Virus record (IMG/VR): IMGVR_UViG_3300048999_000131
Coordinates: 1 to 28,462 of that record
Reading direction: 5' to 3' (one strand)
DNA: 28,462 nucleotides
From: a virus
Lineage: Duplodnaviria > Caudoviricetes
Shown: in pieces, positions 1-28,462 of the stretch
Layout: each line of letters starts with the position of its first letter
Position numbering within the stretch: position 1 is the stretch's first letter
Made by a program: the position numbers and the translations under genes
The notes under the pieces: generated by a model
What the model was told of the DNA's origin: nothing
Database searches by the model: none
What the model saw: only the letters and a program-made list of their open reading frames with translations

Positions 1-2
1 GC

Positions 3-686
3 CAGGCGTACATCATGTCCGGCACCGAGGGCGAAGTCCGTGTGACTCCGTTCGAGGGCAAGCGTGTTCCGGTGCGGTTCTTCCGCATCGCCTCGCGTCC
101 CGCGATCCGCAAGGAGGACCTGTTCTACCTGCGTATCAACGCGGTCGAGCAGGCCCAGGACGAGACCAAGCAGGCGATCCTCAAGCAGGAGGACACTCGC
201 CTGCTCGTCCTGCTCCAGGCCGCGCTGACGGACTACGCCACGCGCCCGGACCACACGGTCACCCCGAACCACAACATCACCGAGGCGTCGGGCTACCTGA
301 CGCCGGGGTCGCTGTACTCGGCCGTCGCGATGACGGACATGCACGAGCTTCAGAGCGCGCGCATCCTCATCAACCCGTTCGACTTCCGCGACCTCTACCG
401 CTGGGACATCAACCAGACGGGCTGGGCCTTCAAGGACCGGGTCGTCGCGGGCGAGACCATCACCTCGTTCGGTGAGTTCCAGATCCAGCGGTCGATCATC
501 GTGCCCCAGGGCAAGGTGTTCCTCACGCCGGAGCCCAACTTCTTGGGCGTTTTCCCCGTTCTGTACAGCTTGGACGTGGAAGAGAACCATATGGTCGAAG
601 CGTTCTGGAAGGGATGGGTATTCGACGAGATGGTCAACATGTCGATCCTCAACCCCCGGGGCATCGCGACCATCACCAAGGCCTAG
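3..686 (+). CDS. Major capsid protein, 3' part (5'-truncated by window)
   Basis: Frame is open from the window start (QAYIMSGTEGEVRVTPFEGKRV...). Ends with a capsid-like C-terminus (WVFDEMVNMSILNPRGIATITKA) followed by a strong hairpin, and lies upstream of head-tail and tail genes. Confidence 0.8.
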   Translation, partial: QAYIMSGTEGEVRVTPFEGKRVPVRFFRIASRPAIRKEDLFYLRINAVEQAQDETKQAILKQEDTRLLVLLQAALTDYATRPDHTVTPNHNITEASGYLTPGSLYSAVAMTDMHELQSARILINPFDFRDLYRWDINQTGWAFKDRVVAGETITSFGEFQIQRSIIVPQGKVFLTPEPNFLGVFPVLYSLDVEENHMVEAFWKGWVFDEMVNMSILNPRGIATITKA

Positions 687-704
687 CAGGGCCCCTGACC
701 TGCC

Positions 705-740
705 GAAAGGCCCCCTCGGATCTCTCCGAGGGGGCCTTTC
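705..740. terminator. GC-rich hairpin: probable capsid terminator and 3' hairpin of repeat unit A on the minus strand
   Basis: GAAAGGCCCCCTCGGA-tctc-TCCGAGGGGGCCTTTC, a perfect 16-bp stem. Confidence 0.85.
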
Positions 741-815
741 CCATGCCTTGCCGCACCCAACCATGCCCTACCATGCCAAGCCCCGCGTTGCCGAGACCCT
801 GATGCTATCAGGGTC
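705..815 (-). ncRNA. GGY-NN pentamer repeat unit A (putative guide RNA)
   Basis: Minus strand: palindrome GACCCTGA-TAGCA-TCAGGGTC (815-795), then TC GGC-AA CGC-GG GGC-TT GGC-AT GGT-AG GGC-AT GGT-TG GGT-GC GGC-AA GGC-AT GG, then hairpin 740-705. Confidence 0.8.
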
Positions 816-821
816 ATGACT

Positions 822-941
822 GAGGGCGCCACCCCGAAGGATGACGCCCTCCCATGCCATGCCGTGCCGATCCCCGCCTGGCCGCACCATGCCGTGCCCT
901 GCCACGCCGCTCCGGGACAAGCCTTGATGACCTTGACTCTA
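822..941 (-). ncRNA. GGY-NN pentamer repeat unit B (about 15 NN)
   Basis: Plus strand reads NN-RCC repeats at 852-925 (NN = AT AT GT GA CC TG GC AT GT CT AC GC GG AA TT). Hairpin at 822-851 and its own promoter at 965-936. Confidence 0.8.
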
Positions 942-965
942 TACAACCCCATGCACTTCTGTCAA
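936..965 (-). promoter_or_regulatory. Sigma70/HrdB-type promoter driving unit B
   Basis: Minus strand TTGACA (965-960), 18-nt spacer, TAGAGT (941-936). Confidence 0.8.
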
Positions 966-969
966 CGAC

Positions 970-1084
970 GAAGGGGCCTCCCGTAGGAAGCCCCTTCTCC
1001 TTGCCATGCCTCACCAAGCCTGGCCGCGTCTTGCCAGACCTCGCCCAGCCTCGCCATGCCCCGATGACCCTGACTCTATCAGGG
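970..1084 (-). ncRNA. GGY-NN pentamer repeat unit C (about 13 NN)
   Basis: Hairpin 970-997. NN-RCC tract 999-1062 (TT AT TC AA TG GC TT AG TC CA TC AT CC). Palindrome CCCTGA-CTCTA-TCAGGG at 1068-1084. Confidence 0.8.
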
Positions 1085-1108
1085 CCTGGTAGGGTAGCGC
1101 CACCCCAT

Positions 1109-1182
1109 GGTGGATGTAGCTCAGCAGGTAGAGCCCCTGGTTGTGGTCCAGGAAGTCGCGGGTTCAAGTCCCGTCATTCACC
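1109..1182 (+). tRNA. tRNA-His (GTG)
   Basis: Acceptor stem GTGGATG/CATTCAC plus the G-1:C73 pair typical of bacterial tRNA-His. D arm GCTC/GAGC, anticodon arm CCTGG-TTGTGGT-CCAGG (GTG at 1143-1145), T arm GCGGG-TTCAAGT-CCCGT. CCA is not encoded. Confidence 0.95.
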
Positions 1183-1191
1183 CTCAACGAC

Positions 1192-1346
1192 GAGAACCCC
1201 CTCAGTGAGGGGGCTCTCTCCATGTCCTGCCACGCCATACCCAGCCCAGCCCGACCGTGCCAAGCCCGTCCGGGCCATGCCGCACCTAACCGGGCCTTGC
1301 GGTGCCGTGCCCCGCCTAGCCTCTGCCCCTGACTCTATCAGGGGCA
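1192..1346 (-). ncRNA. GGY-NN pentamer repeat unit D (about 21 NN, the longest)
   Basis: Hairpin 1192-1218. Tract 1219-1323 (AT CT AC AT CA CA CG GT AA CG GG AT GC TA GG TT GT GT CC TA TC). Palindrome TGCCCCTGA-CTCTA-TCAGGGGCA at 1324-1346. Confidence 0.8.
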
Positions 1347-1350
1347 TGAC

Positions 1351-1453
1351 GAAGGGGCCACCCGGAGGTGACCCCTTCTCCCTGCCGTGCCACGCCGTGC
1401 CAAACCTGGCCCAACCATGCCACACCACACCCCGCCTAGCCGTACCTCGCGGA
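1351..1453 (-). ncRNA. GGY-NN pentamer repeat unit E (about 15 NN)
   Basis: Hairpin 1351-1378. Tract 1379-1453 (CT GT AC GT AA TG CA AT AC AC CC TA GT TC GA). No palindromic leader; it starts about 18 nt after the stop codon at 1471. Confidence 0.75.
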
Positions 1454-1470
1454 GGTCGTACAGAGGGCCG

Positions 1471-2022
1471 CTACTGCTCCAACTGCTCCGGGATGGCCGT
1501 ACCCCTCAGAGCCTTCTCCAGACGGCTCAGACGGTCGTCCAGACCCGCCACGTCCGCTTTGGTCTCCCGGCGTACCTGCTTCAGCGCCTCCTCGGTCTTC
1601 TGCTGGCGCCGGGTCAGCGACCGGACCATGGTCTGGACCGCACCGAGTTTTTGGGACGTCGCGACGATGACTTCACGCGTTGCCGGGGAAACGTCGTTCA
1701 GGTCGGTGTTGTCCAGGACTCCACGGGCCTTGACCAACTGCTTCGCGGCCTTGCGGGAATGGTCCCGGGAGATCCCGACGTGGGACTCCGCATCCACGAT
1801 CTCGTAGCCGATGCCCTGCTTGTTCTTCAGGGTGCGGTGGTCCAGCTCCAGGAGTTTCTTCTTCGCCTGGTAGTACGGGCTCCGGTCCTCGCGGACGTCG
1901 TACCCGAGCCACTCGGAGAGCTGGGCGTAGGTGACAACATCACCCGTACGCAGCTCTACGAGCTGTTCGTACACAGTGACCCAGCGAGCCCTGTCGCCGT
2001 TCGGGGAGAACGGAGTGCGCAT
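1471..2022 (-). CDS. Hypothetical 183-aa protein with a winged-HTH-like N-terminus and coiled-coil C-terminus; partner of the RAMP-like gene
   Basis: ATG at 2022 lies 2 nt after the stop of 2025-2603. Contains TGDVVTYAQLSEWLG...GIGYEIV and a heptad-like C-terminus. Confidence 0.7.
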   Translation of the reverse strand: MRTPFSPNGDRARWVTVYEQLVELRTGDVVTYAQLSEWLGYDVREDRSPYYQAKKKLLELDHRTLKNKQGIGYEIVDAESHVGISRDHSRKAAKQLVKARGVLDNTDLNDVSPATREVIVATSQKLGAVQTMVRSLTRRQQKTEEALKQVRRETKADVAGLDDRLSRLEKALRGTAIPEQLEQ

Positions 2023-2024
2023 GA

Positions 2025-2603
2025 TCAGTCCTCGATCTTCTCGACCACGGCCTCGAACCGGCCGAAGCGGGGACGGTAGTCGCCGAGGCCGATCATGACC
2101 CCGGCCTTCTCGGCGATCTCGGTGAAGGTGGGCAGGTCGATCTGGCCGTTGTCCACCAGGAAGTCGGCTTCCGTCACCCAGGTCCGGAACATCGGACGGG
2201 TGCGCATGACGCGGGAAGTGGTGACACCGACGGAGAGGCGCGAGACGAAGTTCTTGTCGGCCCACATTTCGTCAATGGCGCGAGGACCGTGGTAGCCGAC
2301 GGGGCAGACCTCGTCCAGTGCGATCACACCGCGCTCCACGTGACGGCCGAGCTTGTTGAGCTTGGCCGCCTCCACCAGGCACCGGTGGATGTTGATGCCC
2401 GGGATATAGGGACCGGCCGCCTCGTCGAAGTACAGGCCGCCCTCGAACTCGATCCGGGCCATGCGCTCCTGGTCGTCGTCCGTCTTCGTGCGCTTGGACG
2501 AGACCTCCTTCAGGCGCTTGGTGATGGGGTCGAGCGGGTCGGACAGACGCGCGTTGTGCATGAGGAGCGCGGTCGAACCGGTGATGTTCATTCGGACCTT
2601 CAT
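2025..2603 (-). CDS. Stand-alone Cas7/RAMP-like RNA-binding protein (Vipr-like), 192 aa
   Basis: N-terminal strand with ITGSTALLMHN, a YIPGINIHRCLVEAA segment, RVMRTRPMF and a C-terminal glycine loop IGLGDYRPRFGRF, in the order seen in RAMP/Cas7-group proteins. RBS AAGGAGG. Flanked by repeat units. Confidence 0.7.
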   Translation of the reverse strand: MKVRMNITGSTALLMHNARLSDPLDPITKRLKEVSSKRTKTDDDQERMARIEFEGGLYFDEAAGPYIPGINIHRCLVEAAKLNKLGRHVERGVIALDEVCPVGYHGPRAIDEMWADKNFVSRLSVGVTTSRVMRTRPMFRTWVTEADFLVDNGQIDLPTFTEIAEKAGVMIGLGDYRPRFGRFEAVVEKIED

Positions 2604-2642
2604 AGGCCCTCCTTGCGGAGTCGGTGATCTCTGGCGTCTCCG

Positions 2643-2672
2643 ACATTACTACAAGAAATCCTGGAGCGTCAA
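2643..2672 (-). promoter_or_regulatory. Sigma70-type promoter for the RAMP-like operon
   Basis: Minus strand TTGACG (2672-2667), 18-nt spacer, TAATGT (2648-2643), about 40 nt upstream of ATG 2603. Confidence 0.65.
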
Positions 2673-2676
2673 TGAC

Positions 2677-2788
2677 GAAGGGCCCCGGATTTTAAACTCT
2701 GGGGCCCTTCTCCATGCGGTGCCTTACCCGGCCCGGCCCTGCCTAGCGATGCCACGCCGCGCCACGAGGGCTTCACTTTATCAGGGTC
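2677..2788 (-). ncRNA. GGY-NN pentamer repeat unit F (about 11 NN)
   Basis: Hairpin 2677-2710. Tract 2711-2767 (AT GT TT CG CG CT TA AT AC GC AC). Degenerate leader GACCCTGATAAAGTG on the minus strand, overlapping the stop of the HTH gene. Confidence 0.78.
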
Positions 2789-3077
2789 ATTCCGGTTCTG
2801 GATAGGCATCCTCGCGTCGCTTGCGCGGGGTGACGTGGATGCCCGTCTGCCGACGCCATTTCTTCTCGAACTCCTCGACGTCACGGAGGAGCCAGATGCG
2901 TCCGCAGTCGAGCTTCTTCCAGTGGGGGCAGCGGGCCTCGGTGATCTCGCTGACACGCTGCTTCGAGACGTGCCAGCGCTTCGACAGCTCAGACAGACCG
3001 AGCACATCCATCGTCGTGAGATCGACGAGGACGGGCCCGGACTCCTCTGTGGTCTCTTCCAGGGATGCGGTGCTCAT
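2787..3077 (-). CDS. Small HTH DNA-binding protein (AlpA/Xis-like)
   Basis: DVLGLSELSKRWHVSKQRVSEI...LDCGRIWLLRDVEEF fits an HTH-plus-wing pattern. The start codon is uncertain (3077, or the later Met of MDVLG). Confidence 0.65.
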   Translation of the reverse strand: MSTASLEETTEESGPVLVDLTTMDVLGLSELSKRWHVSKQRVSEITEARCPHWKKLDCGRIWLLRDVEEFEKKWRRQTGIHVTPRKRREDAYPEPE

Positions 3078-3160
3078 GGGATCAAGGATCTCACATGGGG
3101 TTGACATTGTCATGGTCTGCGATGCATGCTGATGGTGCTTCACTCGCGAGCCCCCAATGC

Positions 3161-3193
3161 AGAAGCCCCGGCACCCCCCCCGCCGGGGCTTCT
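3161..3193. terminator. Hairpin at the island boundary
   Basis: AGAAGCCCCGGC-N9-GCCGGGGCTTCT. Confidence 0.7.
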
Positions 3194-3196
3194 TGC

Positions 3197-3230
3197 TGTT
3201 CGATCGCCTGTGACTCCGCGTAAGGGGTGA
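3197..3230 (+). promoter_or_regulatory. Putative phage late promoter motif (variant copy)
   Basis: TGTT-N20-TAAGGGGTGA, with the same spacing as the five other copies. Confidence 0.55.
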
Positions 3231-3257
3231 GAGAACCCCAGCTTTCGAGGAGTCACC

Positions 3258-3791
3258 ATGCCTGTCGGCGCGATCGTTGCCCGTAACCGGATGGACGGAG
3301 TGACCGTCCTCGCATCGGACGTCAAGGGCTCCCACTCAGTGGAGTGGGCAGCCCTCGGCGACCCCAGCGGAGACGACATCCAGTTCATCCCCAACGAGGT
3401 CCTGGAGTCGGTCGCCTTCCGCCGCGCGGTGTCGCGCGGGATCGTGGAGATCATGGAAGACGAGTCGGACCCGGACGTCGTCGGAGCCCTCGCAGCGCAG
3501 GTGGCCGCCTTCAAGCGGCGCCAGGAAGGCGCCAAGGAGGACGTGCAGGTCACGATCGACAGGCCGACGAGCCGCGACTCCCTCTCCGTCTTCTGCGTCG
3601 GTCCCGACTCCCGGGGTATCGGAAAGTGCGGACAGGCGGTGGCCGTCCCCGAGAAGCAGCTCAAGGACGTACCTCCGCTCTGCACCCAGCACAAGCATCT
3701 CGCCGCCCAGTTCGTCCCCGAGGTCGTCAACGGGGCCGAGGACAAGGTGGAATGGGTGCACGTCACCCTCGGCGCGCGCGAGCGCCTCTAG
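3258..3791 (+). CDS. Hypothetical protein of the head module (C-terminal Cys/His cluster)
   Basis: RBS GAGGAG, high-GC3 codon usage, C...C...CxxH near the C-terminus. Confidence 0.7.
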   Translation: MPVGAIVARNRMDGVTVLASDVKGSHSVEWAALGDPSGDDIQFIPNEVLESVAFRRAVSRGIVEIMEDESDPDVVGALAAQVAAFKRRQEGAKEDVQVTIDRPTSRDSLSVFCVGPDSRGIGKCGQAVAVPEKQLKDVPPLCTQHKHLAAQFVPEVVNGAEDKVEWVHVTLGARERL

Positions 3792-3809
3792 GACCCGGAG
3801 GAGAACGAC

Positions 3810-4496
3810 ATGACGGAGAAGAACGACGAAGTTCCCGAGGACGCCAAGCGGGACTCCCAGGGGGTCCCCTACGGCACCGGTGACGAGACGGGCCAGAAGA
3901 CGTACGTCCGCGAGGGTGACACCCCCGTGGACACGGATCAGTCAGACCGGCCGGAGCCCAAGGGCTACTACGAGAGCCTCGATCACGTTCCGGACCCCAC
4001 GGCCATGACCGGGACCCTGGAGACCAGCGGTACCGGCGGAGGTGCTCACGAGACCCTGCGGGGCACCACGGGTGTCTTCGACGACCTGTCGCCGGTCGTG
4101 GAGCAGAACGGTCTCCCCCTGTACGGCGCGGACGCGGTCCAGGCCCTCTCGGGGGACTCCACCGGCCAGCCCTCTCCCCACGGGGGTGCGGACGCCCAGG
4201 TCTCCCAGAAGTCCGCCGGACCCGAGAGCGCGTCCTACAACGAGAACGTCATCGCCGGAGGCGGAGATCCCAACCTCCGCCAGAGCGGTGAGCCCGCAGG
4301 AGCCTTCACGACCGCTGTGACGGTCCAGGAGGACCCGGAGGGCACCGGAGCCCAGGAAGAGGGTGACGACGGCTCCAAGGAGCAGTCAGAGCCCGAGACG
4401 AAGGCTCCGGCGAAGAAGACCGCCGCGAAGAAGACGACGGCCGCCGCTCGTAAGACCTCTACGGTCGAGCCGACCGACGACACCAAGAACGCCTGA
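3810..4496 (+). CDS. Hypothetical acidic, low-complexity protein with a basic PAKKTAAKK tail
   Basis: RBS GGAGGAG; typical codon bias. Confidence 0.7.
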   Translation: MTEKNDEVPEDAKRDSQGVPYGTGDETGQKTYVREGDTPVDTDQSDRPEPKGYYESLDHVPDPTAMTGTLETSGTGGGAHETLRGTTGVFDDLSPVVEQNGLPLYGADAVQALSGDSTGQPSPHGGADAQVSQKSAGPESASYNENVIAGGGDPNLRQSGEPAGAFTTAVTVQEDPEGTGAQEEGDDGSKEQSEPETKAPAKKTAAKKTTAAARKTSTVEPTDDTKNA

Positions 4497-4515
4497 CCCG
4501 TAGGGGAGCAGAGCC

Positions 4516-5919
4516 ATGACGACACCGCCCGGATACGCGGGTAGCAATACCGACACCTCGGGCGTGTCCGGAAACTCCGGCCCTGCTTCCCGGGGGACCC
4601 AGGACCGTTCCTCGAACCAGGAGACCGCCACTCCGGCGGGGTACGGAGGCGACCCGGACACCGGTCTCGCTCCCGACCCCAACACGGCGGTCACCGGTAC
4701 CCCGGACACCTCGGGCACCAACGCCTCGAACGGTCCTTACACCCCCACGCCGCCCCCGCTCCTGAGCGGGACCGTCGACACCCAGCTCCTGGGCTGGCCC
4801 CAGACCCCGGGTGTCACCCAGGCCTACCGGGCTCCCACCCAGGGTGTCGGGTACATCAACGGCACCGGCGCGGCCGACACCACCTGGACCGACCGTCCGA
4901 TCTCGGACGGCTCCGTGCGTACGGACTACGTCCAGAACATGACGGGCACCCAGGACTCGTACACGATCGGCGCCAACGGCGCGAACGGACCCGGGACCAG
5001 CTCCCTCGTCCCGGTCGCTCCTTCCGGCACTCCGACGGTGGCCACCGGCCCCCGCTCGGTGACGGTCACCTGGGCCACCGTGGCCGACCCGGACCCCACC
5101 GCCCCCGTGCTCGGGTACGTCATCCTGGGCTCCACCGGCGGTACGACCTTCGTCGGCGACGGCAACACCTCGGTCGTGGTGACCAACCTGGTTCCCGGCC
5201 AGCTCTACAAGTTCCAGGTGGCCGCGCGGAACAAGAACGGCACCGGTCCGTACGGAACCATCTCCGCCACGGTCACGCCGTACAACCCGGACGAGGCCGA
5301 CGTCAACAAGCCCGGCGGCCTGGACCCGTACTGGAAGCAGAACCCGATCTACAACGCGGACGGCACGATCAAGTCCGGATCGGGTACGTCGGGCAAGCCC
5401 GGAGCGCCCACCTCGGTGGTCCTCTCCGGTACTACGACCCCCGGCGTCGTCAACGTCGCCTGGACGGCCCCGGCCTCCGGCGGCACGATCCTGAGCTACA
5501 CCGTGACCCTCTCCAGCGGGCAGACCAAGTCCATCCCGACGGGGACCACCACGGCGCAGTTCACCGGCGTCACCAGCGCGACGGCCATCACCGCCACGGT
5601 CACCTCGGAGGGCGCGGTCATGGACGCCACCTCCACGGCGTCGGCCGCCTTCGGCAAGCCGACCGCTCCTGCGGCTCCGACGATCACGAGCCCCTCGACC
5701 GGGACCGTCCACTGCGTGTGGACCGCTCCGTCCTCGGGTGCTCCGCTGAACTACATCGTCACCCTCTCCAACGCCCACACCCACACGGTCGCGGGCAACG
5801 TGCTCACCTACGACTTCACGGGTGAGACCACGGGTGCCTCGGTGACCGCCACGGTGGGCGCACAGGGGTCGGTCTCCACGACCACCTCCGCCGCGTCCAG
5901 CTCGGTCACGGTCGCCTGA
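4516..5919 (+). CDS. Fibronectin type III repeat virion protein (head or tail decoration)
   Basis: Three Fn3-like modules (VTVTWAT...GYVI...VTNLVPGQLYKFQVAARN; VNVAWTAP...YTVT; VHCVWTAP...YIVT); Thr/Gly/Pro-rich. Confidence 0.8.
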   Translation: MTTPPGYAGSNTDTSGVSGNSGPASRGTQDRSSNQETATPAGYGGDPDTGLAPDPNTAVTGTPDTSGTNASNGPYTPTPPPLLSGTVDTQLLGWPQTPGVTQAYRAPTQGVGYINGTGAADTTWTDRPISDGSVRTDYVQNMTGTQDSYTIGANGANGPGTSSLVPVAPSGTPTVATGPRSVTVTWATVADPDPTAPVLGYVILGSTGGTTFVGDGNTSVVVTNLVPGQLYKFQVAARNKNGTGPYGTISATVTPYNPDEADVNKPGGLDPYWKQNPIYNADGTIKSGSGTSGKPGAPTSVVLSGTTTPGVVNVAWTAPASGGTILSYTVTLSSGQTKSIPTGTTTAQFTGVTSATAITATVTSEGAVMDATSTASAAFGKPTAPAAPTITSPSTGTVHCVWTAPSSGAPLNYIVTLSNAHTHTVAGNVLTYDFTGETTGASVTATVGAQGSVSTTTSAASSSVTVA

Positions 5920-5934
5920 CCCGAGACGAGCAAG

Positions 5935-5968
5935 GAGAAGCCCCGGGACCTGACTCCCGGGGCTTCTC
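5935..5968 (+). terminator. Intrinsic terminator-like hairpin
   Basis: GAGAAGCCCCGGGA-cctgac-TCCCGGGGCTTCTC just after the Fn3 gene. Confidence 0.8.
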
Positions 5969-6000
5969 GCACTTCTGTTGGTAGCACTCTCACCCCCTCC

Positions 6001-6034
6001 TGTCGATCCTCCCGGATCACCCGGGAAGGGGTGA
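6001..6034 (+). promoter_or_regulatory. Putative late promoter motif
   Basis: TGTC-N20-GAAGGGGTGA. Confidence 0.65.
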
Positions 6035-6059
6035 GGACCCACGAGAGGAACGGGAGCGG

Positions 6060-6719
6060 ATGTCCACCACAAGCCAGCGCATGGGGCTCAAGATCCCCGA
6101 CGGGTCGGACCCGTTCCTGCGGACCGACTTCGTCCAGAACTACAACACCTTGGACAGCTATCCGGGTGTCAGGATCTGCACCTCCACCACGCGACCCTCC
6201 TGGGGCTCGGGCCAGGCGGGCATGCTCATCCTGGAGACCGACACCCGCCGGAACATGATGTGGACCGGCACCACGTGGCGGGAGATGCTCTACGGCCCGG
6301 CGGTCTGGTGGGGCTCCACACGCCCTCAGGTGACGGCGGGCGCGAACACGATCCTCACGTACACGGTCGGCACCTTCACCGTGAACCGGCCCGGCACCAT
6401 CCTGGGCCTGCTCACCACGGAGATGGCCTTGTCCTGCCGGGGTCTGAACGGCTGCAACGTCCGCTGCATGCTGGACGGCGTGGACGCCAATATCGACACC
6501 GGCAACGGCGGTGAGTTCATCGCCAGCGCACTGCCCAACAGCTCCACCTTCGGCACCGGCAAGTCGGTCCAGACGGTACCTTCGATGGGTATCCGCAACA
6601 TCTCGGCCGGTACCCACTCCATCGGCCTGCGGGTCCAGACGTCGACCAGCAACGTCGCGGATCTGAAGCTCACCTCCGTCCGCGCCATGGCCGTCTTCGT
6701 CAACGGCACGGACCGCTAG
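6060..6719 (+). CDS. Putative minor tail/fibre-type structural protein
   Basis: N-terminus resembles fibre proteins (MGLKIPDGSD...TTRPSW...GMLILETDT..MMWTGTTW); beta-rich C-terminus. Confidence 0.55.
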   Translation: MSTTSQRMGLKIPDGSDPFLRTDFVQNYNTLDSYPGVRICTSTTRPSWGSGQAGMLILETDTRRNMMWTGTTWREMLYGPAVWWGSTRPQVTAGANTILTYTVGTFTVNRPGTILGLLTTEMALSCRGLNGCNVRCMLDGVDANIDTGNGGEFIASALPNSSTFGTGKSVQTVPSMGIRNISAGTHSIGLRVQTSTSNVADLKLTSVRAMAVFVNGTDR

Positions 6720-6727
6720 GAGTCCTC

Positions 6728-7597
6728 ATGGCCCTGTACTGGAACGACCGCAAGTACGTCAGCCAGTACGCCATCGATCCGGTGGGGATCAAGCTCGTCC
6801 GCAACCAGGTCCCCATCGACGCCGACGACGGCGTGCAGGCGACGATGTTCTCGGAGACGACCGGCAACCAGGTCTTCACGCGGCCTGCGGACCATCCGGG
6901 CACCGGCGAGTACGAGGTGTCCTTCGCGAGCGCGGAGACGTCTGTACCGGGGCCGTACACCCTCACGTGGACCTACTCGGTTCTGGGCAGCCAGGAGTAC
7001 GTGGAGTCCGGGATCGAGATCGGTCCGGCCGCCCCCTCGTACGACTATCTGCCGGAAGCTTTCAAGGATCTCGTGGAACAGACGGTGCTCCGTCTGGCCG
7101 ACACGATCGACTCCCCGGGCGGTGGCCCGAACCTCACCACGTACGTGCAGTCGAAGTACGGGCGCGGCAGGATCGCCGAGCTGATGTTCATCGCCCTGGG
7201 CCGCATGAACACGATGGCCCAGCCCTTCCAGACGTACACCCTGGACGGGGTCGGGGGAGCCCAGTTCCCGGTGGCCCAGTGGGGACCCCTCCTGGGCACC
7301 CTCACGTGGATCGAGACCCTCAAGCACCTGATCCGCTCCTACACCGAGCAGCCGACCTTTATGGGTTCGGGAGACGTCTCCCGGCTGGACCGGCGCGACT
7401 ACACCCAGCGGTGGCGGGATGTGCTCATGGAGGAGGAGGCGGCGGCCAAGAGCCAGCTCGATGTCTTCAAGATCGCCTCCATGGGTCTCGGCCGACCGGC
7501 CGTACTGATCTCCGGCGGGGTGTATGGCCGATATGGCCCAACTAGGATGGCGGGGTCGGTAGCTGCCCGTCCGAGGTATTGGACCAGATTTTACTGA
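6728..7597 (+). CDS. Putative head-to-tail adaptor
   Basis: RBS AGGAG, Ig-like N-terminus with a helical C-terminus, and position in the head-tail module. Confidence 0.5.
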   Translation: MALYWNDRKYVSQYAIDPVGIKLVRNQVPIDADDGVQATMFSETTGNQVFTRPADHPGTGEYEVSFASAETSVPGPYTLTWTYSVLGSQEYVESGIEIGPAAPSYDYLPEAFKDLVEQTVLRLADTIDSPGGGPNLTTYVQSKYGRGRIAELMFIALGRMNTMAQPFQTYTLDGVGGAQFPVAQWGPLLGTLTWIETLKHLIRSYTEQPTFMGSGDVSRLDRRDYTQRWRDVLMEEEAAAKSQLDVFKIASMGLGRPAVLISGGVYGRYGPTRMAGSVAARPRYWTRFY

Positions 7598-7617
7598 GTT
7601 TGTCTAGTAATGTCCAT

Positions 7618-7646
7618 TTGTCAGGGCACCAAGCACCTGATAACGT
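7618..7646 (+). promoter_or_regulatory. Sigma70-type promoter with the same palindromic -10 context as the repeat units
   Basis: TTGTCA (7618-7623), 17-nt spacer, TAACGT (7641-7646), embedded in CCTGA-TAACG-TCAGG. Confidence 0.55.
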
Positions 7647-7651
7647 CAGGG

Positions 7652-7763
7652 CTGCGGTGAAACCGGTCCCTCCGGCGGATCCGGCCCCCAGTGGCGAGAG
7701 GGATTTTAAAAACCACTGGCTAACGATGGGCCCCCGGCGCGCTAGAACGCGTGGACGGGGGCC
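7652..7763 (+). ncRNA. Candidate structured ncRNA
   Basis: Intergenic and downstream of the promoter. Interleaved pairings TCCCTC/GAGGGA and CCAGTGG/CCACTGG, with terminal stem GGCCCCCG/CGGGGGCC. Confidence 0.4.
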
Positions 7764-7797
7764 TGTCGCATGTCTGACAACTCCCCGGAAAGGGTGG
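7764..7797 (+). promoter_or_regulatory. Putative late promoter motif
   Basis: TGTC-N20-GAAAGGGTGG. Confidence 0.6.
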
Positions 7798-7808
7798 AGG
7801 TGGTCCCC

Positions 7809-7985
7809 ATGGCCTATTCGGTCACCATCGCGACCGGCAAGACGAATGTCGTGCTCCCCAACGGGAACCTGTACCAGGCGGGTGATGTGGCGATCCTGTC
7901 GGACGATCAGTTCGGTCAGATGCTCGCCGCCACGAAGACCGCCATCTTCTCGGCGTCCTCGATCATCGCGGTTCCCAACAGCTAG
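7809..7985 (+). CDS. Small hypothetical structural protein (58 aa, MAYSVTIATG...)
   Basis: RBS GGAGGTGG before ATG 7809; typical codon bias. Confidence 0.65.
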   Translation: MAYSVTIATGKTNVVLPNGNLYQAGDVAILSDDQFGQMLAATKTAIFSASSIIAVPNS

Positions 7986-8091
7986 ACCCTGATAGAGTCA
8001 GGGTCAGCAAGGCATCGCAGTGCCGGGCTCGGCTGGGTGGGGCAAGGCAGCGCTAGGCAAGGGGAAGGGCCCTTCGAGAGAAGGGCCCTTC
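7985..8091 (+). ncRNA. GGY-NN pentamer repeat unit G (orphan, 11 NN)
   Basis: GACCCTGA-TAGAG-TCAGGGTC (7985-8005), then AGC-AA GGC-AT CGC-AG TGC-CG GGC-TC GGC-TG GGT-GG GGC-AA GGC-AG CGC-TA GGC-AA GGG, then hairpin GAAGGGCCCTTC-gaga-GAAGGGCCCTTC (8064-8091). Confidence 0.82.
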
Positions 8092-8095
8092 GTCG

Positions 8096-8129
8096 TGTCC
8101 TGGCCAGATCGAGCCCGATGAAGGGGTGA
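8096..8129 (+). promoter_or_regulatory. Putative late promoter motif
   Basis: TGTC-N20-GAAGGGGTGA. Confidence 0.65.
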
Positions 8130-8150
8130 AGGATCCATCCCGGAGGCGAC

Positions 8151-9695
8151 ATGGCCCGCTATTTGTACCCCCAGGATCGTCTGGTCTTCCGCTATGGCGC
8201 TCCTGGGACTCCGCTGTACTCCCCTCAGGGGGAGACCCTCACGATCTACGCCGACGCGGGCGGCACGACTCTGGCGAGCATCCAGGAGCCGGACGGGACC
8301 CCTACGGACTCGACCCTGGACATCGGGGCGGACTGCCTGATCCCGGAGTTCAAGGGACCCGACGCGGCGACCACCGTGTGGGCCAAGAACCGTGCCGGGG
8401 ATCTGACCCCCTTGTTCGCCCAGACCGGCCAGTTCCTCACGCCTGGTTCCTCGGCGGTCACCTCTGTCAACGGTCACACGGGCGCGGTAGTCCTGGACTC
8501 GGCCGATGTGGACGCCTATCCGCAGGACGACGGCACGGCTCTGGCGGGGCGCGTCACCACCGTGGAGTCGGGCCGCCTGCTGGCGGTCAACAACCTCTCC
8601 GACCTGAGCAACCCCGCCTCGGCCCGTGCAGCCCTCAGCCTGGGCAACGCGGCCGTCCGGTCGGTCGGCACCACGAACAGCACCGTGGCCGCCGGAGACG
8701 CGCCCTCTGCGGCCGTCACAGCCCACATCGCGGCCTCGGACCCCCATGGTGACCGCGCCTACGCGGACGGGAGCAAGCTCGCCAAGAGCGCCAACCTCTC
8801 CGACGTGGCCAACCCGGCGACCGCTCGGACGAGCCTGGGACTGGGCTCGGCAGCCGTCAGGGCAGTAGGTGCGACCTCTGCCGACGTCGCGGCCGGAGAT
8901 GCCCCTGCGAACGCCGTCACAGCCCACGTGGCGGCTTCCGACCCGCACGGGGACCGCGCCTTCGCCACGGCGGCCATCGGGACGCACACGGCCGCCACGG
9001 ACCCTCACGGGGACCGTGCGTACGCGGACACGGCGAAGCTCGCGAAGAGCGCGAATCTCTCGGACGTCCAGACCCCCGCCACGGCCCGGACGAACCTCGG
9101 CCTGACCGCCATCGCCACGGCCGCCTTCGGCACCACGGCGGGCACCGTGACCCAGGGCAACGACAGCCGTCTCACCAACGCCCGTACGCCGACCGCTCAC
9201 GCCGCCACGCACGCCTCTGCGGGCTCGGACCCCATCACGCTGGCCCAGAGCCAGGTGACCGGCCTCACGGCAGCCCTGGGCACCTACCTGCCCCTCGCGG
9301 GCGGCACCCTGACCGGAGACCTGGTCCTCCAGGGCACCAGCAAGGCGTACCGGCTCCGGCGTGGGGGAGCGGGCCTGGACTTCGAGGCCGCCGGGGTCGA
9401 CATGGTTCTGTCGAACTGGTCGGCCGGAGACTTCACCGGGACCCAGCGCAGCTACATCCGCTTCTCGGCCGACGCCCAGAACATGCAGGTCGCGGGCAAG
9501 GTCGAGTTCGTGGATGCCCTGTACGGCTCGGCCAAGCACATCCTGGACGGCGCTACGAACACCGCTGCCTTCTTCGGTGCGGCAGCGGTCGGCAGGCAGA
9601 CCGTGAGCGGCTCCAAGGCCTCCGGAGCGGCCTTGACGAGCCTCCTCGCGGCCATGGTGAACCTCGGCCTGATCACCGACTCCACGACGGCCTAG
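8151..9695 (+). CDS. Tail fibre-like protein with internal repeats
   Basis: VTSVNGHTGAVVL motif, three NLSD(L/V)xxPAxARxxLGL-type repeats, three HxAAxDPHGDRA repeats, and YLPLAGGTLTG. Confidence 0.75.
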   Translation: MARYLYPQDRLVFRYGAPGTPLYSPQGETLTIYADAGGTTLASIQEPDGTPTDSTLDIGADCLIPEFKGPDAATTVWAKNRAGDLTPLFAQTGQFLTPGSSAVTSVNGHTGAVVLDSADVDAYPQDDGTALAGRVTTVESGRLLAVNNLSDLSNPASARAALSLGNAAVRSVGTTNSTVAAGDAPSAAVTAHIAASDPHGDRAYADGSKLAKSANLSDVANPATARTSLGLGSAAVRAVGATSADVAAGDAPANAVTAHVAASDPHGDRAFATAAIGTHTAATDPHGDRAYADTAKLAKSANLSDVQTPATARTNLGLTAIATAAFGTTAGTVTQGNDSRLTNARTPTAHAATHASAGSDPITLAQSQVTGLTAALGTYLPLAGGTLTGDLVLQGTSKAYRLRRGGAGLDFEAAGVDMVLSNWSAGDFTGTQRSYIRFSADAQNMQVAGKVEFVDALYGSAKHILDGATNTAAFFGAAAVGRQTVSGSKASGAALTSLLAAMVNLGLITDSTTA

Positions 9696-9703
9696 GAGGA
9701 CCT

Positions 9704-10417
9704 GTGCCCCTCGGTATCCCGCAGCCCACCCCGGTCCTCCCGGCCTCCCGGGTCACCCATCAGCCGTACTACGTCCGCCAGGTCCAGCGATGGGCCGTCG
9801 ACCAGGAACGCCAGAGGCACCTTCAGGCGCTCTACACGATCGGCGAGTGGACGATGTTCTGCCTGATGTGGCATCTGGACGACTTCGAGAAGGGCCTGGT
9901 CGGCCGGTGCCAGACGTGCTACGTCGGCTCCCGGTACGCCCAGGCGTACAAGCAGGGCGAGCGCACCAAGTGCCCGGACTGCTACAACACGACCTTCGAG
10001 GGCGGCTTCCGCGCGATCATCGTGCGCCCGGCGATCTTCTCGGACTCCGATGAGAACCTCCAGGCACAGCAGCGGGGCATCGTGGCGCCCGACCAGCTCG
10101 ACCTGGAGTCCACCCCGGACTTCCGCGTGCGTACGGGGGACTACTGCTTCCGCTCCACGGGGCACCGGTTCTTCCTGCGGGTGCCGAAGCGCGTGACCCT
10201 CCGGACGGGCTTCGCGACGCCGTACCAGCGCTCGATGGCCATCGGGTACAACCACGCGCGGGCCTCCCTGGAGGACCCCAACACGGTGGCGTACCTGATC
10301 CCTCCGGTCGAGGAGGACGTGATCCAGATCCTGAACGTCACCGCGCCGGAGCCGTTGTCCTTCGCTCAGTACGAGATCATCCGGTCGCCGCTCATCCCTG
10401 TTGACGACCTCGCTTAG
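9704..10417 (+). CDS. Putative head-closure/stopper protein with CxxC...CxxC
   Basis: GTG start with RBS AGGAGGA; CQTC and CPDC motifs; synteny. Confidence 0.5.
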   Translation: MPLGIPQPTPVLPASRVTHQPYYVRQVQRWAVDQERQRHLQALYTIGEWTMFCLMWHLDDFEKGLVGRCQTCYVGSRYAQAYKQGERTKCPDCYNTTFEGGFRAIIVRPAIFSDSDENLQAQQRGIVAPDQLDLESTPDFRVRTGDYCFRSTGHRFFLRVPKRVTLRTGFATPYQRSMAIGYNHARASLEDPNTVAYLIPPVEEDVIQILNVTAPEPLSFAQYEIIRSPLIPVDDLA

Positions 10418-10428
10418 GAGAGAACGAG

Positions 10429-11784
10429 ATGTCCCTTCTGTGGGTCCGCACCGCTGCGGCGGAGTGGTACAAAGCCCGGAACACGGCGGACATGGCCGCC
10501 ATGAAGCGGCACCGCCAGCAGATCATGGGCGCCCACGGCGTGAAGGACTATCAGGCGGGCATCGCCCTGAGGCCTGTCTATCAGGCCCTGTCCCGGAGCA
10601 AGATCGGCCAGATCAGCGCCAAGGACGCGGGCTTCGCCTCTTCTCCCCGGCAGGATTCCTACGGCAGTGACGTGCTCCCCTGGGATGACGATCACCCCTT
10701 GAACGAGCACGAGAACTGGCACAAGATCCCCGTCACGGACGTCTCTCTGCGCGGGCCCGTCCATGCCACCCAGGACGGCGTGGGAGCCAGCCTCGTGGCC
10801 CACAATCTCTTCCACCCCGGGAAGCTCCCTCCCACGGAGTGGCCCGGCCAGGAGGGCACCAAGGGGCTCGGGGACCCCGACGTCGACCCGGACACCCACG
10901 ACCACGCCGAACGTGTGGAGAACGTAGGAGCCGACGAGGCCAGCAAGGTCCCGAGGTTCTACCGGAAGAACGGCCAGCTCCATGTGGCCGACGGACATCA
11001 CCAGGTGGCCGCCGCACTGCTGATGAAGAAGCCCCACATCCAGGGCCGTGTCTGGGACGAGTCGGCCATGGGGAAAGAGGCCATGGCGTGGTGGAACAAC
11101 GACGAGGACCACGACTACGAGGAGGACCTGCGCCCAAAAGGTGAAAGCCTCGCAGAGCGGGGCGGCCGGTTCGTCAAGCAGATCTCCGATGCCCACGGGA
11201 TCCCCGAAGGTCATGCCCGTTCTGTCGCCAAGACCCTCCTGGGCCATGTCCAGAACGGGACGATGGACCCCCGGCAGTACGGCTTCGCCTCGGCCGCCCA
11301 CGACCGCGAGGGCCACTACTCCCTCCCGCAGACGCGGGCCCTGATGGATCACAAGACCTGGGCGGGCAAGAAGCCCGAGTCGGTGGACATCTCCCAGGGT
11401 GTGCATGCCACCCAGAACTACGTGGATCCCGACCGGGTGGCTCACAACGTCTTCCACCCGGGCAAGAAGGCCCCCTGGTCGGAGCCGCACGCCACGGGCG
11501 ACCCCGACTACGACCCGCACTGGGACGGAGACGAGGACGAAGAGGGGTCCGGCATGGAGATGGACCACGACTCGGTCCAGAACCGGAAGCTGGAGAACCA
11601 CACCCGCTTCGTCCGCCGGAACAACGGGGACCTGGAGGTCGCCGACGGGCACCACAGGGTTGCGGCAGACCTTTTGCTGGGGAAGACCCACACCCCGGGT
11701 GTAGTGCTCCACGAGAACGAGCTGAACAGCCACATGCAGCGCTTCAGCTTCTCCCTGACCGCCCTCTTCGAGAACTGGAACTGA
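10429..11784 (+). CDS. His-rich protein with two tandem ParB/Srx-like domains
   Basis: Duplicated VHATQ...VAHN(L/V)FHPGK and VADGHH(Q/R)VAA motifs; RBS AGGAG. Confidence 0.7.
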   Translation: MSLLWVRTAAAEWYKARNTADMAAMKRHRQQIMGAHGVKDYQAGIALRPVYQALSRSKIGQISAKDAGFASSPRQDSYGSDVLPWDDDHPLNEHENWHKIPVTDVSLRGPVHATQDGVGASLVAHNLFHPGKLPPTEWPGQEGTKGLGDPDVDPDTHDHAERVENVGADEASKVPRFYRKNGQLHVADGHHQVAAALLMKKPHIQGRVWDESAMGKEAMAWWNNDEDHDYEEDLRPKGESLAERGGRFVKQISDAHGIPEGHARSVAKTLLGHVQNGTMDPRQYGFASAAHDREGHYSLPQTRALMDHKTWAGKKPESVDISQGVHATQNYVDPDRVAHNVFHPGKKAPWSEPHATGDPDYDPHWDGDEDEEGSGMEMDHDSVQNRKLENHTRFVRRNNGDLEVADGHHRVAADLLLGKTHTPGVVLHENELNSHMQRFSFSLTALFENWN

Positions 11785-11786
11785 TC

Positions 11787-12545
11787 ATGAGCCTGCTGTG
11801 GAGGACAGCGGTCCGTCGTACGGCCGCCTGGGAGCCCCGGAATTCCGTGGAGCACATCCACCCCTCGGAGATGGAGAACGACTACCACACGCCCCTCCAG
11901 CGCGAGCACGTGAGCCGCATGGCGGACTCCATCAAGCAGCACGGGTACAGCCCGGAGAGGCACGGTCAGCTCGGTCTGAACGTCACCGACGAGGGCGAGA
12001 ACATCTACCACCACACCTCTGGTACGGACACGCACCCGGACGACGCGCACCCTCACGAGCACCTCCTGAAGGCGCTCCAGGAGACAGGCCACGGAGACGT
12101 GCCGGTCCATGTTCACGACCAGTCCTCCACCGAAGAGCACCCGGCGCCGGAGTACTACCACGGCACCACGGTGGAGGACCTGGAGCGTATTCACCCGAAC
12201 CACGGCAATTCGGGGAACTTCGGCCAGGGAACGCACGCCAGGGGCTATGCGTACGCCACGGGCAAGAATTCGGCCTGGAACTACGCGGAGAAGGCCGCCG
12301 ACAACCAGGAGGGCGTTCCGCACGTCTACAAGGTCTCCCCGCGCGGACCCGTGGAGGAGGACCCGCACTGGGAGAACGGCAACAACCGGGGCAACAACCT
12401 GGATGACGTGCGCTCGAAGCACGGCTTCGACACCCAGGGCGAAGAGGAGATGCCCCAGCACCTCCAGAACTACTACCACGACCGGATCCACGGCGAAGAG
12501 GGCGAGGATCACGGGTACGGCGAGGACGAGGGCGGGGACTGGTAG
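11787..12545 (+). CDS. His-rich protein: ParB-like N-terminal fragment plus Arr-like ADP-ribosyltransferase domain
   Basis: HVSRMADSIKQHGY, then YYHGT...YAYAT...AWNYA...HVYKVSPRGPVEEDP, resembling the Arr family pattern (FYHGT...VYxVEPTGxxExDP). Confidence 0.62.
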   Translation: MSLLWRTAVRRTAAWEPRNSVEHIHPSEMENDYHTPLQREHVSRMADSIKQHGYSPERHGQLGLNVTDEGENIYHHTSGTDTHPDDAHPHEHLLKALQETGHGDVPVHVHDQSSTEEHPAPEYYHGTTVEDLERIHPNHGNSGNFGQGTHARGYAYATGKNSAWNYAEKAADNQEGVPHVYKVSPRGPVEEDPHWENGNNRGNNLDDVRSKHGFDTQGEEEMPQHLQNYYHDRIHGEEGEDHGYGEDEGGDW

Positions 12546-12548
12546 GCC

Positions 12549-13259
12549 ATGCTCCTGGAGACGGCGGAGATGCGGCTTGCCGAGACCCCTGACCGGATCA
12601 TTCTGGTCATTCCTGGTCTCAAGCCGAACCGTGCTCGCGCATGTGCCCTGGCGGCCGTACGCGAGTGCCGCCGGAAGATGCCGAAGATGAGCGGGGCCTC
12701 GGCGGCCCGGCTCCAGCCCCTGTACGGCAAGGGGTACTTCGGCATCTGGTGGGCCGACTCCTACGTCTTCTTCCAGGACCACGGCATCCGGCCGTTCACC
12801 ATGCGCAGTCTGGCGGGCAAGACGATCCCCATGTGGATCAACGACCCCACCGGCGCTGAGCGGGCCAAAAACCCCAAGGCCAAGGTGCGCGTCACCATGT
12901 CCGGCCAGACCCAGATCCTGATCTTCCGCAAGGCGGCGGCCATCGGCCAGCGGATCACGAAATACGGGCGGGACAAGGTCACCGGCGCCCGCATCGTGAT
13001 CTCTGACAAACCCGCCTCGTACCCGGGTGCTCCCGGTCGCATCGGAGTCCGCGAGGCGGCTAATCCCCGCACGACTCCCGGCCGCCAGGGAGGCCAGATC
13101 GCCCGGGGCAACGTGGGTGTCCGCTGGCGCCATCCAGGGACCGCGCCGCGATTGTTCCTGAACAACGCCGTCACCCTGGCCGCCCAGTGGAATGGGATCA
13201 TGCCGACCCGCGTGTACCTGTGCGACGGGAACTGGCGCAACCAGATCAAGGTGCCCTGA
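12549..13259 (+). CDS. Putative neck/tail-completion protein (HK97 gp10-like)
   Basis: Basic protein with FQDHGIRPF and WRHPGTAPRLFL, located just before the tail terminator. Confidence 0.55.
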   Translation: MLLETAEMRLAETPDRIILVIPGLKPNRARACALAAVRECRRKMPKMSGASAARLQPLYGKGYFGIWWADSYVFFQDHGIRPFTMRSLAGKTIPMWINDPTGAERAKNPKAKVRVTMSGQTQILIFRKAAAIGQRITKYGRDKVTGARIVISDKPASYPGAPGRIGVREAANPRTTPGRQGGQIARGNVGVRWRHPGTAPRLFLNNAVTLAAQWNGIMPTRVYLCDGNWRNQIKVP

Positions 13260-13900
13260 TGTACATCACTCCCCTCAAGACGATCCTCGTCGAGGCCCTC
13301 AAAGAGACCTTTGACGGATCCTTCCCTCTGACCGAGTTCCGGCAGACGCACGTCGACCCGGATTACCCGGTGGACCAGCAGGACTATCCGGCGATCTGGG
13401 TCGACTACGACGACACACAGCCCCTCCTGAAGGCAGGCATCTCCCACCGGGAGACCGTCAGCTCCTCGGGCACCACGGTGGCCCCGTTCACCCGCTGGCG
13501 CTTCCAGGGGTACATCTCGCTGACCGTGATCGCCCTGAACTCGCTGGAGCGCGACCGGCTCTTCGACCAGATGGTCCGGGTGGTGGCCTTCGGCGAGGAG
13601 GACTCGGTCGTCGGCCGGTTCCGGTACTACATCTCGAACAACGACCTGATCGCGGCCAACCTCCAGACGGACAAGATCGAGATCCGGGGGAATGCTGCTG
13701 CTCCCGGTACCCCCTGGGGCACCGACGAGATGATGTACGAGCGGTCGCTGAATCTGGAGATCATCGGGGAGTTCGTCCCCGACCCGGAGACCGGCACGCT
13801 CGTCCCGCTCTCGGCGATCATCGTGACCATGCACGAGGAGCTTCCCGGCGACGACTTCGAGGACCCGATCACCGGTACGGGTCCCGCCGACTGGCACTGA
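13259..13900 (+). CDS. Putative tail terminator
   Basis: ATG overlaps the upstream TGA (TGATG); DYPAIWV and ERDRLFDQM motifs; directly before the sheath gene. Confidence 0.55.
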   Translation: MYITPLKTILVEALKETFDGSFPLTEFRQTHVDPDYPVDQQDYPAIWVDYDDTQPLLKAGISHRETVSSSGTTVAPFTRWRFQGYISLTVIALNSLERDRLFDQMVRVVAFGEEDSVVGRFRYYISNNDLIAANLQTDKIEIRGNAAAPGTPWGTDEMMYERSLNLEIIGEFVPDPETGTLVPLSAIIVTMHEELPGDDFEDPITGTGPADWH

Positions 13901-13904
13901 TTGC

Positions 13905-13938
13905 TGTCCTTCGAGGGACCGCACCTCGGAAGGGGTGG
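13905..13938 (+). promoter_or_regulatory. Putative late promoter motif
   Basis: TGTC-N20-GAAGGGGTGG, upstream of the sheath gene. Confidence 0.65.
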
Positions 13939-13978
13939 AAGCCCGATCTAGCCACCGGTCCCGGAGGGGTGGAAAACC

Positions 13979-15541
13979 TTGCCTGACTTCACCAGTTACG
14001 TCCCGCCGGGCGTGTACGTACAGGACACGTCCCAGCCGGTGGTCACACCGACCACCATCACCACGAACATCGTGACGGTGATCGGTCCGGCGATCGGTTA
14101 CCAGACGAACACCGAGCAGGTCCAGGTCTACTGGAACAGCAACACTGCTCTGGCCAAACGCGGCATCTTCGTCACGGCCGTCACCGGACCTCCTGCGATC
14201 GGCGCTCCGGTCGTCAAGGACGTGTCCGGCGTCACCATGACCGTCGGTGTCGACTACGCATTCGTGGTGGATGCCTCCGCCGGAGGCGGCGCGGCCAACG
14301 CCGTGACGTACATCAAGCGCCTCGGCACCTCCGAGACGCCGTCCGCTCCGTCGCCCCACGGTCTCGTTGACGGCGACGTGGTGTTCGTGACGTACAACTA
14401 CGCCGACACGAACTACTACGCGCCGCAGAGCTTCACCGACCCGGCGCAGATCGCGGCCACCTACGGCGCGGCAGTCACCGGTACGGCCCCGGCCAACCCG
14501 AACGCGTCCCAGGTGGTCTGCCCGCTCACCCTGGCGGCCCAGCTCGCCATGGCGAACGGCGCATCCTCGGTACTGGCCCTGGCCACCAATCCGGCCGACG
14601 GCACGATCAAGGAGCAGTTCCTCGCGGCCTACGCGAAGATCGTCGCCGACTACCGGGCAGCCCTGATCGTCCCGCTCTTCGTGGACGGCTCCCCGGAGGA
14701 CACCGGCGACCCGGCGGACGCCCACAGCGCCGCAGCGGTCCTCGCGCTCATCCAGGACGCCAACACCCACGCAGTCAGCGCGGCGGCCGACGGCTACGGC
14801 CGGATCATGTTCGTCGGCGTCGAGACGAACTACGACAGCGCCACGACCAACTTCGACGTGCTGGCCACCACGATCGCCTCCAAGCGCACTGTGCTGGCCT
14901 ACCCGAACCAGCTCAGTTTCTACAACACGCGCCTGGCCCAGACCACGGTGGTCTCGGGCTACTACCTGGCAGCGGCCATGGCCGGTCAGCTCGCCGGGGG
15001 CGCGGTGGAGCGCGGTCTGACCAAGGTCTCGGTGACGGGCTTCAACGGCCTGCCTCCGGCCCTCGCGCAGATCCAGACGAACACCTTCAAGAACTCCCTC
15101 TCCAAGGCCGGTGTGTGCGTCCTGGAGAAGTCCTTCGGAGGCGCTCTCCAGATCCGCCACGGCCTCACCACGGACATGTCGGCCCTCACCACGCGGGAGA
15201 TCTCTCTCGTGCGCATCGGGGACGTCCTGTTCGAGTCGGTCCAGACGGGCATGGACGCGGCGGGACTCATCGGCCAGCCGATCGACGCCGACATGACCAC
15301 CAAGGTCAAGGGCGCCCTCACGGGCATCCTGGAGCAGGCGATCACGGACAACGTGATCAACGACTACGGCTCGGTGGCCGTCCGGCAGCAGACCCTTCCG
15401 AGCGGGGACCCCTCCGTGATCGAGGCGCAGTTCGCCTATCAGCCTGCCGTCCCGCTCAACTACATCACCGTGACGTTCGCGATCGACCTGACCTCGGGCC
15501 AGGTCAGCACGACCACGGACGACACCACGACCACGGGCTGA
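13979..15541 (+). CDS. Contractile tail sheath protein
   Basis: TTG start, N-terminal YVPPGVYVQD, C-terminal IRHGLTT...REISLVR...FAYQPAVPLNYITVTF. Confidence 0.9.
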   Translation: MPDFTSYVPPGVYVQDTSQPVVTPTTITTNIVTVIGPAIGYQTNTEQVQVYWNSNTALAKRGIFVTAVTGPPAIGAPVVKDVSGVTMTVGVDYAFVVDASAGGGAANAVTYIKRLGTSETPSAPSPHGLVDGDVVFVTYNYADTNYYAPQSFTDPAQIAATYGAAVTGTAPANPNASQVVCPLTLAAQLAMANGASSVLALATNPADGTIKEQFLAAYAKIVADYRAALIVPLFVDGSPEDTGDPADAHSAAAVLALIQDANTHAVSAAADGYGRIMFVGVETNYDSATTNFDVLATTIASKRTVLAYPNQLSFYNTRLAQTTVVSGYYLAAAMAGQLAGGAVERGLTKVSVTGFNGLPPALAQIQTNTFKNSLSKAGVCVLEKSFGGALQIRHGLTTDMSALTTREISLVRIGDVLFESVQTGMDAAGLIGQPIDADMTTKVKGALTGILEQAITDNVINDYGSVAVRQQTLPSGDPSVIEAQFAYQPAVPLNYITVTFAIDLTSGQVSTTTDDTTTTG

Positions 15542-15554
15542 CGAGGAGAGGCAG

Positions 15555-16061
15555 ATGCCCCAGACCAAAGTCCGCGTAGTCGGATCGGGCTACACGACCT
15601 TCTACTACAAGGGCAAGGCCATCGCCTTTTGCGAGGGGGTGGAAGACTCCGGCCAGCGAGCGTTCTCGGACCTCGGGCAGCCGTATCAGTTCATCCACCC
15701 TCTGGGGGCAAGCCACCCGGTAGAGATCGCGACGTCCCGTGTCCTTCAGGGCGGAACGCTCATGCTCACGATCCGGGAGCTGTGGAACACCTACGTGTGG
15801 GAGCAGCTCTCCGGTCTCGCGGGGACCAAGAACATCGTGGACATCTTCCAGGTGCTCGCGAACGACCCGAACTACGTCACCTGCCAGACGGTGATCAAGC
15901 CTCCCGGCACCCAGAACAACCCGGGGGCATGGCGCGGGAAGAACTACCACAACTGCACCGTGGTGGACATCAACGACGGCGACACCATCACGGTCGGCTC
16001 GCTGGCTGTGACGAAAGGTATCACCGTCGCCTATACCCACACGAGTGCTCTCAACAAGTAG
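15555..16061 (+). CDS. Tail tube protein
   Basis: 168 aa, immediately after the sheath gene, beta-rich (GTLMLTIRELW; YHNCTVVDI). Confidence 0.8.
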   Translation: MPQTKVRVVGSGYTTFYYKGKAIAFCEGVEDSGQRAFSDLGQPYQFIHPLGASHPVEIATSRVLQGGTLMLTIRELWNTYVWEQLSGLAGTKNIVDIFQVLANDPNYVTCQTVIKPPGTQNNPGAWRGKNYHNCTVVDINDGDTITVGSLAVTKGITVAYTHTSALNK

Positions 16062-16081
16062 CGAAACGGACAGGAGGTGAA

Positions 16082-16534
16082 CTAGTAGACATGACCACAA
16101 CCCTCTTCGTGAGCGTCCACGGGACACAGGCCGTGACTACGCAGGATGTTCACCTCGTTCGTGACCGGCTCCAGGTGCGCGAGGTAATTCACGCAGTCCT
16201 TCCGGACGCACCCCTTGGCCTTGACGTGGTCAACGGTCAGGCCGTCGGGGATCGGGCCAACGAAGTGCTCGTAGGCCCACCTGTGGGCCGGAGAGTTCTT
16301 TCCGTCGGCCTTCTTGAAGATGCCGTAGCCCTTGCGGTCCGTGTAGGCCGTCCAGGGCCAGCACTCGGTGTCGCTCCGGCGGTCCACGTGGGACCAGAAG
16401 CGTGCCTCCTCGTCCCCTCGGATGAAGGCCACGGCGTCGGTACTCCCGTACCGCCGGAGTCGGCTGTAGTGCTTCACACAGAGGCCCTTGGCCCGAGCAG
16501 CGGTGGGGCAGTCGTCCACGGTGCAATTCGCCAT
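16082..16534 (-). CDS. Free-standing HNH endonuclease
   Basis: Zinc ribbon CTVDDC...GLCVKHY, then RFWSHVD...CWPWTA...GYG...AHRWAYE...DH...CVN..HLEPVT..VN. TAGTGT lies 7 nt before the ATG, suggesting a leaderless mRNA. Confidence 0.88.
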   Translation of the reverse strand: MANCTVDDCPTAARAKGLCVKHYSRLRRYGSTDAVAFIRGDEEARFWSHVDRRSDTECWPWTAYTDRKGYGIFKKADGKNSPAHRWAYEHFVGPIPDGLTVDHVKAKGCVRKDCVNYLAHLEPVTNEVNILRSHGLCPVDAHEEGCGHVY

Positions 16535-16584
16535 GGCGACGACACTACCAGCGAGAATCACCGTTGCTACACGATGGAGACGAG

Positions 16585-17124
16585 ATGAGTACGCAGCAGG
16601 CCAAGTCCTTCGATCCCACGCTGCTGGGGCCGAAGGAGCCCGAGGACGAGCCGGGGACCCTCCGCGATGAGGAGGGCAACCTGCTGCCCTCGTTCGACCC
16701 GAAGTACGCCGAGCCCTTCATGGGCCTCGCGTACATCGGAGCCCTCCAGACCGAGTTCGACTGGGTGGGTCACCGCTTCGTCATCCGGACTCTCCGCGAC
16801 GGCGAGAAGCTCGCCGTGGCCCAGATCATTCAGAAGTACTCGGACACGATGGGCGCGGACCGCGCGTACGCCTGCGCCATCGCGGCCATGTGCGTCATCC
16901 ACGTGGACGGCGACGAACTGCCGATCCCGATCGGTGAGTCCCGCAAGGCGTACGAGTGGGGTCTCCAGCGCTTCAGCTACGTCATGGAGAACTGGTTCTC
17001 CCCGACGGTGAACCGGGTCTTCAACGAGTACCTGACGCTGGAGGACCTGGCCGTCCAGGTCGTGGAGGCCATGGGAAAAGCATCAGCCCCCGAGGACTCG
17101 ACTCCTTCGTTGAACGACATCTGA
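16585..17124 (+). CDS. Tail assembly chaperone (short form)
   Basis: Lies between tube and tape measure, with a slippery site near its 3' end. Confidence 0.75.
   Translation: MSTQQAKSFDPTLLGPKEPEDEPGTLRDEEGNLLPSFDPKYAEPFMGLAYIGALQTEFDWVGHRFVIRTLRDGEKLAVAQIIQKYSDTMGADRAYACAIAAMCVIHVDGDELPIPIGESRKAYEWGLQRFSYVMENWFSPTVNRVFNEYLTLEDLAVQVVEAMGKASAPEDSTPSLNDI
17073..17079 (+). other. -1 programmed frameshift heptamer G GGA AAA
   Basis: XXXYYYZ in the correct phase; the -1 frame stays open to 17618. Confidence 0.8.
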
Positions 17125-17618
17125 GGCTGGCCGAGGCCCGGGGGCTCCTGAAGGGCGAGTGTCTGTCCGGTGTACAGACGCTCGGTCTGGAGTACCTGCG
17201 CTTCGAGGACGGCCGTCTGGCGGAGGAGAAGGAGAGCAGGCGCCTGGAGTTCCAGGCGGACCTGATCTCGACTCTCGTCAAGGGCTCCCTGGTTGCCTCC
17301 GGCGAGTACGAGGAGAAGATCCTCTTCAAGGAGCACTTCCAGCCCGACGAATCCGCAGGATCTCCCGGCGGGGACGCGGACACCGACTTCGACTACTCCG
17401 AGGTCGAGTTCGAGACGCCGGACATGGATGAGATGGCCATGCTGGAGAAGCTGCTCGGAGACAACGCGGTCACGGTCTCAGGAGCCCCTCTGGAGGGTCC
17501 GGGGGCCGTTCAGGTGGACCGGGAGGACGACGGGCCCGATATCCCCCTGGCGCACGCTCTGGAGCCCCCGAAGGAGTTCGCTCTTCCCGAGCCCGACCCT
17601 GATGCGGAGTGGACATGA
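17079..17618 (+). CDS. Frameshift extension of the tail assembly chaperone (fusion 16585-17618)
   Basis: The -1 frame reads KSISPRGLDSFVERHLRLAEARG...; its stop overlaps the tape measure ATG (ATGA). Confidence 0.72.
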   Translation, partial: SISPRGLDSFVERHLRLAEARGLLKGECLSGVQTLGLEYLRFEDGRLAEEKESRRLEFQADLISTLVKGSLVASGEYEEKILFKEHFQPDESAGSPGGDADTDFDYSEVEFETPDMDEMAMLEKLLGDNAVTVSGAPLEGPGAVQVDREDDGPDIPLAHALEPPKEFALPEPDPDAEWT

Positions 17619-20185
17619 GTACTCCTGGTGAGCCGGACAGCGGCGTCGCGGGCGGATACGACCTGGGACGCCTCTTCTCGCTGATGGTCCAGGGCCAGCA
17701 GAACGCCAACCGGGTCATGAACGACCTGCTGGACACGACGCGGCAGTCCCTGCATGCGGCCCAGACGTTCAGTACAGGCAGCGGCTCCTCGAACGCCTAC
17801 CGGGCCCGGCAGTCCATGGGCCCAGGATCCCCCGTGGCCGGACAGACCACGCAGCAGACCCTCCGGGCCACCCAGGGCCCCAGCGGCGTCTTCACGGTCG
17901 GTCCCCAGGGCCCGTCGAGCACAACCCCTCCCGGAAGCCCTCAGGCGCCCTCTCCCGGCCCCGGACCGGTGCCGGGTAACCAGCCGTCCTCGGGTGGCTC
18001 CAACGCTCCCGCAGGGCCCTCCTCGAACTTCCGCGCGGTATGGGGCATCCCCACCGCCGGACAGACCATGGCGAACAACCTGCCGACCTCCGGAGCGGGC
18101 GCCATGGCGACCCTCCAGAACCTCTCCAAGCGCACGCTGGCCCAGACGAGCCGGAACATGAACCAGGCCTTCTTCGGCGCCTGGTCCCCGTACTACCGCA
18201 GCGGACAGAGCAGCGGCGGAGGAGGCCTGGGTGGCGGAGGAGGCGGTGGGAATGGCGGTGGCGGTTCCGGGGGTGGAGGCGGCGGTGGTGGTCAGCTCGG
18301 CATGGGCCCTTACGGCATGGGTCCCGCCGGTATGCCGCCTAACCCGCTGTACTTCGGCGGCCCCGGATCCCCTCACGGCCCCTATGGCCCCTATGGACCG
18401 TACGGCTCGGGAACGGGAGGTACCGGAGGCGGTCACGGAGGCGGAGGCGGCGGTGGTTCTGGCGGCGGAGGAGGGGGCGGAGGCCACCTCTGGGGCCTGG
18501 GCTCCGGTGTGGGTGGATGGCTGCGCCGTACCGTCCCCGGCCTCGACCTGGTGGACAAGGGCTTCGGCGAGGTCCGGAGCCAGCGGAACAAGAACGAGTA
18601 CTACCAGAACGTCAACGGCGGCTCGAACTTCTCCGGCTTCGGCGAGCGGATGCACGAGGAGGCGTATGCCGCCTCCACCTCCGCCATGTTCAGCGACCAG
18701 GAGGCCCGCCAGGCCTTCAAGGGTGTCACCCGGCTCGGGTACAACGGCGTCGTCAAGAACCAGTTCTCCCGGCAGGGCGGACGCCAGGACGCGCTGAACT
18801 TCGTCTACCACGGCAAGACGTCGTACGGCGCCTCCGTCTCCGAGTCCCTCCAGGAGCTGGAGCAGGTCTCGAAGAACTCCACGCTCTCCCTCAAGGGGCT
18901 CCAGGGCGCCCTGAAGGACGTCTCCGACACGGCGGGCAAGGCGGGCGTCAACGCCCAGATGGCCCGCAAGCAGCTCATGAACCTCGTGGGCCAGGGGGAG
19001 TCGGCGGGCTATGGCGCGGGCTCCATCTCCACGGCGGCCAACCTCCAGATGGGCAAGACGTCGCTCGGCCGGTCGTACCAGGACATCGACGTGTCCGGCC
19101 AGATGAGCCAGCAATACACGTACATGGCGTCCTCCCAGATGGGGATGACCTACAACCAGTACACGGCCATGCAGAGCACGAGCCCGCTCGCTGCGGCCCA
19201 GGCCCGCGCCGGACAGAACCTCTCCACCCTGAGCCAGATCTTCACCCAGGACGAGGTGAACTGGGTCAAGCAAAAGGCCCAGGCACTCGGCGGCACGCTC
19301 GATTCTGATGCGGCCCTCTCCATCGTCCCGGAATTCCTCACGGCATTTCCGAACCACAACATCTCCGTCATTCAGCAGCAGCTCGCCGCATTCGGTGTGG
19401 TGCAGACGGACGACCCCCAGAAGGCGCTGGCATACGCCTTCACCCTCATGGCGGGCCAGAACGGCGATCTGGCGAATGCCCAGAAGACCGCGAAGGCCAA
19501 CAAGCCGATGTCCGCGAGCGCCGCTTCCAAGCAGGCGAGCAGTTCTGGATTCATCAAGGGATTCACGACGAAGAAGAGCGACGGCTCTTCTGTCGGAGCG
19601 AAGATCGGCGGTGCTCTTCTCGAAACGGTGACCGCCGGAATCGTGGACGACGTTGGCACGTCCAAGGGCGACTCCAAGGCCATGAAGGCCTACAAGGACC
19701 AGGTCTCCAAGAGCGGCCAGCGCAACCCGGTCCTGGAGAACCTGCTCACCACGGTCAAGGACGACGACGAGACGAAGGTCATCGTCCACACCTCCAAGGG
19801 CGAGCGGGTCGTCTCTCTCCAGGACGCGGTCAAGAACCACGCCACCGAGGTCTCCTCGGGCCAGGCGAAGATCGTCTCTGGGAAGAACAAGGGCAAGACC
19901 GTCTCCGACCTCCTGGGGACCGGTTCGGTCAACGCCGGTGCCAACTGGACCTCGGAGGCCTCCAAGTCCAAGGACACGTCCGGGGAGTCGCTCACCAAGT
20001 GGCAGAAGGACCACCCGAGCAAGACCGCCACGGGCACGGGTGCGGGTGCGAACGGCAAGGTCGTGGTCGACTTGTCCGACACCGCGAAGCAGCTCTTCAA
20101 GATCTCGTCGGCGACCGGTATCGCCGGGGCGAACGGAGAGGGCGCCCCACCTCTGAACTACTACAACTGGAACGCGAACAGGTGA
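17615..20185 (+). CDS. Tape measure protein (about 856 aa, Gly-rich N-terminal region)
   Basis: Follows the chaperone pair; Ala/Gln/Gly-rich helical core. Confidence 0.72.
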   Translation: MSTPGEPDSGVAGGYDLGRLFSLMVQGQQNANRVMNDLLDTTRQSLHAAQTFSTGSGSSNAYRARQSMGPGSPVAGQTTQQTLRATQGPSGVFTVGPQGPSSTTPPGSPQAPSPGPGPVPGNQPSSGGSNAPAGPSSNFRAVWGIPTAGQTMANNLPTSGAGAMATLQNLSKRTLAQTSRNMNQAFFGAWSPYYRSGQSSGGGGLGGGGGGGNGGGGSGGGGGGGGQLGMGPYGMGPAGMPPNPLYFGGPGSPHGPYGPYGPYGSGTGGTGGGHGGGGGGGSGGGGGGGGHLWGLGSGVGGWLRRTVPGLDLVDKGFGEVRSQRNKNEYYQNVNGGSNFSGFGERMHEEAYAASTSAMFSDQEARQAFKGVTRLGYNGVVKNQFSRQGGRQDALNFVYHGKTSYGASVSESLQELEQVSKNSTLSLKGLQGALKDVSDTAGKAGVNAQMARKQLMNLVGQGESAGYGAGSISTAANLQMGKTSLGRSYQDIDVSGQMSQQYTYMASSQMGMTYNQYTAMQSTSPLAAAQARAGQNLSTLSQIFTQDEVNWVKQKAQALGGTLDSDAALSIVPEFLTAFPNHNISVIQQQLAAFGVVQTDDPQKALAYAFTLMAGQNGDLANAQKTAKANKPMSASAASKQASSSGFIKGFTTKKSDGSSVGAKIGGALLETVTAGIVDDVGTSKGDSKAMKAYKDQVSKSGQRNPVLENLLTTVKDDDETKVIVHTSKGERVVSLQDAVKNHATEVSSGQAKIVSGKNKGKTVSDLLGTGSVNAGANWTSEASKSKDTSGESLTKWQKDHPSKTATGTGAGANGKVVVDLSDTAKQLFKISSATGIAGANGEGAPPLNYYNWNANR

Positions 20186-20188
20186 CGT

Positions 20189-20908
20189 ATGGGACTGGCC
20201 ACGCTGGGGTTCGCCGGAGGTCCCGGCCTGACCTTCCGGATTGACCCCGAGTCGATCGACTACAACGTCACGGTGCACACGTCGGTGACCAACACGGTCG
20301 GCGGCCGTGTGATCCAGGTACTGGGCTCCTCGATCTCGGACGTCACGATCCGGGGATCCATCGGGGAGTCCCATGCCATGGGCAAGGGCAAGAACGGGGC
20401 CGAGCACGACGGTGTGTCCTGGAAGATGGCCATCGACTTCTTCCAGCGCGTCCAGTCCTTCCAGATGCTCCAGAGCGCGGGCGCCAACACCCCAGGCTCG
20501 TCCTCCGGCAAGAGCGCGTTCTTCCTGAAGCCCGCGACCTTCGTGTACTCCCCGAAGGGTCTGCGCTTCCAGTGCTACATCAAGGCCGTCATCGACCCCG
20601 CCGGAGACGGTACGGCTGGTGTAGTCCACCGTGTGGGACGATCGAACTACCAGTACGTCCTGGTCCTCTTCCCGGTCCAGGAGGGCACCACCGACCTCAC
20701 CAAGGCCGGTACGTCCAACGGCGTCCTGGATCAGGCGAAGGCGAAGGCTGTCGACGCTTATATTTCCCGCATCTCGCAGGGCATCGGATGGAAATTCACT
20801 GCGTACAACGGTGGTTCCACCCCCAGTGCCGAGTGGGAGAAGGAATTCAAGAGCAACCATTCGGACGCAACGCCTGACACGACTCTGGACAGGGAGGACA
20901 CGCAGTGA
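20189..20908 (+). CDS. Putative baseplate/tube-initiator protein
   Basis: FRIDPESIDY...TVGGRVIQVLG...VTIRGSIG; position after the tape measure gene. Confidence 0.55.
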   Translation: MGLATLGFAGGPGLTFRIDPESIDYNVTVHTSVTNTVGGRVIQVLGSSISDVTIRGSIGESHAMGKGKNGAEHDGVSWKMAIDFFQRVQSFQMLQSAGANTPGSSSGKSAFFLKPATFVYSPKGLRFQCYIKAVIDPAGDGTAGVVHRVGRSNYQYVLVLFPVQEGTTDLTKAGTSNGVLDQAKAKAVDAYISRISQGIGWKFTAYNGGSTPSAEWEKEFKSNHSDATPDTTLDREDTQ

Positions 20909-21123
20909 CCGAGCCCGTGCACTGGGGATCAGACGTACCCGTTTCTCTTCCGCAGCCCCTGACCGACGACAACCCGGCCATCATCCCCATGGACGGATTC
21001 TGCTTTACGACCGGCGGAATCGCTTTCGACATGTCCCAGGCCGACTATGACCGGATCGCCGTGCCCACCTTCGCTCCGGACAATCCGCAGCAGCCGGTGG
21101 TCAATTACGACGAGGGGCTGTAG
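20905..21123 (+). CDS. Small hypothetical protein
   Basis: GTGA overlap with the upstream gene; RBS GGAGG. Confidence 0.55.
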   Translation: MTEPVHWGSDVPVSLPQPLTDDNPAIIPMDGFCFTTGGIAFDMSQADYDRIAVPTFAPDNPQQPVVNYDEGL

Positions 21124-21843
21124 GTGCCACGCGCCGGATTGAACTGCACCCTGAGCTATTCGTACAGCGGAAAGACATACGCCTTTCAGGTCAGGGCCCA
21201 GGAGATCGCCTACGGGTCCCGCATGGTCGCAGAGGAGGCACAGGCGCGGACCCGGCGGGCGTACTACCCGCACCAGGTGTCCTCGATCCCTTTCTCGGTC
21301 ACCCCGATCATCAAGGGGTACGCGGAGCGCACGGCGTTCTCGAACTTCCTCGGGGACTACGTCAAGCGCATCCAGGACCCCTCACTGAGCGTCTCGTCCT
21401 TCCCGACGATGAAGGTCGTCTGTGCCGCGCGGTCCTTCCAGCGCTGGGGTGTGCCCACGTCCGGGATCGAGTGGGGCGACCACATCGGCTCGATGGTCTG
21501 GACGCCCCAGGTGGTCTTCGAGACGCACGTGGACCAGTCCCTGGGGGACACCCCGGGCTCGTACGACTGGGTGTCCTACTTCGTCTTCCAGAAGAACGCG
21601 CTGGAGGCCTCTCCGCAGCTCGCGTACTTCTACCCGAACGGCGTCCAGCTCTCCGGCGACCAGATCCCGGCCGCAGGCACTTTCGACCAGGTCACTTCGA
21701 TCCAGGACATCCAGGACATCATCAACAATGGGACGAGCGGAGGATCCGACGCCGGTGACGTGGACACCGAGTGGGGCGGCGTGCCGTACCTGCCCGGCCA
21801 GGGCCCGAGTTCGATCATTCCTACGGGACCGGTGAGGAACTGA
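21124..21843 (+). CDS. Hypothetical baseplate-module protein
   Basis: GTG directly after the upstream TAG; typical codon bias. Confidence 0.65.
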   Translation: MPRAGLNCTLSYSYSGKTYAFQVRAQEIAYGSRMVAEEAQARTRRAYYPHQVSSIPFSVTPIIKGYAERTAFSNFLGDYVKRIQDPSLSVSSFPTMKVVCAARSFQRWGVPTSGIEWGDHIGSMVWTPQVVFETHVDQSLGDTPGSYDWVSYFVFQKNALEASPQLAYFYPNGVQLSGDQIPAAGTFDQVTSIQDIQDIINNGTSGGSDAGDVDTEWGGVPYLPGQGPSSIIPTGPVRN

Positions 21844-21844
21844 C

Positions 21845-24388
21845 GTGGGCAGCTTCATCTATGCGCCGCAGATCAAGGTCTACATCGAGACCGGCGGGAA
21901 CCCTCAGGGCAACCGCAAGGTCCAGACCCTGGACGTATCGGACGACCTGATCTCCGGCCAGCTCACCCGGCGCGTGGACGGCGTGTCCGACTTCCAGTTC
22001 TCGCTGCTCAATCCGCGCAGGAAGTACGACCAGGTCTTCACCCCGAACGACCGGATCACCGTGCTCATGAAGCGGGTGACCTGGCTGCGGGTATTCACCG
22101 GCTATCTCAACCAGGTCCCGCTGATGACCGCGTGGCCGCGCAACGTCCAGCTCACAGCCTCGTGCTCCCTGAAGCGGCTCCAGTACTGGTACTGGGACCC
22201 GGAGTCGGCCTACACGCAGCAGATGATCATGAACTCCCTGTCCGCTGCTGCGGGGACAGGCCAGACGAACGACGGCGGCATGACCAACGTCGTGCTGACC
22301 GTACTCAAGGAGGTCGTCGGCTGGCCGGAGTCCAAGGTCCATATCGCCAAGATCCCGGACGACTGGTTCAAGGTCGCCTACAAGATCGCCCAGCAGGTCG
22401 ACAAGAGCGCCCAGGAGTCCGACGACCTTGCCCAGCAGTTCTTCCAGTCCCTTGGCGGCGCCGGGACGACCGGAGGGACCACCGGGGGAGAGGTAGCCGA
22501 CACCACGGGCCTCAAGGGCACCTACGGCGGCTACAACTCCAAGGACCAGCTCTCCAACGCGGTCAAGATCTACAACGCGGGCCGCTCCATGGGCGCGACC
22601 AAGAACGACCAGATCTGCGCGATCATGACGGCCATGCAGGAGTCCGGTCTCGTCAACCTGGACCACGGTGACCTGGACTCCGTCGGCCTGTTCCAGCAGC
22701 GCCCCTCCCAGGGCTGGGGCACCAAGTCCCAGTGCATGGACCCGACATACGCGGCCAAGAAGTTCTTCCAGACCCTGTTCAACATCACCAACCGGGCCAA
22801 GATGTCGCTCAGCGTCGTCTGCCAGAAGGTCCAGCGTTCGGCCTACCCGGACGCCTACGCCAAGCACCAGCCCGCCGCGACGGCCATGGTCAACGACATG
22901 TCGAAGTCCGGCGGCACCTCGGACATCGTCACCTCGGGCAAGCCCTCCGCCGGGGCCACCGGCACCGCGACCAACAAGCAGCTCATCCAGGTCGCCAAGG
23001 ACCTCGTCACGACCTACCCGAGCATCCCGTACACCCAGAAGTACGGCGGGACCCAGCTCGCGGTCATCTCGAAGAACCCGCCTCCCGGCCTGGACTGCTC
23101 CTCGTTCATCCAGGCGGTCGTACTGCGGGCGCTCGGCGGCCTCTACAACTTCCCGCGCACCACCACGACGCAGCTCCCCTTCTGCCGCAAGGTCTCGGTG
23201 GCGGTGGCCATGAAGACCCCAGGCGCACTGCTCTTCAAGGGCTCCCCGCCCCACCACGTCGAGATGAGCATCGGCGACGGCAAGCACACGGTGGGAGCGC
23301 ACCGCACGGGCACGTACGCCTCGGTCGAGGCCATCGGTGCCTCGTACTGGGACACGGGCGCCCTGATCCCCCGGATCGACTACGGCACGCTGGGCATGGG
23401 AGATGGCTCTGCGGACGGCGGAACGACCACGGACACCCCAGGAGCCACGGCGGCCGGAACGGTCTATACGGACCCGTACAACACCACTCCGGGGTACAAC
23501 GCCAACGACCCCTTCGACAAGCTCTTCGGGGACACGGCGTGGCAGCCGGTGGCGAGCCAGAAGAACGACACCGGCTACATCCTCAGCCAGTCCCTGACCG
23601 GCATCAAGAGCCTGCTCAACGACCAGCCCTTGCTGCCGTACCTGAAGAACCTCTTCTCGGCGACCATGAGGTCCTTCTGCTCGGCTCCGAACGGCGACCT
23701 GATCTCCTGGTTCCCGGACTACTACGGCCTGTGGGGGACCTCGGCCAAGATGGTCGTGCAGCCGATCGAGGTGAAGGACTTCTCGGTCACCTGGGACGAC
23801 AGCTTCTTCGTGACCCACCAGTTCGTCGCCACGACCCCGCAGGGAGGCGCCGGGCAGAACGGCCTCAACCTGGCCACGGGGGAGGTCTCCTCGCTCGTGA
23901 GCGCGGCCCTGGATCCCCTGGTGGTCGCCCAGAACCTGAGCTACACGCGGGGTATCGCCTCGATCGACATCCCGGCCCTGATGTACGCCCTCTTCAAGGT
24001 CGACGCCACCGAGCAGGCGGCGTCGGACTTCGCCCAGTGGATCTACCAGCGCTTCGGCGCCCGGCCGGACTTCCAGCAGCTTCCGAACCTCGTGGGGCCG
24101 TCGGCACAGTTCTTCGCCTCGATCTACTACTTCATGCGTCAGTGGGCATACCAATACAACGCCGACGTACCCCTGACGTTCATGCCGGAGCTGTACCCCG
24201 GCATGTTGCTCCAGATCCCGGCCTTCAGCTTCCAGGGATACGTCAACTCGGTGACCCACAGCTTCCAGTTCGGGGACGACGGCTTCTTCAACACCACGGT
24301 GAACATCTCCGCCCCGGCCCGCCTCTCGGACACCGGCAACGCGGCGGACGTCCTGATCGGCCTGCCCCGCGCAGGCGGTCTGATCTGA
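21845..24388 (+). CDS. Baseplate hub protein with inserted lysozyme-like and NlpC/P60 peptidoglycan-hydrolase domains
   Basis: AIMTAMQESGL...DSVGLFQQRPSQGWG (lysozyme-like); GLDCSSFI...HHVEMSIG (NlpC/P60 Cys-His); hub-like termini (FMPELYPGMLLQI...YVNSVTHSF). Confidence 0.82.
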   Translation: MGSFIYAPQIKVYIETGGNPQGNRKVQTLDVSDDLISGQLTRRVDGVSDFQFSLLNPRRKYDQVFTPNDRITVLMKRVTWLRVFTGYLNQVPLMTAWPRNVQLTASCSLKRLQYWYWDPESAYTQQMIMNSLSAAAGTGQTNDGGMTNVVLTVLKEVVGWPESKVHIAKIPDDWFKVAYKIAQQVDKSAQESDDLAQQFFQSLGGAGTTGGTTGGEVADTTGLKGTYGGYNSKDQLSNAVKIYNAGRSMGATKNDQICAIMTAMQESGLVNLDHGDLDSVGLFQQRPSQGWGTKSQCMDPTYAAKKFFQTLFNITNRAKMSLSVVCQKVQRSAYPDAYAKHQPAATAMVNDMSKSGGTSDIVTSGKPSAGATGTATNKQLIQVAKDLVTTYPSIPYTQKYGGTQLAVISKNPPPGLDCSSFIQAVVLRALGGLYNFPRTTTTQLPFCRKVSVAVAMKTPGALLFKGSPPHHVEMSIGDGKHTVGAHRTGTYASVEAIGASYWDTGALIPRIDYGTLGMGDGSADGGTTTDTPGATAAGTVYTDPYNTTPGYNANDPFDKLFGDTAWQPVASQKNDTGYILSQSLTGIKSLLNDQPLLPYLKNLFSATMRSFCSAPNGDLISWFPDYYGLWGTSAKMVVQPIEVKDFSVTWDDSFFVTHQFVATTPQGGAGQNGLNLATGEVSSLVSAALDPLVVAQNLSYTRGIASIDIPALMYALFKVDATEQAASDFAQWIYQRFGARPDFQQLPNLVGPSAQFFASIYYFMRQWAYQYNADVPLTFMPELYPGMLLQIPAFSFQGYVNSVTHSFQFGDDGFFNTTVNISAPARLSDTGNAADVLIGLPRAGGLI

Positions 24389-24398
24389 GGAGGGCGGC

Positions 24399-25205
24399 AT
24401 GTACCAGTCGGTCTTGGCCAAGCGGCAGGGCACCGGTTCCTCGGGAACCGGGTTCGCCTTCGTGCTCGTGGACATCAAAGAGGTTCATCCCGACACGAAC
24501 ATCTGCCTCGCGCGGGACGTGGACAACAACGCGAGCTACTACCAGCTCGGGCTGAACAAGCGCGGGGAAACCGCGTGGCCCCAGGTGGGGGAACAGTGGA
24601 TCATCGACCGTTCGATGGGTCACTGGATGCTCCAGTGCAAGGTCACCGACACCCAGGCGCCGGTCTTCACCGGCAACTTCTCCACGATGGACGCCGACCT
24701 TCTCCGCCTGGTGACGATCTTCCAGGGTCTCGGCCTGATCCAGGACGGCACGACGTCCGGCACGGTCCCGTCCATCACCGGCTCCAAGGCCCAGATCTCT
24801 CCGGCCGTCCAGCAGATCATCACGATCCTGGCCGCCAAAGGGGTCCTGCACGATGCCACGACGGCCGCCACGGTCGCGGTGGACACCTGGATCACCCCGA
24901 CTCTCGCGGCGGGCTGGACGCCCTTCACTGCGGGTGTGGCGCCCCGCTTCAAGCTCAACTACGACAACACCGTGACCGTGGAGGGGCGGGCGGTCCCTCC
25001 GGGCACCGTGACGGCAGGAGATCTCGTCTTCACGATCGATGCCGGGTTCCAGCCGCCCGTCTCGAAGTACTTCACGACCATGGTCGCCAACAGCGCGGTG
25101 GGCAACCTGATCTTCGGGGCCGATCGGAGCGTGAGGATCTGGGACTTCGGGGCCACCACGGTGACCCGGCTGCTCATGCAGTGCCGCTACTCGCTGCTGC
25201 CCTGA
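24399..25205 (+). CDS. Putative baseplate spike/minor tail protein
   Basis: OB-fold-like N-terminus (WPQVGEQWII), RBS GAGGAGGG, between the hub and the gp25-like gene. Confidence 0.5.
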   Translation: MYQSVLAKRQGTGSSGTGFAFVLVDIKEVHPDTNICLARDVDNNASYYQLGLNKRGETAWPQVGEQWIIDRSMGHWMLQCKVTDTQAPVFTGNFSTMDADLLRLVTIFQGLGLIQDGTTSGTVPSITGSKAQISPAVQQIITILAAKGVLHDATTAATVAVDTWITPTLAAGWTPFTAGVAPRFKLNYDNTVTVEGRAVPPGTVTAGDLVFTIDAGFQPPVSKYFTTMVANSAVGNLIFGADRSVRIWDFGATTVTRLLMQCRYSLLP

Positions 25206-25239
25206 TGTCCGGCGAACCTCCTCGCCGCTGAAAGGGTGA
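25206..25239 (+). promoter_or_regulatory. Putative late promoter motif
   Basis: TGTC-N20-GAAAGGGTGA. Confidence 0.6.
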
Positions 25240-25250
25240 GGAGGTGGCCC

Positions 25251-25676
25251 ATGAAGACGCTGGCCCTGTCCGGCGGAGACCTGGTCCTGGGGTCCGGCGG
25301 ACTCCAGATGCTGGACGGCCCTGCCAAGATCCGCCAGGACGTGGCGCTGTGTCTGGGCGAGGAGTACGGGCTCGACCCCTACCATTCCGGCTGGGGCTCT
25401 GTGCTGAAGAAGTACATCGGCCTCCCCATCACCGGGGACACGCCCATGCTGGTCCAGGCCGAGGTGAACCGGGTCCTCCAGCAGTACATCACCAACCAGC
25501 AGGCCCGTCTGGACGCTGCCGCGCTGAACAACCAGCAGCACACCGTCACGACGAACGAGATCATCCGTACGGTGAACTCGGTCGACGTCTCCGTGCTGTT
25601 CGACACGGTCTCGGTCCTGATCAACCTCACGACCATGGCCGGACAGACGATGACGATCTCCAGGACGGTGAGCTAG
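25251..25676 (+). CDS. Baseplate wedge protein (gp25/GpW-like)
   Basis: GDLVL...KIRQDVALCL.E..G.DPYH.GWGS.L; RBS GAGGAGG. Confidence 0.75.
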   Translation: MKTLALSGGDLVLGSGGLQMLDGPAKIRQDVALCLGEEYGLDPYHSGWGSVLKKYIGLPITGDTPMLVQAEVNRVLQQYITNQQARLDAAALNNQQHTVTTNEIIRTVNSVDVSVLFDTVSVLINLTTMAGQTMTISRTVS

Positions 25677-27505
25677 TGGCGACCACTCAGGCGGACATCG
25701 CCTCCCAGATGAAGGCCGCCCTCACGGTCTCCATGCCGGAGCTGGACACCTCCGTGGGAACCCCGGCGGCCAAGATCCTGGACGCGGTGGCAGGCTCCGT
25801 CTCGGACGCGTATGTGGAGAACCAGCTCCTGACGTACACGTACGACATCGACTCCAAGACCGATGCCGACCTGGACAGCTTCTGCCAGCTCTTCGGCATC
25901 GCGCGGCTTCCGGCCAAGCGGGCGACCGGCACGGTCACCTTCACCCGGGGGTCGGAGAACACTGACGCGATCGTGTTCATCCCGATCAACTTCCAGATCA
26001 CCTCGTCGACCGACACCGGGATCATCTTCCAGACGGTCACCGGCGCGACCATGAACGTGGGGACTCTCTCGGTCTCCGTTCCGGTCCAGGCGGTCGACGC
26101 GGGCCCCGGCGGCAACATCGGCCCGAACCTGATCACGAACATGTCCTCGCCCATCCAGGGTGTGGCCTCGGTGACCAACACGGCGGCCACCACCGGCGGT
26201 GTGGACCAGGAGACGGATACCGCGCTGCGGGCCCGCTGGAAGGCCACGGTCTTCCGGAACATGGCGGGCACCGAGGACATGTTCCTCGGCATCGCCCTGA
26301 ATGATCCCGACTGCTTCGCGGCCCAGGTGGTCACGGCCACCAAGTCGATCCGGGAGCAGGTTCAGATCGTCTCCGGCGCCGCAACCTCCACGGTCAACGA
26401 CGCCAAGTACGTCTTCGGCACGCCGGTCTTCCTCGGTGAGGACATCGACAACGGCGACGTCTTCGTGAACGGACACGACTACACCTTCACCGCGACCGTG
26501 CCTCCCACGGTGACCGTGAACAACGCCACGGTGATCCCCGACGGCACGATCTGTGACCTGGAGTACCAGTACACGCCGAACGCCTCCCGGTCGGACCCGG
26601 CCAACGCGATCCTGAACCGGATCGACGTATGGTGTGCGGGTGCCCGCGCGGTGGCTGCTCAGCAGTCCACGGTTTTTAAAAACACGGTCACCTTCACCAC
26701 CTCCGGCACGATGAACCGGACGGGCTTCGTACGGCCGGACGGCACCAACCCGACCAACGCGAACGTGTACATCCCGCTCGCGTATGGGCCGATCCTCACG
26801 GTCTCTCCGACGATCACCATCGCGTCCACGACGTACGGTCTCGCCACGGTCGCCAACCCCATGGGCACGGTCACCGGCGGGGTCACGTACGCCTACCAGA
26901 TCGTCCACGACAACACCTCGGCCGGATGGACGCCCATGTCCCGCTTCGGCCTGGAGTGGAACGCGGGGACCCTCCCGGCCAACAACGCGGTCTTCACCGT
27001 GGGCGTGGACGGCGCGTACACGTACAACGACATCCCCACGGCCGTGCAGAAGGAGATCGACTCCTGGCGCCTGGCCGGTACGGACGCGCGGGCGCATCAG
27101 GCGACCAACGCCCTGCTGCGCTTCTCCTTCGCGATCATGTACGACCGGAACGCCTACCCGCCCCAGGTCAATCAGGCGATCAACTCGGCCCTGTCGAGCT
27201 GGCTCAACTCGCTCGGACTCTCGGCCGTGGTCCAGGTCTCCGACGCCCTCCAGACCGTCCACAACGTGCCCGGCGTGGACAACGTCCGCTTCCTCAACGG
27301 TTCGGACTACCCGACCTGGACTTTCCCCACCACGAACAACTTCGCGGTAGGCGTCCAGCGCCTGACCCCTACCGGAACCGTGCAGACCTCGTACGTCACC
27401 TCCACCGGCCGCTCGCTGGACGTGAACTTCACCGACTCCGAGGTCCCGCAGTTCGGCGGAGGCATCTACGCACAGAAGGCCCAGAACTCGTGGGGGGCGT
27501 ACTGA
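25676..27505 (+). CDS. Baseplate J-like protein
   Basis: GTG overlapping the upstream TAG; LDSFCQLFGIARLPAKRATGTVTFTR and VTNTAATTGGVDQETDTALRAR. Confidence 0.88.
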   Translation: MATTQADIASQMKAALTVSMPELDTSVGTPAAKILDAVAGSVSDAYVENQLLTYTYDIDSKTDADLDSFCQLFGIARLPAKRATGTVTFTRGSENTDAIVFIPINFQITSSTDTGIIFQTVTGATMNVGTLSVSVPVQAVDAGPGGNIGPNLITNMSSPIQGVASVTNTAATTGGVDQETDTALRARWKATVFRNMAGTEDMFLGIALNDPDCFAAQVVTATKSIREQVQIVSGAATSTVNDAKYVFGTPVFLGEDIDNGDVFVNGHDYTFTATVPPTVTVNNATVIPDGTICDLEYQYTPNASRSDPANAILNRIDVWCAGARAVAAQQSTVFKNTVTFTTSGTMNRTGFVRPDGTNPTNANVYIPLAYGPILTVSPTITIASTTYGLATVANPMGTVTGGVTYAYQIVHDNTSAGWTPMSRFGLEWNAGTLPANNAVFTVGVDGAYTYNDIPTAVQKEIDSWRLAGTDARAHQATNALLRFSFAIMYDRNAYPPQVNQAINSALSSWLNSLGLSAVVQVSDALQTVHNVPGVDNVRFLNGSDYPTWTFPTTNNFAVGVQRLTPTGTVQTSYVTSTGRSLDVNFTDSEVPQFGGGIYAQKAQNSWGAY

Positions 27506-27506
27506 G

Positions 27507-28462
27507 ATGACGACGCCGATCTTCAATCAGTCGACGAGCTTCTTCGACACCTCGGCGACGACGAACACCGGGATCATCCCGCTCCAGTCGGACCCGGCCG
27601 GACCGGCTGTCACGGGCGTCGAGCGCGCCACGAACATGCTGCTCCCGGACGCTCCGACGATGCAGCAGCTCAGCAACTTCCCGGACGACCTGTACGACCT
27701 GCGGGAGACTTCGGCGCTCGTACGGCTCATGAAGGTGCTGCTCGGCGACGCCGGGGTGGGCCAGCTCCGCAAGCGCACCATGGTGACCCGGCTGGAGTCG
27801 GCCCTCAACGGGGCGAACTTCTTCGACCTGGACCGTTTCTACGGCGCCATCTTCGGTGCCCTGCGCAACCCGGCCGAAGCCCTCGTGATCAACCCCATGG
27901 ACGACGTCGCCACGCCGGACGAGTGGGACTCGATCAAGGCGGCCGACGCCTCGTTCCGAGAGCGCATCTCCGAGCTGGCGAAGGCCATCGCTATGGGAGG
28001 CACCATCCCGGGCCTCCAGCAGGCCGCTGAGGCCATCGTGCAGGCCCCGGTGGACATCTACGAGTCCTGGCAGCTCCTGGACGCCTACGGGGACGTTCTC
28101 AGCTCCAGCCCCAACACCTGGGACGAGACCGAGGTCCTCTTCCCGACCTGGCAGAGCTTTCCGTCCACCACGACCTGGAATCGCGTGGAGGGCACCATTC
28201 AGGTCGGCCGGACCAATACCCTCTCGCGCTCCGAGATCATCGTGCGGCCCCGGAAGGACTACGCCTCCACGCCGGAGCACATCTACGACTTCCCGCGCGA
28301 GGAGAACGCGATCGTCCGCGTACTCCAGAAGCTGCGCCCGGCAGGAACGATCGTCACCGTCGACCCCGACATGGGCGACCCCTACGTGGCCACGAGTATC
28401 TCCGGCCTCCAGGCCGACTCGGAGTTCTGGGAGATCGTCCCCAAGGTCCAGCCCAAGAGCGG
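27507..28462 (+). CDS. Baseplate wedge/tail protein (3'-truncated by window)
   Basis: ATG at 27507 (MTTPIFNQ...); frame appears open to the window end; FFDLDRFYGAIFG and GGTIPGLQQAAEAI; follows baseplate J. Confidence 0.7.
   Translation, partial: MTTPIFNQSTSFFDTSATTNTGIIPLQSDPAGPAVTGVERATNMLLPDAPTMQQLSNFPDDLYDLRETSALVRLMKVLLGDAGVGQLRKRTMVTRLESALNGANFFDLDRFYGAIFGALRNPAEALVINPMDDVATPDEWDSIKAADASFRERISELAKAIAMGGTIPGLQQAAEAIVQAPVDIYESWQLLDAYGDVLSSSPNTWDETEVLFPTWQSFPSTTTWNRVEGTIQVGRTNTLSRSEIIVRPRKDYASTPEHIYDFPREENAIVRVLQKLRPAGTIVTVDPDMGDPYVATSISGLQADSEFWEIVPKVQPKS

Follow-up and report, generated by a model that had tools for sequence, protein, structure and literature searches.

A virus record of 28.5 kb that spans virion genes of a Bxz1/cluster C-like myovirus (28,462 nucleotides in total, hereafter termed the window) contains what, judging from its sequence, is a VIPR system, in which a guide unit located behind the major capsid gene (unit A) spells a stretch of this neighbouring gene in a code that skips every third base, and does so with a fit that is better by one base for the copies of many sister phages than for its own. 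The placement of a guide beside the gene that it reads recurs in relatives. Unit A and similar guides are likely weapons against close kin, since the sisters' copies fit better than their own recoded copies; for unit A, with its margin of a single base, silencing of the own gene may occur as well. In the explanation that we favour, and which we regard as reasonably probable, the Vipr protein would silence or block an essential virion gene of sister phages, with the carrier's own copy being recoded and the guide being linked to the resistant allele. VIPR and its code are already published; what would be new are the predicted guides against essential virion genes of closest kin, situated 0.1–0.7 kb from the recoded own copy.

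According to preprints from 2026, VIPR is a CRISPR-related phage silencer, whose code with a skip of one nucleotide was shown in vitro and in vivo. The Vipr protein of the Escherichia phage SUSP1 coats its RNA and, whichever strand is targeted, engages two out of three consecutive bases in pairing, with transcription being repressed without cutting (10.64898/2026.04.26.720920). The window locus is classified as a type II-like VIPR system (Table 1). Its Vipr protein shows about 40% identity to Felixounavirus homologues and shares PHROG 4652 with Vipr of phage wV8. The product of the adjoining vap1-like gene matches its PHROG only weakly (E 8.5e-8), is 24% identical to gp33 of the phage LittleE and belongs to no named family in the Atlas. 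No nuclease family was detected in either of the two genes, and the HNH gene of the contig is 13 kb away. A direct scan of viral records for Vipr relatives returned none; when individual records were searched, three out of 30 and one out of 24 contained such a relative, many of the records being fragments. The locus resembles the type II systems of SUSP1 and of a Pseudomonas fulva prophage in its homologous Vipr with a neighbour of the vap1 family, the 11–13 GGY/NN repeats per unit, a 3' tail, the skip of one nucleotide and wobble-aligned sites on either strand (10.64898/2026.04.26.720920; 10.64898/2026.04.26.720927; PDB 36pp). Unlike these, it resides in an actinobacterial myovirus and its units are dispersed, and every unit has a separate promoter element as well as a tail formed by a simple hairpin. 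Close relatives of the capsid were found on viral contigs of 150–166 kb and on Streptomyces contigs of 151–157 kb, one of which is called a plasmid; based on these contigs and the cluster C-like capsid, the host of the phage is probably an actinomycete.

Table 1. Location of the guide units, their putative control elements and target sites, and the neighbouring genes in the window.
Feature	Position	Strand	Detail
Major capsid gene, 3' part (5' end beyond contig)	3..686	+	E 5e-74 against PHROG 2522 (major head protein); capsids of cluster C mycobacteriophages are 61-63% identical
Capsid site spelled by unit A, 17/22	351..383	+ (coding strand)	Ser codon 354-356 is AGC here, TCN in 51/81 loci
Capsid segment matched by the guides that lie next to the capsid gene in L005 and L025	537..575	+	window copy with TTG/AGC/TTG swaps
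Hairpin with 16-bp stem, forming the 3' tail of unit A	705..740	-	fold z -5.7
Unit A, predicted vrRNA guide, 11 GGY/NN repeats, convergent on capsid gene	743..797	-	360 nt from its capsid site
Likely -10 element of unit A, TG-N-hexamer	802..810	-	from sequence; same motif before G004 units
Unit B, guide	854..923	-	no target found in sister phages
Sigma-70-type promoter before unit B, 10/12 consensus matches	936..965	-	1 found vs 0.3 expected
Unit C, guide	1001..1060	-	no target found
tRNA-His, opposite strand, between units C and D	1110..1183	+	tRNA inside guide cluster
Unit D, guide, 21 repeats, double length	1222..1326	-	no target found
Unit E, guide	1382..1446	-	no target found
vap1-like accessory gene, 183 aa	1471..2022	-	PHROG 5926, to which the gene following vipr in LittleE and in Felixounavirus wV8 also belongs
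vipr gene, 192 aa, RAMP homologue	2025..2603	-	residues 4-186 match SUSP1 Vipr (PDB 36pp), E 2.9e-37
Unit F, guide, upstream of vipr	2714..2768	-	no target found
Unit G, solitary guide at a distance of 5 kb from vipr	8006..8060	+	own -10 element 7990-7998; tail hairpin ~8064-8091
Tail-fibre-like gene adjoining unit G	8151..9695	+	matches tail fibre PHROGs at E values between 1e-11 and 1e-5
Unit G site, codons 3-13 of the tail-fibre-like gene	8157..8189	+	own copy 17/20

Seven guide units (A–G) composed of arrays of GGY/NN pentamers flank vipr. No CRISPR-like family is found among the window repeats listed, nor by Rfam over positions 600–8300. Each unit of the window is preceded by a -10-like element similar to that of unit A, whose TG-N-hexamer we take to be an extended -10 promoter element. 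A palindrome around this element was considered as operator and rejected; only its core is kept in the relative G004 and the palindrome was therefore taken as promoter motif. A pattern search anchored on the promoter again recovered only G004 and the locus L008. Hairpin tails follow units A, C and G (z -5.4 for the tail of G), and that of unit A occupies the place at which guide-less sisters contain a terminator-like hairpin after the capsid stop. In G004, a whole record of 159.7 kb, we found 20 guide units in two arrays and many single copies that are dispersed over the genome, most of them without target among sister phages. When these units are counted by eye, only two dinucleotides occur as pair 1 (20/20 units) and pair 2 ends in T in 17/20, and the tail-proximal pairs thus look partly like a fixed scaffold. 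For units B–F, a search confined to 1.16 Mb of sister phages revealed no target above the null. Unit D is about twice the usual length and perhaps consists of two fused or staggered guides.

The variable pairs of unit A agree with the capsid codons as the preliminary description had noted. At this location, which is the best site for unit A within the window, 17 of 22 read bases match, or 17 of 20 if the tail-proximal pair is dropped, including a run of seven consecutive pairs (363–382) in codon phase, where the skipped base coincides with the third position of the codon. Among 42 combinations of seven guides, three skip lengths and two reading orders, this is the sole run of seven; other skip lengths and a reversed order gave nothing comparable, and a skip of one in codon phase is the only setting in which units A and G match. 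Randomised units of equal quality are rare, with 13 of 3000 pair shuffles reaching 17/22 and one a run of seven anywhere in the window, 12 and none of 3000 letter shuffles doing so, and none of 2000 shuffles attaining 17/20 after omission of the tail-proximal pair. The probability of 2e-4 initially assigned to a chance match is of the right size for a single guide, but it takes no account of the selection from about eight guides or of the omitted pair, and after correction it amounts to approximately 0.003–0.03. The match is beyond chance and, because it is replicated in relatives, we take it as settled. Its interpretation as support for a code skipping every third base that is read by a RAMP-like protein was correct, although this code had already been published and tested for VIPR (10.64898/2026.04.26.720920). 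The suggested seed region at the 5' end of the RNA is not supported, because assembly starts at the 3' tail, with filament growth and unwinding proceeding from there toward the 5' end and the protomers resolving in the same direction in cryo-EM structures (10.64898/2026.04.26.720927), and because the badly matching tail-proximal pairs appear to be a partly fixed scaffold. The accessible text of the same source contains no data on mismatch tolerance or seed position. One of the three remaining mismatches, in pair 4 over an Arg codon that is invariant throughout the clade, would be an rU-dG wobble, and pairs 3–11 could therefore all pair.

In the best 80 of 305 capsid relatives from IMG/VR, which share 88–100% identity and serve as our set of sister capsids, unit A scores 18/22 in 35 loci, 17 in 20, 16 in 16 and 15 in 9, and in none higher. 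The proposal that related phages are the targets is borne out in so far as these 35 sisters exceed the own copy by one base, which stems from a TCN Ser codon in place of the AGC of the window and resides in pair 2, but the exact pattern proposed as a query was not recovered from any capsid gene: its 18 bases are found in no viral contig and in 88 metagenome stretches of which none is a capsid homologue, and a pattern of 16 bases is found in 27 viral stretches, again without a capsid homologue (best tblastn E 0.72 over viral and metagenome stretches). Similarly, the 234 capsid homologues that were aligned out of 269 proteins did not include a perfect target, with no more than 8 of the 11 encoded residues being matched. 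A search of 1.16 Mb taken from 11 sister records, of which six are whole, placed all the best sites of unit A at the capsid site with 18/20, whereas the null from 40 shuffles did not exceed 16. The soil run X1 contains a contig with the TCG allele at a depth of 23.8, either of a sister or of a carrier, beside cassette contigs at 9–11, and no listed contig with the letters of the window over 297–395 (82% of the run being covered). A contig from run X2 spanning 240–738 has kept AGC and extends to the tail of unit A, stopping short of the guide.

A unit is the first feature after the capsid gene in eight loci, comprising the window, L001, L002, L005, L008, L013, where it follows after 630 nt, L016 and L025. 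This first unit reads the capsid gene in five of the eight (the window, L005, L008, L016 and L025), and none of 22 later units does so. The five guides are mutually unrelated and address four sites at distances of about 200–730 nt, with two of the guides reading the coding strand and the other three the template strand, and the antisense sites of L008, L016 and L025 also skip the wobble base. For the first guides of L002 and L013 no target was found. The single unit after the capsid gene of L001 (L001:4741-4790) has its best site in early codons of the window vipr gene (14/16, not above null), and it would be an anti-VIPR solo guide like published ones. In five sisters whose capsids are near-identical, other guides occupy this place or a guide is missing there. 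With the window protein as query, vipr was not found in the fragments L016 and L025.

A comparable relationship was found for unit G, whose site is located in a gene at a distance of 100 nt and scores 19/20 in the sisters G002 and G003 and 18/20 in G001, with the own copy containing a TTG Leu codon and a change from Phe to Tyr. The unit found in the place of G in G004 is related and has the same local best site (p 0.39), and its own gene has changed from Gln to Ser at this site. In a test for local targets of 40 guides, unit A, unit G and the unit G005:111498, which scores 17/22 in sisters and 15 at home, stand out at p 0.005, four further guides reach p 0.015–0.04 and the rest nothing, leaving 37 of 40 without a clear local target. 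Another instance is found in LittleE, an unrelated cultured phage with a VIPR cassette (L280:6391-6440) between the tape-measure and minor tail genes, which is partly annotated as hypothetical gp35 and is absent from all five sisters examined. Of its five units, only the one adjoining the tape-measure gene reads this gene, with 16/18 in four of the five sisters, 15/18 in the fifth (Baka) and 14/18 in its own copy (p 0.003), where the site carries a Met-to-Leu and a TTG change. Pairs 1–2 of this guide mismatch every sister site. Three units of the Gordonia phages Trine and MakoManhole showed no self match when compared with their own genomes.

The own capsid copy scores below that of sisters (best 80 of 305) in 80 of 80 cases for L016, 70 for L025, 69 for L005, 35 for unit A and 19 for L008. 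For unit A, 20 of these sisters tie with the own copy and 25 score lower, and among the 26 closest sisters the own copy is lower than 16; the case of L008 is weak, with 19 sisters higher, 34 equal and 27 lower. Most of the differences between own and sister copies at read sites are synonymous exchanges in which Ser, Leu or Arg changes from one of its codon classes to the other. In carriers, such swaps at codon positions 1 or 2 are found in 7 of 51 footprint codons compared to 17 of the 1079 codons elsewhere (p 5e-5 by Fisher test and 0.002 by permutation), with the footprints having been chosen after the matches were seen and the test not being fully independent because L005 and L025 share one footprint; across all loci the enrichment in footprints is not significant (p 0.09). 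For guides directed to the sense strand, a CTN-to-TTG swap amounts to an rG-dT wobble only. The capsid gene of the window is a mosaic, with codons 51–150 being nearest to the array-less L003 (4 differences) and codons 176–210 being nearest to the array carriers L001, L013 and L005; in the latter region L003 differs from the window in 17 of 75 bases, as one block, and over 537..575 the haplotype of the window is common to array carriers. The 3' end of the capsid gene thus seems to have travelled with the cassette, and the mosaic tract fits a co-conversion.

In the favoured explanation, the guide of unit A would be transcribed from its own promoter, and its variable pairs, spelling a conserved capsid stretch of the phage's own clade, would direct a Vipr filament to the capsid gene of a sister phage in the same cell, which would be silenced or blocked. 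Codon swaps at read positions probably protect the copy that the carrier has next to the guide, and such immunity would proceed via Ser TCN/AGY, Leu CTN/TTR and Arg CGN/AGR, the sole synonymous changes that touch these positions. Guide and resistant allele would be kept within 0.1–0.7 kb because recombination between sisters would otherwise join the guide to a sensitive allele. As phages that co-infect a cell lytically share their capsid protein, the most plausible gain would be that a resident, plasmid-like prophage keeps out superinfecting kin. Recoding through the classes of Ser, Leu and Arg would be how a guide that skips the wobble base still tells self from kin. As far as the accessible parts of the respective reports go, the published targets of VIPR comprise satellites, regulators of resident prophages and the VIPR loci of rivals, unlike the virion genes of sisters beside the guide described here (10.64898/2026.04.26.720920). 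The units share with the solo vrRNAs, which are directed against vipr and vrRNAs of relatives, their stand-alone nature, their targets in kin and a self score that is lower than the rival score, but differ in reading an essential gene adjoining the guide instead of VIPR parts, satellites or host REP repeats, and in an own copy that is recoded via amino acids with six codons, an escape route that is treated as closed in the same account (10.64898/2026.10.15.759431).

Unit A might also bind its own capsid gene and keep late genes off in the resident state, with incoming kin being blocked as well and self being distinguished from non-self by the timing of vipr or the guide. We consider this unlikely, even though several observations point in its direction. 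Pairs 3–11 fit the own gene exactly as they fit sisters, one wobble included, and with the tail-proximal pair dropped the own site scores 17/20, which is above the 80% threshold used in publications. Such binding may occur, given that the pairs near the tail have a partly fixed appearance and, in LittleE, fail to match the site of any sister; pairs 1–2 may not be read at all, although which pairs are read was judged guide by guide from separate match outputs. The relatives on plasmid-like Streptomyces contigs and a small gene upstream of unit F and vipr (2787–3077), which shows a sub-threshold helix-turn-helix match and is a possible regulator, would equally suit a resident state. What argues against it are the other guides reading a neighbour (L005, L016, L025, G, LittleE and G005), which are 2–4 bases worse on self through codon swaps, the finding of no self match at 80% or more in the surveys, as described in the accessible parts of the publication (10.64898/2026.04.26.720920), and the near-identical capsids of five sisters with their different or missing guides, unlike what is expected of a conserved regulator. 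The same diversity of first guides in near-identical phages, addressing four capsid sites on both strands and all within about 0.7 kb, could alternatively reflect the copying of pairs from adjoining DNA, either own or of a co-infecting sister, followed by drift of the own gene or guide away from autoimmunity. In the accessible text of two reports no mechanism of guide acquisition is described (10.64898/2026.04.26.720920, 10.64898/2026.10.15.759431), which leaves room for such a process. We hold it to be quite improbable, in light of the many units without local match (37/40 guides and 22/22 later units), a locus devoid of a candidate writing enzyme and the fact that selection for linkage gives the same pattern without a new enzyme. 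That the capsid match would be a coincidence or by-product, with the true target being an unrelated element, is very improbable and largely refuted by the shuffle tests and four more first guides that read the capsid gene. This idea draws on the lack of a perfect capsid target and on a 22/22 site in a single metagenome contig (L164), but the latter has a GC content of 40%, contains stops in the matching frame and is one of the 88 background matches to the 18-base pattern.

Beyond the exclusion of kin by linked guides and recoded alleles, the locus might act as an RNA-programmed, nuclease-free form of intronless homing, in which the filament would block the sister allele in cis and recombination would install the recoded allele, thereby spreading the guide cassette. 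Though rather unlikely, such a drive, if true, would explain the reading by only the nearest unit, the patchy presence in near-identical phages and the 3' capsid haplotype shared by carriers. Free-standing homing endonucleases have sites that are hundreds or thousands of bases off in neighbouring genes and cause marker exclusion, and the present units resemble those of T4-like phages in being intergenic elements with a site hundreds of bases away in a conserved neighbour gene of relatives, with flanks travelling along (PMC2988022). They differ in containing no endonuclease and in a specificity that resides in a reprogrammable RNA, and their arrangement is a prediction from sequence. In the literature, we found nothing that joins Vipr protein, homing, guide RNA and phage, and published tables of VIPR targets may list such cases. 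The placement of guides beside their targets bears on the origin of guides, and the pairs of own and sister alleles offer natural material for the study of mismatch tolerance and seed position in VIPR. With LittleE, which grows on Mycobacterium smegmatis and has many cassette-free sisters in cluster J, a cultured example is available as a ready experimental model.

Further features were observed in the course of the analysis. Pentamer arrays with irregular spacing, some of whose guides are common to several loci, are located 1.8–2.9 kb upstream of the capsid match in L028, L030–L034, L038, L042, L043 and L048, and no target above null was found for them in capsid regions. Back-to-back units without separate tails in L016 (4769–5142) and L025 (4765–4960) resemble published staggered arrays. 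A free-standing HNH endonuclease gene is located among the tail genes of the window (16082–16561, minus strand). In a run of C at position 3173, the contigs of runs X1 and X2 contain one extra C, and the window may thus carry a one-base slip.

Follow-up and report, generated by a model that had tools for sequence, protein, structure and literature searches.

Kin-matching guide units of VIPR systems adjoin their predicted target genes in an actinobacterial myophage and in other phages

The window analysed here, a 28,462-nucleotide stretch of viral DNA (IMG/VR record IMGVR_UViG_3300048999_000131, positions 1 to 28,462), belongs to a myophage of actinobacteria with a VIPR system comprising Vipr, Vap and seven GGY/NN guide units. 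The VIPR system itself is already known, its guide RNAs being used for gene silencing. The features of the locus are as follows.

3..686, plus strand: major capsid protein gene, 3' part, truncated by the window start (PHROG 2522 major head protein, E=5e-74)
351..382, minus strand: capsid-gene site matched by unit A with gaps (residues SARILINPFD; pairing of the guide predicted with the coding strand, wobble bases skipped)
705..815, minus strand: unit A, with 11 pentamers at 743-797, an extended -10-like box and a 3' hairpin at 705-740
859..928, minus strand: unit B repeats, with a sigma-70-like promoter at 965-936
1001..1065, minus strand: unit C repeats, a GGY/NN tract
1110..1183, plus strand: tRNA-His gene within the array
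1227..1326, minus strand: unit D repeats, 20 pentamers
1387..1446, minus strand: unit E repeats, a GGY/NN tract
1471..2019, minus strand: Vap accessory gene, 182 aa (PHROG 5926, function unknown); homologues adjoin vipr in relatives
2025..2603, minus strand: vipr, encoding a RAMP-fold guide-binding protein of 192 aa (PDB 36pp, SUSP1 Vipr, E=2.9e-37)
2714..2768, minus strand: unit F, a GGY/NN tract not adjacent to its target
7989..8095, plus strand: unit G, a solo 107-bp insertion with 11 pentamers at 8006-8060, an extended -10-like box and a 3' hairpin
8151..9695, plus strand: tail fibre gene (PHROG 16641 tail fibre, E=1e-11)
8157..8188, minus strand: gapped match of unit G over the first fibre codons (YLYPQDRLVF; 17/22, p=0.007)

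The capsid compares at 61-63% with those of the Mycobacterium phages Phabba and Myrna. Residues 4-186 of Vipr, a stand-alone RAMP protein, align with SUSP1 Vipr, including the RNA-contact His, the thumb Arg and the G-loop Asp/Arg; the comparison with SUSP1-family Vipr gives 40%. A Vipr query against viral contigs retrieved no relatives. Vap has no Pfam match, and a single-sequence fold of low confidence predicts a helical N-terminal part and a long C-terminal helix. Searches of Pfam, PHROGs and PDB assigned neither Vap nor Vipr to a nuclease family, and a crude scan for a ParA motif found none. According to the available text of the VIPR preprints, Vipr-vrRNA filaments occupy guide-matched sites and act as transcriptional repressors.

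Each unit is a portable, non-coding cassette of ~110 bp, in which promoter-like boxes are the sole feature suggestive of expression. VIPR units are recognised by 9-16 GGY/NN pentamers and a structured 3' tail; six units of the window have 11-14 pentamers and one has 20, and the tail hairpins of three units fold with z-scores of -4.8 to -6.1. Relative to the unit-free G004, unit G is a clean insertion, and the hairpin of unit A occupies the place of a terminator-like capsid hairpin seen in unit-free relatives. The one-base-skip code of VIPR, aligned to the wobble position, is found in the window units and in other phages, and the matches of units A and G both leave out the third codon position. 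When read with a one-base skip and compared with 300 shuffles of dinucleotide order, these two units find their best window matches in the genes beside them, as an earlier note had proposed. For unit A this is the capsid site (17/22, p=0.013), about 360 bp from its repeats, the tail hairpin beginning 19 bp past the capsid stop. For unit G it is the start of the fibre gene, 91 bp from the unit's end, with the target at about 100 bp and vipr 5.4 kb away (about 5 kb in the note). Control skips of 0 or 2 reached p=0.017 in 1/14 window tests (unit G, skip 2).

Units B-F gave no significant self match in the window (p 0.10-1.0, one-base skip). When decoded, unit F reads as the RRLYMTAT motif of a helicase gene (HA/ResIII by Pfam) in Streptomyces genomes and is matched at no more than one mismatch in 73/301 genomes (reversed control 0); a search for a phage homologue of this target found none. 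Unit B has one 3-mismatch match in 151 Streptomyces genomes, which is near chance; unit C has no target in the window, in a 2.3-Mb search or in the 151 genomes, and units D and E have none in the window or the 2.3-Mb search. Three of the eight top matches of the latter fall in the AT-richer genome G007, two of them without counterpart in the carrier; the third maps to a shared gene that lies about 23 kb away from its unit and may be a counterexample to adjacency.

Across phages, guides matching kin adjoin their gene far beyond chance, other phage families included, as judged by sequence matching; the part of the flanking gene that terminal and solo units encode is a conserved one. In the family test, for which 80 loci had been collected by capsid query, 8/47 tests of terminal or solo units against their flank reached p<=0.03, compared with 0/86 for internal units; an adjacent match is thus absent in 39/47 terminal tests. 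With the window left out, homologues of the flanking gene are matched in 6/41 terminal or solo and 0/78 internal tests (Fisher p=0.0013). Six loci with another array architecture (G009, L028, L030, L036, L038, L042) were excluded from the counts. The capsid-proximal units of four relatives have their matches at three further sites of the capsid gene, with both strands represented, and in 5/5 capsid cases the matching unit is the outermost, gene-facing one. In unrelated phages, 6/97 terminal and 1/94 internal tests give a match to the phage's own flank at p<=0.01, and wrong skip rules give 0/191 each. Two loci recovered by the repeat pattern only, L244 and L259, have units matching the adjoining helicase genes. 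Most relatives lack the units, and for unit F and for L001 the matched genes are absent from the carrier's flank. In genome G001, an ORF recognised by eye as HNH-like lies between capsid and array. Chance or ascertainment could be suspected from short gapped matches, the capsid-centred locus set, p-values drawn from shuffles of few dinucleotides and a 3' dinucleotide trimming chosen after data inspection. This reading is already largely refuted and extremely improbable, given the empty internal units on the same flanks, the replication in loci found from the repeat pattern alone with empty wrong-skip controls, and the independent case of LittleE described below. The available text of the VIPR preprints, whose supplementary target tables may already hold adjacent-gene cases, yielded no mention of the linkage rule.

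The relation between a guide and its carrier's own allele differs among cases. The nine-dinucleotide core of unit A pairs with its own capsid through 17 Watson-Crick pairs and one U.G, without true mismatch, and pairs fully in 43/64 other lineages too. The site lies outside the divergence tract, and exact-pattern scans of IMG/VR with the full and core unit A found no perfect target. His/Gln, literally spelled by the guide, occur in 0/120 capsid homologues, and these positions are therefore taken, post hoc, to be U.G wobble pairs or tail repeats that stay unpaired. The claim that the resident allele is resistant thus fails for unit A, most relatives offering no better fit. The earlier note would have given up its idea had relatives lacking the unit carried the same mismatched allele and no perfect match existed; this is largely what is seen, the unit-free G004 having read bases identical to those of the window. 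Unit A is probably of recent origin or a product of recombination, with little protection of its carrier's allele. Tail hairpin and capsid haplotype (24 nt, found in 3/81 loci, all carriers) are common to the window, L001 and L005, whose guides at that position differ.

For unit G, the fibre site has TTG and TAC in the window and CTG and TTT in G003, and the match scores out of 22 are 19 (G003), 18 (G004) and 17 (window). True mismatches number one in the window, one in the unit-free G004 and two in the unit-free L155. A query with the fibre N-terminus yielded only 3 + 1 loci, and an exact-pattern scan of IMG/VR with core G found no perfect target. A resistant resident allele finds modest support: one of three distinct unit-free alleles is fully paired, one equals the window's mismatch count and one exceeds it.

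Carriers usually differ from relatives at read positions, through substitutions or through Leu/Ser/Arg codon-family swaps (often CTN>TTR, TCN>AGY and CGN>AGR), which would evade the wobble-blind code with the protein unchanged. The own alleles of the four relatives with capsid-proximal units have 2, 2, 2 and 3 true mismatches (G.U counted as paired), and zero-mismatch alleles for their guides occur in 33, 2, 58 and 43 of 64 other lineages, respectively. The expected correlation of unit presence with mismatch holds for most carriers, with fully paired unit-free kin, and breaks down at unit A. Swaps are concentrated in the site in L016 (p=0.009) and L025 (p=0.018); the window, L005 and L008 show no significant concentration (p=0.26, 0.15 and 1, respectively). 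The L016 codons are rare (TTG 3/65, AGG 2/65); the own allele of L008 is the common one, its guide fitting the allele of only 2/64 other lineages. The unit-free G003 outscores the carriers L244 (16 vs 15 of 18) and L259 (17 vs 14 of 18). In the cultured mycobacteriophage LittleE, the terminal unit scores 16/16 over eight dinucleotides in the tape-measure gene of 6/7 cassette-free relatives fetched; LittleE itself carries TTA and TTG at this place, with its divergence from Squint clustering in the last 400 nt. Overall, in seven cases a near-fully pairing foreign allele is a better fit than the carrier's own (G, L005, L008, L016, L025, LittleE and L259), and predicted mismatch of the own allele is seen in LittleE, L005, L016, L025, L244 and L259, weakly in G and not in A. 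Divergence tracts in the window flank the cassette, unit G and the window's HNH gene; divergence beside an insert is expected from any recombinational transfer.

Could the guides instead damp the carrier's own neighbouring late gene, for instance while the phage persists in a plasmid-like or prophage form, the degree of damping being adjusted by mismatches? The self-complementarity of unit A over nine dinucleotides, self scores of 17/20, above the 80% target cut-off in the available text of the VIPR preprint, and the presence in Streptomyces assemblies of relatives in the form of ~150-kb replicons, one of them labelled plasmid, are consistent with this. It is nevertheless improbable, as a foreign allele is the better fit in all seven other cases, most relatives lack the units and regulation in trans needs no adjacency.

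The odds lean slightly towards guide units that target the neighbouring gene in the form found in kin, each likely a toxin-antidote-like module with a recoded copy. In a shared cell, the Vipr-guide complex would handicap the relative's gene copy by silencing. Silencing alone would give no cis advantage in lytic co-infection, because the capsid, fibre and tape-measure proteins are trans-acting. A block of replication or packaging of the relative's DNA is a probable extra effect, one not reported for Vipr in the available text of the VIPR preprints. Protection of lysogens would add little for LittleE, since Cluster J phages are homoimmune (PMC3706429). Progeny gaining the resistant allele by homologous recombination would tend to receive the unit as well, and a unit parted from that allele would poison its carrier; selection would thus hold kin-directed guides about 0.1-0.9 kb from their target. 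The likely outcome would be a joint spread of guide and protected copy, resembling a natural gene drive. For guides against unshared genes, such as unit F, linkage would be unneeded.

Adjacency would be a mere by-product of birth if guides were written from nearby DNA, initially self-matching, with the carrier escaping later by codon-family swaps. The outermost, gene-facing position of the matching unit in all five capsid cases, the different guides on one hairpin/capsid haplotype, the full self-pairing of unit A, as expected of a young guide, and the frequency of rare codons in carrier alleles such as L016 speak for this origin. It is rather unlikely in view of unit F and L001, which match genes outside the carrier's flank, of the few lineages fitted by the L008 guide, and of the cassette, whose examined gene content includes no polymerase, reverse transcriptase or integrase gene.

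The likeness to homing elements suggested earlier is retained in the placing of a guide next to a gene shared with kin, and is lost in the absence of a nuclease from the search results. The free-standing homing endonucleases of T4 (SegF/56, SegG/32, MobE/nrdB; accessible part of PMC2988022) are likewise intergenic elements with a target hundreds of bases off in an adjacent conserved gene and co-conversion-like flanking tracts; here, in contrast, specificity is RNA-coded and the effector, kilobases distant, works in trans. Such elements by definition encode a site-specific DNA endonuclease, which the units do not. RNA-guided homing proper, in which Vap or a nearby HNH nuclease would cut the relative's Vipr-bound site and break repair would copy allele and unit, draws on the resemblance of target-insertion distances and flanking tracts to intronless homing (same source) and on the HNH-like ORF of G001. 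It is improbable, as the Pfam, PHROGs and PDB searches placed Vap in no nuclease family, the accessible VIPR literature presents type II Vap proteins as predicted to bind DNA and treats the systems as repressors, and no nuclease adjoins solo units such as G.

Among the closest known systems are the VIPR systems of SUSP1 / Pseudomonas fulva type II (bioRxiv 10.64898/2026.04.26.720920), which share the Vipr homologue, vap gene, GGY/NN units, one-base-skip code, wobble-aligned targets and phage-borne state. In the available text of that preprint the targets are satellites and resident prophages, without self matches of at least 80%, whereas the window's guides match the carrier's own neighbouring core gene in kin's form, with partial self match, and have simple hairpin tails and singly scattered units. 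The accessible part of a second preprint (bioRxiv 10.64898/2026.10.15.759431) describes SUSP1-family solo vrRNAs, at sites of deleted vipr-vap1, that target relatives' vipr, and vrRNA-targeting guides with a poorer self match than other guides; L001 and L203 are of the same kind as these solo guides. It deals there with guides directed at the VIPR system, at satellites and at host repeats, while here structural and helicase genes are linked to the guide; wobble skipping is argued there to prevent escape, whereas swaps between six-fold-degenerate codons would here allow silent escape. Synthetic Cleave and Rescue drives (accessible part of PMC6442612) also combine a guide against an essential gene with a tightly linked recoded resistant copy, but are engineered, rely on Cas9 cleavage and act in diploid animals, as opposed to a natural phage element with a presumed repressor and the native gene as rescue.

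The available text of the VIPR preprints offers no explanation for the origin, spread and self-avoidance of the guides. A kin-directed guide beside a recoded target copy would supply a self/non-self mechanism through six-fold codon swaps, and the linkage rule would allow targets to be predicted from unit position and points to a candidate natural gene drive based on a repressor. Tentatively, and with less than even probability, the units may be RNA-guided, nuclease-free homing elements, 110-bp cassettes that borrow Vipr in trans, exclude kin's neighbouring gene copy and drive themselves and the recoded allele through phage populations, new guides perhaps coming from adjacent DNA. LittleE and Squint, a cultured pair on M. 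smegmatis mc2 155, make a direct test feasible. If guides do come from adjacent DNA, this would expose the acquisition route of a CRISPR ancestor.

The window spans the structural region of a high-GC myophage. Its capsid shares 61-63% identity with those of the Mycobacterium phages Phabba and Myrna, and 84-85% with capsids encoded on Streptomyces contigs of ~150 kb, one of which is labelled a complete plasmid. The capsid stop is separated from the next conserved gene by a 2.1-kb insertion, which the closest relative, G004, lacks. The insertion contains a 192-aa Vipr-like protein (E=2.9e-37 against the solved SUSP1 Vipr), a 182-aa accessory gene, tRNA-His and six GGY/NN guide units (A-F). Most units of the window type start with a TGnTAGAGT-like extended -10 box, a presumed promoter, and end with a hairpin. 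The system is an RNA-guided VIPR system as in bioRxiv 10.64898/2026.04.26.720920. Further features of the window are:

1110-1183, opposite strand: tRNA-His gene, between units C and D
Ahead of the fibre gene: unit G, the seventh unit, a 107-bp insertion
10429-11784: His-rich protein with weak ParB-like similarity, preceding the Arr-ms-domain gene
11787-12545: gene encoding an Arr-ms ADP-ribosyltransferase domain (E=1.6e-7), within the structural region
16082-16534: free-standing HNH gene that G004 lacks, accompanied by a divergence tract at the tube gene end

When guide dinucleotides are read with every third target base skipped, the best match in the window for unit A is capsid 351-382 (17/22, p=0.013) and for unit G the fibre start at 8157-8188 (17/22, p=0.007), both wobble-aligned, while units B-F have no such match in the window at this skip. 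This confirms the earlier observation that guides A and G adjoin the capsid and fibre genes which they match. The homing-like interpretation attached to it is partly supported, as adjacency is general and the carrier allele usually mismatched, but unit A pairs with its own capsid and the case for G is modest.

Relatives were sampled as the best 80 of 305 capsid loci plus the records, in full or in part, of 14 relatives. Four loci (L005, L008, L016 and L025) repeat the pattern of unit A: the unit closest to the capsid stop decodes to the capsid, with matches on both strands and at three sites other than that of A. Guides of 74 units, from 27 sites, were compared without their last dinucleotide to the relatives' homologues of 1.1 kb on each side, arrays of different architecture being excluded from the counts. 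Matches at p<=0.03 were found in 8/47 tests of terminal or solo units (seven at <=0.01) versus 0/86 tests of internal ones, and without the window in 6/41 versus 0/78 (Fisher p=0.0013). Among these are a unit beside a helicase-like gene in G001 and a solo unit of G002, in frame inside a 688-aa ORF and ~150 bp from its target. The latter unit (L014 6756-6815; G002 111498-111557) lies opposite to the ORF strand, and its target is within the same ORF. In a search of the whole 2.34 Mb, eight of the 74 guides beat all 30 shuffles; for five of these the match is the adjacent gene and for one a shared gene ~23 kb away, and two have no counterpart in the carrier. The main rival explanation, that guides are written locally from neighbouring DNA, accounts equally well for the outermost guide position.

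The whole G001 record holds 20 units, nine of them solo and scattered, an HNH-like ORF between capsid and array, and a capsid gene with eight TTR/AGR codons, the most among 81 loci. G009 (7143-7853, 27464-28940, 43507-45486) and L042 (3439-4126), relatives in which a Vipr homologue was looked for and not found, have very long arrays of degenerate GGY/NN repeats with spacers of 4 nt; the first unit of L042 matches the region upstream of the L038 array.

A repeat-only scan of IMG/VR gave 61 loci, or 49 after removal of seven on contigs already used and five family members, and testable units from 36 of these were scored against their own flanks. Terminal units matched at p<=0.01 in 6/97 tests (binomial p=4.5e-4) versus 1/94 for internal units, with 0/191 for each of the skip 0 and skip 2 controls. 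Two of the six terminal matches come from related phages and one has a doubtful ORF; the others fall, in frame, in a capsid, a portal and the phage's own vipr gene. In L203 (1876-1984) the terminal guide matches the neighbouring vipr gene of the same locus at the codons for the G-loop, and a mismatch falls on an AGC codon for Ser. In G008 (48191-51447) a distant Vipr (35-37%) is surrounded by fifteen units, the tails of which resemble a tRNA T-arm (GGTTCGA), as in LittleE and Trine.

As far as the sequences indicate, the carrier's own allele is usually mismatched to its adjacent guide. With G.U scored as paired and core dinucleotides picked after inspection, the true mismatches between guide and own capsid number 2, 2, 2 and 3 in L005, L008, L016 and L025; 33, 2, 58 and 43 of the 64 other lineages show none against the respective guides. 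The carrier changes are mostly swaps within Leu, Ser or Arg codon families, concentrated significantly within the site in L016 and L025, and not significantly in the window, L005 and L008. For units of L244 and L259 the match is an adjacent helicase gene, and the unit-free G003 fits better. In the cultured mycobacteriophage LittleE a cassette of vipr, vap and units, which no other of 50,697 phage records carries, is inserted 3' of the tape-measure gene (L260 3557-5506; LittleE genes 33-35, annotated as hypothetical proteins, gp35 overlapping two guide units). Over eight dinucleotides the terminal unit pairs 16/16 with six of the seven relatives sampled (Baka 15/16). In LittleE's own site, which lies inside a 400-nt tract of raised divergence versus Squint, TTA and TTG codons give one mismatch and one wobble.

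The resistance case for the window's own units is weaker than in other carriers. The claim of a resistant resident allele is not supported for unit A, whose nine core dinucleotides have zero true mismatches to the window capsid and likewise to 43/64 other lineages; the cassette-free G004 has the same bases at the read positions, and a perfect allele was searched for and not found. The AGC allele is one base worse than the TCN allele only if the tenth dinucleotide counts, and the target lies outside the divergence tract, which begins near codon 175. For unit G the same claim has modest support: over ten dinucleotides Watson-Crick scores are 17 (window), 19 (G003), 18 (G004) and 17 (L155), and G003 pairs fully (one wobble), but G004 equals the window with one true mismatch and L155 has two. 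According to the available part of the structural preprint (10.64898/2026.04.26.720927), pairing proceeds from the tail end, so that tail-side mismatches may matter. The penultimate dinucleotide begins with A in 28/35 units and may be unread. The A site of G001, which lacks an A-like guide, has AGT, AGG and TTG codons (p=0.007), and at the L005 site the window capsid has TTG and AGC, in a haplotype common only to the carriers L001 and L005. We infer from such codons that the terminal guide turns over and recoded sites stay behind.

Other guides address genes elsewhere. Unit F (2714-2768), with look-alikes in G001 (107724-107778) and L008 (3929-3968), is not adjacent to its own target and decodes to the RRLYMTAT motif of a Streptomyces HA/ResIII helicase. 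Its pattern, chosen after the motif had been recognised, occurs at <=1 mismatch in 73/301 Streptomyces genomes (control 0). Several matches are a few kb or less from either end of a chromosome, a position which we take to resemble that of TtrA. A phage homologue of this helicase was not found. The solo unit of L001 matches the window vipr gene over eight dinucleotides.

Position, code, allele differences and flanking tracts are documented here at the sequence level, and the binding and repression of targets by Vipr with its guide are described in the available parts of the VIPR preprints. A guide against a gene which the carrier also needs would poison any carrier with an unrecoded copy, so that guide and recoded allele would persist only under tight linkage; recombinants rescued by the recoded allele would pick up the guide as well. 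The cis advantage is the weak step of this mechanism. During co-infection virion proteins form a common pool, and homoimmunity already exists among cluster J phages (PMC3706429, in part), so that the advantage probably depends on a putative block to replication or packaging. Searches of Pfam, PHROGs and PDB found no nuclease for Vap, the fold model of which is of low confidence only.

In the available parts of the VIPR preprints no statement on guides adjoining their targets was found, and their supplements may bear on it; 'homing' was not found in 10.64898/2026.04.26.720920, which reports no self matches at 80%, nor 'linked' in the competition preprint (10.64898/2026.10.15.759431). The closest precedents, in the same parts of the latter, are solo guides that replace and target vipr, and vrRNA-targeting guides with lower self-match. 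The VIPR system itself is known; the linkage of guide and target is apparently a new organising rule.

Follow-up and report, generated by a model that had tools for sequence, protein, structure and literature searches.

Stand-alone VIPR guide next to a near-matching tail-fibre-like gene, probably aimed at the alleles of sister phages

Results

The VIPR locus and its phage

The window, by which we mean the whole stretch of 28,462 nucleotides that was analysed, is a 28.5-kb part of a large myovirus-like phage, extending from the major capsid gene through the tail sheath to the baseplate genes. Judged from its sequence, the window carries a VIPR locus (Table 1), with unit G among the guides of that locus; the initial annotation had called the unit an orphan, which it is by position but not by genome, with vipr lying 5.4 kb away on the same genome. 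The capsid protein shares about 62% identity with those of cluster C mycobacteriophages and of the Gordonia phage Skog, which points to an actinomycete as the likely host. The Streptomyces setting assumed earlier is not borne out, as this similarity does not fix a genus.

The vipr product matches SUSP1 Vipr (PDB 36PP) with an E value of 2.9e-37 over residues 4-186, with the SUSP1 residues H17, K33, R39, K82, G87, R138, D177, and R179 identical in the window protein, and W178 and K88 replaced by Tyr and Arg respectively. The protein is about 40% identical to homologues in Felixounavirus-type coliphages, and a query with Vipr against viral contigs confirmed nothing. The vap-like gene directly follows vipr here, as it does in L010, L016, and prophiBWHA-1. 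Its product has no Pfam match above the cut-off, with no nuclease family detected, and its weak HTH-like structural neighbours lie below the bar for naming; tblastn retrieved a mycobacterial prophage homologue only, and not coliphage vap1, the non-enzymatic DNA-binding gene that accompanies vipr in type II systems.

Seven GGY/NN tracts are present in the window, those of units A-E (743-1451) and F (2714-2763) on the minus strand, and that of unit G on the plus strand. Unit A has a near-target in the adjacent major capsid gene, with kin orthologues scoring 16/18 compared with 15/18 for self (p 0.005), and is thus a second guide beside a near-matching gene of its own phage. Neither the window nor 81 kin records contain a convincing target of units B-F, a match of unit D (26/38) having been rejected with 12 of 300 shuffles as good.

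Table 1. Features of the VIPR locus, of unit G, and of the neighbouring gene in the window
Feature	Position	Strand	Remarks
Near-target of unit A in the adjacent major capsid gene	354..382	+	18/24; 1/300 shuffles
Array of guide units A-E, downstream of vap	700..1451	-	Interrupted by tRNA-His on the + strand
vap-like accessory gene, 183 aa	1471..2022	-	Directly after vipr
vipr, 192 aa	2025..2603	-	Putative effector loading unit G; SUSP1 Vipr (PDB 36PP) match
Guide unit F, upstream of vipr	2680..2790	-	
Palindromic promoter-like element of unit G	7985..8005 (core 7988-8002)	+	Putative promoter
Whole unit G cassette	7989..8095	+	107-nt insertion; empty site in G001, G002, and L090
Unit G guide tract	8006..8060	+	11 GGY/NN-type pentamers
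Purine-rich linker and 12-bp GC hairpin	8061..8095	+	Putative vrRNA 3' tail or terminator
Conserved promoter-like motif (TGTCC...GAAGGGGTG)	8096..8128	+	Putative, of the downstream gene; intact behind the insertion
Tail-fibre-like gene, 514 aa	8151..9695	+	PHROG tail fibre matches, best E 1e-11
Resident near-target of unit G	8160..8189	+	Codons 4-13 of the downstream gene; 17/20

Anatomy of unit G

Re-reading of the guide tract gave the sequence and NN pairs of unit G as first annotated, the pairs reading TT TA CT TT CC CA GA CG CT AT TT when reverse-complemented. Seven of the 11 pentamers have the canonical GGY and four differ at the first base, a kind of scaffold variant that is common among the guides of the family, and the number of pentamers lies within the range by which VIPR guides are recognised (about 9-16 GGY/NN pentamers). 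All 30 promoter-bearing guides of the family have AG, AT, or AA as their tail-proximal NN, and the last NN of unit G accordingly belongs to the scaffold, leaving ten pairs to carry the target information.

The palindromic element ahead of the tract recurs ahead of units A, C, and D and of a non-coding element at 7636, with five exact pattern matches in the window and none in 100 shuffles, and a related promoter-like element precedes 30 of the 37 family guides. Downstream of the tract, the predicted fold of 8003-8100 (-53.6 kcal/mol, z -4.4) contains the 12-bp hairpin; this tail layout is present in the family guides, for the calling of which it also served as a criterion. A scan for sigma-70 promoters and U-tract terminators did not recognise the elements of unit G, and the sole match of an Rfam search was to the tRNA. 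The DNA runs connected with the stretch are four soil metagenomes of one study, one of which may be its source. Over 7895-8136 the window is identical to a 242-nt contig assembled from another run of that study, and unit G is therefore no assembly artefact.

Gapped match to the neighbouring gene

With a skip of one base between pairs, the last ten reverse-complemented pairs of unit G match 8160-8188 at 17 of 20 bases, in frame with the open reading frame of the tail-fibre-like gene, such that the skipped base falls on the wobble position of codons 4-13. The wobble-skipping match claimed in the initial annotation was thus reproduced, in codon register, as was its claim of two wobble-capable mismatches: 8163 allows an rG-dT wobble and 8184 an rU-dG wobble, whilst 8167 is a true A-A mismatch. 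The mismatches at 8163 and 8167 are private to the resident allele, and that at 8184 is common to kin. The TTG codon that includes 8163 is as rare as had been stated, accounting for 16 of 457 Leu codons in 19 open reading frames of the window.

Shuffling of the NN order had been proposed as a check able to refute the match, and none of 5,000 pair-order shuffles reaches a score of 17 over the whole window on both strands, with 2 of 5,000 base shuffles doing so over the same search space, and none of 5,000 shuffles within about 300 nt of unit G. Other skips score less: a skip of 0 gives 13 in the window and 15 in kin, and a skip of 2 gives 15 in both. When all 11 pairs are used the score is 17/22, equalled by 8 of 2,000 shuffles. 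An automatic parse that took in promoter and tail pentamers was rejected (19/30, equalled by 42 of 300 shuffles, not significant), and the match of unit G therefore hinges on correct guide boundaries. A gap of 99 nt separates the near-target from the last pentamer, and one of 68 nt separates it from the tail hairpin.

The insertion site and the downstream gene

The unit G cassette sits between the stop codon of the upstream gene and the promoter-like motif of the downstream gene, a motif with two matches in the window compared with 0.01 expected, and one that is kept in 5 of 5 aligned phages. The phage G001 is 93.5% identical to the window over 25.7 kb, yet is without unit G at this site, and in the phage G005 the insertion point is filled by a related guide that has another hairpin and another gene upstream of it. 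In viral contigs, a long pattern of unit G has no match and a core pattern matches G005 only. A possible HNH gene upstream in L090 was set aside, being below the cut-off (E 0.05).

Whilst the product of the downstream gene matches tail fibres, its N-terminal 100 residues resemble viral hypothetical clusters, with Head_binding a lead only. This N-terminus has no match among annotated phages and one locus in metagenome contigs, and among 31 further kin records it was found only in G003, in which the sequence is the same as in G002.

Kin alleles of the target

Five close orthologues of the target, and only five, were obtained as DNA. Scores against unit G are 19/20 plus one wobble for G002, 18 for G001, 17 for both the resident allele and L090, and 16 for G005, and a distant homologue in G030 scores 18. 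Across 81 kin records totalling 5.0 Mb, searched on both strands, the G002 orthologue is the best site of unit G, with none of 300 shuffles reaching 19, and G002 is a complete genome with no vipr match and no guide detected. The initial annotation had proposed the allele of a relative as the target, along with a search for the perfect allele in other phages. The first proposal agrees with the higher score of G002 compared with self, but no perfect target was found: the gapped-perfect target has no exact match in viral contigs, and of six matches to a relaxed pattern three are known kin records and three are unrelated and taken as chance. A genome scan allowing Val or Ile gave two matches, one archaeal and one in Bacteroidota (non-actinobacterial), which were likewise taken as chance. 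Contigs from the four DNA runs contain no sensitive kin allele, an absence that carries no weight.

Residue 12 is encoded by GTC in all five close DNA alleles, and in ten other protein clusters it is Val in nine, Thr in one, and Ile in none; the Ile/Val mismatch accordingly belongs to the guide and, contrary to the earlier reading, does not represent an escape of the resident gene. Unit G and the G005 guide of this site both call for AT here, a codon start that in sampled kin is GT or AC. In the same ten clusters, residue 6 is Phe in eight and Tyr in two, residue 5 is Leu in eight, and Y-L-F-P-Q-D-R-L-V-F is the commonest protein allele (five clusters). The resident gene differs from this common allele solely at 8163, where the change to TTG is silent, and at 8167, where Phe becomes Tyr, positions that fall on neighbouring pentamers (9 and 8 of 11). 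At codon positions 1-2, the resident gene departs from the majority at 2 of 20 bases in the footprint and at 0 of 40 in the next 20 codons. These two private changes are what remains of the proposed resident escape, against which stand the shared Ile/Val mismatch, the Tyr at residue 6 of two other clusters, and the low scores of the guide-less kin G001 and L090 (18 and 17), whose own footprint differences could reflect either escape or ordinary N-terminal variation.

A second carrier at the same site

G005 is vipr-positive and 76% identical to the window phage, with 18 guides detected. Its guide at the shared insertion point has 14 of 16 NN bases in common with unit G, the highest value of any of 666 guide pairs, the next-best sharing 12, and the P-Q-D-R core is read by both. 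The G005 allele carries a Gln-to-Ser change in this core and scores 11/16 against its own guide, compared with 13/16 for G002, such that the unit G phage and G005 depart from the common allele at different codons. Taken alone, the G005 guide is not significant against flanking kin orthologues (p 0.53). In a distant record, a site scoring 15/16 was found for the G005 guide at 107839, with 2 of 300 shuffles as good. This site is not adjacent, and non-adjacent targets may therefore exist.

Adjacent targets across the family

The family set comprises 37 guides parsed from 8 of 35 records, the staggered arrays of L019 and L028 being mostly missed by the finder. Scoring of each guide against kin orthologues of its own +/-1.5 kb flank (200 shuffles, floor p 0.005) showed 5 of the 37 guides reaching p 0.005, with about 0.2 expected, and 32 with no adjacent target. 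Distances from guide to adjacent site span 100-726 nt, and none of the five carriers matches its own guide as well as its best-scoring kin does, a comparison biased by the taking of a maximum. Four of the five lie in the capsid gene, where they are read by the array unit nearest to that gene. The guides of L010 and G011 read one capsid site from opposite strands, with both carriers showing silent Leu TTG and Ser AGY codons, and in each case 52 of 61 dereplicated kin outscore self. For unit A, 30 of 61 kin outscore self and 15 equal it, and for the L012 guide 11 of 61 outscore self, with the best being a minority Ser AGC allele found in two kin; the 61 kin are related to each other, and these counts are not independent. 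Rare first-position codons show no enrichment across the capsid gene as a whole (8 carriers compared with 18 others, p 0.25), and recoding, if adaptive, would therefore be local.

Discussion

The reading that we favour, with moderate confidence, is that unit G is a stand-alone VIPR guide, likely aimed at the tail-fibre-like gene of sister phages, with the resident copy of that gene likely escaping. By analogy to SUSP1, the unit G RNA would be transcribed from its own promoter element, and loaded in trans by the Vipr of the window, with the resulting complex blocking transcription when bound to the gene of a co-infecting sibling. The guide would pair with the coding strand at codon positions 1-2, about 30-60 nt behind the promoter-like motif of the sibling. 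The resident TTG and Tyr changes would weaken self-binding, with the affected pentamers 9 and 8 lying near the tail, where engagement appears to start. In the accessible part of the published cryo-EM work, every intermediate resolves the tail-proximal subunits, with assembly seeming to proceed 3' to 5' (10.64898/2026.04.26.720927), suggesting that positions 8163 and 8167 are likely to matter; a term search of that paper returned no occurrence of mismatch, seed, or wobble.

Linkage is the likeliest account of the position of the guide, as a guide against a gene shared by kin would be safe only if it travels with a resistant allele. Were the two apart, recombination among kin could leave the guide next to a sensitive copy, and guide and resistant allele would thus be expected to persist as a linked block. 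However, natural VIPR targets have been called at a cut-off of 80% (10.64898/2026.04.26.720920), which the 17/20 match of the resident gene exceeds, making self-binding possible, and the ability of one of the two private mismatches (8163) to wobble counts against escape. Furthermore, a co-infecting phage could supply the product of a silenced structural gene in trans, leaving the benefit of silencing alone uncertain, and it is this complementation that sustains a homing model.

In such a model, Vipr acting on the kin allele would cause a break or a stalled fork, and repair would copy the resistant allele together with the guide. We consider this allele drive unlikely, and similarly so a nuclease-free, RNA-guided variant in which a Vipr R-loop would mark the kin allele, and an allele recoded at the six-fold codons of Leu, Ser, and Arg would be co-copied. 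The layout resembles that of the free-standing homing endonucleases of T-even phages, known from intronless homing and marker exclusion, which in the accessible part of PMC2988022 are likewise intergenic with a site hundreds of bases away in a conserved neighbour, although unit G is a non-coding guide, and the likeness is one of analogy only. The two related guides share an insertion point in genetic backgrounds that differ in the upstream gene, and both a site in the neighbouring conserved gene of kin and an empty allele in kin were found. Identity to G001 is 0.83-0.90 in most bins over 7400-8900 (0.61 in one intergenic bin) compared with mostly 0.93-1.00 in the flanks, but comparable dips occur at 3950-4400 and 11000-11450. 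Whilst homing would give a benefit despite complementation in trans, no nuclease family was detected in the vap-like gene or the VIPR locus of the window, itself part of a genome, the published activity of type II systems is repression, and linkage by itself accounts for the adjacency. Homing is compatible with the silencing of kin, and the two are not exclusive.

Weak but deliberate binding of the resident gene, tuning the dose or timing of the tail fibre, is quite unlikely. The 85% match with two of three mismatches wobble-capable, the placing of the site just behind a promoter-like motif at 99 nt from the guide, and the similar self near-match of unit A are each consistent with self-regulation, however the guide-less G002 fits unit G better than self does, the G005 guide fits the allele of its own phage poorly (11/16, with the core broken), close relatives are without unit G, and a trans-acting RNA needs no adjacency. 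Additionally, no self hits of at least 80% were reported for three guide sets, those of P. fulva, type III, and type V (10.64898/2026.04.26.720920). A low probability also attaches to unit G being a relic, or directed at an Ile-12 phage or satellite outside the present sample, with the fit to the neighbour stemming from shared ancestry only. This would agree with the failure to find a perfect target, with the reading of AT by unit G and the G005 guide at a codon for which sampled kin have GT or AC, and with the four non-canonical scaffold triplets of unit G. Set against it, unit G has an intact promoter element, tract, and tail, family guides commonly show first-position scaffold variants, the core pairs are retained between phages that are 76% identical, and the highest-scoring site in 5.0 Mb of kin sequence lies in the orthologue of the gene next to unit G. 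A match of unit G to its neighbour by chance is scarcely credible: seven units could be tried in the window, and the wrongly bounded parse is not significant (42/300), but no pair-order shuffle in 5,000 is as good, the match keeps codon register, a kin allele improves on it, and at the site G005 carries a guide related to unit G.

The locus otherwise resembles the type II VIPR systems of SUSP1 and the Pseudomonas fulva prophage, with a Vipr homologue that keeps most RNA- and DNA-contact residues, a single accessory gene following vipr, a lone guide on the upstream side and an array on the downstream side, and GGY/NN tracts with a structured 3' tail and a one-base skip on the codon wobble position. 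In contrast to these systems, the window phage belongs to an actinophage-like myovirus clade, and most guides are each headed by a palindromic promoter-like element and end in a simple predicted hairpin. Published VIPR guides aim at rival elements, including satellites, prophage regulators, vipr genes, and guides (10.64898/2026.04.26.720920), whereas the putative target here is a kin allele of the phage's own adjacent structural gene, to which self is 85% matched. Unit G shares its stand-alone position outside the operon with the solo vrRNAs of F5 satellites and SUSP1-family phages, which the accessible part of 10.64898/2026.10.15.759431 defines by the absence of vipr from the contig or a nearest vipr more than 20 kb away, and describes as sitting in vipr-null genomes or at more than 20 kb from vipr and borrowing the protein; unit G, with its near-target next to it and the vipr of the same genome 5.4 kb away, differs from these and falls outside that definition.

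Read from sequence, a guide beside a mismatched own allele is an apparently unreported arrangement of a known VIPR system, guides placed beside a resistant own allele not being described in the accessible text of the VIPR papers found. The accessible part of 10.64898/2026.10.15.759431 gives self scores below non-self for vrRNA-targeting guides, and states that escape requires changes at amino-acid-determining positions. The silent switches seen here in the six-fold Leu and Ser codons differ from the latter in affecting codon positions 1-2, which are read by the guide, and suggest a loophole for escape at these positions.

The published picture is one in which VIPR attacks satellites, prophages, and rival VIPR loci, with guides sparing the genome that carries them and wobble-skipping closing the route of silent escape. 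The allele series described here, with scores of 19, 18, 17, 17, and 16 of 20, forms a natural test set for the mismatch and wobble tolerance of VIPR, and the layout of guide plus allele puts homing within reach of a direct test. The unit G locus suggests a further use of VIPR, namely discrimination between self and close kin on a shared structural gene.

Discussion

Inside the major capsid gene adjoining unit A, the near-match read by this guide includes a codon where the guide spells Gln or His; Arg occupies the position in all 80 kin loci and Gln/His in none, and a perfect unit A target is absent from the alleles at these 80 loci. A guide in kin record L008 (G004) matches the window's effector gene vipr near its start at 14/16; this gene is not established as its target because a 15/16 match at another place is reached in 15 of 300 shuffles.

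Features of the window and of kin record L008
Feature	Position	Strand	Remarks
Unit A guide	743-797	-	Reads near-match at 354-382 (+)
tRNA-His gene	1110-1183	+	Between units C and D
Unit D	1222-1321	-	20 pentamers
112-aa ORF	2669-3007	-	Upstream of vipr, overlapping unit F
Non-coding element	7636-7760	+	Headed by the palindromic promoter-like motif of units A, C, D and G
Arr-ms (Pfam) ORF	11787-12545	+	Rifampin ADP-ribosyltransferase-like; E 1.6e-7
G004 guide	L008 6562-6606	-	Next to the capsid gene; no vipr hit on this fragment

The tRNA-His gene sits within the guide array on the strand opposite to the guides, and unit D exceeds the 9-16 pentamers described for vrRNAs. The 112-aa ORF has no PHROG or Pfam match. 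The non-coding element lacks pentamers and has no Rfam match, with partial conservation in kin genome G001, and the Arr-ms ORF is located among structural genes.

Across the whole genome of the kin phage G005 (L103-L110), 18 guides were detected, forming two arrays and ~8 dispersed single units, and its capsid region holds the most Leu TTR codons (6) among 26 close kin. A second VIPR subtype of the family, its guides preceded by a different upstream motif, occurs in kin genome G006 (57035-58131 and 151052-151116). Directly downstream of the capsid gene, kin records L019 and L028 carry staggered, overlapping GGY/NN arrays. As these arrays lie at the same post-capsid site with a different accessory gene, they represent a different VIPR type, and the site is a hotspot used by that type too.
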